Counted from the first letter of the stretch, positions 1 to 64,000 are shown. The stretch is 64,000 nucleotides of DNA from Acidobacteriota bacterium (GCA_040755995.1 JBFMAF010000040.1:64001-128000), one strand, 5' to 3'. A program made the numbers and translations. Notes: generated from the letters alone by a model not told the origin.

Positions 1-1109
1 GGTTCGAAGCCGTAGGCGCTGCGGACGCCGACAGGCACCCCCTTCTCGCTGCGACGGTCGACGCGTTCCCTGCCGACTCCCAGGACGGCCACCACCTCGC
101 CATCGCCGTACAGGGGCGAAGTCCCGAAAGACAACTTGACGGTGCGATCTCCCGTACCGAGCTCCAGATCGAACATCTGTTGCCGCCCGGCCAATGTTTC
201 CATGACCCTCTCGCGAAAAAGCTCCCGGTCAGGCTGGGCCACGAATTCAACTAGCGGATGTCCGAACCATTCCGGCCGCGGCGTGCCGGTGAGCTCTTCG
301 GCTCGCCGATTCAACAAACGGCACCGAAGGGCCGGATCGACAATCCAGACGACTTCGCCGGATGTCTCCGCCCATGCTCTGAACTGCTGGTTCGCGTGCT
401 CGAGCTCATGACGCAGAGCTCCGTTTCGAATCACCGTGGCTACCAGCGACCCGAAGCCGGTGGCGACCAGGACGTCTTCAGCGCTGAATGACTGAGGGCG
501 ACTGTAGAAGAGAACACCGAACCCCGCGACGCGCCCCTCGGTCAGAAGCGGCACAAAGAGGAGCGCCCGGTGCAGCTCCGCCTCGAGCATCTCGCGCATC
601 CCCTTCAGACGCTCGTCATGCCTGCATTCCGGCACAGTCACCACATCGTGACGGACTGTATGAAAAAGACCCGATCGCTGCGCGTAGGACTCCTTCATCG
701 CCTCCGTCAGCTCGTTGGAAACCCCGCGCGAATGAAGAACCCCGAACTCCTCGGTCGTGTCGTAGAGGGCACAAGCCTGATTCCTCAGCACCCGGCTCCC
801 GATCCGATCAATCGAGGCCAAGAGCCCCGTGAATGGCTGGGCGAGAGTGACGTCCGTCGCAGCATGAAAAAGAGTGTGCATGCGCGCCAGGGAATCCGCG
901 AGCTCCGTCCCGTGAGTCGTGACCGGCGACTGCGAATGGCGGCCATGCATGAGGTACAACCGCAGTCCGCCCCCGATCAGCAGAGCGCCGCCCACGATCA
1001 GCACCTTCTCAAGGATGCCTTCCAAGGCAAGCGCGGCTCCCAGCAGCAGACCCACCCCGGCGGCCACCAGCCACTTCCGAAGGGCCGTGTTCTTCAGACG
1101 GTCGTGCAT
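1..1109 (-). CDS. Membrane-anchored GAF + PAS signalling protein, 3' end runs off the window (partial)
   Basis: Not in the ORF track because it has no stop in the window. Manual translation from ATG 1109 is open to position 3: MHDRLKNTALRKWLVAAGVGLLLGAALALEGILEKVLIVGGALLIGGG (two TM helices), then GAF-like RALLFVPLLTEGRVAGFGVLFYSRPQSFSAEDV, then PAS-like VVWIVDPALRCRLLNRRAEELTGTPRPEWFG. The output domain is not visible. Confidence 0.8.
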   Translation of the reverse strand, partial: MHDRLKNTALRKWLVAAGVGLLLGAALALEGILEKVLIVGGALLIGGGLRLYLMHGRHSQSPVTTHGTELADSLARMHTLFHAATDVTLAQPFTGLLASIDRIGSRVLRNQACALYDTTEEFGVLHSRGVSNELTEAMKESYAQRSGLFHTVRHDVVTVPECRHDERLKGMREMLEAELHRALLFVPLLTEGRVAGFGVLFYSRPQSFSAEDVLVATGFGSLVATVIRNGALRHELEHANQQFRAWAETSGEVVWIVDPALRCRLLNRRAEELTGTPRPEWFGHPLVEFVAQPDRELFRERVMETLAGRQQMFDLELGTGDRTVKLSFGTSPLYGDGEVVAVLGVGRERVDRRSEKGVPVGVRSAYGFE

Positions 1110-1221
1110 GGGGTCACTCACTCCCGTGGCTCACGATCGCTCGCATTACCCCCACCTCGGGACCTCGCCGGCAGACGGGATGACCACTACAAGTGCAGAG
1201 GGGTCCTGTCCGAGCTCGTTG

Positions 1222-1280
1222 CCGTCGTCGTAGTCGTAGACATCGCCGTAGGCGTGCGCGTGGAAGAACACGGTACGCAC
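1222..1280. repeat. Degenerate hexamer array (cgtcgt/cgtagt/cgtaga/cgtagg/cgtgcg/cgtgga)
   Basis: Period-6 CGTnnn pattern in the gap between two minus-strand genes; same style as the arrays near 45890 and 55420. Confidence 0.5.
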
Positions 1281-1308
1281 GCCGCTCAACACCGCAGCGC
1301 TCAGTACG

Positions 1309-4300
1309 CTATGCCTTCGCCGGCGCATCCAGCACCTCCCTCACTTTCCGCACCAGCGCCTCCGGCGTGAACGGCTTCTGGAGAAACGCGATCCCTTCGG
1401 CCAGAACCCCGTGGTGAGTGATCTGATCATCCGTGTATCCCGAGACGAACAAGACGCGGGTGCCTGGGCGAAGCGACGCCACTCGCTTCGCCAGCTCCGG
1501 GCCGTCAATGCCCGGCATCACGACGTCGGTCACGACGATGTGGATCGGCCCCCGGTGCGTTTCGCACGTTGCCATCGCCTGGGCGCCATGCGGCGCGAGG
1601 AGCACGGTGAAACCGCTCAGCTCCAGCGCCTCCCGGGCGACCTGTCGAACCACATCGTCGTCCTCGACGACCAGAACCACCTCGCGACCATGCGCGGTGG
1701 CTGGTTCCCCTGCGGGCTGCACCTCGACGGTTCGCCCTTTTTCAACCATCGGCAGACAGACCTCGATCGTGGTCCCCATGCCGACCTCGCTGAGCACCTG
1801 GATCGAGCCCTTGCTCTGGCTGACGATGCCGTAGACGGTCGACAGCCCCAAGCCGGTGCCCTTCTGTTTCGTTGTGAAGAAGGGTTCGAACAGGTGGGCC
1901 TTGACCTCTGGGGTAATGCCGCATCCCGTGTCGCTGACGGCGAGCTTGACTTCGGGCGGGCAATCGACCGCCACCTGGATGTTGCAGGTGGCAATGGAGA
2001 CGGTCCCGCCTCCTGGCATGGCATCCCGGGCGTTGACGGCAAGGTTCAGGATGACCTGCTCTACCTGGCCGGGATCCGCTTCGATCAACCCCACGGTTGG
2101 GTCGAGCTTCGTGACGAGCAGGACGTCTTCGCCCATGAGTCGCTTCAGCATCCGTTCCATGTCCGTGACGATGGAGTTGATATCGAGAACCTTAGGCTGC
2201 AGGATCTGGCGGCGGCTGAAGGCAAGCAGCTGGCGCGTCAGGTTCGTCGCCCGCTCCGCCGCCCTCTTGATCTCACCCACGTTTCGCCGCACCGGCTCGC
2301 CCTCGCGGAGTCGCATGAGGCTCAGGTCGGAGTAGCCGATGATCCCCGTCAGGATGTTGTTGAAATCGTGAGCCACGCCGCCGGCCAGTCTTCCGAGCGC
2401 CTCCATCTTCAGCGATTGACGGAGCTGATCTTCGAGGGACTTGCGATGCGTGATGTCTTCCACAATCCCCTGGTAGCAGAGCACCTCCTTGTCAGCGCCG
2501 AGGACGGCTCGGGCGTTGTCACGCACGGCAATCGAGCTACCGTCGCTGCGCGCCCACACCGTCTCCATCTCCCGGACCTCCCCTTCAGTCTCCATGAGCC
2601 GTGCGTAGGCACCGTCGCGCGACGCCGGCCCGAACCCGATCTTCGCGAGGTCAACCGCAGCAAGCTCCTCGAACGACGAACACCCCAGCATCGAGATCAG
2701 GGTGGGGTTGGCCATCACAACACGGCCGTCGCGGGTCGTGCGGTAGATACCCACGGGAGCGTCCTCGAAGAGCATTCGAAACCGCTTTTCGCTGTCTCTC
2801 AACGCCGCTTCTAGACGCCTGCGCCTTGTGAGCTCTTCGCTGAAACGCTCGTTGAGTCCCCTCATCTCTCGACTGAGCGCCCCAACCTTCGTCCTGAGTC
2901 CGTGTCTCTCTGCCTTCAGCATCCTCTCTGCGCGTCGATATTCTGTCACGTCGCGCGCAAAGAGCCGGAACGTCTCCGGCGTCGCCGTCCGCCGGATGCT
3001 CTCGAATCGCAGCACCCTGCTCGTCTCGTCGGGGGCGACGAGTCTGGTCAGCCCATCAGCGCGGCCGTGCTGCCGCAGGGCATCGAGGTAGGCCTGGAGC
3101 CGCCGTCGAGCAAGGCGAGGGAGGAACTCGTCGAGCTTGCGGCCGATGAGCTCGTCGGGGTTGCGGCGGCCTGCCATGGCAACCGCCGCGCGGTTGGCAT
3201 CCAGCAGCACACCCTCGACGTCGTGCGTGCACATGATCTCCGTGCAGCTCTCCACAAGTTCGATGTACTGTTCGCTGCTCTCCCGGGCGAGATGCTCCGC
3301 GTGCTTCTGTTCGCTGATGTCCTCGCACGAGCTCACCAGACCGAGCGGTCGCTGGGATGCATCCCTGATGACTCCTTTGATCAACCGGACAGGGAACACC
3401 TCGCCCCCGGCCCGGACATTGAGACTCTCGCGCTTTGGAGTCGTATCCCGGGCGATCTGGTCGAGCGGGATGTCCTTCCAGAGGTCGCGCGGCGCCATGG
3501 TGCGCGCCTCTCGACCGATGAGCTCCGAGGCCTTCAACCCGTGTATGGCCGCCTCGGCAGGATTCGTGTACTGGACCCGCCCGGAGGCGTCGGTGATCGT
3601 AAGGCCGAGAGGCATGGCATCGACTGCGCACCTCAGAAGCCTCAGATCCTCCTCGGCAGCCCGCAATGCCGTCACGTCGACGAAATGAAGTAGGTATCGG
3701 TACGGATTCCCTTCCTGTTCCTCGACAGGAGCGGCGTACACAAGCACATCGCGTGAGGTGCCGTCGCGCTGACCCACGGTGAGGAGCCGCGGCCGAGTGA
3801 CCTCGCGTCCGTCCCGCATGTCCGCCAGCATCTCCTCCATCGCCTCCCGCTGTTCAGGGATCATGCACCAGCGATGGATCAACGTTTTCAGGTCCGGGAG
3901 CTCTGTGGGCGTATGCCCGAGGCACGACGCCACGGTCGCGTTGTATTCCATGAAGGCACCGTCCCGCCCGGTCGACGCGACACCCAGCTGGCTCCGATCG
4001 AAGAGGGCCCGGAGCCGGCTCTGGCACTGCTGCCGTCCGGTCTGCGTGAGCTCCAAGGTCTCGATCAGCGAATTGACCTCGCCCGCGAGCGCGGCGAGGT
4101 GACTGGCCCGAGGTACCAGCCGGGTCGCGTAGTCCTTCTCTTCGCGCAGGAGGTTCAGGGTCTTGCTGAAATCGGACAAGGGGGCAAGCAGGAGGACCCG
4201 GACCAGGAGAAGCTCCACGACGCCGGCGCCGATAGCCGCTAGGGACAGGATCGAGAGGCCCGCAACGCTGTGCAGCAGTGCCGGGCGGACGGCAATGCCG

Positions 4301-4365
4301 AGGAGGAAAACCATTCCTGCCACCGCGCCGCCGAGCACTGCGATCGTAAGCTTCGAGATGTTCAT
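1309..4365 (-). CDS. Membrane-bound multi-PAS hybrid sensor histidine kinase / response regulator
   Basis: Two N-terminal TM segments, four PAS-like blocks, H-box LAGGVAHDFNNIL, N-box QVILNLAVNARDAM, G-boxes DTGCG and GTGLGL, C-terminal receiver (VLVVEDD...VTDVVMP...FLQKPF). Confidence 0.95.
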   Translation of the reverse strand: MNISKLTIAVLGGAVAGMVFLLGIAVRPALLHSVAGLSILSLAAIGAGVVELLLVRVLLLAPLSDFSKTLNLLREEKDYATRLVPRASHLAALAGEVNSLIETLELTQTGRQQCQSRLRALFDRSQLGVASTGRDGAFMEYNATVASCLGHTPTELPDLKTLIHRWCMIPEQREAMEEMLADMRDGREVTRPRLLTVGQRDGTSRDVLVYAAPVEEQEGNPYRYLLHFVDVTALRAAEEDLRLLRCAVDAMPLGLTITDASGRVQYTNPAEAAIHGLKASELIGREARTMAPRDLWKDIPLDQIARDTTPKRESLNVRAGGEVFPVRLIKGVIRDASQRPLGLVSSCEDISEQKHAEHLARESSEQYIELVESCTEIMCTHDVEGVLLDANRAAVAMAGRRNPDELIGRKLDEFLPRLARRRLQAYLDALRQHGRADGLTRLVAPDETSRVLRFESIRRTATPETFRLFARDVTEYRRAERMLKAERHGLRTKVGALSREMRGLNERFSEELTRRRRLEAALRDSEKRFRMLFEDAPVGIYRTTRDGRVVMANPTLISMLGCSSFEELAAVDLAKIGFGPASRDGAYARLMETEGEVREMETVWARSDGSSIAVRDNARAVLGADKEVLCYQGIVEDITHRKSLEDQLRQSLKMEALGRLAGGVAHDFNNILTGIIGYSDLSLMRLREGEPVRRNVGEIKRAAERATNLTRQLLAFSRRQILQPKVLDINSIVTDMERMLKRLMGEDVLLVTKLDPTVGLIEADPGQVEQVILNLAVNARDAMPGGGTVSIATCNIQVAVDCPPEVKLAVSDTGCGITPEVKAHLFEPFFTTKQKGTGLGLSTVYGIVSQSKGSIQVLSEVGMGTTIEVCLPMVEKGRTVEVQPAGEPATAHGREVVLVVEDDDVVRQVAREALELSGFTVLLAPHGAQAMATCETHRGPIHIVVTDVVMPGIDGPELAKRVASLRPGTRVLFVSGYTDDQITHHGVLAEGIAFLQKPFTPEALVRKVREVLDAPAKA

Positions 4366-5471
4366 TTCCGCTTGATCGGAGGCAGGCCCAACTTCTTTCT
4401 GACGATCTGGAGGCCGAGGAGAAGAGCCGGGTCGTCGGGTTTGATGAGTCCGGCCTCGTCCCAGTTCTTCATTGCGCCATGGTAGTCCTTCTCCTCGTAG
4501 CGGTCACACCCCGATTCGTACAGCATCCTGAATCGTTCGTTCCGCGATTCGATATCTTTCATCCGTCTGACCACCGGCGCGCTGGTGCGCTCGCGGATTT
4601 CCCCCTCGATCGTGCGGTGTTGCGTTTCGATGAGGGCGTCGAGCTGCTGTCGGGCCGCGCCGTCCGGCGGCAGGCTCTCTCGCTTCAAGATGATCTTGCC
4701 TGCTACCGCGACAATCGTCACGATACGGTCCCTGGGCAAGGACGTCATCTCGGTCTGGAGCTGGAACTGGCGCGCCTCGACTCGAACCGCCGAAAGGCGC
4801 CCGACCGGCTTCTCGCGCCCGGGAGACATGGTGGAGAGGGGCATCGTGGCCTTCTCGATGTCCCGGAAATCGAGCGGGTTGACGTGGAGGACGCAGGTGC
4901 CTTTGCGCAGATCGTAGAGCCCTGCCATGAACTCGACGATCTCGCCCGCATCCGGCGGCACGACCTCGCCGCCCCGCAGCTGAACCCGCGCGTGACGTGA
5001 CTCGGCGGACACCACCACCTCTCCTGTGATGGACCTGTCGGCGCAGAATCTCAAGAGTCTCGGAAGAGAGATCAGGGAAAGATCTCCGTAGAATGTCGGC
5101 GCCGTGTAGCGGGTCTTCCTCAGCAGAACGGCGCGCAGTTCGGCCCGTAGTGTGTCCATGTGGAGCGGCTTGCTAAGGAATCCCTCTGCACCTAGGTCCA
5201 GTGCTTGCACTCTGACTTCCGGATCGTCCGAGGCGCTCAAGAGTACGAAGGGGGTGCAGCGATGCGGGTACCGCCGGCCGTACTCCTGCAGCAACTGAGA
5301 TCCGCTCATGCCGGGCAAGTCCGCGTCAACCAGAATGAGATCCGGTTCGTGCTCCGATGCCCTCAGCGCTTCCTCGGCGCTCTTCAGGCAGGTGTGCGAG
5401 TAGCCGTCGGTTGTCAAGGATGCCGAGACCTCCTCGAGGACCTTGGGATCATCATCGACGACGAGGATCAC
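4362..5471 (-). CDS. Response regulator: receiver + DUF4388-like domain + C-terminal TPR-like helices
   Basis: REC (ILVVDDD...DLILVDADLP...FLSKP), then FYGDLSLISLPRLLRFCADRSITGEVVV (DUF4388-like). Start moved to GTG 5471, which follows the RBS AGGAGGT. The stop overlaps the kinase ATG. Confidence 0.8.
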   Translation of the reverse strand: MILVVDDDPKVLEEVSASLTTDGYSHTCLKSAEEALRASEHEPDLILVDADLPGMSGSQLLQEYGRRYPHRCTPFVLLSASDDPEVRVQALDLGAEGFLSKPLHMDTLRAELRAVLLRKTRYTAPTFYGDLSLISLPRLLRFCADRSITGEVVVSAESRHARVQLRGGEVVPPDAGEIVEFMAGLYDLRKGTCVLHVNPLDFRDIEKATMPLSTMSPGREKPVGRLSAVRVEARQFQLQTEMTSLPRDRIVTIVAVAGKIILKRESLPPDGAARQQLDALIETQHRTIEGEIRERTSAPVVRRMKDIESRNERFRMLYESGCDRYEEKDYHGAMKNWDEAGLIKPDDPALLLGLQIVRKKLGLPPIKRK

Positions 5472-5684
5472 ACTCGACTGACCTCCTCTTGAGTCAGGGA
5501 CGACCGGAATCCCGCCGCAGCGTCTTTGCATCCACGGTCACGATCAACGGCCACCTGTGTCCGAGGCCTGTCATTCATATCAACGCGGTCCAGGATTGCA
5601 GCGGAATCGGGGGACGAACCGCGATTCGGACTCATCGGCCCACCGACATGCTCTCCCAAAAGTCGCATCCGCTCGAAGCCCGGC

Positions 5685-7154
5685 TCACTCGATAGAGCTT
5701 GAATCTGGCAGAAGTGGATTTCGCAGCGCGCCCTCGACCATGCTCTGGAGAGGCCCGTGACCACGGGAAGTGGGGTCCAGCAGGAGCCTGGGCTGGAGCC
5801 GCGACCGCGATTCATACAGGTCGATTGTTTCAGGGACGTCGGGCGGGTGTCCGTCGGCGCCGCGCACTATGCGGACTACCGGCCATGCGAACCGTTCGCG
5901 GTCCCGGCCGCCGGAGACGCTGACGGCCCACCTGCCGTCCGAAAGCTCCATGAGTGAGCCGGGGGGGAAGCGGCCCAGCAATTGAACGAAGAGGGCGACC
6001 AGATCGCGGTCATACATGACCCCTCGCGCAGCCCACATGAACCCGAGAGCCAGGGCGGGCGACATCGCCGGGGCGCCGCCGGGAAACGAGGCCGTGAGGG
6101 CGTCATAGTCATCAACGACGTGCACGATGCGGGCGAACAGCGATGGTGCCGCATCGCCTGCGGCGCCGTCCTCCGCGGACTCCCGGTACGGGAGATGATG
6201 TTCCAGCACAACCAGGAGACGACGGATTTTGGCCTCGTGAAAACCACGCTGCCGCATGAGGATCCGGGCGCCGGCGGCCGCGTGACCTGTCCAGTCGGGA
6301 CGCTTGACGGCGCCGATGTCATGCAGCATGGCGGCCACGCCCAGATCACTCAGGGCCGCATCGGGCAGCCCGAGAGCCTGACCGAGGAGCATCGCCAGAC
6401 CTGAGACTGAGATCAGGTGCTGCGGGCCGGCCAACCCGGCAGATCTCCGCGCCGGGGACGCAAGGCCTTCGGCTGGGTTCTCGCGCAGAGCCTCCAACAA
6501 CTCGAGCGCCGACCGTCTGACGGGCAGCGGGTTGGGCATCCGGCCTGCGGAAAGAATCCGTATCTGTTGCTTGATGACCGCGTCACATTGACCGAACACC
6601 GAGGCCAGCTCCCTCCTCCGCCTCTCCACCTCGCCGGCGATCCTGAAGCTGTAGGGCCCGGTTACCTCGACACCGGTGAGCGAGGCCAGCTGAGAACGGA
6701 TGCTCCGGCGAGGATGGCCGGAGCTTGCCGGGGGACGCGCAAACGTCATGGCCAGCTGCTTCATCTGGTCCGGACGCAGTGCGTCGTGCAGTGAGAGTCC
6801 TCCGACCTTGTGCGCTGCAAGCGTGACAATGAAGCCTTCGGCCGCCGCCTGTTCCGTCGGTCCCAATCGGAGGCGGATATCGTTGATGTAGATCTGGTCC
6901 TCGACGCAGACGACGTGGACGGCGCCGAGCAGCTCCAGGAGGCCGCTCAGGGCCCCGGCGGCATCATTCGACGGGCCGGTGTAGGCAGAATTCTCGGGAT
7001 CGTAGAGCCGGCTGATCCTTATTAGCCCACCCAACAGGAACACGAGACGCCGGCCCTCCTCACGGACCTTCGCGGCCATTTCCCGGTCGTCGGACAGGGC
7101 GGCGCGAGCCAATGCCTTCTCGAGCCCTGCGACCATGGCCGAGATGGTGCTCAC
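5685..7154 (-). CDS. HD-GYP-like protein with degenerate GYP motif
   Basis: AAMLHDIG, EHH, ARIVHVVDDYDALT and the tail LGRFPPGSLMELSDG are typical of HD-GYP family proteins. Start GTG 7154 overlaps the upstream TGA (GTGA coupling). Confidence 0.8.
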   Translation of the reverse strand: MSTISAMVAGLEKALARAALSDDREMAAKVREEGRRLVFLLGGLIRISRLYDPENSAYTGPSNDAAGALSGLLELLGAVHVVCVEDQIYINDIRLRLGPTEQAAAEGFIVTLAAHKVGGLSLHDALRPDQMKQLAMTFARPPASSGHPRRSIRSQLASLTGVEVTGPYSFRIAGEVERRRRELASVFGQCDAVIKQQIRILSAGRMPNPLPVRRSALELLEALRENPAEGLASPARRSAGLAGPQHLISVSGLAMLLGQALGLPDAALSDLGVAAMLHDIGAVKRPDWTGHAAAGARILMRQRGFHEAKIRRLLVVLEHHLPYRESAEDGAAGDAAPSLFARIVHVVDDYDALTASFPGGAPAMSPALALGFMWAARGVMYDRDLVALFVQLLGRFPPGSLMELSDGRWAVSVSGGRDRERFAWPVVRIVRGADGHPPDVPETIDLYESRSRLQPRLLLDPTSRGHGPLQSMVEGALRNPLLPDSSSIE

Positions 7155-9019
7155 GAACGTGTCCTCCTCGAAGCAGCCTCGCACCTCTCCACCGCCCGCC
7201 GAACCCAATCCTCCGCCGGTGTTCCCTTGGCACAGGCCGCTGCATCCTGCAGAATCACGAGGGCCTCTTCGTTGCGAATCTCGCTGAGCGCCCCGGCTGC
7301 TGCGACCTGACACGAGATCGGACCTCGCAGTGACTTGCGCATCCAGCCGGTGGCAGTCAGCAAGGCCCTCCAGAGCGGGATAGTGGATGCGCCTCCGAGC
7401 CGTCCCATCACCCGCCCGAATTCCTCCGCATCTGCCGGAGCGATGGCATCTCCCTGCTGCTCGATGTGTCGGGCCATCCGATCGACAAACCGCGGATCCT
7501 TGCTCGCCAGAATCAGTCTGAAGACCCTGAGACGGCGCGCCGGATCGAGTTGGCAGACGGCCTCGAACAGGTGGCGGCCGACGGCACCCGAGTAGGGCAT
7601 CTTCTCCAGATGCCACAGCGCCTCATCCTGGACACCCGGGTCGCGGTGCCAGGACTGCTGGGCGATGAAGGTGGCCGAGTTGTCGAGGTCGACATGCGCG
7701 ATGACGCGAAGGAGGTCGCAGGCCATGGTCCCCGACAGGGTCGCGAATCGCTCGCGCAGTTCCTCCACCCTGTCTCGCCCGAAGTTTTCCAGCAACTGCC
7801 GCGCGAACGCGCGTGCCGCTGGACTCCGCTCCTCCATGAAGGTCTCCAGCACCGCCTCCAACGGATCGTCGCAGAGACGCTCCACCAGCCGGATCAGCTC
7901 CCGTGGCACCACCCGGTTTCCAACCGCCGTCGTGTGCAGGAGCTTCCGAATGGCACGTCTGTCCCGGCATCCGCTGAGGACTTGACGCACTGCATCGTGC
8001 CGCCAGGGGTCCCACGGTGGAGGTGGATTGGTGGCCAGCGCATCCAACATGTCGATCAGCTTCTCAAGATGAGGGAGCTGCTCGCCGGTCAGCAGGAAAT
8101 CACGGACTTCTTCGAACAGGTGCGCAACTTCCGTGAAACGCCAGGCGCAATCGGGGTCAGCCAACAACTTGCCGGTGTGCTTGAGGAGCGCATTGCATGA
8201 GGCGGGAAGCCCATGGTCCGAGGCTTCCTCCCTTATCTCCTGGAGCCGCTCAGGAGATACGATCTCCCATGCTGGAGTCTCATAGGAGCGGAAGAAGGGC
8301 GGCACCAGGTCCGTCATTGTGAAGAGCTCCTCCGGCGTGTCCCCACCGCAGCCCGCCGACTTGTTGGAGGAGCCATCCTCCATCAAAGCCTCATCGTCAT
8401 CCGATATCCCATCTTCGCACGAGGTGAAGCCCTCGACCGCCGTCACATCCAGGTGCTGGAAATTGGCCTTCCAGAGCAAAGTGACCACATCGTCCTCGCA
8501 CTGGTGGATCCCCGTATAGCGGATGGAGAGAATTTGGAGAAGTTGCAGGAGCTCCTCCCAATCGAACCCGGGCTGGACGGTCAGGTATCTGACGCCGTCC
8601 CGGTAGAGGCGGAACGCCAGGCTGCGTTCCCGATCCCTGTTCAGATACACCACCTCACCTTCGAAGCTCATCTCGAACGGCTGTACGCGGATCCGCAACT
8701 CGCCGGCGGTATCGAGTGCTCTCGAGAAGCTATCGAGGAGTGTCGTCAGGAACTGGCGGATGGCATCGTTTCGAGGATCGTACAGAATGAAAGAGCGCGC
8801 GGTCTTGGCGAGTTCCGTCAGCAGGGCAGAGACGGCACGGTGCCTCGCACTGGCCAGTGGCCGGGTCTCTTCGGCCTCGAAGCCACCCTCCGCAGGCACC
8901 GGCGCTGATTCCTGGCCCGCCGCCTGCGGCCGCATCGCAGTGCCGGGCGCACTGCCCCCCGCTACTCCCGTCGCCTCACTCTGTGAACGGGGATCCCGCC
9001 CGGTCGACGATGTGAACAT
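7151..9019 (-). CDS. HEAT-repeat-containing protein, translationally coupled to the HD-domain gene
   Basis: Helical C-terminal repeats (HRDPGVQDEALWHLEK, QVAAAGALSEIRNEEALVIL); N-terminal domain ARSFILYDPRN...LAFRLYRDGVR. Confidence 0.7.
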   Translation of the reverse strand: MFTSSTGRDPRSQSEATGVAGGSAPGTAMRPQAAGQESAPVPAEGGFEAEETRPLASARHRAVSALLTELAKTARSFILYDPRNDAIRQFLTTLLDSFSRALDTAGELRIRVQPFEMSFEGEVVYLNRDRERSLAFRLYRDGVRYLTVQPGFDWEELLQLLQILSIRYTGIHQCEDDVVTLLWKANFQHLDVTAVEGFTSCEDGISDDDEALMEDGSSNKSAGCGGDTPEELFTMTDLVPPFFRSYETPAWEIVSPERLQEIREEASDHGLPASCNALLKHTGKLLADPDCAWRFTEVAHLFEEVRDFLLTGEQLPHLEKLIDMLDALATNPPPPWDPWRHDAVRQVLSGCRDRRAIRKLLHTTAVGNRVVPRELIRLVERLCDDPLEAVLETFMEERSPAARAFARQLLENFGRDRVEELRERFATLSGTMACDLLRVIAHVDLDNSATFIAQQSWHRDPGVQDEALWHLEKMPYSGAVGRHLFEAVCQLDPARRLRVFRLILASKDPRFVDRMARHIEQQGDAIAPADAEEFGRVMGRLGGASTIPLWRALLTATGWMRKSLRGPISCQVAAAGALSEIRNEEALVILQDAAACAKGTPAEDWVRRAVERCEAASRRTRS

Positions 9020-9319
9020 GCTGACACTTGTGATTTACAGCGCTTCCGGCTCTCGAGTGCGTCACCTCAAGATGGTGCGGCCGCCCCCCTTGACCGCGAG
9101 GAAGATACCAGCCCTTTCCCGACCGGCGCGGGGCGCAGACAACGAACCCGACCTCATCTTCAGCTCCCTCGGCCTATCTCCTGTACGTGAACAACGGCAT
9201 CCCATGGCCAGCCGCTCGCAGACCGGAAAAGGCATCAATCTCCCTTATTCTAACTCGCCTCGGCCCGGAATTCCACCTCAAACGGGAGCCTCGGAGCCTC
9301 ACGAGAATGCGGCCATGGC

Positions 9320-10783
9320 TCAGTAGACCTGGGCCAGGCCTTCCTCTGTGCGCTCGATGGCGGCGTACGCGCCGAGCAGCGTCTCCAATCGACGCCGATC
9401 GTCGGCGGTCTCGACCGCTCCCTCGCCGCCGAGGTCGTCCCGTAGCAATCCTACTAATTCCCCGCGCTCCCCGGGGGCCAGCTGTTTGACGGCCACCAAC
9501 TGTCTTTCTACGAACAGGTCTCGGCCCGACTCGAGCCGGACCCGGTGTTGCCCCTGCGTGTTCACCCTGACATCGAAATAGCGCAGCACGAGATCGCAGT
9601 GCGAGTCGCCGACAAGCTCAAGAAGGGAATGATGGATCGTCAGCTCCGATTTCGAGTCGTTGAACGCATACTGATCCGCAGGGCATCCTCTGTCCTTGAG
9701 CGTCCTTGCAACGGTTCTCAGATTGCGCGAAGAGCTCTTCAGCGACAGCATTCTGATGTATCCGGCCTCTGTGATGCCCTCGTATCCTTGTCGAGCCAAC
9801 ACCGCCGCGCGTCTTCTGGCGCCGCTGTTCTGGTACCTGTACTTGTAAATGTGTGAACAGTAGTTGAGGGGCAGCTTGACGCGGTCGTCCAGTGCATCTT
9901 TCAGATGCCTGAGCGCCGTCATCTCGGATTCATAGACAGGCACGGGGTAGTTGGAGGGATAGTGGAGGAAGGTGTAGTCGCGTTTGATGAGGTTCTTGTA
10001 GTTATACGCGGTCGCGTGCAGCTGGTGCAGATTCAGATGGGACACGCCGATGCGCCGCAACTCGCGTATGCATTCGTGGACTCCGTCGTAGTCCTCCGGA
10101 ATCGCGGGAATTTCGACCGTGACGATGTCCATGTGGCGGCGGGCGAGCTCCACACGCCGCACATCGTATTTCTTGTGAACGATGTCGAGCCTGATCTCGT
10201 CCAGCCCGGCCTCCTTCAGTCGTGTCAACTTCGCGGCATCGAGCAAGTCGCCGTTCGTGTACAGCCACACATAGATCTCGCCCCCGAAGCGGTCCTTGAT
10301 TCGGCGGATGAAGGACAAGAGCCGGTCGAGCACCAGCAGGGGCTCCCCGCCGCTGATTCCGACGCCCTTGATTCCGAACCGTTCCAAGTAGTCCACATAC
10401 TCACACGGGTCCTCGAATGCGATCCCGCCCGCGGTTGGAGGTTTGTCCTCCTTCACAGTAGGCTCCTGGGGGCAGAAGAAGCAGTTCGCTGTGCACCGTG
10501 AATTCAACATCAGGCACGACCAGGTGCCTTCGCAGCACGTCACGCATCCTCGAGAGAGGGTCCCCGTGTAGATCTTGCTTCCCCTACAGGAGCGCCTGGC
10601 GTTGTCCGGGGGAAGGGCCTGCAACATGCAGTCTCTGGCTTCGTTGGCCGCGGAAGCTTGCTGCCCGGTGAACCATCTCAGCTCCGGATACGCCCACCCG
10701 ACGTACTGCCTGGTGTTCTCGATGTGCCGCTGTCTCTCGCGCATGCCGCGCAACACTATCAGGCACGTTTCTTCATTTGTCAA
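9320..10783 (-). CDS. Radical SAM protein (uncharacterised COG2108-like family)
   Basis: CTANCFFC motif preceded by LSRGCVTC; ISGGEPL, YTNG, GLDEIRLD, VTVEIPAIP. TTG start; the exact start is uncertain. Confidence 0.85.
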   Translation of the reverse strand: MTNEETCLIVLRGMRERQRHIENTRQYVGWAYPELRWFTGQQASAANEARDCMLQALPPDNARRSCRGSKIYTGTLSRGCVTCCEGTWSCLMLNSRCTANCFFCPQEPTVKEDKPPTAGGIAFEDPCEYVDYLERFGIKGVGISGGEPLLVLDRLLSFIRRIKDRFGGEIYVWLYTNGDLLDAAKLTRLKEAGLDEIRLDIVHKKYDVRRVELARRHMDIVTVEIPAIPEDYDGVHECIRELRRIGVSHLNLHQLHATAYNYKNLIKRDYTFLHYPSNYPVPVYESEMTALRHLKDALDDRVKLPLNYCSHIYKYRYQNSGARRRAAVLARQGYEGITEAGYIRMLSLKSSSRNLRTVARTLKDRGCPADQYAFNDSKSELTIHHSLLELVGDSHCDLVLRYFDVRVNTQGQHRVRLESGRDLFVERQLVAVKQLAPGERGELVGLLRDDLGGEGAVETADDRRRLETLLGAYAAIERTEEGLAQVY

Positions 10784-10899
10784 CGAATGTCTGGTATCGT
10801 AGGCGCGTCTATGCTGTGCAGCGCCGGCGGGCCCGATGAGAATCTCCCAGCGCCCCGGTCTGGGCGCCTTCGCGCCGCATCAGCGTTCTCGTCCGGAGA

Positions 10900-10948
10900 C
10901 TGCCAACTGACATCTGGCAACCGACAACTGACAACTGGCAACTGACAA
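10900..10948. repeat. Seven tandem degenerate heptamers (consensus CTGRCAA)
   Basis: ctgccaa ctgacat ctggcaa ccgacaa ctgacaa ctggcaa ctgacaa, ending 5 nt before ATG 10954. Confidence 0.85.
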
Positions 10949-10953
10949 CTCCC

Positions 10954-13017
10954 ATGGATGTCTGCCTCGCATATATGCCATACGGGCTGATCGAGCCGCC
11001 TCCGCTGGGAATGGCGTTGCTCGTCGCCGAGGCGAAGCGCGCCGGGCTTCTCGCCGAGGCCGTCTATCCGACGTTTTGGTTTGCGGAGAAGATCGGATAT
11101 CTCACCTACAACTCGATCTCCAAGGCCATCGCCGGCTTCCAGATCGCCGAATGGACGTTTTCATCATCGGCATTTCCGGATTTTCGTCCCGATGACGAGG
11201 CGTTTCTGACGCGCTACCTCGAGTGGGAATGCCAGCTGGACCCGGACAGGTACGGCCTCTTGTTCAGCGACGAAGAGGCCTTTCGGAGCACCTGCTGGTC
11301 TGTTCGCCGAGCAGCAGAGTCCTTCATCGCGGAGGCGGCGGAGAAGGTGTTGGAACTGAAACCGAAAATAGTCGGCTGCAGCTCCATCTACCACCAGAAC
11401 TGCGCCTCACTCGCGTTGCTGCGAAAGCTCAAGGAACTGAACCCGGCACTGATCACGCTGATGGGAGGAGCCAACTGCGAGGGCCCGATGGGTGTGGTGA
11501 TGAAGCGCTCGTTTCCATGGGTGGATTTCGTGGTGTCAGGAGAGGCGGACGATCTGTTCGCCCCATTCTGCCAAAGGCTTCTGGGACAGGGGGCGCGAGA
11601 GTCTGCGCGATCGCTCCCTCATGGGGTGATCGGAGCAGGCGACAGCGCGCAGGAATATGCCGAGCCCCCGGTGGCCATGGTGAAGCAGCTTGATGCCCTT
11701 CCCCCACCCGACTACGACGAGTACCTGGAGGAACGTGAAGGATTCTGTTACAAGGCGGCGCTGCCGCGTCCGAGTCTCTCCTTCGAGACCTCCCGCGGGT
11801 GCTGGTGGGGCCAGAAACGACAGTGCACGTTCTGCGGCGTGAACGGCAGCAAGATGCCGTTCCGAGTGAAGTCGCCCGGACGAGTCATCAATGAGCTCGC
11901 AACGCTTCGTGAGCGTTACGCCGTGAGCGATTTCATCGCGAGCGACAACATCATCGACGTGTCCTATTTCAAGACCGTTCTTCATGAGCTCGCTGCAACC
12001 GGCACGCCCCGGTACTCATTCTTCTTCGAGCTCAAGTCAAACATGACCGAGGCACAGGTGAGGATGCTGGCCGATGCAGGCGTACACAGGTTCCAACCGG
12101 GGATCGAGAGTCTGCACGACGAGCTGCTCAGGCTCCTGAACAAGGGAACGAGGGCGATCGACAACGTCGCACTTTTGAAATTCGCGCACGAGAACGGCAT
12201 ACGGATCACGTGGATAATGCTGGCGGATATCCCGGGCGAGCGTGATGAATGGTATGCGGAGATGGCGTCGTGGCTGCCGCTGCTCGCCCACCTGCAGCCG
12301 CCTCATCTGACGAAATCCATCAACTTCGACCGCTTCAGCGAGTATCACCGGCACCCGGAGCGATATGGGCTAGAGCTGATGCCTGTCAGATGGCACTCCT
12401 TTGTATACCCTCTTTCGGAGGAGGCCATCCGCGACTTCGCCTACCGTTTCGAAGACCGGACGCGCAGAGCTCGAGGGACGGGCGAAGGCCGCCTGGCCCT
12501 CAGCAGGGCCATACTCGACTGGATGCGGTTGTATACCCGAGGCGACCGCCCGGCCGATTCGCCGACGCTCACGGTGCTGGAGAAGGACGACCGATCAGTC
12601 ATCAAGGACTCCCGTCCCTGCGCCGTGAAGAAGGAGATTGTGTTGAAGGGCACAGCCCATCTCGTCCATCGGGCCTGCCGCAGCCCGCACACAATGAGAG
12701 CTGTCGCCGATGCGGTGAGCTCCTCCGTGGACACACCACTGAAACCTGGGGAGTTGGAGAATGCTATCGCGGATCTGCTGGATCACAAGATCCTGCTGCA
12801 GCTGGGAGGCCGCTTCCTTGCGCTCGCTATGCGCGAACCTCTGCGACCGTTCATCTATCCGCCAGAGTACAAGTTGCCCAGGCTCCAATCTACGATCGAA
12901 GCGCGGGGCAAGTCCTACTGGGATGTGCTGCAGGACATCGAGAAGCGAATCGCAGGCCGGCATCTCGCCGGCATACTGGGGGCTGCAGTGAGCGAGACGG
13001 CGGACACGGCCGATTGA
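10954..13017 (+). CDS. RiPP maturation radical SAM C-methyltransferase (B12-binding, TIGR03975-like)
   Basis: N-terminal B12-binding-like region (PPLGMALL, IVGCSS, MGGANCEGPMG, VVSGEAD); family-specific ETSRGCWWGQKRQCTFCGVNG (Cx7Cx2C); QPGIESL, LAHLQPP, FDRFSEY. Confidence 0.9.
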   Translation: MDVCLAYMPYGLIEPPPLGMALLVAEAKRAGLLAEAVYPTFWFAEKIGYLTYNSISKAIAGFQIAEWTFSSSAFPDFRPDDEAFLTRYLEWECQLDPDRYGLLFSDEEAFRSTCWSVRRAAESFIAEAAEKVLELKPKIVGCSSIYHQNCASLALLRKLKELNPALITLMGGANCEGPMGVVMKRSFPWVDFVVSGEADDLFAPFCQRLLGQGARESARSLPHGVIGAGDSAQEYAEPPVAMVKQLDALPPPDYDEYLEEREGFCYKAALPRPSLSFETSRGCWWGQKRQCTFCGVNGSKMPFRVKSPGRVINELATLRERYAVSDFIASDNIIDVSYFKTVLHELAATGTPRYSFFFELKSNMTEAQVRMLADAGVHRFQPGIESLHDELLRLLNKGTRAIDNVALLKFAHENGIRITWIMLADIPGERDEWYAEMASWLPLLAHLQPPHLTKSINFDRFSEYHRHPERYGLELMPVRWHSFVYPLSEEAIRDFAYRFEDRTRRARGTGEGRLALSRAILDWMRLYTRGDRPADSPTLTVLEKDDRSVIKDSRPCAVKKEIVLKGTAHLVHRACRSPHTMRAVADAVSSSVDTPLKPGELENAIADLLDHKILLQLGGRFLALAMREPLRPFIYPPEYKLPRLQSTIEARGKSYWDVLQDIEKRIAGRHLAGILGAAVSETADTAD

Positions 13018-13040
13018 GGAGGGGTCCCAGGCGGCCGGCG

Positions 13041-13355
13041 TCAGCGCAGCATAGCCAAGAACTTCTGCTTGAAGCCTCCCCTCCACATCGCGCAGGCGAC
13101 CGGGTCTCTCGCGAACGGGTCCCCTGTTGCCATGACGGCCGAGGCCCTGCATCCGAGCCCGCACTCCTCGAACCACTTGCATCCGGCGCATTCGTGGTTG
13201 TTTGCAAGGAGCTCCTTCTTCTTCATGTTCGCGATCGAGAGCAGTGGCGATTCGAGCCAGATCCTGGAGATCTCCACCTCGAACAGGCTCGGCATGCCGT
13301 CACGGAATCGCGTATCCGCAAAGCCGGGGCACGGGATCAGAACGCCATCGGGCCC
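13041..13355 (-). pseudogene. 3' remnant of a radical SAM/SPASM protein (SPASM domain only)
   Basis: PDGVLIPC...ECAGCKWFEECGLGCRA...DPVAC matches the SPASM cysteine pattern. Upstream of about 13355 the frame is only the antisense of the protease gene, with no CxxxCxxC core. Confidence 0.75.
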
Positions 13356-13421
13356 TGACTGTGACTGAGCGTGACAAACTTGTTGCTCTCCAGGCCCCCG
13401 GCGCATGCTATGATGAAGGGT

Positions 13422-13823
13422 ATGGGAAGAGTATTGGTGGATCTGAAAGTCTCCAATTTCGAGGATCTCCCTACGAAGAAGAAAAAGGTGAGGAGTATCC
13501 TTGTCAAGGATGCCCTTATTGACACAGGCGCCGCGATGCTTGCCCTTCACAAGAGCGACATCCAGACCTTGGGCCTGCGTTTCTTGAGAAAGGTAAAGGT
13601 CAGAACAGCAAGCGGCTCACCGGAACGCCGGGTGTTTGGCGTTGCACGAGTCCGGATTGAAGGGCGCGAAGGTGAGTTTGATGTCCTGGAGATTCCAGAT
13701 AGTGTTCCGCCACTGTTTGGATATATCGTAATGGAGCGGTTGGATTTGGCCGTCGATCCGTCAAGAATGAAGGTGATTCGCAATCCGGAGCACGGCGGAG
13801 ACTACGCGCTCGATCTCTTCTAG
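13422..13823 (+). CDS. Clan AA (retropepsin-like) aspartic protease
   Basis: ALIDTGAAMLAL catalytic motif, VRTASG, and tail PLFGYIVMERLDLAVDP. ATG 13422 lies 7 nt after the extended -10 TGcTATGAT (13406-13414). Confidence 0.85.
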   Translation: MGRVLVDLKVSNFEDLPTKKKKVRSILVKDALIDTGAAMLALHKSDIQTLGLRFLRKVKVRTASGSPERRVFGVARVRIEGREGEFDVLEIPDSVPPLFGYIVMERLDLAVDPSRMKVIRNPEHGGDYALDLF

Positions 13824-13948
13824 CAGACCCGGGGACGTGGTGAGGATGCCTCGCTTGGGAGAAACGCGCCAAGGTGTGAGGGACGGTAGACGATGTGCCG
13901 CAGCCGTCGAGCAGCATATGCGACGCCTCAGCACCTGCTGATCGAGCG

Positions 13949-14220
13949 ATGTCAGAACAGGCTCTACCAACCGTCCTGATCGCCGACGACCAGGCCGGGA
14001 TCCGCGACGCGCTCCGGCTGCTTCTGAAGCCCGAGGGCTTCAGGACAGAATCGGTGTCCTCAGCGTGGAGAGAGTCCTGATACGGAAGGCGCTCGCCCGG
14101 TTCGGAGGCAATGTGCCCAGGGCGGCCGATGCGCTGGGCCTGAGCCGCAGCGCTCTCTACAGGCGTATCCAGAAGCACGGCCTGACGCCGCGCGGTGATC
14201 CGCCGCCGGCCGGGGAGTGA
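13949..14220 (+). pseudogene. NtrC/Fis-family response regulator with large internal deletion
   Basis: About 39 aa of receiver N-terminus (MSEQALPTVLIADDQAGIRDALRLLLKPEGF) is joined out of frame at about 14064 to a Fis HTH (VERVLIRKALARFGGNVPRAADALGLSRSALYRRIQKHGL). No AAA+ domain. Confidence 0.8.
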
Positions 14221-14303
14221 AACTCGCCACCGAGCTGTGGGCGGCTGTCTCCACTGGCCAGGCAGGCCGGCAGGCGGTCCGACGCGGAGGGCCAGTCAAG
14301 TGC

Positions 14304-14340
14304 TTGACACGAGCGGCTGCGCTGTGCACAATTGTACACA
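14304..14340 (+). promoter_or_regulatory. Sigma70-type promoter and palindromic operator of brnTA
   Basis: TTGACA (14304-09), 17 nt, CACAAT (14327-32). The near-perfect palindrome TGTGCACAATTGTACACA (14323-40) covers the -10 and runs into the ATG. Confidence 0.75.
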
Positions 14341-14633
14341 TGCCGACCGACGATTTTGAATGGGACGCTGAGAAGGCCCGTGATAACTTCGCTAAACACG
14401 GAATCCATTTCGCGGATGGGATCGAGGCCTTCTGGGATCCGCACGCCATCACACTGGTCGACGCCCTCACAGAAGTCGAGAAGCGCTACACCACGTTGGC
14501 CATGGATTCGTTGGGTAGAGTTGTCGTCGTTGTCTACACCTGGCGTCAAGATCGAATCCGCATCATTTCCGCTCGGAAGGCGACCGCCGCCGAGCGCAAC
14601 CGATATGGAGAAGGCCATGAAACGAGAATATGA
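14340..14633 (+). CDS. brnT: BrnT family toxin (DUF497)
   Basis: FEWDAEKARDNFAKHGIHFAD...VVVVYTWRQDRIRIISARKATAAER; overlaps the antitoxin gene. Confidence 0.92.
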   Translation: MPTDDFEWDAEKARDNFAKHGIHFADGIEAFWDPHAITLVDALTEVEKRYTTLAMDSLGRVVVVVYTWRQDRIRIISARKATAAERNRYGEGHETRI

Positions 14634-14880
14634 TTTCTCCCGCGGCAGACGCGGCGCCGTGCTGCCGTCCCCACCCGGTAAGACTCGAGTAACCATTCGC
14701 CTCGACAACGAGATACTGGATTGGTTCCGTGAGGCTGTGAACGCCATGGGCGGTGGGAACTATCAGACCCTGATCAACAACGCCCTACGGGAGCACATGA
14801 GCCGCCGCGAGGAACCGCTGGAACAAACCCTCAGACGCATAGTGCGCGAGGAGCTGCGCCGCGGCCGGAAGGTGGCATAG
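14617..14880 (+). CDS. brnA: BrnA antitoxin (DUF4415)
   Basis: MKREYDFSRGRRG...KTRVTIRLDNEILDWFR...GGNYQTLINNALREH; GGAG RBS upstream. Confidence 0.92.
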   Translation: MKREYDFSRGRRGAVLPSPPGKTRVTIRLDNEILDWFREAVNAMGGGNYQTLINNALREHMSRREEPLEQTLRRIVREELRRGRKVA

Positions 14881-15064
14881 GACACGGCTGCCGCGCCATC
14901 CTGCGGCTGCCACTGTAGGCCCGGGGGCGGGTCAACCAGAGGGCGCGGATGGGGACTCTTCCCTGCGGCGCGGGAGACCTCCGTCTTGACTCCTCGCCCA
15001 GGTCTCAGGTCTTCAGGTCCAGGGAGAACTTGACGATCCATCGTCTTGCCGGTATCTTCGCTTG

Positions 15065-15778
15065 ATGATTTCACCTCGATCCTTGATTCGCATCGCGGCT
15101 GTTGTCGCTCTCGTCTCAGAACCCGTTCTCGCTGGCGACCCGCAGGTGATTCCACCGGCCGCCGCCCGCGTCATCTATCTCCTGCGCCACGGTGCCTACA
15201 CCCCCGACCCTAAGGCTGACCGATTGTTGGGCCCTGGTCTGGCCCCGATCGGAGTTGCGCAGGCGCGACTCGTCGGGGCGCGGCTCTCGGCACTCCCCTT
15301 TCGTTTCGATGCGATCTACGCAAGCCCACTGACCCGCGCACTCGAGACGGCTCGCGTGGTCGCTGCTGACCTCCCGGGCGCCAAGATCGAAATCCTGCCA
15401 GACCTCGAAGAGTGCACGCCGCCTACGTGGCGAATCGAAGTCGTCGCCGATTCGAGCCCCGAAGAGATGGCGGCCTGTGCTCAGAGGCTCGATCGCCTGT
15501 TCGCGCGACTGTTTATCCCTGCTCAGGGCAGTGAGCGGCGCGAGCTCCTGGTGTGCCACGGCGACGTGATTCGATATCTCGTCACCAAGGCGTTGCGCGT
15601 GGACACAAAGGCGTGGCTCGAAATGTCGGTCCGCCACGCAAGCCTGACGGTGGTCCGGGTGGAGCCCGACGGCCGCTTCAAGGTGATCACGATCGGCGAC
15701 ACAGGTCATCTGCCGCCAAGTCTTCTGTCCGGTGCCACTGGCGATCCGGAACGCGACCTGGCTGTGCCAGCCGAGTGA
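15065..15778 (+). CDS. Histidine phosphatase family protein (PGAM5-like) with N-terminal signal peptide
   Basis: YLLRHG, ASPLTRALETA, LLVCHGDVIRY, HASLT, IGDTGHLP. Hydrophobic N-terminus. TTGACG-17-TATCTT (15030-58) ends 6 nt before the ATG. Confidence 0.85.
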   Translation: MISPRSLIRIAAVVALVSEPVLAGDPQVIPPAAARVIYLLRHGAYTPDPKADRLLGPGLAPIGVAQARLVGARLSALPFRFDAIYASPLTRALETARVVAADLPGAKIEILPDLEECTPPTWRIEVVADSSPEEMAACAQRLDRLFARLFIPAQGSERRELLVCHGDVIRYLVTKALRVDTKAWLEMSVRHASLTVVRVEPDGRFKVITIGDTGHLPPSLLSGATGDPERDLAVPAE

Positions 15779-15832
15779 CTCGCAGCGACCGGACAGCGCG
15801 CGCGTTCTCAGGGTTGATACCTACTCGGCCAG

Positions 15833-16700
15833 AGATCGTATGAGGCGCTCGGGGTCTTTCAGAACAAGCAGTTCGAGCTGTCAGGCGAAGGGGCCGCGGC
15901 CCTGGCGCGCCGCGTCGAGGACGGCTATTCGCCGGAGCTGAAGCAGGCGCTCGCCGGCGCAACTCTCGGCATGCCAACGAATCCGCTGCAGAAGGTGATC
16001 ACGGGGGAAGTGCGCGCACCGCTGCTGATCTTGCTGGGTGCGGTCGGACTGGTGCTCTTGATCGGCTGCGCCAACGTCGCCAATCTGCCGCTGGCCCGCG
16101 CCGCTGCCAGGCGCCGGGAGATGGCGATTCGCGGGGCCTTGGGCGCAAGCCCGGTCCGAATCGTGCGGCAGGTTCTGGCCGAGGGGCTCCTTCTGGCGCT
16201 CATCGGCGGCACAGCCGGTGTGCTCCTGGCTGCCTGGGCCATGAGGTTCCTCATCGCGTTGATCCCGAGCAGCGTCCCGCGCAGCCACGCGATCGCGATC
16301 GACCCTACGGTGCTTCTCTATTCGCTGCTCATCTCGGTGCTGACCGCGCTCATTTTCGGAGTGGCTCCGAGTCTCGGGGCGGCCAAGGTGGACCTGCGCG
16401 AGGCAATCCAGGAGGGTGGCCGGAGTGGCGGGGCGTCGCGTGGGAGACGGCGACTGCAGTCGGCCTTCGTCGTAGCCCAGGTCGCGCTCGCCCTCGTGCT
16501 GCTCTGCGGCTCCGGTCTCCTGATCCGCAGCTTCAACGCCCTCATGTCAACCGATCCGGGGTTCAAGGCCGCAGCGGTGCTCACGTTCTCAACCTCGGTG
16601 CCGCTCTCGGACTACACCGAAACGGCGCGGGTCAAAGCATTCTACCTGCAGGGGATCGAACGGCTGGCGGCGCTGCCTGGAGTGAGGGCGGTCGCGGCGT
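15833..16700 (+). pseudogene. Fragmented ADOP/MacB-FtsX-type ABC permease
   Basis: LLILLGAVGLVLLIGCANVANL...RRREMAIRGALGAS...LVLLCGSGLLIRSFNALMSTDPGF. An in-frame N-terminal scrap, RSYEALGVFQNKQFELSGEG, starts at 15833. The true N-terminus and second half are missing. Confidence 0.8.
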
Positions 16701-17304
16701 GCGATTGCTGGCCGCGAGCACCGATACCGGCGGGGTTCACACAGCCCGTGAAATCTGAAGTGCCGGCGTTGCTGCTCAACCGAGCACTGGACCCGGTCAC
16801 CGGGCCCGAGATGGCGAGGCGGGCCGCGCGCCATCTCCCCAACAGCCTCGTTGTTATCGTGCCGGAGGGATCGCACTGGTTCGCGGGAATGACCAACTAC
16901 CAGTGCATCAACACCCTGATGACGAAGTTCGTCGAACAGGGATCGATCAAGGAGCTTGATGCGAGCTGCGTTGCAACGGTCAAGCGGGTGCCGTTCACGC
17001 TTGAGACACCGCAACTGGCCGTTGTCAGGATTCCCGACACGGAGATGCAGAAGTATGCGGGCAGGTATAAGGGCGAGAACGCGCCGTTCGAAGTCGGACT
17101 GGACATTGTGAAGGACAAGCTGCGGCTGACGATGCCGGACGGCAGCGAGATGCTGCTGGCTCCAGTATCGCCCACCCGCTTCCGACTCGTGGGTGCGCGC
17201 CGGGCCTCTCCCTCGACTTCGAATTCGACGGCGACTCAGTCAAGCGCGTCACCATGGCAGAGGGCACACCCGACGAGCTGTCGCTGGTGCCGGCCGGGAA
17301 GTAG
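16700..17304 (+). pseudogene. C-terminal fragment of an alpha/beta hydrolase (TAP-like) with a DUF3471-like tail, frameshifted near 17198
   Basis: CDCWPRAPIP...VPALLLNRALDPVTG...IVPEGSH...CINTLMTKFV...LDASCV, then KYAGRY...LAPVSPTRF. A plausible natural end, PGLSLDFEFDGDSVKRVTMAEGTPDELSLVPAGK*, lies in another frame (TAG 17302-04). The nucleophile GxSxG region is absent. Confidence 0.7.
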
Positions 17305-17755
17305 CAGAAGCCGCTCCGTGGCGCTGACGCTGATGGCGCGCGGCGAGAAGGATGCATCGCCCGTCTACATTCAGCTCCACAGACCCGACGAGATCAGATC
17401 CACGGTGAGACAACAGCCCGCGCGCGGGAGCACTGCTTCGCCGCTCACTTGGCGCATCGAGCTCGCCAGGATCGATCGGTAGCACTGAACGCCGGTTTCC
17501 TTGTCGGGTGGACCCTGATCCGGCGCTAACGTCCCAACATGCTGAAGACCCTGGCCGGCGAGAAGGTGGCAGGTGCGAGGCGCCGAGGAGCGAGGAGCGC
17601 AGCGTACGCGCTGGTACGTGAGCACCGCAGCGACGAAGGCAACGAAGCAGATGCCGCCTTATCGCCGGATCAGGGGTGGACCGGTCAGCGCGACATGCGC
17701 TATGATCCGGTCTATCGAGAGGATCAGCGTCCGCCCGGGTGTGAAGCGCAACGAG

Positions 17756-20700
17756 ATGAGGCATCCAGCATCAGGAGGTTGGGCCGAAAGCTTGCAAGAC
17801 CGGGCCGCGCGCTTCATACGCGGGGCCGCGGCTACGATCCTGCTTGCCGCACTGACGGCGCCGGCTGCGGCGGGAGGATCGAGTGTGAGCGCACTGGATC
17901 TGGCGAGCGAATTCCACGTCCAGAACTGGCAGGCGGAGGATGGGCTCCCGCAGAACACAGTCAATGCGGTCGCACAGACTCCGGACGGCTTCCTGTGGAT
18001 AGGGACGCTCGGCGGCCTGATGCGATTCGATGGACACAGGTTTGACGCATTGGGACCAACCGGATTCCAGGAGTTCCGCAGCGAACCGTACGTGTGGTCA
18101 CTCATGGCGGACCAAACCGGCGTACTCTGGATTGGCAGTACAGCCGGTCTGTTTCGGATGGAGAACGGCCGTTTCAGCCGCATTGATCTGCCGGGACGCA
18201 GCCGAAGCGACCCGGTGCACAGGCTGTGCCGGGACCCGGCAGGGATTCTGTGGATCCTCACGGCCGGCGGTCTGCTCTTTCGCCTCGCCGGCGACTCCAT
18301 CACGCAATGCCCGTCGGAAGAAGGCCTGCCTGTGCGGCCGAAGACGAGCATCAGCGAAGACGTTTCGGGGCTGTTATGGGTCGGCACGGACTGCGGGTTG
18401 CTCTGCTTCGACGGAACCCGGCTGCGGAGCTGTCGTCAGGCAGGTCGCGAGACCGATACAGCGATTTACGCGCTTGCCCCGGATCCCAAAGGCGGGGTTT
18501 GGGTCGGGACTCGCGACCAGGGCTTGTTGCACGCGCGCGAAGGCTGCATCGAGCCGAGGGCAGTTGCGAGCACGGCAGGCGGGTCGATTCACGCGCTCTT
18601 TCGTGCCCGGGACGGGACCCTGTGGATCGGCCTGGGGTACGGAGGGCTCGGTACGATGCGCGCCGGAGTGTTCCGCCGGGTTCTCGTCAATCCGTTGCTC
18701 GATCGCGAGCGCATCCGCAGCATCTTCGAAGACCGCGACGGCAACCTGTGGGTCGGCACGGAAGGCACGGGTATGTTCCGACTTCGACCCAAGGCGCTCA
18801 GGGCCGTCACCGTGGCGGACGGGTTGCCGAGCGACTTCGTCCAGAGTGTCTACGAGGACCGATCGGGTTCGGTGTGGATCGGCACAGAGTACGGGCTTGC
18901 TCAGTTGACCAACGGTAGCATCGTGGTCCACCGAAATGGCGAGCGCTTCCAGGACAACTATGTGTTTGGTCTCGGCGAGGCGCAGGATGGGACACTCCTC
19001 GCAGGCACAGCCTCGGGCCTCTGGAACGTCCGAGACGGGCGTTTCGAACATGTGGGCTCATTCGCGGGTGCAGTGTGGAGCATCTGTCCCGATTCGAAGA
19101 GGAACACGTGGGTCGGGACATCATCGGGGCTGCACCTGCTGAGAAACGGTGCGTTGGAGAAGTTCCAACACGACCCGCTGCTGGCATCCGTCGAGACATC
19201 ACAGATACAGGCCGATGCTCACGGGACCGTCTGGGTGGGCACGCGAGAGAACGGGGTCTTCAGGATCGAAGGGGAGGCCGTCACGCACTTCACCCGGCAG
19301 GAGGGACTGCCCGACGACGCGATCGCAGCTCTCATGGTGGCATCCGACGGGTCGCCATGGGTGGCCACGCGGACGGGGCTGGCCTGGCGCCGCGGAGAGA
19401 AATGGCTGTCACTCGGCAGCCAGTCCGCTCCCATCGCGTCCGCGGGAATTACTACTATTGTAGAGGATCAGCAGCATCTCTGGTTAGGCAGCGCCAGGGG
19501 CATCTTCAGGTTGAGCAAACGCCAGATCGAGAATGAGACGAACCTCGGCGATGGCATCCTGGTGCCGACCGTGTTCGGCCGGGCCGATGGAATGATCTCC
19601 AGCGAATGCAACGGCGGCAGATACCCATGCGGGTTCGTTGCACGCGACGGACGCATTCTTTTCGCCACGATCAAGGGACTGGTCATTGTGGACCCGCGGC
19701 GTCTGCCGACGCGCAGGTTTCCGCCTGCCTCATACATCGTAGAAGCGTTCGTGGACGGCCGGCCGCTTTCCGCCGGTCGCGCATTCACGGCACCTGCCGG
19801 CTCGCGCTCCTTCGAATTCCAATACTCCTGCGTCGATCTGGCGTCGTCCCAGGAGCCGCGATTCGCATGCGTCCTGGAGGGATTCGACAACCGGTGGAGG
19901 GATGCGGGGACCAGCCGGGCAGCCCACTATGCGAATCTGAAGCCGGGCACCTATCGGTTCAGCGTGCGCGCATGCGGCAATGACGGGCTATGGAGTCGAG
20001 AGGCGGCGAGCGTCGAGTTCCGCCTGCTGCCGTTGTTCCATCAGACGTGGTACTTCATCGCGCTCTGCGTCTGCGCGACCGGCGCTGCAACCTGGCTTCT
20101 CTACCTGTTCCGACTCCGCCAGGTCAAGGCGCGTTTCCGCGCCGTGTTCGCAGAGCGCCAGCGGATTTCGCGCGAGCTTCATGACACGCTGGCACAGAAT
20201 CTCACCGCGGTATCGATGCAGCTCGACTCGATCGGGACCGAATCGCGAGGGGCGCTGGCCGCTTTCCAGGAGACCGTGAGCCGCGCGCGCAAGCTGATCG
20301 GCGAGGGCCTGCGCGAGGTCCGCCGGTCGGTGGCGGACCTCCGGCTGCTCGCGCTCGAGAAGCGCGATCTGCATCGTGCGCTTCTGGAGCTGGCTCTGGA
20401 CTGTATCGCCGGCACTTCAATGACCGCCCGTGTGGATGCGAAGGGCACGCCGAGGTCGCTGCCGTACCACGTGGAGCTGAATCTGTTCCGCATCGCACAG
20501 GAGGCTCTTGCCAACGCAGTGAAGCACTCGGGCGGAAGTGCGATTGACATAGACCTCAATTACACGCGGACCGGTGTAGTGCTTCGCGTGAAGGACGACG
20601 GCCAGGGGCTGACACCATTAGGTGGCTCCAGCCACGATCACGGATTCGGGCTTGTCGGCATGCGTGAACGCGTTCGCGCCCTGGGTGGGAGAATAGAGGT

Positions 20701-20761
20701 GAGGAGCCGGCCGGGGGAGGGAACCGAGATCAAAGTCAAGGTGCCTCTGCAAGCGAAGTGA
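17756..20761 (+). CDS. Sensor histidine kinase with beta-propeller (Reg_prop) and Y_Y_Y domains, HisKA_3 type
   Basis: Repeated D..G.LWIGT..GL blades, YANLKPGTYRFSVRA, one TM helix, ERQRISRELHDTLAQ, RIAQEALANAVKHS, DDGQG, GFGLVGMRER. Start uncertain between 17573 and 17756. Confidence 0.93.
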   Translation: MRHPASGGWAESLQDRAARFIRGAAATILLAALTAPAAAGGSSVSALDLASEFHVQNWQAEDGLPQNTVNAVAQTPDGFLWIGTLGGLMRFDGHRFDALGPTGFQEFRSEPYVWSLMADQTGVLWIGSTAGLFRMENGRFSRIDLPGRSRSDPVHRLCRDPAGILWILTAGGLLFRLAGDSITQCPSEEGLPVRPKTSISEDVSGLLWVGTDCGLLCFDGTRLRSCRQAGRETDTAIYALAPDPKGGVWVGTRDQGLLHAREGCIEPRAVASTAGGSIHALFRARDGTLWIGLGYGGLGTMRAGVFRRVLVNPLLDRERIRSIFEDRDGNLWVGTEGTGMFRLRPKALRAVTVADGLPSDFVQSVYEDRSGSVWIGTEYGLAQLTNGSIVVHRNGERFQDNYVFGLGEAQDGTLLAGTASGLWNVRDGRFEHVGSFAGAVWSICPDSKRNTWVGTSSGLHLLRNGALEKFQHDPLLASVETSQIQADAHGTVWVGTRENGVFRIEGEAVTHFTRQEGLPDDAIAALMVASDGSPWVATRTGLAWRRGEKWLSLGSQSAPIASAGITTIVEDQQHLWLGSARGIFRLSKRQIENETNLGDGILVPTVFGRADGMISSECNGGRYPCGFVARDGRILFATIKGLVIVDPRRLPTRRFPPASYIVEAFVDGRPLSAGRAFTAPAGSRSFEFQYSCVDLASSQEPRFACVLEGFDNRWRDAGTSRAAHYANLKPGTYRFSVRACGNDGLWSREAASVEFRLLPLFHQTWYFIALCVCATGAATWLLYLFRLRQVKARFRAVFAERQRISRELHDTLAQNLTAVSMQLDSIGTESRGALAAFQETVSRARKLIGEGLREVRRSVADLRLLALEKRDLHRALLELALDCIAGTSMTARVDAKGTPRSLPYHVELNLFRIAQEALANAVKHSGGSAIDIDLNYTRTGVVLRVKDDGQGLTPLGGSSHDHGFGLVGMRERVRALGGRIEVRSRPGEGTEIKVKVPLQAK

Positions 20762-20768
20762 GGGCGGC

Positions 20769-21410
20769 ATGGAGGAGAAGATGATGACGGCGCACGCGGC
20801 GGTGCGGGTTCTGGTCGCTGACGATCATCCCGTTGTACGGGCCGGAATTGTCTCAGCGATCGCGTCCCAGTCAGACTTGAGGGTCGTGGGAGAGGCGGGG
20901 ACCGGCGAAGAGGTGGTGCGGTTGTTCCGTGAACTTCGACCCGACGTCACCCTGGTCGACCTGAACATGCCCGGCCAAGGCGGGATCTCGGCAATCGAGG
21001 CGATTCGCAAGGAGGCGCCGCGCGCCCGCATCATCGTGCTCACGGTGTGCGACGGAGATGAGGACATCCGCCGCGCGCTCGATGCCGGCGCGCAGGGTTA
21101 TCTGCTGAAGGACGTCACCGCCGAGAAGCTCCTGGCCGCCGTGCGATCGGTTCACGCCGGGTTCCGTGAGGTCTCCGAGGCCGTTCAGAGCCGTCTGGCC
21201 GAGCCTCCGGCGGAACTGACGGACCGCGAGCTGGAGGTGCTCCAGCTCATCGCCAAGGGGTTCACCAACAAGGAAACCGGCAAGCTCCTGGGCGTGTCCG
21301 AGGGCACGATCAAGACCCACGTCGTCCACATCCTGGCGAAGCTCGAAGCGAGCGACCGGACCGAGGCGGTCATGGTGGCCATGCAGAGGGGAATACTCCA
21401 CCAGTCCTGA
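20769..21410 (+). CDS. NarL/LuxR family response regulator (cognate of the adjacent kinase)
   Basis: VLVADDHPVVRAG, DLNMP, GYLLKD, LTDRELEVLQLIAKGFTNKE...EGTIKTHV. Confidence 0.95.
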   Translation: MEEKMMTAHAAVRVLVADDHPVVRAGIVSAIASQSDLRVVGEAGTGEEVVRLFRELRPDVTLVDLNMPGQGGISAIEAIRKEAPRARIIVLTVCDGDEDIRRALDAGAQGYLLKDVTAEKLLAAVRSVHAGFREVSEAVQSRLAEPPAELTDRELEVLQLIAKGFTNKETGKLLGVSEGTIKTHVVHILAKLEASDRTEAVMVAMQRGILHQS

Positions 21411-21476
21411 CCCCGCAGAATCTCGCTCGCTCAACCGAGATATCCGCTGCGCGGATCGACTTGACGAACTGCGCCC

Positions 21477-24400
21477 CTATCTCGGGGCCATGCTCAGTAG
21501 CGGTACGAGTCTTTCCAGAGTGGAGTCGCCGCCATGCGTATATGATCCGCCGTCGAGAGCGATGCGGAAACCGTGGTCGGCGAAGAGCAGCAGCGGCTTG
21601 CTTTGATCCAGGCGCTTCCTTACGCCGCCAAGAGCCAGGCGCAGCTCGGCCGCCGCTATCCGAACCAGATCCTCGAACGGCGGGAATCGCCGGTGCAGCA
21701 GCTGGTCCACCGCGTCGATCTTGACGAAGGAGCGTACGTGCCCGGACTCGATCAGCGTGCGGTAGCAAGCGTCCGTGGTGGTCTCGCTCGACACCATCGC
21801 GTAGGAATCCGTCGCAACACGCCATGCAGCCAGCACTTCCTCAATGCTGCTCCGCAGCTCGGCGAAGAGAGGCAAGCCCAGGCAATCGACCATGATCCAC
21901 TGGGACTCCGTGTGCTGCCGTAGCGCCTCGGCGAGGCCCGGCGGCTGCGGCCGCAGCTCTGTGCGCGCCAGTGCATCCAGCCGCTCCAGCCAGCGCTGCG
22001 GCGCAACGCGCAGCATGCGATGGTGCTGGCGATAGAGCGCCGCTGCCACCGAGCGCAGCCGCTCGGCCGTGCCGGCCTCCTGCGGCCGCACAAGATCGAC
22101 CGCTGCGGCGACCAGCGGCGAGCCGCTCCTGGACGGTGCCGGTCCCAGCCTGCCGTCCAGCAGCCACCGCAGAATCTGCTCCTCCGCGCTCTCATCGAAC
22201 CCCAGCTGCTCCAGACGGCTCAACGACTCGGCCGAGACCCACTCCGGCTGCAGATGCTCTCCGATTCGCTTGCGCATGTCAGCGCCCAGGCCCTTCGGGA
22301 GAGGCACTCCGTGGCGCAGCGACTGCTCGGCGCACCACAGGGCGATCTCATCCGGCTCGGCGCCGGACCGGCGCTTCAGCCTGATGCGCGCAGCCTCGAT
22401 GCGTCCCAGCTCGCGCTCAATGGCGGCTGCGAGCTCGGCGCGTTCCCACGTGGCGCCGCACAGCGGCTCCAGCAGAGCCTCCACCTCCACCTGCGCGACT
22501 AGTGAGACTCCGCCGAGGAGCTGGTCGAGCAGATCCAGATCGTCGATCTCCGGATAATCCGCCCGGTTTTCGAGGTAGGCAGATGTTCTAGGGTTCACCT
22601 CCACCCACTCTTTCCTCAGCCGTTCCCTGACGGACTCCTGCCCGAAGAACAGCGTGAGCGTCGATTCGATCTTCTCGCGCAGCGTCTCGAATGCGCGCAT
22701 CTCCTCCGCAATCGGCGCTCTCTCTCCGTCGAACCCGCACGGGCAGACGGGCTGGAAGTCGAGGTTCACGAGGCCGCGGCAGCGGAGCGCCCGTGCGCGA
22801 TCGCGACACGCCTGCATCTGCTTCAGCTCCGCTTCGAGCGCCACGTGCCGGCTCCGCACCACCTTGGGCGGGTCCCATTCCCAGATAGCGTGTCCCTTTC
22901 CCCACCAGTCCGCATGCAGGCGGGCGTAGCTGGTCTTGTGATCCTCGTAGATGGCGTGTGCTCGCGCGAGCCACTGGTCCACCTCGCTCATGTTGTCCAG
23001 GCCGGGAGGCGGTCCAAGCGCCTCGACCCTGGAACCGAGATCGAGGGCGCGACACGATGCCAGGGCCGGGTGTCCGAGTAGGTGGCTGAATCGCTGAAGC
23101 TCGGCCAGTATCTTCTCGATGCGTTCCGGCGCGCCCTCGAGCTCGTCGCACAGCGACACGAAGAGCTCCGCCGTGCCCGCCTCGTACAAGAACTGCTGGA
23201 ATCCCTGAAGCTCACTATCTCCGGCCTCCAATGAATTCCAGAGGCGGACCACTCTGGCGAGCTTCTCGGAGAGCGCGGCGGCCCCTGGCGCCTGGGCGAT
23301 CTTGAGGAGCGCCTGTTGGAGGCGCGTGCTCTCGCGATGCCCTGCCTCGCGCAGCTGCCGCACCGCGTTGCGCTGGCCGATGACCGTCCATTGCGCGGGC
23401 ACACGGGCGCCGAACCTCTTGCACAGCTTCTCCAGCTCCCTCAGCTGTTCCACACTCAGGGCACGGCCGGGCACGATCCTGTCGTACTGGATTGGAGTGG
23501 GGAGCGCTTCGAAAAGCTCGCGATAGGACTGCCGGTCTTTCAGGATATCGATATCGCCCTGGAGCAGAAGGAAAATGAGCAGCAGGTGGATCTGGTCCGG
23601 CACGAGCCCGTATACGGGGCTCGCGAGGTGCTCGTAAACGACTTTCGGGGCAGGGTGGTGCTCGAGCAGCGGCCTCAACAGGCTCACCAGCTCGTTTCGC
23701 TCCAGGTGGGCGGGCAGCGCGTAGTTGCGGCCTTTTCGCTGCAGGAGCCCCATCGGCGCGAGATAAGCCTCGCGTATGAGCTTCACGAACTCGTCGGCCT
23801 CGTACTCGCCGGGATCATGCTGTGCCGACCAGCGCATGAACCGGCGGTATGCCTCGTTGGCCAGCGGGCCGTAGCCCGGAGCGAAACGTTCGAACGCCGG
23901 GTAGTACCGGCGCAGGACGTATTGGCCGTACTTCGCGAGCCACGATTGCGCCGATCCGGACGTGTCGATGCGCAGAGGGCCCTCGGGTTCGCCGGCCGGA
24001 CCGGCGACGCGTGCCTCGAGGTAGACGCTGCTGAGCCTGGAGCGGAAGAGCGCGAGGCGCGGCGACATGCGCCGCTCGAGCCTCGACGCGACATCCCCGC
24101 CGGCCACCTTGCCGCGAAGCCGCGCCATTGCTGCAAGCTCCACCAGCTCCTCTCCGATCTCCATCCGCTCGGGGATGAGCGTGTAGCACCCCGGCGCCGG
24201 CTCCGCCTCGCCCCACGGCAGACGAATGCAAAGCGCAGGCCCCTCGCGGGCCGGCGGCTGGCCATCGCCAAAGTAGACCTGGATCGTCCGATCGTGGAAA
24301 TGCCAGCGAATCATCCGCGGCTGCCACTCATCCCGGGCCAGCGCGAACGGGTTGAAACCGGTCTCGCCGAGAAATGGGATGATCCCCTCGAAGACGATCT

Positions 24401-25754
24401 CGCCTCGACCCTGCAGCTCCGCGATCTCCCGTTGGAGCATCTTTTCAAGGTCTTCCTCGCCTCGATCCTCCAGATTCAGCGAATAGGCGTCACCTTGCTG
24501 TTGCACGTAGCGGCCCTTCTGGACGAGCGATCGCAGGATGTTCTCGACGACCTTGACGTTCTTGGCGGGGTCGGTGAGCGCGACCGTCGCGAGCAGCAAC
24601 GAGGCCGCTTCTGCCGCGCTGAATCCATCACGCGACGGCGACATGTGCGCAAGCATCAGGAGCTTGATGACGCGCCACGCGAGGGTTCTCTGAGGCTCCG
24701 TTGAGAATATCTCGGCGATGTGGATTCGGTAGTACGGGAACAGCCGCTGTGCCAGCGGCAGGAACTCCGGCTGCGTTTCCAGAGTGTCCTGGAAGTGATC
24801 CACTATGAAATCCGGTGTCAGCAAGCTGCCCCACGGCTTGTCCAGGAACGGAGCAGATCGTCGCGCCGGGTCGCCGCGAAGTTGCGTCACGACGAAATCG
24901 ACGACACCGCGCGCCTGGGAGAAGCGGTCCCGCACTTCGGCGAGCAGATCGAGGGTGGCGGGATGAAGGGGATAGGTCGAAGCGAGAGCCTGGAGGTCGA
25001 CTTTGACGTTGCCAGGCATGGCGGCGCGCAGGCGCGACAGCAGCTCGCCGACGGCCTCGTCGTAGCCCGGCTTCTTGATCAGTATGCTCTGGCTGATGAG
25101 ATCTCTCACGTGCGCCGGCGTCAACAGCAGGCGCACGGGAAAGCGGTCCTTGATCTTGCGGAACAGATCGTACTCCAGGTCTCCGGTGTGCTCGATCTGC
25201 TCCTGCATGGCCGCGAGGACCCAGAACCGATTTCCAAGCGCCCACTCGCCGGTGAACTGCAGGAACCGGACGTCCTCGTTGAAACTCTCGCGCGTGGGTT
25301 TGGATCGCAGGAACTCGGAGAGCTCGTCGAGGATGAGAAGCACCGTCCGATTCTGTTGAAAGGACGACCACGCGATGCGCCGATCCTCTCGACCTGTGGC
25401 GATTCCCAGCGCGCGCCCGATGATATCTTCGATGCGGGTGTCGGAGCTGAAGTTGAGCAGCGAAATGGCCGCTACTTCCGGCGCGCTCTCGACGAACTCT
25501 CCCGAGCATATCTTCTGCGCTATGTACGCAAGGAAGTGCGACTTGCCTGATCCATATTGACCGATCAGGAAGACGCCGGAACCAGCGGATCTGCCGAGCA
25601 GTTCCTGCATCACGCGCAAGTGCGCTCCGACTTCGCCGGTGACGAAGTAGTTCTCCGTGATCCAGCCGGCGCGATCGGTCTGCAAATCATCAAGGCGAAC
25701 TACCGTCGGCCGCGGGATCACATCCACCAGATCGCGTATGCTCGCCGGCTTCAT
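21477..25754 (-). CDS. BREX BrxC-like (DUF6079-type) P-loop ATPase fused to a C-terminal PglZ-like alkaline-phosphatase-fold domain
   Basis: Walker A GQYGSGKS (25539-62), Walker B LLILDELSEFL, KIKDRF, YPLHP, cysteine cluster CRGLVNLDFQPVCPCGF. The C-terminal about 170 aa carry IMVDCLG, FADHGF and HGGDSTLERLVP, which match the PglZ motifs. Confidence 0.8.
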   Translation of the reverse strand: MKPASIRDLVDVIPRPTVVRLDDLQTDRAGWITENYFVTGEVGAHLRVMQELLGRSAGSGVFLIGQYGSGKSHFLAYIAQKICSGEFVESAPEVAAISLLNFSSDTRIEDIIGRALGIATGREDRRIAWSSFQQNRTVLLILDELSEFLRSKPTRESFNEDVRFLQFTGEWALGNRFWVLAAMQEQIEHTGDLEYDLFRKIKDRFPVRLLLTPAHVRDLISQSILIKKPGYDEAVGELLSRLRAAMPGNVKVDLQALASTYPLHPATLDLLAEVRDRFSQARGVVDFVVTQLRGDPARRSAPFLDKPWGSLLTPDFIVDHFQDTLETQPEFLPLAQRLFPYYRIHIAEIFSTEPQRTLAWRVIKLLMLAHMSPSRDGFSAAEAASLLLATVALTDPAKNVKVVENILRSLVQKGRYVQQQGDAYSLNLEDRGEEDLEKMLQREIAELQGRGEIVFEGIIPFLGETGFNPFALARDEWQPRMIRWHFHDRTIQVYFGDGQPPAREGPALCIRLPWGEAEPAPGCYTLIPERMEIGEELVELAAMARLRGKVAGGDVASRLERRMSPRLALFRSRLSSVYLEARVAGPAGEPEGPLRIDTSGSAQSWLAKYGQYVLRRYYPAFERFAPGYGPLANEAYRRFMRWSAQHDPGEYEADEFVKLIREAYLAPMGLLQRKGRNYALPAHLERNELVSLLRPLLEHHPAPKVVYEHLASPVYGLVPDQIHLLLIFLLLQGDIDILKDRQSYRELFEALPTPIQYDRIVPGRALSVEQLRELEKLCKRFGARVPAQWTVIGQRNAVRQLREAGHRESTRLQQALLKIAQAPGAAALSEKLARVVRLWNSLEAGDSELQGFQQFLYEAGTAELFVSLCDELEGAPERIEKILAELQRFSHLLGHPALASCRALDLGSRVEALGPPPGLDNMSEVDQWLARAHAIYEDHKTSYARLHADWWGKGHAIWEWDPPKVVRSRHVALEAELKQMQACRDRARALRCRGLVNLDFQPVCPCGFDGERAPIAEEMRAFETLREKIESTLTLFFGQESVRERLRKEWVEVNPRTSAYLENRADYPEIDDLDLLDQLLGGVSLVAQVEVEALLEPLCGATWERAELAAAIERELGRIEAARIRLKRRSGAEPDEIALWCAEQSLRHGVPLPKGLGADMRKRIGEHLQPEWVSAESLSRLEQLGFDESAEEQILRWLLDGRLGPAPSRSGSPLVAAAVDLVRPQEAGTAERLRSVAAALYRQHHRMLRVAPQRWLERLDALARTELRPQPPGLAEALRQHTESQWIMVDCLGLPLFAELRSSIEEVLAAWRVATDSYAMVSSETTTDACYRTLIESGHVRSFVKIDAVDQLLHRRFPPFEDLVRIAAAELRLALGGVRKRLDQSKPLLLFADHGFRIALDGGSYTHGGDSTLERLVPLLSMAPR

Positions 25755-25770
25755 GCGTCAGAATCTATCA
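25755..25770 (-). promoter_or_regulatory. Extended -10 element (TGaTAGATT) 7 nt before the ATPase-PglZ ATG; probable leaderless transcript
   Basis: Minus strand reads TG-A-TAGATT-ctgacgc-ATG; no Shine-Dalgarno sequence. Confidence 0.5.
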
Positions 25771-25986
25771 CAGGTGGCGGGCCAGCGGCGCAGACGGCAG
25801 ACTGACGGACTTGCCGCTCGAGGACGCGCAGTGGCTTGTAGGGCGCCAGCACGGCCTGATGCGAAGAACATGTTGCGATCAAGGCGCGTCTTGAACGATG
25901 TGTGATTCGTCTTCCGTCTCCCGTCTTCCGTCCGGTGGCGCAGCCTCGCTTGCGATTCCGATATACAGCGCGTCATGCACTGCGTC

Positions 25987-26030
25987 GACTCGTTGAGTCT
26001 GTTGTCGACTCATGACGTGCTGTATAGAAT
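25987..26030 (+). promoter_or_regulatory. Promoter of the TPR gene with overlapping inverted repeats
   Basis: TTGTCG (26002-07), 17 nt, TAGAAT (26025-30). TGAGTC-N7-GACTCA (25994-26012) brackets the -35; GACTC-gtt-GAGTC (25987-99) lies just upstream. Confidence 0.55.
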
Positions 26031-26061
26031 GTGAGCGGCCCCCACGCTGGATGCGACGGCA

Positions 26062-27036
26062 GTGAGCAGCAGAATCGCCACCGTGCTACACCGCAACATG
26101 GCGGCCGCGCTGCGGAAGGGTGATCTGGAGCAGGCGGAATCCATCCTGGAACACCTGAAGCGTGAGGATCCGCTGTCGGTTCAGACACGTGGGTTGGAGC
26201 TGGAGTACATTCTCGAATCGGGTCGCCTGGACGAGGCGAGTGCTTTGTCCTCGCAGCTACTCAACCTCTTCCCCACTTCTCCTCGGATTCACTATATTGC
26301 CGGCCTTATCGACTACAGACGGCGCGACTACCCGGCGGCAGAATTGCATCTGACCGAAAGCCAGCGTCTTCATCCGCACTGGCGCACCGAGTACTGGATC
26401 GGCAGGACGCTCACGCAGGCAGGGCGTTTCGAGGAGGCCGAGGCTACGCTTCTGAGGATACTGCCTCAGTATCCTGGATGCCGCATGGACCTGGCATGGC
26501 TCTACGAGAGGAAGCAGGACTTCGCGCGGGCTCTGCAGCACATCCAGGCACACGTAAAGGAGAACCCGCGTGACGCTCGCGCCGCGGCGCAGCTCGAACG
26601 CCTCCGCGCACGCAGCATGAGCCCGGCGGACTTGCAGGATGAGGTCGAGACCCTGATCGACCTTGGCGAGGACGTTTCTCCCGCGGTCCTTCCGGAGTAC
26701 CTGGAGACGCTTTTGCGAACGGGGCAAGGAAGCAAGGCAAGGGCGATAGTCCAGCAGAGAGTCCAGGACATGGACGCGCGCCTCGCCACACGCCTCGCCT
26801 GGACCTGCTACTCGCTCCAGGCCTACGACATGGCCCTTCAACTGTTCATGAAGAGCTTTGCCGAGAACCGCACGAACTTCAAGTTCCTGGCGGCAATCGA
26901 GGCGGCCGCCGATCGCTGCGGGCGCCTTCAGGAGCTCATTCGCCTGTATAGAGCAAACGCGGCCGAGGTGCGCAGCCTGTACGGGCGGATCCAGAGACTC
27001 GACAAGCGGCTGCGCCTCTCTCGCGGCCCCGGCTGA
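26062..27036 (+). CDS. Tetratricopeptide repeat protein (cytoplasmic)
   Basis: All-helical TPR-like repeats (IHYIAGLIDYRRRDYPAAELHL, YWIGRTLTQAGRFEEAEATL, LAWLYERKQDFARALQHI); no signal peptide. Confidence 0.85.
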   Translation: MSSRIATVLHRNMAAALRKGDLEQAESILEHLKREDPLSVQTRGLELEYILESGRLDEASALSSQLLNLFPTSPRIHYIAGLIDYRRRDYPAAELHLTESQRLHPHWRTEYWIGRTLTQAGRFEEAEATLLRILPQYPGCRMDLAWLYERKQDFARALQHIQAHVKENPRDARAAAQLERLRARSMSPADLQDEVETLIDLGEDVSPAVLPEYLETLLRTGQGSKARAIVQQRVQDMDARLATRLAWTCYSLQAYDMALQLFMKSFAENRTNFKFLAAIEAAADRCGRLQELIRLYRANAAEVRSLYGRIQRLDKRLRLSRGPG

Positions 27037-27060
27037 TGGCTCGCCGGGAGCTTACTGCTG

Positions 27061-27330
27061 TCACCCTTGGCTCCTTGCTCTTCGAAGACCTCGGATCTCC
27101 AGGTACAAGCCGAGCCCGAGGGAACCGGCGAAGCTGGCGATGGTTACCAGGGTATGGGCGTAGCTGTAGGCATAGACCGCTCTTGAGACCTCGGTGAGAC
27201 GTCCCTTGCCGCCGAGAAAGTACTTCCCGGAGGCCGCCTTCCCGTTCAGCGCGTCGCCTCCCAGGCTCATCCCCACGAATGCCCAGACTGCGAAGTTCAG
27301 AATCACAGCGATGAAGATCCCCGATCCCAT
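27061..27330 (-). CDS. Small two-TM membrane protein
   Basis: MGSGIFIAVILNFAVWAFVGMSLGGDALNGK...YFLG...TEVS...AHTLVTIASFAGSLGLGL; a regulon-type promoter lies upstream on the same strand. Confidence 0.6.
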   Translation of the reverse strand: MGSGIFIAVILNFAVWAFVGMSLGGDALNGKAASGKYFLGGKGRLTEVSRAVYAYSYAHTLVTIASFAGSLGLGLYLEIRGLRRARSQG

Positions 27331-27501
27331 TCGTTGCCCCTGAGAGCCTCCGGAGCCCCGAGCCACAGGGGGTTCGCTAGTAACCAAGCCAGCAGAGAAG
27401 GATCAAGGCTGCGATCGCAGCAAGCTTCGTAATCATGAAAGACCTCCGAGCTGAACTCCAGTCCACGTATCCACGTTCGTGCGGTCTCTCGCCCCATTAA
27501 C

Positions 27502-27547
27502 AATATCGGCCCCGCGGACCATCCGTGCCTCTATCGATAGACGGAGC
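27502..27547 (-). promoter_or_regulatory. Regulon promoter copy 1 (minus strand)
   Basis: GCTCCGTC-tatc-GATAGAGG, 17 nt, GCCGATATT. Confidence 0.7.
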
Positions 27548-27661
27548 TGCGCAGGGACATTGTGTGAGCCTGCTTGAGGCGCGCCGGCCTGACTGTGCGC
27601 GGCTTTGTTCAATGTGATCGCCGTCACACTTGCACGGGGAACGGACTGCAATCTGACTTCA

Positions 27662-27707
27662 CCTCTATCCTTCGATGGAGGCGAGACGATTGGCGACAGC
27701 CGATACT
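27662..27707 (+). promoter_or_regulatory. Regulon promoter copy 2
   Basis: CCTCTATC-cttc-GATGGAGG, 17 nt, GCCGATACT. Confidence 0.8.
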
Positions 27708-27814
27708 GGGGGTAGAGACACGGAACGATGATGAACCAAGCAAACAAACATGCTGGCTCGGGAGCGCGGGCGCTGCTCGCGCGCGTCTGTTGCCAGACGG
27801 GAGGAACACGACTT

Positions 27815-29485
27815 ATGAACAGGCAGAATGGGACACGATTGGTGATGGTAAGCATGCTGGTCACAGTGATCGGGTCGGCGCTGGCGTACGCCGGGTCGAG
27901 CTGGGCACGTGCGATCGGCGAGCCTGGGATCATTGAGGAGAGCGCAGTCGGAGTCTGCCCCACAACTGACGGCGGGTATGTCTGCCTGGGATCTTGCATA
28001 GGCGGCGGGACCCCAATGGATTTGTTGGTATTCAAGCTGGACGCATCCGGCAATACGGCCTGGCAGAAGATACTCTCGGGCTCCGGCTATGAATATCCTT
28101 ACGGCATCAGTCGGACATCGGACGGCGGCTTCCTCTGTGCCGGCTGGAGTAGCTCACCCCCCGGTGCGCAGACTGACGCCTGGATTCTCAAGCTGGACTC
28201 CGCTGGAAACGTGGTTTGGCAGAGGATGTATGGGACAGGAAAGAGCAATGACTACATCACATCGGTGATTCAGGCACGTGACGGCGGCTTTTTCTTTGCG
28301 GGGTACACAGAGAACCGGTGGGCCACGGACAAGGACCTCTGGGTCGGCAGACTGAGCTCGACCGGCGACATGGTCTGGGAGAAGACCTGGGGTGGATCCT
28401 CGTACGAATACGGGGAGTCTGCCATTCAAATCCGTGCAGGGGACTACGTCGTGGCGGGCTGGACCAGGAGCTTTGGAGCAGGCTCGATTGACGGATTCGT
28501 GATCAGGTTCGCCGAGAGTGGCAGCATTGTCTGGCAGAAGACATACGGCGCCCCTGGAGACAACAAGCTGCAATGCATCACGGAGACGCACACCGGCGAC
28601 CTGGTCGCCTGTGGATCGACGTATCCAGCTGGGGCTACACCCGACGCATGGGTTCTGAAGTTGGATCTGGCAGGCAACATCATCTGGCAAAAGGCGTACT
28701 CCGGGCCTTCGTCGGACTACGCCTTTGCCCTCTCTGCAACCGCTGATGGCGGGCTGGGGCTGATCGGCACCACGCAATCCTACGGCGTGGGGCTGTATGA
28801 CTTCTGGGCGCTGAAGTTGAGCTCGGACGGCGCGATCATCTGGCAGAGGACATATGGCCTGCCAAACGACGAGCAAGCGCGCGGCGTCTGGCTCGATGAT
28901 GGCCCTGTGATGGCAGGCGAGAGCAGATGGCGAACCGGCAGCGTCACGCGCGACGCTTTCATCGTCAAGGCCGGCGCAGACGGCAGGATCGATTCCTCCT
29001 GTGGAGTCTCATCCTCCGCGGTCGTCAGCAGGTCCGCTGCAATACCCGCAGCCCAAGCCGCCGCAAGCCCCTCTGTATTCAGCGATGTATGGGTCGCAGG
29101 TTTCACCGTCTCCGACGGCTCCATTGCTAATACCCTGCTCTGCACCTCTCCCGATGGCTCGGACCTCACGGGATCCTTCTCGAGTGTGCGAGTGAGCGGG
29201 AACCGGCTGAATGCCACCTTCCGATGCGGCAACGCCGGAACGGCGGGGGCTGGCGCGTTCACTGTGCAGTTCTACCTCTCCAAGACGGCGCGCCCCGGAT
29301 CGAGGGCCATGCCGATCAGGACCTGGACAGTACCTTCGCTCGCAGCGCGAGCAGACGTGCTCACACGCCTGCGAACCTCCAAGTCGAATGCCGACCAGTA
29401 TCTCGTGGCCGTCATCGACAAGGCAGACACAGTGCACGAATACGACGAGAGCGACAACACGATCGCATACAAATTGCCAAGGTGA
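27815..29485 (+). CDS. Secreted beta-propeller protein with C-terminal CARDB-like domain
   Basis: Signal peptide; repeats T.DGG...G......D.W..KLD..GN..WQK.YG; tail FTVQFYLS...YLVAVIDKADTVHEYDESDN. GGAGG RBS before ATG 27815. Confidence 0.85.
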   Translation: MNRQNGTRLVMVSMLVTVIGSALAYAGSSWARAIGEPGIIEESAVGVCPTTDGGYVCLGSCIGGGTPMDLLVFKLDASGNTAWQKILSGSGYEYPYGISRTSDGGFLCAGWSSSPPGAQTDAWILKLDSAGNVVWQRMYGTGKSNDYITSVIQARDGGFFFAGYTENRWATDKDLWVGRLSSTGDMVWEKTWGGSSYEYGESAIQIRAGDYVVAGWTRSFGAGSIDGFVIRFAESGSIVWQKTYGAPGDNKLQCITETHTGDLVACGSTYPAGATPDAWVLKLDLAGNIIWQKAYSGPSSDYAFALSATADGGLGLIGTTQSYGVGLYDFWALKLSSDGAIIWQRTYGLPNDEQARGVWLDDGPVMAGESRWRTGSVTRDAFIVKAGADGRIDSSCGVSSSAVVSRSAAIPAAQAAASPSVFSDVWVAGFTVSDGSIANTLLCTSPDGSDLTGSFSSVRVSGNRLNATFRCGNAGTAGAGAFTVQFYLSKTARPGSRAMPIRTWTVPSLAARADVLTRLRTSKSNADQYLVAVIDKADTVHEYDESDNTIAYKLPR

Positions 29486-29729
29486 CCGACACGCCGCGTA
29501 TCCGGCTCCGCATGGCATGCTGTCCGGCGGGGCCGGAGCGACCGCGGCGAGCAGCCCCCCCGAACCTGTCGCAACATGGAGGCATGACAGTGACACCTTT
29601 CGGCTTGTGCGTGGTAGCCGGCCGGAGCGGCGGATGGCTTCCCGGGCTCCCTTTTCGGGGCGGGGCACGATTGGAACCAGTGGGTTTCGGAGATCACAAT
29701 CCCCGCACCGGTCATTTCCCCGGTGAAGA

Positions 29730-30233
29730 ATGTTGCGGACCTGCGCACTGCAGCCACGTTGCAGAGTTTCGCGAACATACGCGCTTGCATCCCCTGGACG
29801 GGGCATGGCGCCTGTATTCGACCGTGCAGATGAAGAAGCCGCGGCCATGGGCTGGAGCCTGATGGGCAATCTCGTGTCCGGTGTTTCACCAAAGACCCTC
29901 ATGCGGGTATACTCTCGCCCTGCCGGCCCCGCGGCCCTCGTCATGTACTTCACCCCCTTTGGACCCGCCGGAAGGGATCTCTTCACGGCTTTCGAGGATG
30001 GATTTTCACTGACGTCGACCACGACGCTCGGCTTCCAGGAAGACGACCCGGGGAAGAAGATCCTGCGGCGGCGTGTTCGCGATGCGGCACTCGATCGCCT
30101 TCATGCGATTCATGAAGAAGGTGTCCAAATGCATGAAGTAGTCAACTCCACCCGCGCCTCCCCAACGCCCAGATCGCTCGATGCTCGCGCGCGGGTCATC
30201 GATGCCTTTCTAGACAGATCCGGGCCGGTCTGA
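29730..30233 (+). CDS. Hypothetical protein, possibly a 5'-truncated fragment
   Basis: Protein-like composition in the 3' two-thirds (DLFTAFEDGFSLTSTT...LHAIHEEGV); no clear start or RBS. Confidence 0.35.
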   Translation: MLRTCALQPRCRVSRTYALASPGRGMAPVFDRADEEAAAMGWSLMGNLVSGVSPKTLMRVYSRPAGPAALVMYFTPFGPAGRDLFTAFEDGFSLTSTTTLGFQEDDPGKKILRRRVRDAALDRLHAIHEEGVQMHEVVNSTRASPTPRSLDARARVIDAFLDRSGPV

Positions 30234-30313
30234 GGTGACCGACTTCACTCCGGTCCGGCACTGCTTGCCGCGACGGTGACACTCATTCACGTCGATCCCA
30301 TGGCCTCCGGCAC

Positions 30314-30363
30314 CCTCTATCCATCTTTCGATAGAGGCGGGAGAGCTCGTCTGCGCCGATACT
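30314..30363 (+). promoter_or_regulatory. Regulon promoter copy 3
   Basis: CCTCTATC-catctttc-GATAGAGG (or TATCCATC-tttc-GATAGAGG), 17 nt, GCCGATACT. Confidence 0.8.
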
Positions 30364-30536
30364 GATTGGTAGGAGCACAGAACGATGACAGGACGGCGAA
30401 TAGGAGATCAGCCGCGTGGAAGCAGGTCCAGATGCCGCGCTGATCGAGAGGGGGTGATGCAGGGAAGACAAGTGTGCCGGATTGTGATCTCACGGTAGAG
30501 AAGCAACATCGGACAACTGAAGAAAGGAGTCACAGA

Positions 30537-31094
30537 ATGAAACCGAGGACGATGCTCACTGTCCTGATTGGAGTCTCGATGGCGCTCGCGATACCCGCCA
30601 CCGCCCTCGCACAGCTCGGCCCGTACTGGACCCACATCGGCGCTGCGTGTGTGGTCGACGAGTTGGATGTCAATGACTATGAAGTGGCATACGAGGAGAT
30701 CTACTTCAAAGCGGGGGTGACGGGTTCGATTCAGGCCCGCTGTAATGTCACGAACCCTGATGATCAGGGAGACAACCCTGTATGGGACCGGCTTGGTGTC
30801 ACGTTCAAGGATCCGGACGCAACCGGAACGGGCGCGCGCATACAGGCTGTCCTGAAGAAGGTGACACGATCAACAGGAACCTCATCTACTGTTGCGACCT
30901 TTGACAGCAACAGGTTTGCGGGAACCGGATGGCAGTTCCAGGCGACGGGTGTTTCGCACACCTGGGACTTCTGGAATTACTACTACTACGTCGACATCGT
31001 TCTGTCCCGAACCAGCAGCTCGCTGGACGTGCGACTCAGCGGTGTGATGTTGTACAAGCTCTTCGGAGCCTCGACACCAGACGAGCAACAATAG
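30537..31094 (+). CDS. Secreted beta-rich hypothetical protein
   Basis: AAGGAG RBS; signal peptide MKPRTMLTVLIGVSMALAIPATALA; two cysteines; aromatic-rich beta strands. Confidence 0.8.
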   Translation: MKPRTMLTVLIGVSMALAIPATALAQLGPYWTHIGAACVVDELDVNDYEVAYEEIYFKAGVTGSIQARCNVTNPDDQGDNPVWDRLGVTFKDPDATGTGARIQAVLKKVTRSTGTSSTVATFDSNRFAGTGWQFQATGVSHTWDFWNYYYYVDIVLSRTSSSLDVRLSGVMLYKLFGASTPDEQQ

Positions 31095-31313
31095 CACCAA
31101 CGGTATCAACTCGGCGATGCCGGCACCCTCGGCTGCAACCGCGCCGAGGGCGTCCGGCTTCGTCGCTTTCAGAAGCCATAGCAACTCGCCGTGTTCCGTA
31201 ACAACCCCTGGTGAAGGCGTGCCGAGCTCGCCGGTCGATCCGCTCACGGCGGATGAGCACGCAGCATCCTCCCGGCTGTGATCCACCTCACACTTCGCAT
31301 CCCTGCTGCTCCA

Positions 31314-31359
31314 TCTCTATCGTTCGATAGAGGCAGCAGCACGCAGGATGGCCGATACT
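31314..31359 (+). promoter_or_regulatory. Regulon promoter copy 4
   Basis: TCTCTATC-gttc-GATAGAGG, 17 nt, GCCGATACT. Confidence 0.8.
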
Positions 31360-31421
31360 CCAGGCAGGAGTTCAGAAAGATGAACGCGCATCGCATGAGA
31401 TCAACCAGAGGAGGAATCGTC

Positions 31422-34406
31422 ATGTTTCATAGAGACGCGAAACTCAATATCGAAGCTCGGTCGTGCGCCAGTCTGGCTTTGTTCACCCTACTTGTCCTGA
31501 TGTCACCGGTGGGGACCCTGGCCAGCCAAGATGCGATGGAGTCAACGGAGGCTGCCAGAGTGGCGGCTCGGCAGGCGGTCCTGGATGTGCCCTTCATCGC
31601 CAATCTGGGGCAGGCCGATGAAGCCGTGGCTTATTACGCCCAGACGCACGCGGGGACGGTTTTCGTCACGCGCCGCGGCGAGCTCGTCTATGCTCTGCGC
31701 CCGGCTGGCGAGCGCACGGATGCTCAGGCAGGGCGAGACGGAGATCCGGCGCAGACGGGTTGGACCCTCGTCGAGATGATGGTCGGCGGCGATCCGCGCC
31801 CGACGGCGGGCGAAGCCTCCGAGACGCGAGTCAGTGTCTTCATCGGCGACGATCCGGCGAAATGGAAGAGCGACATACCGGCGTTCCAGACCGTGCGCTT
31901 CGGCGAGGTCTGGCCCGGCGTTGAAGCCGAGGTGCGTGCGCATGGGAAGAGCGTGGAGAAGCTTTTCAAGGTCAATCCCGGCGCCGCTGCCGAGTCGATC
32001 CGGGTCCGCATCAACGGTCACACAAGGCTCAGCATGGCCGAGGACGGGTCGATGATCGTGGGCACCGGATTGGGCGAAGCGCGCTTGAGCGCGCCTGTGG
32101 CGTGGCAAGAGTCCGAAGGCCGGCGCAGGGTGATCAAAGTCGCATACAGACTGGAGGAGGATGGCAGCTATGGGTTCGCCGTCGGAGACCATGACGCCAC
32201 GCTGCCCGTTTTCATCGATCCGATCCTGCAGTCGACCTACCTGGGCGGCAACGGCACTGACCAGATCAGGGCGATAGCGACGAGTTCCGCTGGTGACATC
32301 CTGGTCGCAGGTATGACGAACTCGACAGACTTCCCAGGTGTCTCGTTGGGCGGCGCGCAGCCGGTGAAAAGCGGGAGCTATGACGCCTTCGTGGCGCTTC
32401 TCAACCCGGGGCTGACTTCAGTCATCCGATCGACGTATCTTGGTGGCTCGGGATCCGATGAAGGACACGCCTTGGTTGTTTCAGGCTATGGCGTCTACCT
32501 GGCGGGCGAAACTAGCTCGTCCAATTTCCCGGGTGCAGCCGTGGGCGGGGACGGCGTCTTCGGGGGCAGCGACGAGGGGTTCATCGCCCAGTTTGACGAT
32601 TCGCTCACGACGCTCCGGCGTTCCACCTACATCGGCGGATCCGGGTCAGACGTCGTCTACGGCATAGCTGCCTACCCCACGGACAGCTCCACGGGCAACA
32701 TCGTGGTCGTCGGGAAAACTACGTCGAGGGATCTGCCGGAGAGCTCCCTCGGCGCTCGAAGCGGATACCAGGGTGGCATGTCCGATGGATTCGTCGCCAA
32801 GTTCACCCCCGAGCTGGGGATGCTCCTGGTCTCGACCTATTTCGGAGGCGACCACGATGACGAATGCCGGGGAGTCACGCTCAATCTCCTGAATGGATCG
32901 CCATACCAATACCAGGTCTATGTCGTGGGCAGCACAAGCTCCTTCAACATGCCCGCGCGTGGAGGCTTCCGACCGAGGAAGGTCAATGCCTGGGAGGGCT
33001 ATGCAGCCAGGCTTTCCAACTCCCTCGGCGTCTGGGAACAGGGGACCTACCTGGGCGGGGACACGGGCAGAGCCATCCTGATCCGCTTCGCCTCGGGCGG
33101 CAGCGTGTATGTGGCTGGCGGCGGTGGCGGGGTGCCTGGAACAGCGGGTGGGCCCATGCCGGTTGGTGGGTCAGGTTTCGTTGAGCTCCTCGACCTGTCA
33201 CTGACATCACTCATCCGGGCCACGTACATCGGCGGGAGTGGAGGAGCCACCGCATGCTCGCTTGCTTACCAGCAGGGCACGGACTCGATCTATGTGGGCG
33301 GCACCATTCTCTCCGACGACCTGCCCGGCGCTGAGACTGGAGCCCAACCGCACCATGCATCTGCCAATGAGGGCCAATTCCCGGACGGGTTCATCACCCG
33401 GTTCAACACCAGTTTGACCTCATACCCATGGGCGACTTACATCGGGGGCCGCTTCGCAGAGTCCGACTGCGTCGTTCTGCAAGCCAACGATTCCGTGTAT
33501 CTGGCGGGCACCACGATGTCGGACGACATCCCAAGCACCGCCGGGGGCGCTCAGCCGACGCATTCCCCCCATGAATCTCAGGGGTTCATCTCGCGTGTCT
33601 CGTTGGCTCTGACCGGATGCCCGGCACCGGTGTTCACCGTGCAGCCTCTGTCTCAGACCGTTGCGCTGGGCACTCCTGCGATATTGACCGCCGCGGTAAG
33701 CAGCGACACGCCTGTCTCATACCAGTGGTACGCGGGCGGCCCAGGGTACTGCAATTCGCCGGTCGGGGGCAATTCGCCCACCTTTTCCACGCCACCATCG
33801 TATGCGATCGCAACGTACTTTGTGCGGGTGAGAAACGCATGTGGATTCACCGACAGCCTGCCCGCTGTCATCACCGTCGCCGGGGGGCCCGGCGTGTCTC
33901 CCTGGATCGTGACTCAGCCGGCGAGCCGGAAGGTCGCGAGCGGAGGATCGGCCACTCTCTCGGTCGCAGCTGGAGGCACGGCCCCGCTCAGATATCAGTG
34001 GTACCGCAGGTCGGGCAGCCTTTTCGTTCCGGTGGGCACGAATTCCAGCACCTACACTACCGCGGCGCTGACATCTACCGGCGAGTACTGGGTGCGTGTG
34101 AGCAACGACAGTGGAACAGCAGCGAGCGCGGTGGCGACAATCACGATCCCGTCACCACCGACTATCGATGCAATCACACCGTCGACCGCGAGGCCTGGGG
34201 TCGCCGTTAGAATCACCAGCAGAGGCCATACGATTGACAGGGGCTTGCTGAACGTCTACTTCGGCGACGTGAGAGCACCAATCCAGGGGATCTCTAGAAC
34301 CCAGATCACGGTGAATGTTCCCAGGGTGCCACCTGGCAGATATCAGGTATATCTGATCAGCGAGGGGCTGGAGTCCAACAAGAAGAGGATTCGCGTTGGT
34401 CGATGA
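31422..34406 (+). CDS. Large secreted surface protein: SBBP-type propeller repeats, two Ig-like domains, IPT/TIG-like tail
   Basis: PFIANLGQ N-terminal domain, IDP...STYLGG repeats, AG.T.S.DFP, ITQP...YQWY Ig repeats, PTIDAITPS; GAGGAGG RBS. Confidence 0.85.
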   Translation: MFHRDAKLNIEARSCASLALFTLLVLMSPVGTLASQDAMESTEAARVAARQAVLDVPFIANLGQADEAVAYYAQTHAGTVFVTRRGELVYALRPAGERTDAQAGRDGDPAQTGWTLVEMMVGGDPRPTAGEASETRVSVFIGDDPAKWKSDIPAFQTVRFGEVWPGVEAEVRAHGKSVEKLFKVNPGAAAESIRVRINGHTRLSMAEDGSMIVGTGLGEARLSAPVAWQESEGRRRVIKVAYRLEEDGSYGFAVGDHDATLPVFIDPILQSTYLGGNGTDQIRAIATSSAGDILVAGMTNSTDFPGVSLGGAQPVKSGSYDAFVALLNPGLTSVIRSTYLGGSGSDEGHALVVSGYGVYLAGETSSSNFPGAAVGGDGVFGGSDEGFIAQFDDSLTTLRRSTYIGGSGSDVVYGIAAYPTDSSTGNIVVVGKTTSRDLPESSLGARSGYQGGMSDGFVAKFTPELGMLLVSTYFGGDHDDECRGVTLNLLNGSPYQYQVYVVGSTSSFNMPARGGFRPRKVNAWEGYAARLSNSLGVWEQGTYLGGDTGRAILIRFASGGSVYVAGGGGGVPGTAGGPMPVGGSGFVELLDLSLTSLIRATYIGGSGGATACSLAYQQGTDSIYVGGTILSDDLPGAETGAQPHHASANEGQFPDGFITRFNTSLTSYPWATYIGGRFAESDCVVLQANDSVYLAGTTMSDDIPSTAGGAQPTHSPHESQGFISRVSLALTGCPAPVFTVQPLSQTVALGTPAILTAAVSSDTPVSYQWYAGGPGYCNSPVGGNSPTFSTPPSYAIATYFVRVRNACGFTDSLPAVITVAGGPGVSPWIVTQPASRKVASGGSATLSVAAGGTAPLRYQWYRRSGSLFVPVGTNSSTYTTAALTSTGEYWVRVSNDSGTAASAVATITIPSPPTIDAITPSTARPGVAVRITSRGHTIDRGLLNVYFGDVRAPIQGISRTQITVNVPRVPPGRYQVYLISEGLESNKKRIRVGR

Positions 34407-34550
34407 CGGGGGGCGTCGAGCGCAGGGCTGGCACGTGCCGACCGCGTCGGAAGGTCGGCGCGTCACCCGGCCCTGTCCGGCGGCGGCGTTCGCGAAGCTC
34501 TACTGACGGAGGAGGATCAATCATATGGGAGCGCGCAGGAGCGGCAGACC

Positions 34551-35048
34551 ATGTGGCGGCTGACTAGATGGGTCCTGTTAGGCCCGCTGCCTTTCGTCGT
34601 GCTTGGCGCGATCTTCATCCTGCTGGGATGGCGGGCGCACCCGGCCGATCTGACTGACGACGGCTATTCGCTGAAATGGTTCTGGTATGTCATGGGATCG
34701 TGGTTCATCGGTCTGACGCTGGTTGTGTTCGGGGGGATCTACATCTGGGCGGCACGCTCGGGGAACAGGCTGAGAAGGATACGTGAGAGAGGCAGGCGCG
34801 GCCTGGCTACCGTGCTCGAGGCCGAGGCCACGGGCGGCATGTTCAACAACCTGCCGCAGGTGGAGATGCAGCTGCAGGTCTACATCGATGGCATGCAGAG
34901 CTATACCCTGACGCACCGGGAATACATGGACCTGTTGAACCTTGCCGCTTTGCGGAAAGGAGCTCAGGTCGCAGTGCTCGTGGATCCAAGCGATCCGCGA
35001 GAGGTTCAGATTGACTGGGCAAACTCGACCGACTCGCCTCAGGTCTAG
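34551..35048 (+). CDS. Two-TM membrane protein with a DUF3592-like C-terminal beta domain
   Basis: Two hydrophobic helices, then GLATVLEAEATG...NNLPQV...GAQVAVLVDPSDP. Confidence 0.7.
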   Translation: MWRLTRWVLLGPLPFVVLGAIFILLGWRAHPADLTDDGYSLKWFWYVMGSWFIGLTLVVFGGIYIWAARSGNRLRRIRERGRRGLATVLEAEATGGMFNNLPQVEMQLQVYIDGMQSYTLTHREYMDLLNLAALRKGAQVAVLVDPSDPREVQIDWANSTDSPQV

Positions 35049-35153
35049 GATAGTCCAGTCTTCCCTGTTCAGTCACCCCTCAAGCACCGTCGCGCCGGCC
35101 TGGACCCACCGGCGCCGCCTCTCGATCGGCGCAGGTGTGGTCGCCTTGACCCG

Positions 35154-35852
35154 TCAGTCCAGGCTGATGACGCCTCGCTGGAGCGCCACGGTCACCGCCT
35201 GCGTTCGATCTCGCACGCTCATCTTGCCGAGGATGTTGACGACGTGTGTCTTGACCGTACCCTCGGTGATCGAGAGCAGTTGCCCGATCTCTTTGTTAGT
35301 GAATCCCCTGGCGATGAGCTGGAGCACCTCCAGCTCGCGCGCCGTCAGCTCCGCTGCTGTCCTGCCGCGATCCGGCTGGAGGGGTTCCGGCAGCTCGCGG
35401 AGTCCCATGTGCACTGCCCGGATAGAGCCGACGACCTTCTCTCTGCCGGCGTCCTTGAACAGATAGCCTGCCGCGCCGAGCGCGACTGCTCTCCGAATCT
35501 CCTCGTCTCCATCGCGAACCGAAAGGACCACTATTCGCGCGTGCGGAAACTCGCGCCGAATGAGGTCGATCGCCGTCCAGCCGTCCATGCCGGGCATGCT
35601 GAGATCCATCAAGACGACGTCGGGCAGATGGGCCCGATACATCCGGATCGCCTGTTCGCCCGTGGAAGCCTGCGCCACCACCTGCATGTCGCCCACCTCC
35701 TGGATCGTGGCAACGATACCTGCCCTCACCATCGGGTGGTCGTCTACGACGAGGAGACGGATGCGGCCGGTACCCGATTCGGCGCCGGGGTCCGCAGCAG
35801 GTCTCTCGCCCTCCGTCCATCCAGCTTGTTGGTCCTCGTGGTCACGGCACAT
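35154..35852 (-). CDS. Orphan NarL/LuxR family response regulator, paralog of 20769-21410
   Basis: LLVVDDHPMVRAG, DLSMP, LTARELEVLQLIARGFTNKEI...EGTVKTHV; AAGGAGG RBS before ATG 35852. Confidence 0.93.
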   Translation of the reverse strand: MCRDHEDQQAGWTEGERPAADPGAESGTGRIRLLVVDDHPMVRAGIVATIQEVGDMQVVAQASTGEQAIRMYRAHLPDVVLMDLSMPGMDGWTAIDLIRREFPHARIVVLSVRDGDEEIRRAVALGAAGYLFKDAGREKVVGSIRAVHMGLRELPEPLQPDRGRTAAELTARELEVLQLIARGFTNKEIGQLLSITEGTVKTHVVNILGKMSVRDRTQAVTVALQRGVISLD

Positions 35853-35931
35853 CGTACTCTCCTCCTTCAGGGCATGCTCGCGTTGGCGGCCCGCGAGGGC
35901 GGCTCCGTGGTCGTTCTCCATCCCTGGCTTC

Positions 35932-35977
35932 AATATCGACCGCCGAGCTGAGTTTCACCTCTATCCTACGATAGAGG
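35932..35977 (-). promoter_or_regulatory. Regulon promoter copy 5, perfect palindrome, upstream of the response regulator itself
   Basis: Minus strand: CCTCTATC-gtag-GATAGAGG, 17 nt, GTCGATATT. Confidence 0.8.
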
Positions 35978-36244
35978 CGGGGGTGCTCAGCAGGCTGATG
36001 AGGACGAGTTCACGCGCCATCCTCCGCGGCGTCTCAACTGCGAAAGGAGGAGGATGCGTGCCCGGTTTGCGCCGCGGCGCAAGCTGCTCGTCGGCGAGCA
36101 GGGCATGACGCCACTCATACACCAGTCCGTGCCCTCGCCGCGGGGCAGGGCGTTAGCGGTGCCCGAGGGGACAGGCCGGCCGCAGATGTCGAATCGGGTC
36201 CACAGGCGTTCAGGCGGTGGGCAACAACCCGGGCACCGCGCCGA

Positions 36245-37420
36245 CTAGCGGCCCCGGCGCAGCTTCTCCAGGGCTGCCTCGATGAAGCCGCTGCCGGCCT
36301 CGAGAATGACGACTTCGTTGATCTCGATGATGATCGCGTCGCGCGAGAAGACATGCTTCTCCCAGTCGAGCTTCTGGCGATCTATCTTCCAGAGCACGTT
36401 GCCGGGGTAGCTGTGGGCGCTGCTGAAGTAGTAGAACAGGTCGCGATCGCGGTACCAGCGGTACAGATCGAAGTAGTGCACGATCAGATAGGCGAAGCTC
36501 GTTCCTTCGATCAGGATGCTCGGTCTGTAACGGCCGGAGTGCGGCCCGCGGTCGCGGGGACGGGGTTTCGGAGGATAGGGCAATCTCTCGTAGAACACCT
36601 CGGGGAACCAGACGTTGGCCAGGCCGGCCAGATCCTCGTCAGGCGGCTCGGGGATAGACTTGTAGACGGAGGGCGTGAGGCGAAGAACACCCAGCTTCTG
36701 GCCGAGCATCTTCTGCAGCCGAACGCTGATCTCACGACCGACGATAGCGCCCGCGTATGAGCTCCAGTGCGTGCCGCACCGCGGGAACACCGGGTACTCC
36801 CCCTTCTTCTTCTCCTTTCGAAAGTACCTGGGAGCGTCGAAGAAACTGATACCACGTTTCTCCAGGAGCGGGACGGCATGATTGTAGACGCTCAGCGTGC
36901 GGTCCACACCCGGGCGAACGTACCGCTCGGGCAGATACTCCGGATACATCTGTGCCTTGCTGGGGCTGATGACGAGCATGAACTGGATGCCTCGATCGTG
37001 TAGCCGCCTCTGGAACTCGGACAGCTTGTCGACGAAGGCTTCGATTGCCTCGGCGCTCGGGTAGTTGGTCGAGTTGTAGGAGGCGATGTAGTTCCACTCG
37101 TAGAGGTAGTTGTTCTTGCCGAGAATGATGCGTGTGCCTGCGCTCTGCGGGAGCTCCCGGAACAGACTGCAATTGATCTGGTTGTCGGTCCTGACGAAGA
37201 GCCCGCGGAATCCCAGGTTCGCCACAAACCACTTCTCGAGCTCCGTCTGCCACGCCCCATTCCAGATCTTGCTCAGCGACGAGTGAGGCCTCTCGACAGC
37301 CTGCTCGACGCCGGTGAGAGTCACCGTTGGCAACAGAGGCCACAGCATCTGAAGTCCGGGCATGAGCAGCGCCGCGGCGAACACGACGAGCGCCAGCGCT
37401 TGAAGACCTCGGATGAGCAT
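36245..37420 (-). CDS. AlgX/AlgJ-like SGNH-family O-acetyltransferase
   Basis: N-terminal membrane anchor, ILGKNNYLY, ISPSKAQMYPEYLP, GTHWS, GTSF; directly downstream of the MBOAT gene. Confidence 0.85.
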   Translation of the reverse strand: MLIRGLQALALVVFAAALLMPGLQMLWPLLPTVTLTGVEQAVERPHSSLSKIWNGAWQTELEKWFVANLGFRGLFVRTDNQINCSLFRELPQSAGTRIILGKNNYLYEWNYIASYNSTNYPSAEAIEAFVDKLSEFQRRLHDRGIQFMLVISPSKAQMYPEYLPERYVRPGVDRTLSVYNHAVPLLEKRGISFFDAPRYFRKEKKKGEYPVFPRCGTHWSSYAGAIVGREISVRLQKMLGQKLGVLRLTPSVYKSIPEPPDEDLAGLANVWFPEVFYERLPYPPKPRPRDRGPHSGRYRPSILIEGTSFAYLIVHYFDLYRWYRDRDLFYYFSSAHSYPGNVLWKIDRQKLDWEKHVFSRDAIIIEINEVVILEAGSGFIEAALEKLRRGR

Positions 37421-37421
37421 C

Positions 37422-38894
37422 TCAGAATTTCCAGTAGATGAACGGGTGGAACGCCGTGTTGGTGAGCGTGCAGACGCAGACGAAGAAGAGGACGACGGAG
37501 GCCACGAACCTCAGGCCAATCATGGCAGGCCCTGAGGCCCATCGATCGAACGCCGGGCTGAGCCGGGTCCACGGCAGAATCGCCGGCACGAAGCACAGGA
37601 GCAATGCCAGCACGACGATCGAGAGAGCCCGCACGCTGGCAACGTCGACCCACATCGTTGAGCTGTGCAGCGCACTGATGTTGAACATGTGGCCCACAAA
37701 CGAAAGAGCCAGCGCGATCGAGTCGGAGCGGAACAGGACCCAGCCGAACAAGACGATCAGGAAGGTCAGCGGAATCTTTGCAAGCTTGGGCAGCCGGCGT
37801 GAGCGCTTCAGCCAGAACAGCTTGTCGATCACGAGGAAGACGCCGTGGTACACCCCCCAGACGACGAACGTCCAGTTGGCGCCATGCCACAGGCCTGCAA
37901 GGAACATGGTGGCGAGCGTGGCCGTCGCGTAGGCAAGGGAGTCCGTCCTCACGAACCAGATGCGATCCCGCTCCACCCGCCTCATGAGGGCAAAGGAGAT
38001 CGGAAGGAAAAGATAATCCCGCAGCCAGTTCGACAGCGTAATGTGCCAGCGCCGCCAGAACTCGGTGATGCTCTGCGCCAGATACGGCCGGTCGAAGTTC
38101 TCCGGAAGCTGAAATCCAAGCAGCTTCCCGACGCCGATGGCCATGTCCGTGTAGCCCGAAAAGTCGAAGTAGATCTGAAAGGCGTAACAAAGGGCACCAA
38201 GCCACGCATAAGGCATCGAAACCGACCCGGCACCCATCTGGAAGACGCGGTCGGCCACCTCTCCCATCGTGTCGGCGATGAGCGCCTTCTTGGCGAGTCC
38301 GACGGTGAACCGGAAAATGCCGCTGGTGATGGCATCCAATGAGTGAACCCGCCCTGCCAGCTGAGAGGCAATGAGGCCGAACCGCACGATCGGCCCCTGC
38401 GTAAGCTTCGGGAAGAGCAGGATGTAGAGCAGGTACGAGGCCAGACTCGGCGCCGGAGCGACGCGCTTCCAGTAGACGTCGATCACGTAGCAGAGACGCT
38501 GGAACGTGATGAATGAGATGCCCAGCGGCATTGCGACGCGGGTCCAGCGTACGGGTGAGACAGTGAAAAGCGCCAGCACCGAGTTCGCCTGCGCGACGAA
38601 GAAGCCGGCGTACTTGAAGTAGAGCAGCAGGCCGACATTGACTGCAATGCTCGCCAGAAGCAGCCCGCGCCTCAGGTGGGGGCGATCAGCGTGGGCGAAA
38701 ATCGCGTTGCAGAGGACGTAGTCGAGAATACTCGTGGCCAGCAACAGGCCGGCGAACCTCGGCGCCCCCCACGCATAGAAGATCAGACTCGCGACGAGTG
38801 CCGCGTGGTTTTTGAAACGCGAAGGCGTGATCGCGTAGATCAGCAGAAATCCGGGAAGGAAGGCGAATAGAAATACGAGTGAGCTCAGCGCCAT
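37422..38894 (-). CDS. MBOAT family O-acyltransferase (AlgI-like)
   Basis: PLGISFITFQ, FPKLTQGPIVR, QIYFDFSGYTDMAIG, ENFDRPY, FWRRWHITLS, GLWHGA, FIYWKF. Confidence 0.95.
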   Translation of the reverse strand: MALSSLVFLFAFLPGFLLIYAITPSRFKNHAALVASLIFYAWGAPRFAGLLLATSILDYVLCNAIFAHADRPHLRRGLLLASIAVNVGLLLYFKYAGFFVAQANSVLALFTVSPVRWTRVAMPLGISFITFQRLCYVIDVYWKRVAPAPSLASYLLYILLFPKLTQGPIVRFGLIASQLAGRVHSLDAITSGIFRFTVGLAKKALIADTMGEVADRVFQMGAGSVSMPYAWLGALCYAFQIYFDFSGYTDMAIGVGKLLGFQLPENFDRPYLAQSITEFWRRWHITLSNWLRDYLFLPISFALMRRVERDRIWFVRTDSLAYATATLATMFLAGLWHGANWTFVVWGVYHGVFLVIDKLFWLKRSRRLPKLAKIPLTFLIVLFGWVLFRSDSIALALSFVGHMFNISALHSSTMWVDVASVRALSIVVLALLLCFVPAILPWTRLSPAFDRWASGPAMIGLRFVASVVLFFVCVCTLTNTAFHPFIYWKF

Positions 38895-39080
38895 CGAGCA
38901 TCAGGCGGATCGGCCCGCAACATGCGGCACGCTCCGGGTCACTCCATACATCTCGTCCTCCTGGACGGTCCGTCATGCTATCACATCAGCCCCGAATCCC
39001 GTCAGGCCTCGTCTGCCGCTCGGGAGGGCGATGCTCCTGCGGAGCCGCGCTCGACCGGCTCCGCCTTCGGAGATGCCGTT

Positions 39081-39109
39081 TTGAGCAGCGGGCCAGGAGA
39101 TTCTATAAT
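39081..39109 (+). promoter_or_regulatory. Sigma70-type promoter
   Basis: TTGAGC, 17 nt, TATAAT, upstream of the GGAGG RBS and ATG 39156. Confidence 0.6.
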
Positions 39110-39155
39110 CCCGTCGGCTGTGAGATTCTCGAAGATGTCATGGAGGCCATTCAGG

Positions 39156-39968
39156 ATGAGTGAGAAGACCATGGTAGATCATGCATACCGCCGATTCGGA
39201 ACTAAGCTCGCATGGCTCGTCTGTGCCGGGCTCTCGCTCGCGGCTGACTGCGCCGGCTCGGAGGACGCGCGTGAAATCCTGATCGAGACCGAAAACCGCC
39301 ATCGCACGCGCACGCAGGAGTATTCCGGCGATCTCACGGTCGTATCGCGACAGGGAAAGGAGCGCCACAAGGCGTGGAAGAGCTATCGCGACGGCTACGC
39401 CGGCGATTCGAAGCAGCTGATTCGGTTCCTGGCGCCCCCGGAAGTGCGGGGAGTCGGATTTCTGTCGGTCGGCACTGCGGGAAAGAACCCCGATCAGTGG
39501 CTCTACCTGCCGTCGATGAAACGGGAACGCCGTATCGCTACACAGGACCGCGAGTCGTCTTTCGTCGGGACTGATTTCAACTTCGAGGACATGGAAGAGT
39601 TCGACCAATCGCGATACGAGCCGCGGCTCACAGGCGACCAGGTGGTGGATGGGCAGCAGTGCCACATCATCGAGGCGTTTCCGAAGGAGAAGTCAGTCTA
39701 TGCGAAGAAGGTCCTGGCGATCCGGAAGGACGTTCTCTTTCTCGTGCGCATGGAGTGCTTCAAGAAGGACGAGAAGGACCCGTGCAAGCGGCTTGTGCTG
39801 TCCGACATCCAGCAGGTCGACGGGCACTGGGTAGCGCGCAAGCTGGAGATGTCCGATCTGCTCAAGGGGAGCCGTACCACCGTAGTCCTCAAAGAGATCG
39901 CCTTTGACCGGCCTCAGCCGCGCGACCGCTTCACGCTCCAAAACCTCAACCGCGAGGAAGGCGACTAG
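39156..39968 (+). CDS. Outer membrane lipoprotein-sorting (LolA-like) protein
   Basis: LIRFLAPPEVRGVGFL, DQWLYLPSMKRERRI, SFVGTDFNFEDM family motifs; signal-like N-terminus. Confidence 0.85.
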   Translation: MSEKTMVDHAYRRFGTKLAWLVCAGLSLAADCAGSEDAREILIETENRHRTRTQEYSGDLTVVSRQGKERHKAWKSYRDGYAGDSKQLIRFLAPPEVRGVGFLSVGTAGKNPDQWLYLPSMKRERRIATQDRESSFVGTDFNFEDMEEFDQSRYEPRLTGDQVVDGQQCHIIEAFPKEKSVYAKKVLAIRKDVLFLVRMECFKKDEKDPCKRLVLSDIQQVDGHWVARKLEMSDLLKGSRTTVVLKEIAFDRPQPRDRFTLQNLNREEGD

Positions 39969-40140
39969 CGGAGACGGGGAGAACCGGAGAATCGGGGAAA
40001 CGGAGACTCGGGGATACGGAGAATCGGAGAAACGGGCAGCATCGGAGGATGGGAGAGACGGGGAGACGGAGACGCGGTGACGCTGGGACGCGGAGAAAGG
40101 GAGCGCCGGAGAATCGCGGGGATGGAGATCGGAGAGAATG
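39969..40140. repeat. Degenerate purine-rich octamer array (CGGAGAnn)
   Basis: cggagacg gggagaac cggagaat cggggaaa cggagact ... about 20 imperfect units starting right after the stop codon. Confidence 0.8.
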
Positions 40141-40179
40141 GGAGGCCGCCGAATAGGAGAACCTAAGGGAAGAAATGCG

Positions 40180-41460
40180 GTGACAAGTAGGCGGCCTTCT
40201 CCCTTTCACCTTTCCCCTCTTGCCTTTCGCCTTTCCACTTTTCCCCTTGCCCTCTTGCCTTTCCTCTTTTCACTTCTTCTCTGCGGCGGCGCGCAGGGTT
40301 TCACCGGCTACGTCGAGACCAAGGCTCTTTCCTTTTTCGAGAAGACCACCGGCGCAGATGACTGGGTCACGGGGTGGGGGGTCGTGTTTCTGAAGGAAGA
40401 GGGGAGGGTCGGCCGGTCTGGATTCGTGGCGTCTGGGCGAGCCGAGGGCATCACGTCGAGCTACCAGGGGCCGATCGTCTTCGATCCCGCTGATCGCGGC
40501 GCGGCGCGGCCTCCGCTATCCATCCGCGAGCTATACGTAAGGCTGCGGCTCGCCGATTCAGTCGACCTGCAGCTCGGCCGGTTCGAGCTCGGATGGGGAA
40601 AGACCGACGGATACTCCCCGGCCGATGCGTTCTTGCCGCGCGATCAGACCGATCCATTCGCAGACGAGAAGCTTCCGCTCTGGGGCGCGCGTCTCCAGGG
40701 CCAACGTGGCACTCTGCGCTACGAACTGCTCGCCACCTTCGTCACCACACCCTGGCGGCTGCCGTCGATGGAAGGGCGGTACTCGCCGTTTTCCGAGCAG
40801 GGGTACTTTCTTCTTCCTGCGGACAACGACCCTCCGGTACGCGGGTTCGAGGCAATCCGTCTCATGAAGACATGGGGTCCATGGGACGGCGGCGTCTGGG
40901 CACGAACGGGCATCCGGCCGGCTCCTCTCCTCACGCCCCACCTGGATCAGGCCGAGTATCGCCCGGACGGCGTGTTCGTCCCGGTTGATCGTCGCTTCGC
41001 GGATGAGCACGCCGCGGGGATCGAGCTGTCCAGAGTCGCCGGCGCGTACGTGCTGCGCGGCGAGATCGGCGCATCGTTCTCGGACGATCCGGATCTGGGC
41101 GACGCCTTGATCTGGGCGATCGGATGCGAGCGGGCCGTTGGCGACGGGAGCATGATGATCACAGTGTGCGGGAACGCACTCGACCCGCCGGTCGATCCGC
41201 TGCTGCTGTTCGATCGAGCCATGCTCCCGGCCGTCATCGTCGCCTTCTACCAGAATCCGCCGTGGGGCTACTGGAAAGTCGTGTGGACGACACAGCTGCG
41301 TGAGACCAGCGACCTGCTCAAGGCGGAGCTGGACTACAATCTCACCGACGTCTGGAAGCTGACCGTGGGACTCGACCTGCCGTACGGGTCCACCGACGGA
41401 GCCTTCGGCGCCGTGTCCGACGGACGCCGAGTGCGGGCCGGTCTGCGCCGGAGCTGGTGA
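40180..41460 (+). CDS. Putative outer-membrane beta-barrel protein (DUF1302-like)
   Basis: IRELYVRL...DLQLGRFELGWGKTDGYSPAD, amphipathic beta strands, C-terminal W; follows the LolA-like gene. Start uncertain. Confidence 0.7.
   Translation: MTSRRPSPFHLSPLAFRLSTFPLALLPFLFSLLLCGGAQGFTGYVETKALSFFEKTTGADDWVTGWGVVFLKEEGRVGRSGFVASGRAEGITSSYQGPIVFDPADRGAARPPLSIRELYVRLRLADSVDLQLGRFELGWGKTDGYSPADAFLPRDQTDPFADEKLPLWGARLQGQRGTLRYELLATFVTTPWRLPSMEGRYSPFSEQGYFLLPADNDPPVRGFEAIRLMKTWGPWDGGVWARTGIRPAPLLTPHLDQAEYRPDGVFVPVDRRFADEHAAGIELSRVAGAYVLRGEIGASFSDDPDLGDALIWAIGCERAVGDGSMMITVCGNALDPPVDPLLLFDRAMLPAVIVAFYQNPPWGYWKVVWTTQLRETSDLLKAELDYNLTDVWKLTVGLDLPYGSTDGAFGAVSDGRRVRAGLRRSW
40202..40278. repeat. Eleven pyrimidine-rich heptamers (CCTTTCn) inside the predicted signal peptide
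   Basis: cctttca cctttcc cctcttg cctttcg cctttcc acttttc cccttgc cctcttg cctttcc tcttttc acttctt. Confidence 0.8.
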
Positions 41461-41484
41461 CGAGGGAAGACGCGGAGAAGCGCA

Positions 41485-41526
41485 GAACCGGGAACCGAGA
41501 ACCGGGAACCTGGAACCTGGAACCTA
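41485..41526. repeat. Six tandem heptamers (GAACCnn) between convergent genes
   Basis: gaaccgg gaaccga gaaccgg gaacctg gaacctg gaaccta. The last unit contains the minus-strand TAG stop at 41524-26. Confidence 0.85.
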
Positions 41527-43560
41527 GTATCGCACCACCTTCAGTGCCGCATCGGTCGCCTGGAGCAGCGGTTTCACGGAGATCTCGGTTCCCACCGCGT
41601 TCTTCATCCACACCTGCGGGAGGACGTTGCCGGCCGAGCACATCCGTTCCATTTCGGGTCCGATCGGCTTGTAGCGCAGGTAGTCCTCGAGCTGGAATTG
41701 GATCAGGTGGCCGAGCGGGTAGCTCGGCAGGTAGAGCGCGTAGTCGATCATGTGCGAGTAGATGGCGAGGATGTCCTGGTCGCGCACTCCGAAGACGGGC
41801 GCGTAGTAGCTGTTCCAAACCTCCTTCGCGGCGGAGATCACGGCCTGCTTCAACTCCGCGGGACCCGCTTCGGGATGGTCGTACATCCAGTGCCAGACCT
41901 TCATGTCTACGAGGGCCACGCCCATGATCTCGTAGGCATTCCAGAAGGTGTCGAGAGTCTGGAGCTCTCTATTGTTCGGGATCTCCTGCTTGACCCCCAG
42001 AATCTCCAGGTCCCGCTCCTGGAACACGAAAGCGAAGGCCTCGGTGAAGGCGGTGTTCGGGACGCCGGTTAGCGAGAGGTAGTCCACCTTGTGCAACGAA
42101 AGCGTCTGCTCGACGGTGTGTCCGAGCTCGTGCATCGCGATGTTGTAGCCCTTGTAGTTCATGCCTCCGGCCGGCACGCGCGTTCGCAAGCGCGACTTGA
42201 ACCTCCGCATCGGGGCCCCCGCCGCGTGCCCCGAGCCTCTCGCCGGATCCACTTGGATCTTCGGGGCGATGAAGGCGGCGCTCTCCTCCGAGAAGCCCAG
42301 CTTGACCAGAATGTTTGGTATATCCTCTTCGAACGCCTCGATCGTCGGGTACTTCTTCGCCACGGCCTTGTCCAGCTGCTCTTCGGGTATTCCAGCCGAA
42401 CCCTTGAAACCCGGATACCAGATGTCGAACGGCTGCAGCTTGCGTCCGAGCCTCTTCCTGATGAGGTCGGCCACAGGCCGGACCTGCCTCGATGAGAGAA
42501 GCTCCACAAACATAGCCTCGACGTCCTTCTCTGGAATCTCGCTGCCCGCTTGAAAGACCCTGGCAATATGATTTGGATACATCGGGTCGTAAGGATCGTA
42601 CATCCTCATCGCCTCGTACACGCTGTTGAACGTCGCGTAGCGCGTTTCGGGCTCGGGCGGTCCTTCTACCGGCTTGCCGTTCTCATATACCCGGTTGGCG
42701 AAGGGATCCCACTGGTACTTGGAGCTGTTCACGACCTTCTCGGGGATCTCCTGCTGGATGATTCTCTCCATGACCTTCTGGATCATCTGCTGCTTGTAGA
42801 ATCCTTCCGGATCCGCGTATCGTGCTTTGAGCTCATCCCTTATTCCCCAATGAGAGATCAGTTTCATGTCCGCAGGGAAGTAGGTTTTCATCTTGCCGTC
42901 GACGAGCGAGCCCATGCAGATGTTGTAGTCCGATACATACGCGTGAGCCTTCGTCATGATAGCACTGGCCTTCTGGCTCACATCAGCCGGGATTCGCGAC
43001 GTTATCTGCGCACCCATTCGTGCGTATGCCCACTGCCTGCGGTCCCAAGAGGGGCAGCTCATCGACATCTCGTCCAGCGAGTACCTCGGGAAGTTCAGGA
43101 CGACAAAGAACGCCACCTTGCTCCGGAAGAGGTCATCCGACAGGTGGGCTGCCGGATTCAGGCTTGCCATGGCCATGTCGATCGGCATGATCTCGCCCCA
43201 GTCCAGGTCGAGATACAGGTGCAGGTCGCGGCGCATCTCCCCAAAATACCCGCCGATGACTTCGCTGTAGAACTCGATCCGCTTGAAGTTCGCGTCCAGC
43301 GACGCGTTGTCTCCGATGAAGTACTGCTGGCACAGGGCCGCGAATTCATCCTTCGTGCCGTCCGCCGCATTCCACAGGTCGGCCGCTCGATCCACCCCAC
43401 GCTCGATGCGAAACCTCTGCGCCTCCCCGAACCTCTTCAGCAGCTCTTCCTTTATCCTGGCCCGGGTTTCCTTGTCGATCCACGGAGCCGCCTCTTCGGA
43501 TTGCGCGGGGATGGTCGCTGCGAGCAGAACGCCCATGGCGAGCAGTGCGAATAGTCTCAC
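41524..43560 (-). CDS. Secreted putative gluzincin zinc metallopeptidase (M2/M3/M32-like)
   Basis: AGGAGG RBS with GTG 43560; signal peptide; HELGH with a downstream Glu in NTAFTEAF; YLPSYPLGHLI. Confidence 0.7.
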   Translation of the reverse strand: MRLFALLAMGVLLAATIPAQSEEAAPWIDKETRARIKEELLKRFGEAQRFRIERGVDRAADLWNAADGTKDEFAALCQQYFIGDNASLDANFKRIEFYSEVIGGYFGEMRRDLHLYLDLDWGEIMPIDMAMASLNPAAHLSDDLFRSKVAFFVVLNFPRYSLDEMSMSCPSWDRRQWAYARMGAQITSRIPADVSQKASAIMTKAHAYVSDYNICMGSLVDGKMKTYFPADMKLISHWGIRDELKARYADPEGFYKQQMIQKVMERIIQQEIPEKVVNSSKYQWDPFANRVYENGKPVEGPPEPETRYATFNSVYEAMRMYDPYDPMYPNHIARVFQAGSEIPEKDVEAMFVELLSSRQVRPVADLIRKRLGRKLQPFDIWYPGFKGSAGIPEEQLDKAVAKKYPTIEAFEEDIPNILVKLGFSEESAAFIAPKIQVDPARGSGHAAGAPMRRFKSRLRTRVPAGGMNYKGYNIAMHELGHTVEQTLSLHKVDYLSLTGVPNTAFTEAFAFVFQERDLEILGVKQEIPNNRELQTLDTFWNAYEIMGVALVDMKVWHWMYDHPEAGPAELKQAVISAAKEVWNSYYAPVFGVRDQDILAIYSHMIDYALYLPSYPLGHLIQFQLEDYLRYKPIGPEMERMCSAGNVLPQVWMKNAVGTEISVKPLLQATDAALKVVRY

Positions 43561-43781
43561 GTGAGTTCCTCCTGGTTGCACGGAACGGATGAGCCGGTGG
43601 CGAGGCCGTTCTGCGGGCCGGCTCGGCCGGATACGCCCATCACCACCACCACCGGCGCGGAATCCAGCGTCGAACCTCCCTCTTCGGGCCGCATCAATTC
43701 TAATACGTATCACGGGACTCTCGAGTTCACGTGCGAGCCACCGCCGGGGACCTCCACCGAAGCGGCTCGGCGCGCACACGC

Positions 43782-44540
43782 CTACTCGCTTGGCGCCTGC
43801 CTGATCTCTTCCAGCAGATAGTCGACGAGGCGATCGAGGTAGGCCAGGCCCTTGTCGGCCGAGGCTTTCGCCGGATCTCCGAGGACGCCGTTCTCGGTGA
43901 GACTCGTCATACCCTTCTGCATGAGCAAATCCACCTGCTCCGGCCCCAGCGGCCCCACATATCCTGCGGCCAATCTGTCCTGCGCCACCAGGTCCTCGGC
44001 CAGCGCCAAGAGGATGGATGTCTCGCTCTCACCTGCATGCGCACCCGAGTCCTCGGCGGAGATGCCGAACTCACCCGATGCGCGCGCCAGCACGCCGAAG
44101 ACAGCCATGAGGTCAGTACACCCGGTGATGTGCAGATGAGGGAACATGGGTCGCAGCCGCTCGATCGTCTTCTTCACCGTGAAGAAGTTGCCGCCATGAC
44201 TCGGCAGCAGAACAACGCGCTTGAACCCGTGCTTCGAAAGGCTCCGCGCGTAGTCCTCGATGATCATGCCGAGAGTCTCCGCGCGCAGCGAAATGGTGCC
44301 CGGAAAGGCCAGATGATGGTCCGAGCATCCCAGCGCGATCGTGCGCGCCTGCAGCGCGTCGCCGAGCCTGGATGCCACTCTGTAAGCCAATGCTTCGCCT
44401 ATGAGCGTGTCGGTGCTCGTCGGCAGATGAGGCCCGTGCTGCTCGGTAGAGCCGATTCCTACTACTACCGTAGTAAATCCATCGTCCACAGCCCGCCGGA
44501 TGTCCGGCCAGTTCATGTCCTCCATGCGGATCGTTCTCAA
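43782..44540 (-). CDS. Creatininase family amidohydrolase
   Basis: GSTEQHGPHLP..TD, GCSDHHLAFPGTISL, SHGGN, HAGESETS, NGVLGDP. TTG start after GGAGG. Confidence 0.92.
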   Translation of the reverse strand: MRTIRMEDMNWPDIRRAVDDGFTTVVVGIGSTEQHGPHLPTSTDTLIGEALAYRVASRLGDALQARTIALGCSDHHLAFPGTISLRAETLGMIIEDYARSLSKHGFKRVVLLPSHGGNFFTVKKTIERLRPMFPHLHITGCTDLMAVFGVLARASGEFGISAEDSGAHAGESETSILLALAEDLVAQDRLAAGYVGPLGPEQVDLLMQKGMTSLTENGVLGDPAKASADKGLAYLDRLVDYLLEEIRQAPSE

Positions 44541-44581
44541 GGCCTGCCCTCCATATTGGATGCACCCGCCGCCCACGGCTG

Positions 44582-45733
44582 CTACGTCTCGACCACGACT
44601 CTCGGCACGTTCGGATTGATCCGGGTCACGATCTCATAGTTGATTGTGCCGGCCAGCGACGCGAGATAGTCCGCCGTGATCCGCTCGGTCCCGTCACGGC
44701 CGATCAGAGTGACCTCGTCCTCGATTCCCGCGCCCCGGATGTCAGTGATGTCGGCCATGAGGAAGTCCATGGCCACGCGCCCACGCAGTGCCGCCCGCCT
44801 GCCGCGTATGAGCACGTAGGAGGCGTTCGACAGAGATCGCGCATAGCCGTCGTAGTAGCCGACAGGGACGACCGCCAGCCGGCTGTCGCGTGTGGTCTTG
44901 TACGTGCAGCCGTACCCGACAAGCGAGTCCTTCGGGACGTGCTTGATCTGCGCAATCCGCGTCTTCCAGGCAAGGACCGGCTCGAGCCGCAGCGGCTCGC
45001 GCTTCTGCATGAGGCAAGAAAGATAGGTCTCCTTCGACGGCCACAGCCCATACAGCCCGATCCCGACGCGCACCATGTCGTGGTAGGTCTGGGGGAACAG
45101 GATAGTGGATGCCGTGCACGACATGTGCTTGATCGGAATGCTGATGCGGTTCGCCCGCAACAGCCGATTGACCGACTTGAAAAGCCCGAGCTGAAGCTGC
45201 GGGTAGAAGTGGTCCGTCGTGTCCTCGATATTCGCGAAATGCGATGAGAGCCCCTCGAGAATCAGCTCGCGGTGCCTCTTGATCCGGCGGATGAACTGCA
45301 GCAGCTTCTGCGATGCCACCCCCTGGCGATGCGTCCCAGTCTCCACCTTGATGTGCACTCGTGCCTGCCGGCCGAGCTTGCGGCAGCGCGCGGCGAGCCG
45401 TTCCACGGTCTCGTCGTTGTATACGATGAGCCTCAGATCGTGTCCGACGACCTCGTCGAGCTCGCGCAGTCCGACATACCCTAGGATGAGAATGGGCGCA
45501 CGGACTCCGGAACGCCTGAGGTGTATACCCTCCTCCGCCGAGTTCACGCCCAGCCACTCGGCGCCTGCTTCCAGCGCGATTCTCGAAACCTCGATACTCC
45601 CATGACCGTATGCATTGGCCTTGACTACCGCCATGAGCTTGCACTTTGCACCGACCAGCCGGCGAAACTGCGTGATGTTGTGCGCCATCGCCGGGCGGCG
45701 GATCTCGACCCACTGGAGATGTTTGTGATTCAC
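44582..45733 (-). CDS. alr: Alanine racemase
   Basis: AVVKANAYGHG (PLP lysine), HIKVETG, SHFA, MVRVGIGLYG, VGYG, GYYDG, GRVAMD, TINYEIV. Confidence 0.95.
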   Translation of the reverse strand: MNHKHLQWVEIRRPAMAHNITQFRRLVGAKCKLMAVVKANAYGHGSIEVSRIALEAGAEWLGVNSAEEGIHLRRSGVRAPILILGYVGLRELDEVVGHDLRLIVYNDETVERLAARCRKLGRQARVHIKVETGTHRQGVASQKLLQFIRRIKRHRELILEGLSSHFANIEDTTDHFYPQLQLGLFKSVNRLLRANRISIPIKHMSCTASTILFPQTYHDMVRVGIGLYGLWPSKETYLSCLMQKREPLRLEPVLAWKTRIAQIKHVPKDSLVGYGCTYKTTRDSRLAVVPVGYYDGYARSLSNASYVLIRGRRAALRGRVAMDFLMADITDIRGAGIEDEVTLIGRDGTERITADYLASLAGTINYEIVTRINPNVPRVVVET

Positions 45734-46057
45734 CGGCTGCCCATCCGCGGGTGGAGGCCCGCTATCTCAGCCGAACCCACCACACTCGACGCAAACACAG
45801 GCGGAGCATATGAGTGGCGGCCGGGCGTGTCAAGCCATGTGGGGCCACACCATTCCAGGTCATCCTTCTTGCACTCCTGAACCCGGACGTCGACGTGAAC
45901 GTGAACGGGTCATTCTCTCTTGCACTGTTCTCGTTCGCGTCCACAATCGCGAAGAACAGCCAACACGGCGCCGAATTGTCAGTCGACTTATAGACAACAT
46001 AGACCGACGCTTAGTCCATCGTTCAGAATCAAGATGCCCAGGTGCGATCAATTATTC

Positions 46058-46086
46058 TTGACTTATGAGGCGACTTATCGGATAAT
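46058..46086 (+). promoter_or_regulatory. Sigma70-type promoter of the Rrf2-cysK operon (probably leaderless)
   Basis: TTGACT, 17 nt, GATAAT, 6 nt before ATG 46093; GACTTAT occurs repeatedly in the region. Confidence 0.65.
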
Positions 46087-46092
46087 CTTGGC

Positions 46093-46524
46093 ATGAGGAT
46101 TAGCCTGAAGGCTGAGTACGCCGTGAGGGCGCTGCTGGACCTGGCGCTTCATGCGCCGCGGAACATGGGCAGTCGTTCCGCGGAGGTGGCGCGGAGAACG
46201 GGGGTTCCGGGGAAGTTCCTGGACGCCATTCTCCGCGATCTGCGGAAGGCCGGCCTGGTGTCGAGCAGGCGGGGAAGGGACGGCGGTCACTGGCTGGCTC
46301 GCGACCCTTCGCGGCTCACGGTCAGAGCCATCCTCGAAGCGATAGACGGTCCGCTGTCGGCGGGATTCGCGAGGGAGCACAGAGGCTCGGCCTCCAGCGA
46401 CGTCTGCCTGCAGGACCTATGGGGACGAGTCGTGCAGGCGGTCGAGGCCGTTGTGGACGATGTGACCCTTGACGATCTGCGTCGACAGGCCGGCAATCAC
46501 GATCCATTGGACTTCACAATCTGA
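46093..46524 (+). CDS. Rrf2 family transcriptional regulator (CymR-like)
   Basis: MRISLKAEYAVRALLDLA...FLDAILRDLRKAGLVSSRRGRDGG...AIDGP; only one cysteine, so no IscR-type cluster triad. Confidence 0.9.
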   Translation: MRISLKAEYAVRALLDLALHAPRNMGSRSAEVARRTGVPGKFLDAILRDLRKAGLVSSRRGRDGGHWLARDPSRLTVRAILEAIDGPLSAGFAREHRGSASSDVCLQDLWGRVVQAVEAVVDDVTLDDLRRQAGNHDPLDFTI

Positions 46525-46536
46525 AAGGAGTCGGTC

Positions 46537-47508
46537 ATGAGCAAGATATTCGACGACAACAGCTTCAGCATCGGCAACACTCCGCTGGTGCGATTGAACC
46601 GCATAACCCGCGGGCTCGACTGCGTCATCGCGGCGAAGATCGAGGGCAGGAATCCGGCCTACTCCGTCAAGTGCCGGATCGGCGCCTCGATGATCTGGGC
46701 AGCCGAGCGCGATGGGAGCCTGCAACCCGGATCGAGTGAGAGGGTGGTCATCGAGCCCACAAGCGGCAACACCGGCATCGCTCTCGCCTACGTTTGCGCC
46801 GCGCGCGGCTACCCGTTGCTTCTGACGATGCCGGAGACGATGTCGATCGAGCGCCGTCGCATGCTCCGCGCCTTCGGTGCCGACCTCATCTTGACCGAGG
46901 GCGCGAAGGGGATGCCGGGCGCCATCGCCAAGGCGGAGTCGATTGTGGCGGGCGATCCCAAGCGGTACTTCATGCCCCAGCAGTTCAAGAATCCTGCGAA
47001 TCCCGAGATTCACTTCAAGACGACCGGGCCCGAGATTTGGAACGATACGGACGGAAAGGTCGACATCTTCGTCTCGGGTATCGGCACGGGAGGCACCATC
47101 ACCGGAGCCGGCCGCTACTTGAGGTACGAGAAGAAGCGGCCGGTGCGGCTCGTCGCCGTCGAACCGGTCGCCTCGCCGGTGCTCACGGCGATCCGCAAAG
47201 GCGAGCCGCCGAAGCCCGGACCGCACAAGATCCAGGGCATTGGCGCGGGCTTCAAGCCCGACGTGCTCGACCTCGACCTCGTCGACGACATCGAGACGGT
47301 ATCGAACGAGGAATCGGTGGACATGGCGAAGCGCCTGCATCGGGAGGAAGGCATCACGTGCGGCATATCCTCGGGAGCCGCCGCGGCCGTCGCCCTCCGC
47401 GTGGCTGGGCGTCCCGAGAGCAAGGGCAAGCTCATCGTGACAGTGCTGCCCGACGCCGGCGAGCGCTATCTATCGAGTATACTGTTCGAGGACGTACCTG
47501 CTCAGTGA
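46537..47508 (+). CDS. cysK: Cysteine synthase A
   Basis: [55 protein letters not shown]. Confidence 0.96.
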
Positions 47509-48656
47509 TGAATCGGATCTACCTCGACCACAACGCGACGACCCGGCCGCATCCTGCGGTGATCCAGGAGATGGTTGACTGCCTTAGGGACGCGTATGGC
47601 AATCCGTCGAGCATCCATGGGTTCGGACAGGATGCCCGGCGAGTCCTCGATCGGGCACGCCAGCGGGTGGCTGCGTCGGTTGGCGCGGAGCCTGAAGAGG
47701 TCGTCTTCACGAGCGGCGGCACCGAGGCCGACAACCACGCGCTCCTCGCCGGTGCACAGTCGCGGTCTTCGCGCGGGAGGCACATCGTCACTTCCGCCAT
47801 CGAGCACGAGGCGGTGCTCAACACCTGCCGGCACCTGGAGAAGGAAGGTTATGAGGTGACATACCTGCCGGTGGATGGCGACGGCCTGATCGATCCCGCG
47901 GCGGTCGCGGCCGAGCTGAGGGCCGATACGATCCTCGTTTCCGTCATGCTCGCCAACAACGACGTCGGCACGATCCAGCCGGTGAAGGAAGTCGCCGCCC
48001 TGGCCCGCGAACGCGAGATCCTCGCCCACAGCGACGCCGTTCAAGCGCTCGGCAAGATCCCCGTCAACGTCCGTGAGCTTGGCGTGGACCTCATGTCGAT
48101 CTCGGCGCACAAGCTGTACGGACCGAAAGGAGCCGGAGCGCTTTTCGTGAGACGCGGCGCGTCGCTCCCGGCGCTTCTCCACGGAGGGCACCACGAGCGG
48201 CAGCGGCGCGCGGGAACCGAGAACGTTCCCGCGATAGCCGGGTTCGGCAAGGCATGCGAGATCGCCCGCGAGCACTGGTACGAACGTAACGAGCGCTCAC
48301 GCCGCCTTCGCGACAGGCTCGAGCGCGGCATCCTCGGCGCCGTCGCAGGGACTCGGCTCAACGGACACGCCGCCAGGCGCCTTCCCAACACGCTCAACGT
48401 CAGCTTCGACGGACTCGATGGAGAGACGCTGCTTCTGAATCTCGATCTGCTGGGCATCGCCGTCTCCACCGGCGCCGCCTGCAGCTCCGAAAGCCGCGCT
48501 CCTTCGCACGTCCTGCTGGCCATGGGAAGGAGCCCCGAAGAAGCGCGCTGCGCGCTGCGCTTCTCGGTCGGTGAGGAGAACGACGAGGAGCAGATCGATG
48601 AGGCGATTGAGGCCGTGAGGCGCGTCGTCGCGAGCATCCGGCCGGGCGAGAGGTAG
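47508..48656 (+). CDS. iscS: Cysteine desulfurase (IscS/NifS type)
   Basis: IYLDHNATT, GNPSS, FTSGGTE, SAHKLYGPKG, RAGTEN, STGAACSS. ATG overlaps the cysK TGA. Confidence 0.93.
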   Translation: MNRIYLDHNATTRPHPAVIQEMVDCLRDAYGNPSSIHGFGQDARRVLDRARQRVAASVGAEPEEVVFTSGGTEADNHALLAGAQSRSSRGRHIVTSAIEHEAVLNTCRHLEKEGYEVTYLPVDGDGLIDPAAVAAELRADTILVSVMLANNDVGTIQPVKEVAALAREREILAHSDAVQALGKIPVNVRELGVDLMSISAHKLYGPKGAGALFVRRGASLPALLHGGHHERQRRAGTENVPAIAGFGKACEIAREHWYERNERSRRLRDRLERGILGAVAGTRLNGHAARRLPNTLNVSFDGLDGETLLLNLDLLGIAVSTGAACSSESRAPSHVLLAMGRSPEEARCALRFSVGEENDEEQIDEAIEAVRRVVASIRPGER

Positions 48657-48661
48657 CGGGC

Positions 48662-49786
48662 GTGGTCGCAGGCGGCAGGCGCGTCGTCGTGGCAATGAGC
48701 GGCGGTGTGGATTCGAGCGTCGCTGCCGCCCTGCTCGCGCGCGAGGGCTGCGATGTCATCGGAGTCACCCTTCAGCTCCGGTCCTGCGACGATCTGGTAG
48801 CGACCCGGTCTTGTTGCGCAGCCGACGGGATCGTACAGGCCCGAAGCGTTGCCGGAACCCTCGGGATCCCACACTACGTGCTCGACTGTCGCGAGGAGTT
48901 CATCGAGCTGGTTCTGCGACGCGCCTGGAACGAGTATTCAACGGGACGTACGCCCAGCCCCTGCCTCCTATGCAACCGCGAGATCAAGTTCGGTCTGCTG
49001 CGCTCGTACGCAGCCAGGATCGGAGCACGATTCGTGGCCACAGGACACTACGCGCGCGCAGTCGACAACGGCCAGGGGATTGTCCTGCAACGCGCGGTGG
49101 ACAGGCGCAAAGACCAGTCGTACTTCCTGAGCACGCTCGACTCCGAGCAGCTCCGCCACGTCATCCTTCCGATCGGCAGTCTCGCCAAGGACGCCGTCCG
49201 GGCAATCGCCCGGGAACTCGGGCTTCCGACGGCCGAGCGCAGCGAGAGCCAGGACGCTTGCTTGATCTCGGACGAGCATGGGCTGGCCGAGACCCTGCGG
49301 CGGCTGTTCGGCGCGCCGTCGTGCCCCGGCCCATTGGCCGGCGCGCGGGGCGAGGTCCTGGGCCGCCACGGCGGAATACACCAATTCACGATCGGCCAGC
49401 GCCGGGGGCTCGGCGTGGCTCTCGGATCGCCCGCCTTTGTCACCGCAATCGACGCCGGCAAGGCGACCGTGGTCGTGTCCACTGATCCACGTGACCTGTA
49501 CGCGGACGGTCTGGGAGCGCGAGACATGCGCTGGCTCGCCGCGCCTCGTCCGCGACTGCTGGCTCAGATACGTTCGACACACGAGGCGGTCCCGGCCCGG
49601 TTGGAAGCTGGCGATGAGGGGGAAGTAGTAATCTGGTTCGATGAGCCGCAGAGGGCCGTCACACCCGGGCAGGCGGTGGCCTTATACGAAGGAGACCAGG
49701 TCCTGGGGGGCGGCTGGATCGACCGAGCGCTCCGAAGGAGCTCGCCGGGTCGATCGGAGGAGTCAACTCATGGCAATCGCTCCTGA
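48662..49786 (+). CDS. mnmA: tRNA-specific 2-thiouridylase
   Basis: AMSGGVDSS, TPSPCLLCN, ATGHYA, KDQSYFL, ESQDAC, TIGQRRGL, AVTPGQ. Confidence 0.95.
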   Translation: MVAGGRRVVVAMSGGVDSSVAAALLAREGCDVIGVTLQLRSCDDLVATRSCCAADGIVQARSVAGTLGIPHYVLDCREEFIELVLRRAWNEYSTGRTPSPCLLCNREIKFGLLRSYAARIGARFVATGHYARAVDNGQGIVLQRAVDRRKDQSYFLSTLDSEQLRHVILPIGSLAKDAVRAIARELGLPTAERSESQDACLISDEHGLAETLRRLFGAPSCPGPLAGARGEVLGRHGGIHQFTIGQRRGLGVALGSPAFVTAIDAGKATVVVSTDPRDLYADGLGARDMRWLAAPRPRLLAQIRSTHEAVPARLEAGDEGEVVIWFDEPQRAVTPGQAVALYEGDQVLGGGWIDRALRRSSPGRSEESTHGNRS

Positions 49787-50792
49787 TCGATACTCGCGGC
49801 AGGTCGTCCTCCCGCAGATCGGAAGCAAGGGTCAGGCGAGGCTGCGCGACGCCAGAGCACTCGTCGTCGGATGCGGCGCGCTTGGATGCATGCAGGGCCA
49901 GCTGCTCGCACGCGCCGGTGTCGGGCAACTTCGGGTCGTCGACCGCGACCTGGTAGAGATCACCAACATCCAGCGGCAGGTGCTCTTCGACGAGGAGGAT
50001 GCTGCATCAGGCCTGCCCAAAGCCGAAGCCGCGGCCAGACACCTCCGCAGGATCAACTCGAGTATCCAGGTAGACAGCCTGGTCGCCGACGTCACCCCGA
50101 GGAACGTCGAGACGCTCATCCGGGATGTCGACGTCGTGCTCGATGCGACCGACAACATGGAGACTCGGTACCTGCTCAACGATGCCTGCGTTAAGCTGGT
50201 GAAACCGTGGATCTACGGCGCGGCGATCGGCTGTTCCGGCGCCGTGATGACGATTCAGCCCGGAGCCGGCCCGTGCCTGCGCTGCCTGGCTCCGGAGCCG
50301 CCGCCGCCGGGAACCCTTGCCACGTGCGATTTGGCCGGCGTGCTCAACGCGGCCCCTGCGCTGGTCGCGTCGTTGCAGGTGGCGGAAGCCATTCGACTGC
50401 TCGTGGGAGACCCCGCGGCGATCCCCAAGATGACGGAGGTAGAGCTCTGGGATCAATCGTTCGGTCGAATCGAGGTCAAGCAGGACCCGGAGTGTCGCTG
50501 CTGCGGCGAGCATCTGTACGAGTTTCTCAGCGCGCAGGAGACGTCGGCTGCAACGACACTCTGCGGCCGGAACGCCGTCCAGGTGACGCCGGCACGGGCC
50601 GGGCCGATTCCACTCGACGCCCTCGCCGAGCAGCTCAAGGAACTGGGCGAGGTCAGCAATAATGGTCTCCTGGTGCAGTTTCGGATCGGAGCGCACGACC
50701 TCGTGATCTTCCCCGACGGAAGGGCGATCGTTCGCGGGACGGATGACACGGCGGTTGCGCGCTCCCTCTACGCGCGTTTCATCGGCGGCTGA
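49770..50792 (+). CDS. ThiF/MoeB family adenylyltransferase
   Basis: RYSRQ, VVGCGALG, DRDLVEITNIQRQ, DATDN, PCLRC...CRCC; GGAGG RBS. Confidence 0.92.
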   Translation: MAIAPDRYSRQVVLPQIGSKGQARLRDARALVVGCGALGCMQGQLLARAGVGQLRVVDRDLVEITNIQRQVLFDEEDAASGLPKAEAAARHLRRINSSIQVDSLVADVTPRNVETLIRDVDVVLDATDNMETRYLLNDACVKLVKPWIYGAAIGCSGAVMTIQPGAGPCLRCLAPEPPPPGTLATCDLAGVLNAAPALVASLQVAEAIRLLVGDPAAIPKMTEVELWDQSFGRIEVKQDPECRCCGEHLYEFLSAQETSAATTLCGRNAVQVTPARAGPIPLDALAEQLKELGEVSNNGLLVQFRIGAHDLVIFPDGRAIVRGTDDTAVARSLYARFIGG

Positions 50793-50928
50793 CGGCCTGG
50801 TCCGGCCGCCGGGTCGCATCCGCGACACGGGTCTGCAGCCCTTCACCGCGTCCCCGTGTCATCGAGTCTTCGTGTTGCATCCCAGTGCGCCTCGCTGGTA
50901 TCGTCTCCATTGCAGGAGGCGATCGTTC

Positions 50929-50957
50929 TTGACCCCTCCTTCGGGCTGATGTATCAT
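50929..50957 (+). promoter_or_regulatory. Sigma70-type promoter
   Basis: TTGACC, 17 nt, TATCAT, upstream of gene 51022. Confidence 0.6.
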
Positions 50958-51021
50958 CCGCCCGTCAGTTTCCAATCATGCATCGCGAAGAATAGGACAA
51001 CTCAGGAGAGGAGGAAAGTCC

Positions 51022-51501
51022 ATGGAGACAGTTTTTCGAACGTCTCGTTGGCCGATCTTGTGCCTCGTGATCGGCATCGCCCTGGGACTCTGTGGGGTGG
51101 TCCTGGCAGATGACAACGAGAAGGGTGCGCCCCAAGAACAGACGGGGCAGCCGGCAGCGGTGCCATCGGAGTCTCAGCCCGGATCATTGAACGGTGCGGT
51201 GGCTGCCATCGACGATGAAACCGGCGAGCTGAGAGCGCCTACTGCCGAGGAGATGAAGCAGCTCGATGAGCAGTGGGAGAAGTTCCTTAGGAGCGCGTTC
51301 CCGAATCGTCCCAGTCAGAAACCCTTCATAGGGCGTGACGGCCGGAGCATGGGAGTTCTTTGCGGGCCCGAGAGTCTCGAATTCTCGGTGGCCACGATAG
51401 GACCGGACGGGAAGCTGCGAATCGACCATGTCACCGGTGCAGAACAGGCGAAGGAGATCATGACGAATACCGTGACATCCAAGCAGGATGACGAGCGGTA
51501 G
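51022..51501 (+). CDS. Small secreted protein (post-PEP-CTERM-1-like domain)
   Basis: Signal peptide; IDDETGELRAPTAEE...FSVATIGPDGKL pattern; co-transcribed with the protease. Confidence 0.7.
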   Translation: METVFRTSRWPILCLVIGIALGLCGVVLADDNEKGAPQEQTGQPAAVPSESQPGSLNGAVAAIDDETGELRAPTAEEMKQLDEQWEKFLRSAFPNRPSQKPFIGRDGRSMGVLCGPESLEFSVATIGPDGKLRIDHVTGAEQAKEIMTNTVTSKQDDER

Positions 51502-51513
51502 GAGGGGACCACC

Positions 51514-52950
51514 ATGAGGAAATCATTCTCTCTTTTCTTCCCAGTAGTCCTGGTTGCCTCCATCCTGTTGACGGCAGATCTCGCCAATGCGACCAGAATC
51601 ATCTTCAACTACGTCGATCCACCCGGGGTCGGTTTCAACGATGCGACTGCGGCCACACCCGTTGGCGGGAACAGGGGCAGGACGATTGGCGAGCAGCGGA
51701 AGAACGTCTTCCAGTTCGCGGCCAGAATGTGGGGCAGGCAGATCAAGAGTAATGTCGACATCACGGTAACGACCGGCTGGCCCACTTTGTTCTGCAATGC
51801 CGGCTCAGCAGTTCTCGGCTCCTCTGGTGCCATCAGCATCTGGTGGGGCTTCCCCAACGCCGCACGAGTCGACAGAAACTACAACGCGGCCCTCGCAAAC
51901 GCCCTGGCTCGCTACGACCTCTCGCCGGGACCGCCTGACACCACCTACGGCGTTCCTGGCAATGACGAGTACCTTGTCTACCTGAATCCCAATATCGGCC
52001 AGCCGACATGTCTTGCTGGGTCTGGATGGTACTACGGCCTGGACCACAACGAGCCTGCAGGCAAGATCGACCTGCTTGCGACCTGCATGCACGAGTTCGC
52101 CCATGGCCTTGGATGGCAGGCGCAGTTCAGAACCAGCCTCAATGACTTCTACGGCGCCCCCCCGAGCATCTACTCGGTCTACATGTGGGACAACACCTTG
52201 GGCATGACCTTCGACAACATGACTCCCGCCCAGCGCGGCGTGTCGAAGGTAAACACTGACAAGCTCGTGTGGATCGGCAGCAACGTCACTTCCCAGGTTC
52301 CAGCGAATCTCGGCCCGCGACCCATGCTGACCGTCAATTCGCCCGCAGGTATTGCCGGCGCTTACGATGTCCAGACCGCCAGTTTCGGGCCGGCACTCAC
52401 CATCGCAGGCTTGACCGGGAACGTGGTCCTTGTCAACGACGGCACCGGTACCCCCACTTACGCGTGCAGCCCCCTCGTCAATGGACCGCAGGTCGCGGGC
52501 AACATCGCCTTGATCGACCGCGGCACCTGCACTTTCACCACCAAGGTTAAGAACGCGCAGAACGCGGGCGCCATTGGTGCAATCGTCGTGAACAACGTCG
52601 CAAGCGGATTTCCTGGAATGGGCGGCACCGATCCAACGATCACGATCCCTTCCGTGGGAGTTACGCTGGCCACCGGCAACCTGATCAAGGCCAACCTGGC
52701 GACAGGGGTCAACGCAACCATGGCGCTCAATCCGGCCTTCCTCGCGGGCGCCGACAACTCCGGCCGCGTGCTCCTCTACGCGCCGAATCCATATGCGAGC
52801 GGGTCATCCCTTTCGCACTACGACACGAAGTGTACGCCGAACCTGCTCATGGAGCCGTCCATCAATGCGGATCTCCACCCCCGCACTACCTGGGACCTCA
52901 CGATTGTGCTCATGAGGGATATCGGCTGGAAGACTCGCGGGACGAAGTAG
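51514..52950 (+). CDS. Secreted zinc metallopeptidase with protease-associated (PA) domain
   Basis: Signal peptide, HEFAHGLG, PA domain IALIDRGTCTFTTKVKNAQNAGAIGAIVVNN, GSSLSHYD, LLMEP. Confidence 0.88.
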   Translation: MRKSFSLFFPVVLVASILLTADLANATRIIFNYVDPPGVGFNDATAATPVGGNRGRTIGEQRKNVFQFAARMWGRQIKSNVDITVTTGWPTLFCNAGSAVLGSSGAISIWWGFPNAARVDRNYNAALANALARYDLSPGPPDTTYGVPGNDEYLVYLNPNIGQPTCLAGSGWYYGLDHNEPAGKIDLLATCMHEFAHGLGWQAQFRTSLNDFYGAPPSIYSVYMWDNTLGMTFDNMTPAQRGVSKVNTDKLVWIGSNVTSQVPANLGPRPMLTVNSPAGIAGAYDVQTASFGPALTIAGLTGNVVLVNDGTGTPTYACSPLVNGPQVAGNIALIDRGTCTFTTKVKNAQNAGAIGAIVVNNVASGFPGMGGTDPTITIPSVGVTLATGNLIKANLATGVNATMALNPAFLAGADNSGRVLLYAPNPYASGSSLSHYDTKCTPNLLMEPSINADLHPRTTWDLTIVLMRDIGWKTRGTK

Positions 52951-53095
52951 GGGCCTCGGGTCACTACCTTCTCTCAGCAGTCTGGCAATCGATCCAGGTC
53001 ACCGGGCGCGGATCCGGCCGCGCCCGGTGATTGCATCTCGAGCCGCTCTCCGGCGGAGCCGATTGGTCGCGCACGGCGTGCGCGCCTCGCGGGCC

Positions 53096-55324
53096 TCACC
53101 GGCCGCTGCGCGTCCTTCTCGGCTCTCCTTCGTACTTGGCCTCGGCTCCGGCAGACTGCGCCACGCCCGCCAGCAATTTCTTGAACTCCGGCAGCGCGCG
53201 CAGCGGGTCGAGGTCCCGATCCTCCCGTAGCAGGCCCTCGCTCTGCAGCCCCCGCTTCACCGATTCCGCGAGAGACCCCATGGCCCTAGCGATGTCGCCC
53301 GAAGCGGCCTCGAGGCAGGCCAGGTTGTACGGCGGGATCCACGAGTCGGGACGTATCTCGCCCGCCCTCTCGAAGTACCTCCGTGCCCCCGCCCTGTCGC
53401 CGATGCGCCTGGCGCAGTTGCCGGCCTGGATCGTGGCCTGGAAGTCGCCCGGCAGAATGCCGAGCGCCTTCTTGTAGAATTCCAGGGCTTCGCCGAATTT
53501 GCTACGTTCGTAGTAAAGATCACCGAGAAGGCGCTGGGTGCGCGGAAAGGCGGGATCGGCGTCCGTGGCCTTGGCGTACCAGGCCTTGGCTGCCTCGTCG
53601 TTGCCTCGCAACGTCTCGATGAACCCGATGTTGGCCATGGCCTCGACGAAGCTCCCGTTGATCTCGATCCCCTGCTTGAAGAACCGTTCAGCCTCGGCCA
53701 GGTCACCCTCGGCCAGGGCAATCCCGCCCAGCGTCCCGTAGACCCTGAACTGCCCGGGGTCGTCGGCAAGCAGTCTGAGGTACTGCGCGCGCGCCTCCTC
53801 GAAACGGCCCTGGCGCAGGAGGCACAGACCCAAGACGCCTCGCGCCGATATGTGCTCCGGGATGACATCGAGGATCTCCCTCAAGAGCCGCTCGGCCTCG
53901 GCCCATTCTCTTTGCTGGGCCAGATGCCGGGCATCCTCCAGCTTGTTGTAGATCCCTATGCCGTCCTTCGGGTCCATCCCGCCCATGCTCTTACGCTCGC
54001 CGGCCGAGGCCAGGTAGCCGAGCGATCTGAGCATCTCCTCGGTCTCACGATCCATCGGACTCTCCTCGGTGCGGACGGCGAATCGGCGGCAGTCGTCGAT
54101 GAGAGCCTGCAAGGCGCCGTCGAGCTGCTTCGAACGAGACTGCTCGGCAGCGCAAAGGTTGTGCAGCTCGCCCTGGTCTCTTCTGTAGTCGTAGAGCTCA
54201 GGCTTGGGCGCGCGTATCCACTTGTATCCGTCAAGCCGCACCCCGTAGAGAGGCGCCATCCCGAATCCGACTTCCGAGAGCAGCGACTCGCAGTACTGCG
54301 GGAGCACCGGAGCGGCGCTCTTGCCCTGGAACGCGCCGATGAGGTTTACTCCCTGTGTCTCCCCGCCACCCGGCAGTCGCAACATCCCGAGCATCGTTGG
54401 AATGATGTCGACCGTGCGAACTGAGCCGCGGTAGAGCGTGCCGGCTGCAAGCAGCGCCGGATACCTGAGGATCAGCGGTATCCGGATCGTAGCATCGTAG
54501 ATGAACAGCGCGTGCGTCTTCTCCTGGTGCTCCCCCAGGCTCTCGCCGTGGTCCGCGCAGAGAACGACGAGCGTCTGGTCCAGAATCCCTCGTCTGCGCA
54601 GGTCTGCCACGATTTTGCCAACAGCCTCGTCTGCGGCTGCGATCTCCCCATCGTACGGCGTAGGGCAGAGCACGCGGAACTTCGCCGGCGGTTCGCACGG
54701 CTGGTGCGGATCGAACAGGTGGACCCAGAGAAAGAACCGCCTGCGGTCCGGGCGGGCGCTCCAGCGCTCCAGCCACTTCAGCACCCTGTCCGCGGTCCTC
54801 CAGGCCGGCCTGTCGCGGATCATGAACAGCTTCGGCTGATCCTCGCTCCATAGATCGTCGTCGTACCCGTCGAATCCCTGGTCGAGGTTGTACCGTTCAT
54901 CGAGCACCATGGCGGAAACGAATGCCTGCGTGTCGTACCCGGCTGCCTTGAGGCGCTCGGCGAGCGTGACCGCCTCGTCCCCGAGCGCGTAGGCACCGTT
55001 GTCTCGAACGCCGTGCGCGGGAGGAAGAACGCCGGTAAGAATCGTCGCGTGAGACGGGAGGGTGATCGGAGCGGCGGTCGATGCATTGGTGCACCGAACC
55101 CCTTCTGCTGCGAGAGCATCGATGGCCGGAGTCCGCGCGAGGCCGTACCCGTAGCAGCCGAGATGGTCCGCCCTCGTAGTGTCTACGGTGATCAAGAGTA
55201 CATTGGGCTGCGGCGGCCGCCTGCAGGCTGATAGCCCGCCGAGCTGTGCCAGCAAGAGGGCGATGAACGCCGGCCCGCGGGCGCACCAGGGGCCTCCTTT
55301 GCCACCCGCTCTCCGATCCGCCAT
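53096..55324 (-). CDS. Sulfatase-like hydrolase with C-terminal TPR repeats (probable lipoprotein)
   Basis: LSAC lipobox, NVLLITVDTTRAD, PITLPSH, FDPH, ADHGE, then several TPR repeats. Confidence 0.9.
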   Translation of the reverse strand: MADRRAGGKGGPWCARGPAFIALLLAQLGGLSACRRPPQPNVLLITVDTTRADHLGCYGYGLARTPAIDALAAEGVRCTNASTAAPITLPSHATILTGVLPPAHGVRDNGAYALGDEAVTLAERLKAAGYDTQAFVSAMVLDERYNLDQGFDGYDDDLWSEDQPKLFMIRDRPAWRTADRVLKWLERWSARPDRRRFFLWVHLFDPHQPCEPPAKFRVLCPTPYDGEIAAADEAVGKIVADLRRRGILDQTLVVLCADHGESLGEHQEKTHALFIYDATIRIPLILRYPALLAAGTLYRGSVRTVDIIPTMLGMLRLPGGGETQGVNLIGAFQGKSAAPVLPQYCESLLSEVGFGMAPLYGVRLDGYKWIRAPKPELYDYRRDQGELHNLCAAEQSRSKQLDGALQALIDDCRRFAVRTEESPMDRETEEMLRSLGYLASAGERKSMGGMDPKDGIGIYNKLEDARHLAQQREWAEAERLLREILDVIPEHISARGVLGLCLLRQGRFEEARAQYLRLLADDPGQFRVYGTLGGIALAEGDLAEAERFFKQGIEINGSFVEAMANIGFIETLRGNDEAAKAWYAKATDADPAFPRTQRLLGDLYYERSKFGEALEFYKKALGILPGDFQATIQAGNCARRIGDRAGARRYFERAGEIRPDSWIPPYNLACLEAASGDIARAMGSLAESVKRGLQSEGLLREDRDLDPLRALPEFKKLLAGVAQSAGAEAKYEGEPRRTRSGR

Positions 55325-55419
55325 GTATGAGTGCCCGATCAACGCCCATGATAGTCCGCGTGGGCCCGAGGTATCAAGGCCGTCAGTAGAACTCTAGACC
55401 AGCGGCATCGCCTTGCACT

Positions 55420-55466
55420 CGTGATCGTGCCCACGGACCGTGCCCGTACCCGTTCGCGTACCCGAG
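55420..55466. repeat. Degenerate hexamer array (cgtgat cgtgcc cacgga c cgtgcc cgtacc cgttcg cgtacc cgag)
   Basis: Period-6 pattern in a divergent intergenic region. Confidence 0.55.
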
Positions 55467-55686
55467 TCAGATTTCGGGAAAGGATACCGGTACGACTCGT
55501 AAGCAGCGGTCGGGCCCTCCCCCAGTTCCGTTAGGCGCCCGGGTAGGGGCGAGAGCGCGAGAGAATGCGCTTGCCCCATCACCGGAAGCTATGATAGTTT
55601 AGCCCGGCTATTGAGGTGCTCTGCACGTGACGCGTCCGTTCGATTTCAGATGCGACAGGCAAGCGAACCAACCAACAGGAGGGACT

Positions 55687-57036
55687 GTGTTCAGATCAAG
55701 AACGATGATCACATGTGCTGCCTTGCTCTCTCTGGCAGCATGGCTGAACGCCGATGTTTCGATTACGGACAGCACGGTCTGGAAGAGAGGAGTAGCCCAG
55801 CGCGGACATGAGGGTGGCAAGGGCAAGGGTGCCGGGGATTGGAATCTGGTCGACGCTTCGGGGCTGGAGTGGTTCGTCAACACCAACATGGTGGCTGCCA
55901 CCTCGAACTCGGCTTCCGGGGCCGCCAGTGAGGCGAACTACACAAAGGCAGTGACCGCCACGACTTCCGCAGGCGGCACTTCCTACACCACGCTCACCGA
56001 TGCCTTCGACGGATACAACAACGTCTGGGTGAAGATCGATGGGGCTGCGACCTGGTCATATTACTACAATACGGGCACTCCCACGTTCGAAGCCAGCGGG
56101 CGTCAGGCGGTATTCAACTGGCAGACGATCGACGGGGTCGGGATCAGCCGGAAAGTGTACATTCCGGCGGACGACGAGTTCTGCCGCTGGCTCAACATCT
56201 TCACTAACACGACCACTGCCGCCAACTCGTCTGCCCCGGCGGCCACCAAGACGGTGCTTCTCCGGATTTACGGCAACCTCGGCTCCAACGGCAAGACGCT
56301 CATCACAGGCACGTCGAACGGCGATCTGACGGCCGACGTGAGCGACCTGTGGGTGGCTTCGATGGAGAACTACGACGCCTTCGGGCTGTCTCCGGATCCG
56401 CGCCTCGGGCACGTACTGGCCGGTGTCGGCGGCGCGATCGGCGTTTCCGGGATTTCTTTCGTGAACGGGAATGGTCAGCCGTACTGGGAGTATCAGTTCA
56501 CTCTCGCGCCGGGCGAGACCGCCATCATCATGAACTTCTGCACCGGGCAGCCCAACAAGACCGACGCTGCTGCGAAGGCAGCCGAGTTGAGCGGCTCGGA
56601 CGGCGGCCAGGCGGGCAAGGCATTCGACAACATGACCGATACCGAAAGAACGCAGGTCATCAATTTCGACGCCTCGGTCCGTCTCGCCGATCTCGCGCCT
56701 CAGCGCCGATGGACGACGCAGGCTTTCTCCTATCCCACGTATACGACCGTGACCACGAGGTTCAGGATCTGGAACACGGGCCGAGGGACCGCAGGGCCGT
56801 TCAGAGTTGCCGTATTCCTCTCACAGGATGCGGTACTCGGAGCCGGCGACAAGCTGGTCCACACGCAAGATGTCGGGGGCGTGAGCAGGGGAGTGTCGGA
56901 GTCCATCAGGGTCAAGTTCAGGAGCGATCACCCGGTCTACGGATGGTACCTCATCGGGTTCGCCGATACTCAGTATGCAGTGCCGGAAGAAGACGAGACG
57001 AACAACATAGTAGCCAACAAGATACGCAAGCGCTAG
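55687..57036 (+). CDS. Secreted protein with C-terminal CARDB-like domain
   Basis: AGGAGG RBS with GTG start; signal peptide; DAFDGY, GNLGS; tail FRVAVFLSQD...YLIGFADTQYAVPEEDETNN. Confidence 0.8.
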   Translation: MFRSRTMITCAALLSLAAWLNADVSITDSTVWKRGVAQRGHEGGKGKGAGDWNLVDASGLEWFVNTNMVAATSNSASGAASEANYTKAVTATTSAGGTSYTTLTDAFDGYNNVWVKIDGAATWSYYYNTGTPTFEASGRQAVFNWQTIDGVGISRKVYIPADDEFCRWLNIFTNTTTAANSSAPAATKTVLLRIYGNLGSNGKTLITGTSNGDLTADVSDLWVASMENYDAFGLSPDPRLGHVLAGVGGAIGVSGISFVNGNGQPYWEYQFTLAPGETAIIMNFCTGQPNKTDAAAKAAELSGSDGGQAGKAFDNMTDTERTQVINFDASVRLADLAPQRRWTTQAFSYPTYTTVTTRFRIWNTGRGTAGPFRVAVFLSQDAVLGAGDKLVHTQDVGGVSRGVSESIRVKFRSDHPVYGWYLIGFADTQYAVPEEDETNNIVANKIRKR

Positions 57037-57053
57037 CTCGCCATCTGATTCAG

Positions 57054-57101
57054 GCCGGTGAGTGGGGCGAGGCTGTGGCCTCTCCCCATTCAGCGGCTTT
57101 T
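57054..57101 (+). terminator. Probable intrinsic terminator
   Basis: Hairpin gccggtgagtggggcgaggc-tgtg-gcctctccccattcagcggc followed by TTTT, 17 nt after the stop codon. Confidence 0.65.
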
Positions 57102-57171
57102 CCTCTGGCTCACGATCCCACCTGCGACCCACCCATCGGCCAATCTGCAACAGGGGGCCGCGCGATCTCGA

Positions 57172-57200
57172 TTGACCCCGGCTGCCTCGGCCGGTAGAAT
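57172..57200 (+). promoter_or_regulatory. Sigma70-type promoter
   Basis: TTGACC, 17 nt, TAGAAT. Confidence 0.65.
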
Positions 57201-57205
57201 CATGA

Positions 57206-58369
57206 ATGGGCAGTCCGAACCGGGAGAGCGGGGTTGTGCGAGCTGGGGGTGCGTTCTCGGTGCACGCGAGCGTTGAAGAAGTGAAGCACACTCTCCATCG
57301 CGAGCAGGAGACGCTGCACGCCCAAACGACCGCAGCCGGCCGCAGTGGCCGACGTGCGGGCGATGATCGTGGACCCGCGCATGGCGTTCCGCGGCGCGCC
57401 TTCTTCCAGGCGTGCGGGGCTGTGCTGGCGAGCGTCGCGTGCGGCAGCGGATCGGATCAGCCACGTCCGGTGATCGATCGCTCGACGAAGCCAACCCCGC
57501 GCGTTGTCGTCGCGCGCGACCCGAACGCGGTCGATACGGATCTCATGCCACGCCCCGCCGCATTGAAGGCACTGCTCGAATCGGGCGTTCGCAAGGTGAC
57601 AGGCGCCCCTGATATGGTCTCGGCCTTCCGCGAGCTTTTCAAGTCAGATGACCGCGTGGGCATCAAGGTCAACTGCCTCGCAGGCCGCCGGCTTTCCTCT
57701 CACACAGGCCTCGTGGTGCTTCTCACGGACGCGCTGCGCGCCGCCGGCATTCGGGATCGCCAGATCCTCATCTGGGACCGGTCTGACAGCGATCTGCAGA
57801 GAGCCGGGTTCGATCTGAACCGCTCGGGCGACGGCCCGTTCTGCTTCGGCACGAACGCCGATTACGAGGCCGAGCCGACCACTGTTGGCTCTGTCGCGGG
57901 CTGCTTCAGCAGAATTCTCACTGAATACTGTACGGCCCTGATATCCGTGCCTGTCCTGAAGGACCACGATCTGGCCGGTGTCAGCGGTACGCTGAAGAAC
58001 TTCTACGGCGCGATCCACAACCCCAACAAGTACCACGATTCGAATTGCGATCCCTACATTGCCGATCTCAACACGCATCCTGCGATTCAAGGCAAGCTCC
58101 GTCTCGTCGTTTGCGACGCGCTCGTCGGGCAGTGCCACGGCGGGCCGGCGTTCAATGCCCCCTATGCATGGCCCTTCGGCGGGCTACTGGTCTCTACGGA
58201 CCCCGTCGCGGTCGACAGGATCGCATGGAAGACGATCGAGGAAAGGCGGAGGGAGAAGGGGCTGCCGAGCCTGGCTGACGCGAAGCGGGCTCCCACGTGG
58301 ATCGCCTCTGCGGAGCGCCTGGGACTCGGCACCTCCGAGATGTCGCGAATCGAGGAGGTGCTCGTATGA
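57206..58369 (+). CDS. DUF362 domain protein with twin-arginine-type signal (possible Tat lipoprotein)
   Basis: PRRAFFQACGAVLASVAC; VGIKVNC, LISVPVLKDH..AGVSGTLKNFYG, DPVAVD. Start uncertain. Confidence 0.85.
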   Translation: MGSPNRESGVVRAGGAFSVHASVEEVKHTLHREQETLHAQTTAAGRSGRRAGDDRGPAHGVPRRAFFQACGAVLASVACGSGSDQPRPVIDRSTKPTPRVVVARDPNAVDTDLMPRPAALKALLESGVRKVTGAPDMVSAFRELFKSDDRVGIKVNCLAGRRLSSHTGLVVLLTDALRAAGIRDRQILIWDRSDSDLQRAGFDLNRSGDGPFCFGTNADYEAEPTTVGSVAGCFSRILTEYCTALISVPVLKDHDLAGVSGTLKNFYGAIHNPNKYHDSNCDPYIADLNTHPAIQGKLRLVVCDALVGQCHGGPAFNAPYAWPFGGLLVSTDPVAVDRIAWKTIEERRREKGLPSLADAKRAPTWIASAERLGLGTSEMSRIEEVLV

Positions 58370-59520
58370 GCGAGAGACTGGGCCGCCGTGAGTTCTTCTG
58401 GGACTGTGCGCGTGCGGCGGGCACGATGGGAATCGTCTCCGAAATGGGGGCCCGGCGAGCGGCCGCCGAGGATGTGTCGCCCGGACCGGTGTCGGGTGAA
58501 GCGTCGCTCAACCCGGTAGAAGCTCGTCACTACAAGAAGCTAGACGAGCGAAGGGTCCAGTGCGGGATCTGCCCACGAAAGTGCACGGTGGCCGATCTGG
58601 AGCGTGGAACGTGCGGCGTGCGAGAAAACAGGGGAGGTACGTATTATTTTCTGGTACACTCGCGCGCCTGTTCCGTGCACACGGACCCGGTCGAAAAGAA
58701 GCCGTTCTTTCACTTCCTTCCGGGAACCCAGGCTTTCTCCCTCGCAACCGCAGGCTGCAACATCGAGTGCAAGTTCTGCCAGAACTGGCAGATCGCCCAG
58801 TTCCGGCCTGAACAGGTGCAGAGCATCTACTTGCCGCCCGATGCCGTCCAGCGCGCAGCGCGCCAACAAGGGGCCGCAACGGTTGCTTACACGTACTCTG
58901 AGCCGGTGGTCTTCTTCGAGTATATGTACGACACCGCCGCTGCCGCTCGACAGAACGGGCTTCGGAATGTCATGATATCAAACGGCTATATCAACGAAGA
59001 TCCGCTGCGCGAGCTCCTCGGCGTCCTGGATGCGGTGAAGATCGACTTCAAGTCGTTCCGGGAGAGCTTCTACAAGGAGACGTGTAGCGGCGAGCTCAAA
59101 CCGGTCCTCGACACTCTCGTCTCCCTCAAGAAGTCCGGCAAGTGGTTCGAGCTCGTCGTGCTTGTCGTTCCCACACTCAATGACAGCGAAGCCGAGTTCC
59201 GAGACATGAGCCGCTGGATTGTCGCGAACCTGGGCAAGGACGTTCCCGTGCACTTCACCCGCTTCCATCCGGACTATCGGCTGCGGAACCTCCCGAGTAC
59301 TCCCACGACTACGCTCGAAAGAGCCCGTGAGATCGCCCGATCAGAGGGTATGCACTTTGCCTATGTTGGGAACGTGCCCGGCCATCCGTTCGAAACCACG
59401 TACTGCTTTTCCTGCACCAGGCCGCTCATACGCCGCGTCGGTTTCATGATCCTCGAGAACGCCCTTGCCAACGGCCGTTGCCCGTCCTGCAAGACCGTCA
59501 TCCCAGGCGTGTGGGCGTGA
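58366..59520 (+). CDS. amrS: AmmeMemoRadiSam system radical SAM enzyme
   Basis: CGICPRKC...GTCGVREN, DPVEKKPFFHFLPG, GCNIECKFCQNWQIAQ, YTYSEP, HFTRFHPDY, YVGNVPG, C-terminal CxxC pairs. Confidence 0.92.
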   Translation: MSERLGRREFFWDCARAAGTMGIVSEMGARRAAAEDVSPGPVSGEASLNPVEARHYKKLDERRVQCGICPRKCTVADLERGTCGVRENRGGTYYFLVHSRACSVHTDPVEKKPFFHFLPGTQAFSLATAGCNIECKFCQNWQIAQFRPEQVQSIYLPPDAVQRAARQQGAATVAYTYSEPVVFFEYMYDTAAAARQNGLRNVMISNGYINEDPLRELLGVLDAVKIDFKSFRESFYKETCSGELKPVLDTLVSLKKSGKWFELVVLVVPTLNDSEAEFRDMSRWIVANLGKDVPVHFTRFHPDYRLRNLPSTPTTTLERAREIARSEGMHFAYVGNVPGHPFETTYCFSCTRPLIRRVGFMILENALANGRCPSCKTVIPGVWA

Positions 59521-59605
59521 AGCAACGACGCGCGCAGGGCGGCATGGGTTGGGCCTGGGGCCGATGCAAGGGCAACAGCGCGAACTCCGACTCGCGCATC
59601 GCGCC

Positions 59606-62017
59606 TCAGTCCGCCGCGTTCGCAGGCATGGCGGGTGGGCGCCTGATCAGCGTCGCAAGGGAAGCGAGCTTCGCCAGAGCCACTACACAGGCGGTACCGG
59701 CGAGCCCGGTCAACGGCACGAGCACGATGCCCGTCAGGAACGCTCCGAGTAATGCGCCTACGTGGTCGGCTGCATCTATCATGCCCGAGGCCCGTCCAAT
59801 GTCCGTGGAGCGCATTGCGGCGGCTGGCTTGCCGGCGGCTGCCAGGAAGAGAGCCGAAGCTGCCGGGAATTGGGCTCCTGCCACCAGTCCCGAGAGGAGC
59901 AGGAGCAGCGGTACCGCGATGCGCGCGATCACACCAGGTCCGACGCTCGCGAACTCCCTCACCCATCCGACGATGACGAGGGAGAAAAGGGCGATGGTTG
60001 CGTCGGAGACGAGGAGAATAGTCCGTGCGTGCCGGCCCATGCGGTCGCCATACGCCGCTCGTTGCATCACGACCGCGCCTCCGGCGAGCCCCAGCATGAA
60101 GACGGCCACCAGCAACGCCACCTCGCTGTAGAGGCTGCCGAAGAGGTTCTGGAAGGTCAGAAGCAGGAGCAGGCTCCACGCCATGCTGGCGAAGCCGGTG
60201 GTAGTGATCGCAGCGATTGCCTGTGTGCGCCCCAGCCCCGGCGAGCGGCGGGACAAGGCGAACGCCGCCCATATCGAGAGGAGGCCGAAGGCCAGAGGTA
60301 GCGTCCAACGCCGTCCGCTCGTGACGAGTGCGCCAAGGGAGTAGCCGCGCCGGGCGCCCGTGAAGCGCTCCCACAGCACCAGCCCGTAGAAGTAGGTGAC
60401 GGGGTGTGAGTCCGTATTACGCGGTGCGTCACGCGGCGCCTCGAGTGTTTCTCGCTGGAAGGCGATTCTGTCGGCGGGGAGCAAGAGATCGATCTGTTCC
60501 GGGTAGAAGAAAGGCAACGAGAGGGACCGCTCCCGTAGCCGGCGCTTGAGCAGTGCGGGGTCGAGCGAAGGAGAGCCGGCGGAATCGCTGGCTATCAGGA
60601 TATTTTCCTCGCCGGGCGTGGCCAGAACGATCGCGAAGACGTCCTTGAGGGTCCAGTAGATGGACGCTGCGAAGCCGAGAGCGGCTCCCCCGAGGTAGTT
60701 CGACGCAGACGAGATGCGTGTCACGAGCACTCCGCCGGGCGCGAGCAGCCGCTTCGATTGAGCGAAGAACTCCCGCGTGTAGAACCGGTTGAGAGCCGCC
60801 GTGCTGGGGTCAGGAAAGTTGAGCAGCACGAGGTCGTACTTACCCCGGCGACTGCTCGCGAAGCGTCGCGGATCGACCGTGTAGAGCGTCACTCTGGGAT
60901 CTTCGAGCGCACGCCGGTCTTCGGGCGGCAGGAATGAATGAACCGCCCCCGGCAACCATGGGTCCGCCTCGACGACGTGGACCTGCCGTACGGGGTGCCG
61001 CAGGACCTCGCGCAGTATCCCGCAGATGCCGCCTCCGAGAAGCAGGACTTTGCGCGGCGCCGGGTGTTCGAGCATGAGCGGGTGGACGCGCGCGGCGTAG
61101 CCGTACTCGTCGGGGAACGAGGCGGCGATCTGACCGTTGGTGAAAAGACTGAAGGGGCCTCCGCCCGCGACTACAATGTTCTCATAGGGCGAATCCAACG
61201 AAAGCCGAAGAGCAAGCCCGTTCCGAAACGAGCTCCAGCGAAGAGCGACTGTCAACCGATCCAGGGCCGAAGGTAGCCCAGCGAGCAGGGAGAGAATAAT
61301 CGCTGCGCAAGCGATGCCGCCGGTTGCTGCCGCCGCTCTTCTGGTGCGCCCGCCGAGGAGGAGAGCAACGGATGCGAGCGCCATGGCGGCAAACGACGCC
61401 AACGAGGCAAAGCTCGAAACACGAGGGAGCAGCAACAGGGTAAAGACGGCGCCCCCGGCGAGGCTCCCGATGGACTCCATTGCGTAAACGGCCGTGATGG
61501 CGCGTACACCTTCGCGCGCCCCGGAGGCCGCCATGGCGGCGGCGCACGGGAATAGAAACCCGATGAGAGCAGAACAGGGAGTGACAGTGAGAATCAAAGA
61601 CAGGAACACTCTCTCGATGGGAACGAGCTCACCTGCTCCAACGCCCAGATAGAGGCGCGAGGCGCGCAGAGCGACCAGCGAGGCGGGCAGGAGGAGCAGA
61701 AGCAGGGCGAAGGCGGCTGCGAAGAGCGTAGCAATTCGATCCGCAGCACGACCAATGAGCCTGGTGCCGGTGGCGCCTGCTGCCGCCCCCACGGAGATCC
61801 CGAGGAACCACGCTGTGAGGGTGGCGGCGATCGAGAGCTCGTTGCCGAAAAACACCACAAGAGATTCGCGCAGGAACAGCGACTGAGCCAGCACCGCGAC
61901 CGCTCCCAGGGCAAACCAGCATGTATACTGAGCAATCCGCGCGCGCCGCAACCACGGCTCTTTGCCGGCAAGCAGGCGCCTGCCGGGAGGATCAGTGGAG
62001 TGAGAACCTCGGCTCAT
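59606..62017 (-). CDS. Multi-TM membrane protein fused to a spermidine-synthase-fold SAM-binding domain
   Basis: About 7 TM helices, then SPYENIVV, KVLLLGGGICG, VEADP, DPRV, NRFYTREFF, NTD..P, then about 6 TM helices. Start chosen at ATG 62017 because the upstream extension is repeat-derived. Confidence 0.88.
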   Translation of the reverse strand: MSRGSHSTDPPGRRLLAGKEPWLRRARIAQYTCWFALGAVAVLAQSLFLRESLVVFFGNELSIAATLTAWFLGISVGAAAGATGTRLIGRAADRIATLFAAAFALLLLLLPASLVALRASRLYLGVGAGELVPIERVFLSLILTVTPCSALIGFLFPCAAAMAASGAREGVRAITAVYAMESIGSLAGGAVFTLLLLPRVSSFASLASFAAMALASVALLLGGRTRRAAAATGGIACAAIILSLLAGLPSALDRLTVALRWSSFRNGLALRLSLDSPYENIVVAGGGPFSLFTNGQIAASFPDEYGYAARVHPLMLEHPAPRKVLLLGGGICGILREVLRHPVRQVHVVEADPWLPGAVHSFLPPEDRRALEDPRVTLYTVDPRRFASSRRGKYDLVLLNFPDPSTAALNRFYTREFFAQSKRLLAPGGVLVTRISSASNYLGGAALGFAASIYWTLKDVFAIVLATPGEENILIASDSAGSPSLDPALLKRRLRERSLSLPFFYPEQIDLLLPADRIAFQRETLEAPRDAPRNTDSHPVTYFYGLVLWERFTGARRGYSLGALVTSGRRWTLPLAFGLLSIWAAFALSRRSPGLGRTQAIAAITTTGFASMAWSLLLLLTFQNLFGSLYSEVALLVAVFMLGLAGGAVVMQRAAYGDRMGRHARTILLVSDATIALFSLVIVGWVREFASVGPGVIARIAVPLLLLLSGLVAGAQFPAASALFLAAAGKPAAAMRSTDIGRASGMIDAADHVGALLGAFLTGIVLVPLTGLAGTACVVALAKLASLATLIRRPPAMPANAAD

Positions 62018-62100
62018 GCATGCTGAACCAGCGCTCGCAGCTGGTTCCGTCCAGTCGCAACCGCCGGGGCACGAATCATCATTCGACCAAGACAACCAGA

Positions 62101-62195
62101 TCGGACTTTGGACTTGGGAATTCAGATTTCGGATTTGTCCCGTGCACGCAGCGTTCGGCCCGAAATCCGCAATTCGAAATCCGAGATCCGAAATG
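62101..62195. repeat. Two heptamer arrays in inverted orientation (GGAYTTn ... CGAAATC)
   Basis: ggacttt ggacttg ggaattc agatttc ggatttg, spacer, cgaaatc cgcaatt cgaaatc cgagatc cgaaat. Confidence 0.75.
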
Positions 62196-62321
62196 GGCAC
62201 AACAGACCCACGGATGCTGCGCTCGCCCACAGACAACATGTTGTCGCAAGATGCGCCCTAATGCGCCCAATATCATACGCCTCGCCGCCGCAGTCAAGTC
62301 CCGCAGAGAAACATGGCCAAT

Positions 62322-62377
62322 GGACGAGCGACACGGCCGTCGCGCGCTCTCTCTACGCGCGCTTCATCGGCGGTTGG
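62322..62377 (+). pseudogene. Remnant 3' end of a second ThiF/MoeB gene
   Basis: Encodes TSDTAVARSLYARFIGG versus TDDTAVARSLYARFIGG* at 50738-50792; differences are mostly synonymous and the stop reads TGG. Confidence 0.75.
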
Positions 62378-62594
62378 CGGCGGGGACGTTGCGGACGGAG
62401 CCACAGACAAGGATTCGGTCACGCCCGCGTCTGCGGCCACGCCCACGATTGCCAGGACGATGTCGCCGGATTGCGGCAAGTTGACACCCACGGACCGGCA
62501 CCCTATATTCCACGCAGAGGTGGCTGCGGCAAGAGGGGTGCGCGGCGCACCATATCGGGAGATACGCGGCTCGGTGATAGAAGCGGTTGGATTA

Positions 62595-63212
62595 GTGCCC
62601 ATTCCTCGGGGACGTATCGCTCGACTCGTCCTCGTCCTCGTGGCCGGCGCGTCCCTGTCGGCGGCGTGCCGTCGATCCGATGACCAATCGCGGCCGCCGA
62701 GGCCGCTGACCGAAATAGACACTGATCAGTCCCCGGTGGACAGCCAGCAGCTGGCGGCCGAGGCGAACTTCAGCGCGATCATGAACGCGATCCTGACATA
62801 CCACCGGTCGTACGAACGCTACCCGGCTTCTCTTCAGGAGCTCGTCGACGTCGGTCTCCTTCAGAGCATCCCCGAGCCGCCCCCGGACTCGGGCTGGGTG
62901 TACTACCCTGACACCGGAACCGTCGACTTCGAGCCGATCGCAGAAGTCGGCGAACAGGCTGGGCCGCCTCCACCAACACCAGGCACCTCGCGGGCTGAGG
63001 TCGACGGGCAGGATGTCGACCCGAGAGCGCGCGCAGATCTGGAGAAGCTCATGGCGGCGATTGCCGCGTTCAAGAAACAGGCGGGACGGAATCCGGCGTC
63101 GCTCGATGAGCTCGTGGAGCGCGGCATCTTGACGGGGTTACCAGCCGTCCCGGAAAACGCGGCGTACGTGTATGATCCAGCCGCGGGAACGGTCGAAATC
63201 AAACGCAGATGA
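62595..63212 (+). CDS. Lipoprotein with two copies of a pseudopilin-globular-like domain
   Basis: LVLVLVAGASLSAAC lipobox; internal repeat AILTYHRSYERYPASLQELVDVGLLQSIP...YYPDTGTV and AIAAFKKQAGRNPASLDELVERGILTGLP...YDPAAGTV. Confidence 0.7.
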   Translation: MPIPRGRIARLVLVLVAGASLSAACRRSDDQSRPPRPLTEIDTDQSPVDSQQLAAEANFSAIMNAILTYHRSYERYPASLQELVDVGLLQSIPEPPPDSGWVYYPDTGTVDFEPIAEVGEQAGPPPPTPGTSRAEVDGQDVDPRARADLEKLMAAIAAFKKQAGRNPASLDELVERGILTGLPAVPENAAYVYDPAAGTVEIKRR

Positions 63213-63256
63213 GTTGCACACGAGAACGATCACTGTCACTATCCGGAGGAATCAGA

Positions 63257-63715
63257 ATGAAGAAACTCCTGTTCGCGGCGACGATTCTCGTAGCGGGCTG
63301 CGCTGCCTGCAGCATGCTGCCAGGCGGGTCGAGCGCTACCGACACGTACAAGAAATTCGCAGAAGCCTGGGCGAAAGGCCAAGGCACCGACGCGCTCCAG
63401 TACGTCGAGGGCGACTCGGCGCGCGAGAGCGTCGAACAGATGAGCGCCCGCAATCTGATGAGTCCGGTCGGAATGGAAACCTATCACGGCTCTCGTGCCA
63501 CCATCAAGAGCGAGACCGAGTCAGCCCCCGGCGAGGTCACGATCGAAGCGGAGTTGTTGATATTCTTTGATCCCCCTGGCGCCTACTCGGGAGTGGGCGG
63601 GGCGATGTACGTTCAGTTCCGCCACGTCGTCAAGCTATCGAAGACCGGCAACGGGTGGAAGGTGATCTCATTCGAGCCCACTCTCCTGAAGATGGACGAG
63701 AGGCCGCGCGGGTAG
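63257..63715 (+). CDS. Hypothetical lipoprotein (possible NTF2-like fold)
   Basis: GGAGG RBS; MKKLLFAATILVAGCAAC; ends with LSKTGNGWKV. Confidence 0.75.
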   Translation: MKKLLFAATILVAGCAACSMLPGGSSATDTYKKFAEAWAKGQGTDALQYVEGDSARESVEQMSARNLMSPVGMETYHGSRATIKSETESAPGEVTIEAELLIFFDPPGAYSGVGGAMYVQFRHVVKLSKTGNGWKVISFEPTLLKMDERPRG

Positions 63716-64000
63716 CCAGTAGCTGGGCCGCCCGGTCGAGCTTCGCATGGCACGCCCCCGCGCGCATTGCAGGCCCTGATCGAGTCGGACGTAGGCAATG
63801 TAACGGCCGCCCCTGAGATAGTCCGCTCCGATCTGCCTCGGGCCTGCGCGAGGGCGCTTTCTACTGTTTTCTCGCTACCGTCTGCTCGACTTTGGCCCAG
63901 GAGCCGGTGCTTGTGGGCTCCATGTAGTAGGCGCACAGAGGAGCATGCGACGCCGCTCCGGCTGTCGCCCGTGGAGACCCACCGCGTCGGCCAGTCAGGG

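Follow-up and report, generated by a model that had tools for sequence, protein, structure and literature searches.

The gene analysed here encodes a single chain of 1425 residues in which a BrxC-like ATPase is fused to a phosphodiesterase of the PglZ fold, as the original prediction proposed and as Pfam, profile and model matches bear out. We are highly confident of this architecture and of its near-obligate partner, a gene for a TPR protein. Our preferred reading, put forward tentatively, is that the two genes constitute a methyltransferase-free offshoot of BREX: a TPR-controlled, ATP/DNA-gated nuclease, probably acting against invading DNA.

The literature searched contains no description of a BrxC-PglZ fusion with a TPR protein, though Goldfarb 2015 or the supplement of PMC12839542 might mention the fusion. 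There is no settled account of how BREX blocks phage replication, and where six genes including a methyltransferase are required, the contributions of BrxC and PglZ are difficult to tell apart. The fusion family represents a natural reduction to two genes in which a single chain holds both ATPase and nuclease, and their coupling thereby becomes directly testable using a pair of clones and some point mutants. If the module is defensive, the BREX core can work without marking self and something else must trigger it; if it is not, an immune machine has been turned to housekeeping. The module is widespread (Acidobacteriota, Planctomycetota, Pseudomonadota and others) and is overlooked by the NCBIfam cut-offs and the Pfam PglZ model.

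Architecture of the fusion protein

The window, that is, the whole 64,000-nt stretch of Acidobacteriota DNA that was analysed, holds the fusion gene as one uninterrupted ORF (Table 1). All motifs first quoted for it are present in the translation: GQYGSGKS at residues 65-72, KIKDRF at 200-205, the cysteine cluster CRGLVNLDFQPVCPCGF at 992-1008, and LLILDELSEFL, YPLHP, VDCLG, ADHGF and HGGDSTLERLVP. The family is not a product of chance: of the 8000 proteins scored, 377 reach E<=0.001, and 118 of the 119 fusion homologues listed are 1386-1480 aa long at 44-55% identity.

Table 1. Positions of the fusion gene, its parts and its neighbours in the window
Feature	Coordinates	Strand	Basis
BrxC-PglZ fusion gene	21477..25754	-	1425 aa; Pfam DUF6079 E 4e-19; NCBIfam BREX_BrxC 74.9 bits, cut-off 400
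ORC/Cdc6-clade AAA+ ATPase and first winged helix, aa 1-430	24465..25754	-	Walker A K71; Walker B D143/E144; arginine fingers K200/R204; probable sensor-2 R282
Alpha+beta domain and winged helices, aa ~431-765	23460..24464	-	Model secondary structure; many conserved Arg/Lys
Helical/coiled-coil stalk, aa ~766-1040	22635..23459	-	Model secondary structure
Predicted Cys3His zinc site, H947, C992, C1004, C1006	22737..22916	-	Conservation
Strand-helix-helix-strand subdomain, aa ~1085-1128	22371..22502	-	Model compared with published descriptions
PglZ-derived helical linker, aa ~1130-1281	21912..22367	-	Alignment of 300-aa model to BREX PglZ
Capless PglZ/alkaline-phosphatase core, aa ~1282-1425	21480..21911	-	D1290, T1327, D1350, H1354, D1393, H1394, H1407
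Putative extended -10-like element TGaTAGATT	25762..25770	-	Ends 7 nt before ATG; possible leaderless transcript
Sigma70-like consensus match ahead of TPR gene	26002..26030	+	1 found, 0.9 expected by chance; weak
TPR partner gene, 324 aa, divergent from fusion	26062..27036	+	Pfam TPR; adjacency; co-occurrence
LuxR-type response regulator gene, downstream, convergent	20769..21410	+	Pfam

Residues 1 to ~1130 are BrxC-like and closest to the type-3/DUF6079 proteins. DUF6079 scores above its Pfam cut-off, which identifies an AAA+ protein of the BrxC/PglY type; the NCBIfam BREX_BrxC cut-off is not reached, nor is it by the type-3 BrxC compared, and the DUF499 model gives 13.8 bits where 1200 are required. 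BrxC and ORC/Cdc6 head the fold ranking of this half, residues 4-427 of the model matching BrxC 9zll_D with Z 21.8 (rmsd 4.9, 390 aligned). K71, D143, E144, K200, R204 and R282 are conserved in 120/120 fusion sequences; E144, K200 and R204 align with E269, K326 and R330 of BrxC-Aci, and R282 is probably sensor 2. The region that follows (aa ~431-765) probably binds DNA, by analogy with the equivalent region of BrxC, which does so (PMC13326643). Each of the four residues of the probable zinc site is found in 120/120 sequences and is invariant in both clades, and the three-Cys motif occurs at the same place in 4/5 type-3 BrxC; such conservation suggests metal binding. Judged from the model, aa ~1085-1128 may correspond to the C-terminal dimerisation subdomain of BrxC. 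In the BrxC tree the fusion forms a clade of its own (100/100) on the type-3 side, and its ESM Atlas matches are confined to unnamed DUF6079 clusters and generic TPR clusters.

A final phosphodiesterase domain of about 170 aa had been predicted. The domain is present, but the PglZ-derived part really extends over ~295 aa, a helical linker followed by a core of ~145 aa. In a test set beforehand, the C-terminus models as an alkaline-phosphatase/PglZ fold: the best matches are PorX (Z 12.7, rmsd 10.0, 241 aligned) and then BREX PglZ, the 300-aa model aligning to residues 286-753 of 9zn5_D (Z 11.4, rmsd 4.7, 253 aligned). The alkaline-phosphatase core carries the D/T/D/H/D/H/H set of metal and nucleophile residues, six of them in 119/120 sequences and T1327 in 118/120, as in the PglZ family. 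These conserved residues predict a metal-dependent phosphodiesterase or nuclease. At the gathering score of Pfam PglZ (PF08665) this fusion gives no match, and 4/49 family members do (best E 6e-6). The N-terminal BrxB-binding domain of PglZ is missing; BrxB binds PglZ residues 1-98 (PMC13326643). Also absent is the beta-rich cap between DHG and HGG, a spacer of 11 aa in 118/119 fusions, 12-19 aa in 7/8 sister proteins and 65-75 aa in four BREX PglZ. In PorX the cap touches the nucleotide substrates, so without it the fusion could have altered or reduced activity.

Comparison with known systems sets the module apart. With BrxC, in particular that of type-3 BREX (DUF6079, PF19557; PDB 9zll, 9zdx), it shares the ORC/Cdc6 AAA+ domain, Walker A/B, arginine fingers, the succession of winged helix, alpha+beta, winged helix, stalk and terminal subdomain, the three-Cys motif and the side of the tree; it differs in its separate clade, its low NCBIfam score, a shorter ATPase domain and the PglZ at its C-terminus. 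BREX PglZ (BrxZ; PDB 9zn5, 9nv3; PMC13326643; 10.1101/2025.03.26.645558) has in common with it the alkaline-phosphatase fold, helical linker, catalytic set and an assembly of ATPase and PglZ, whereas the fusion is covalent instead of bridged by BrxB and lacks the BrxB-binding domain, the cap, the C-terminal beta-sandwich and a Pfam PglZ match. The PglZ domain of PorX (PDB 7pv7, 8thp; PMC9757075), the best fold, has D239/T272/D361/H365/D415/H416/H500 in the places of D1290/T1327/D1350/H1354/D1393/H1394/H1407; unlike PorX, the fusion has neither receiver domain nor cap and is joined to an AAA+ ATPase. BrxC-like ATPases outside canonical BREX also occur in BR types 1-3 (DUF499), BRC and MANTIS/Gao_RL (PMC12839542; 10.64898/2026.09.23.753747), and BR type 3 and BRC have a reduced PglZ. 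As described, however, BR and MANTIS keep a methyltransferase and a helicase, BRC is built of seven components and includes HerA/FtsK, and the PglZ of BR type 3 is separate and keeps its cap; the term TPR is absent from the main text of PMC12839542. The module differs from Avs/STAND proteins in its NTPase clade (top folds BrxC and ORC/Cdc6) and its effector, and its TPR protein is encoded by a separate, slowly evolving gene. Avs and STAND NTPases follow a similar logic, in which a TPR sensor acts through an NTPase switch on a nuclease effector.

Partner gene and gene neighbourhood

The upstream gene is divergent and the downstream gene convergent, as first described, and a -10-like hexamer (TAGATT, preceded by TG) does lie 7 nt ahead of the fusion ATG. 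Across homologous fusion loci, TAnnnT stands 4-10 nt ahead of the start in 16/57 (shuffles: mean 5.9, maximum 13), and extended -10 elements occur in 28/59 spacers against 13.4 by chance.

The gene was also held to be solitary, which it is not: the TPR gene adjoins the fusion in 18/18 GTDB loci and 61/67 distinct loci, and in one family it is present in 11/12 fusion carriers and 0/39 other genomes, so that we reject the stand-alone reading. The link is preserved across four gene arrangements, and partner and sister-clade TPR proteins are homologous over their full length (hhalign 99.5%). A naturally TPR-fused form is not found among the best 150 representative matches; three longer matches (1675-1783 aa) carry N-terminal extensions without the TPR-partner domain and resemble over-extended calls. 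Neighbour clustering reveals no recurring small gene besides TPR. One SNF2 family adjoins the fusion in 6/78 loci; it is rejected as a third core component, being present in 7/12 carriers and 14/39 other genomes.

The methylase-free character of the locus holds well beyond the window. No BREX methyltransferase or other BREX gene lies beside the fusion in 89 loci (1.16 Mb; 40 loci of at least 15 kb), the methyltransferases being sought with seven queries of types 1/3/6; the same BREX queries matched 9/9 control loci. Neither BrxA- and BrxB/BrxF-like genes of a 4-8-gene operon, proteins that evolve fast, nor the type-3 set of brxF, pglXI and separate pglZ, nor brxA, were found in these loci. The homologues do not sit in BREX operons. 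Isolated cases are a type I HsdM (L015) and a type II MTase (L041), each at a single locus; no methyltransferase recurs among the neighbours, and the BR-type set of ATPase, N6-methyltransferase and SNF2 is absent. Within the window, as predicted, 21 BREX query proteins gave zero tblastn matches, and by Pfam the 30 other ORFs encode signalling, metabolic and secreted proteins, with no defence island around the fusion.

Distribution and inheritance

The fusion, both clades counted, is present in 6/401 genomes of the phylum and is patchy at finer scale (12/51 in one family, 5/30 in one genus). Flanks vary between loci and neighbours are mostly housekeeping genes, 13/98 nearest neighbours being toxin-antitoxin, R-M or IS genes, a count with no background control. 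The IMG/VR, PLSDB and INPHARED collections of plasmid, phage and viral sequences hold no copy.

The fusion tree agrees with host markers at well-supported nodes. Between classes, identity is 43-49%, comparable to Mfd, and GC follows the host (r 0.97, 31 loci); type-3 BrxC from four families shows short branches instead (0.09-0.37). In one genome pair (G452-G289) the fusion has a dS of 1.29, valS 1.28 and mfd 1.46; in a pair within the genus (G452-G454) the fusion has 0.15 where the markers have twice as much, 0.32, which leaves room for some exchange within the genus. Measured in two genome pairs, dN/dS lies at 0.08-0.15 for all parts of the module, the TPR gene among them, much like the 0.09-0.10 of mfd/valS. 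Slow evolution of the TPR protein argues against an arms-race sensor.

Candidate functions

BrxC associates with DNA in the presence of ATP and joins BrxB-PglZ in a core complex (PMC13326643). BREX PglZ acts as an endonuclease that recognises neither sequence nor methylation, and NTPs and dNTPs inhibit it (10.1101/2025.03.26.645558). By analogy, the fusion is quite likely an active ATP/DNA-gated nuclease. Its BrxC part would bind dsDNA, oligomerise with ATP and position the PglZ core, which would nick or cut DNA without sequence specificity; fusion would do away with the BrxB bridge, and cap loss would open the active site to a polymer. Because no methyl mark tells self from non-self, such a nuclease may well have to be gated. 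The TPR protein would be a fixed regulatory subunit, either inhibitor or adaptor, and the nucleotide state would act as a further lock. The nuclease could be released by a conserved hallmark of infection, be it a protein of the invader, aberrant replication intermediates or a depletion of NTPs, and would then cut invader DNA or kill the infected cell.

A role in defence is plausible to us at slightly under even chances. The top folds of both halves include BREX proteins, the catalytic residues are nearly invariant, and patchy presence, with broken copies and variable flanks, is as in accessory defence genes; the toxin-antitoxin, R-M and IS genes among the nearest neighbours also speak for defence. 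The lack of an island in the window, the housekeeping neighbours, the host-like tree, dN/dS and GC and the absence of mobile copies point the other way. Of the roles first proposed, the fused parts and the methylase-free locus stand and defence is a candidate role, and the tree, GC and dN/dS pattern gives real weight to the non-defence alternative. Inheritance and conservation resemble those of ordinary cellular genes, so defence and DNA maintenance are both possible. In the latter case, a close rival that we consider somewhat less likely than defence, the same ATP-gated nuclease would serve genome maintenance by processing stalled forks, ends and protein-DNA adducts of the host, and the TPR protein would be one of its subunits or an adaptor. 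An ATPase head on a long stalk, together with a zinc site and a phosphoesterase, would recall SbcCD/Mre11-Rad50, a likeness confined to layout, as the folds differ. Largely vertical descent, with dS close to valS/mfd in the wider pair, host-like GC and the excess of extended -10 elements favour this role, as do RecQ genes between TPR and fusion (L092), directly upstream (L096) or two genes downstream (L094) and the adjacent SNF2 family. However, the fusion is missing from 39/51 genomes of a carrier family, SNF2 occurs independently of the module, helicases are usual partners in BREX-related defence too, and the low dS of the closer pair weakens strict verticality. LexA-type boxes (three types) occur in 0-1/59 spacers, no more than by chance, and SOS control is rejected on that count. 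In a particular form, which we think rather improbable, a BREX core (ORC/Cdc6-type loader, zinc-tipped stalk, open-site nuclease) with its TPR subunit would have been domesticated as a long-resident, largely vertically inherited DNA-processing machine on host DNA, for example working with RecQ or SNF2 helicases where forks stall or proteins block ends. If so, an immune system would have given rise to a new accessory pathway of repair, which would suggest that BREX attacks phage DNA at replication or repair intermediates.

The TPR-controlled nuclease of our preferred reading also has to be weighed against a signalling or de-modifying enzyme, whose PorX-like core would hydrolyse cyclic or linear oligonucleotides, or remove nucleotidyl groups from TPR-delivered proteins, with the ATPase in control. 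For the C-terminal part, sequence profiles and folds both rank PorX first, cyclic oligoadenylates are cleaved by both PorX and BREX PglZ, and TPR proteins commonly bind proteins. We nevertheless regard it as quite improbable. BREX PglZ scores nearly as well as PorX, and the fusion lacks the cap through which PorX touches small nucleotides. Neither cyclases nor CRISPR genes recur among the neighbours seen, and the reading leaves unexplained why 1130 aa should form a DNA-binding ATPase whose basic surfaces are conserved. Finally, the fusion might have been displaced from a BREX operon, and be either decaying or active in trans alongside a methyltransferase encoded elsewhere. The genome does carry one BREX operon, a complete type-1 operon with pglX on contig C33 (31 BREX-locus proteins against the whole genome), and some homologues of the fusion are broken. 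That operon, however, has its own BrxC (732 bits), distant from the fusion in the tree, and its own PglZ (887 bits), so that a partner pglX operon lacking brxC/pglZ is rejected; in the family f42, canonical BrxC occurs in 6/51 genomes and 0/12 fusion carriers, and dN/dS of about 0.1 indicates purifying selection and no relic. Together with the BREX-free loci, this leaves a displaced piece hardly any likelihood. The Pfam PglZ genome search missed the PglZ on C33, so its negatives, including those among carriers (3/22 positive), are weak and were not used. Among 21 short matches, mostly on contigs <4.1 kb, none clearly represents a natural split form or a free capless PglZ. The split of the fusion at L027 corresponds to a TAG at a conserved Trp position.

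Architecture of the fusion protein

The fusion gene is a single intact ORF of 1425 codons, in which every motif quoted in the original prediction is present. The -10 element proposed there, TGaTAGATT, indeed ends 7 nt before the ATG, and the neighbours are oriented as described, with the TPR gene divergent and a LuxR-type regulator convergent to the fusion. A protein search in which 8000 candidates were scored returned 377 matches at E<=0.001; among the matches listed, 118 of 119 homologues are 1386-1480 aa long and share 44-55% identity. The gene occurs once in the 7.7-Mb genome (rated 99.8% complete), and the ATPase is borne by all 55 hits longer than 1290 aa among the best 150 representative hits.

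The N-terminal part matches DUF6079 in Pfam (E 4e-19) and BrxC models in PADLOC, scoring 74.9 bits against NCBIfam BREX_BrxC versus a cut-off of 400. When aa 1-1140 were modelled with AlphaFold2 (pLDDT 85.8, pTM 0.47), the best seven Foldseek rows were all BrxC, and structure comparison gave BrxC 9zll_D (Z 21.8 across aa 4-427), followed by ORC/Cdc6 proteins; these fold searches are informative mainly up to aa 430, the region beyond being barely covered. The secondary structure of the model follows the published BrxC plan, its last unit being strand-helix-helix-strand (aa ~1085-1128). In a sequence alignment, E144, K200 and R204, each conserved in 120/120 sequences, pair with E269, K326 and R330 of Acinetobacter BrxC, described as Walker B and arginine-finger residues in PMC13326643. 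In addition, H947, C992, C1004 and C1006 are invariant and probably act as zinc ligands, and a three-Cys motif lies at the position of this Cys cluster in four of five type-3 BrxC proteins. A 29-row tree, for which the tool flags long branches, places the family as a single clade (support 100/100) on the type-3 side, away from type-1/6 BrxC.

Regarding the C-terminal part, Pfam PglZ does not match the fusion and is matched by 4 of 49 family members; the profile of the last 300 aa retrieves PorX and BREX PglZ chains as the best seven PDB rows (E 0.003-0.045). When the C-terminal model (pLDDT 94.5) was compared with 48,161 chains, it matched PorX (Z 12.7) and BREX PglZ 9zn5_D (Z 11.4, chain residues 286-753), with 9nv3_C (Z 8.0) level with ENPP enzymes; Foldseek agrees with the PorX/BREX PglZ match. 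Since the match to 9zn5_D covers those residues, the fused piece is, as modelled, the helical linker and core of PglZ without the N-terminal domain, which binds BrxB according to PMC13326643. The PorX metal and nucleophile residues, taken from PMC9757075, map to D1290, T1327, D1350, H1354, D1393, H1394 and H1407; six of these are found in 119/120 sequences (one sequence being partial) and T1327 in 118/120. The cap between DHG and HGG has shrunk to 11 residues in 118/119 fusions versus 65-75 in four BREX PglZ proteins.

TPR partner and relationship to BREX

The fusion had been thought to be solitary, a view that must be abandoned. After removal of 17 sister-group loci (more distant proteins with the same fusion) from a set of 98, the remaining 81 gave 67 distinct loci when near-copies were merged; the TPR gene adjoins the fusion in 61 of these (60 divergent, one convergent), forming a two-gene module, and it does so in 18/18 GTDB loci. 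As for the six others, four are cut near the fusion, L041 lacks downstream sequence, and L044 has no TPR gene in the 3.1 kb before the fusion or the 4.0 kb after it. In the sister group, whose proteins (1530-1830 aa) share the fusion architecture, 13 of the 15 loci examined have a TPR homologue (hhalign 99.5%) upstream of the fusion and in the same orientation; in genus g228 it is downstream of the fusion. In family f42 the fusion is present in 12 of 51 genomes and the TPR gene in 11, every one a carrier, the carrier without a detected TPR gene having a genome 78% complete. Across 34 loci, the more alike two fusions are, the more alike are their TPR proteins (Spearman 0.82 for pairwise identity), as common ancestry alone could yield. 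Our results establish the architecture, the intact active sites and a near-constant TPR partner.

A query set of 21 BREX proteins from types 1, 3 and 6, many NCBIfam-named and others (BrxA, BrxB, type-3 methyltransferases) named by position, found no match in 89 fusion loci or in the window, as had been claimed for the latter; nine of nine control loci matched. The same genome encodes a type-1 BREX operon on contig C33, which includes BrxL, a PglX-like gene, and a BrxC (732 bits) and a PglZ (887 bits) of its own. Because it has both BrxC and PglZ, this operon was rejected as the pglX partner operon without brxC/pglZ that the original prediction had considered might lie elsewhere. Its PglZ was overlooked by the Pfam PglZ genome search. 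Canonical BrxC occurs in six of 51 f42 genomes, none of them a fusion carrier.

The fusion would work like the BrxC:PglZ core of BREX; BREX, however, requires a modifying gene and BrxA/BrxB, which were looked for at fusion loci and not found, and the module is therefore not a BREX system. Nor does it satisfy the definitions of BR systems. Our literature search for a BrxC-PglZ fusion module found no description, though published supplements could name these proteins; the main text of the NAR version of Rakesh and Krishnan (PMC12839542) states that unassigned hits were discarded, and 'TPR' appears in it 0 times. Taken as a whole, the module is real, BREX-derived and composed of two genes, and it is apparently undescribed. 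It could be compared with Avs for the logic of a TPR sensor joined to an NTPase, and with SbcCD for layout only.

Possible roles and gene neighbourhood

In the presence of ATP, BrxC binds dsDNA, and it forms oligomers on DNA, BrxB being the bridge to PglZ (PMC13326643). BREX PglZ is described in 10.1101/2025.03.26.645558 as an endonuclease that NTPs inhibit and that acts irrespective of sequence and methylation. The fusion could be an ATP/DNA-gated nuclease whose open PglZ site would accept a polymer. Such a nuclease would need a lock, because no methyl mark shields the host, and the TPR protein may be this lock or an adaptor.

We tentatively favour an action in defence, at slightly less than an even chance. 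Toxin-antitoxin, R-M or IS genes account for 13 of 98 nearest neighbours, a count taken without a background control, which does not show enrichment (98 of 106 were scanned, the other eight being module parts, antisense frames or scanned already); DUF5615 and DUF2442 neighbours are read as toxin-antitoxin genes. Among 144 further neighbours, 22 of them hand-picked, PADLOC matched 13 at E<=1e-25, several generic and none to BREX; the window itself is not a defence island. A role in genome maintenance is a close rival, somewhat less likely. One SNF2 family adjoins the module in 6 of 78 loci. RecQ is near it in three loci of the sister group, in one of which it separates the TPR gene from the fusion. 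SNF2 as a genome-wide companion was rejected (7 of 12 carriers versus 14 of 39 other f42 genomes).

That the module serves nucleotide signalling or protein de-modification appears improbable, and it is very unlikely to be a relic or an in-trans BREX part; a small share of the probability goes to none of these readings. The fusion and TPR genes are under purifying selection: in two genome pairs, dN/dS is 0.08-0.15 for the TPR gene and for the three parts of the fusion (ATPase, middle and PglZ), versus 0.09-0.10 for the marker genes mfd and valS; fusion dS is at marker level between genomes G452 and G289 and at half that level between G452 and G454.

Coordinates of the module genes and of features at the loci compared (L, loci; C, contigs; G, genomes, G000 being that of the window)
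Location	Strand	Feature	Reading
Window:21477-25754	minus	Fusion gene	
Window:26062-27036	plus	TPR gene	
Window:15971-17482	plus	503-aa ORF, FtsX-type permease piece joined to TAP-like hydrolase piece	Apparently chimeric or rearranged
L008:15-2979		Phage-like genes, the last a probable integrase, directly past TPR gene; missing from near-identical L016	TPR gene end may be an integration site
L028:7559-9649		IS4-family transposase with DruA-like N-terminal domain, inserted between TPR and fusion genes	
L041:4148-4390		Short extra copy of first ~45 fusion codons upstream of intact gene, type II methyltransferase between them	Resembles the outcome of an element inserting into, and duplicating, the 5' end
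L052:2702-2911		Short extra copy of first ~45 fusion codons upstream of intact gene	As for L041
L092:6595-15109		Sister clade: RecQ (~790 aa, long insertion) between TPR and fusion genes	
L094:10515-13001		Sister clade: RecQ and probable SRAP gene downstream	SRAP presumed by motif
L096:183-4028		Sister clade: RecQ (~790 aa, long insertion) directly upstream	
L118 (G249:C13:60000-79999)		IS-split sister-clade fusion, remaining parts nearby in opposite orientation; TPR gene apparently intact	
L127 (G000 C33:76782-89978)		Complete type-1 BREX operon (brxA-like, brxB-like, brxC, pglX-like, pglZ type B, brxL), each end bordered by methionine-synthase-like C-terminal sequence, the two stretches being similar	Similar flanks suggest insertion with partial duplication
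L129 (G000 C39:5963-13532)		SNF2 helicase (DrmD-like, below cut-off) close to SMC/ABC-like ATPase gene	Possible defence remnant
L130 (G000 C10:11149-23220)		Consecutive genes: helicase, DrmD-like SNF2 (below cut-off), methyltransferase-like	Possible DISARM-like locus

Inheritance of the module

In the fusion tree the f42 copies form one clade and those of genus g145 another, and the window copy is sister to that of the other family-f1 genome (support 1.0); the well-supported groups of the Mfd (13 carriers) and ValS (12 carriers) trees match these. Fusion identity correlates with that of Mfd (Spearman 0.76; within f42 a weaker 0.42) and with that of ValS (0.72; within f42 a weaker 0.25, not significant). 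Module GC closely tracks flank GC (r 0.97; 31 loci, 36-74% GC), and no fusion copy was found in the viral, plasmid and phage collections searched. The distribution, on the other hand, is patchy: strong fusion hits are present in 6 of 401 phylum genomes, the fusion occurs in 3 of 15 genomes of family f47, and the flanks of the module vary within one genus. Broken copies, some possibly sequencing errors, are IS-interrupted in G249, frameshifted in G417 and carry a stop in L027. An old, mainly vertical and frequently lost module fits these data best, and transfer limited to close kin is possible.
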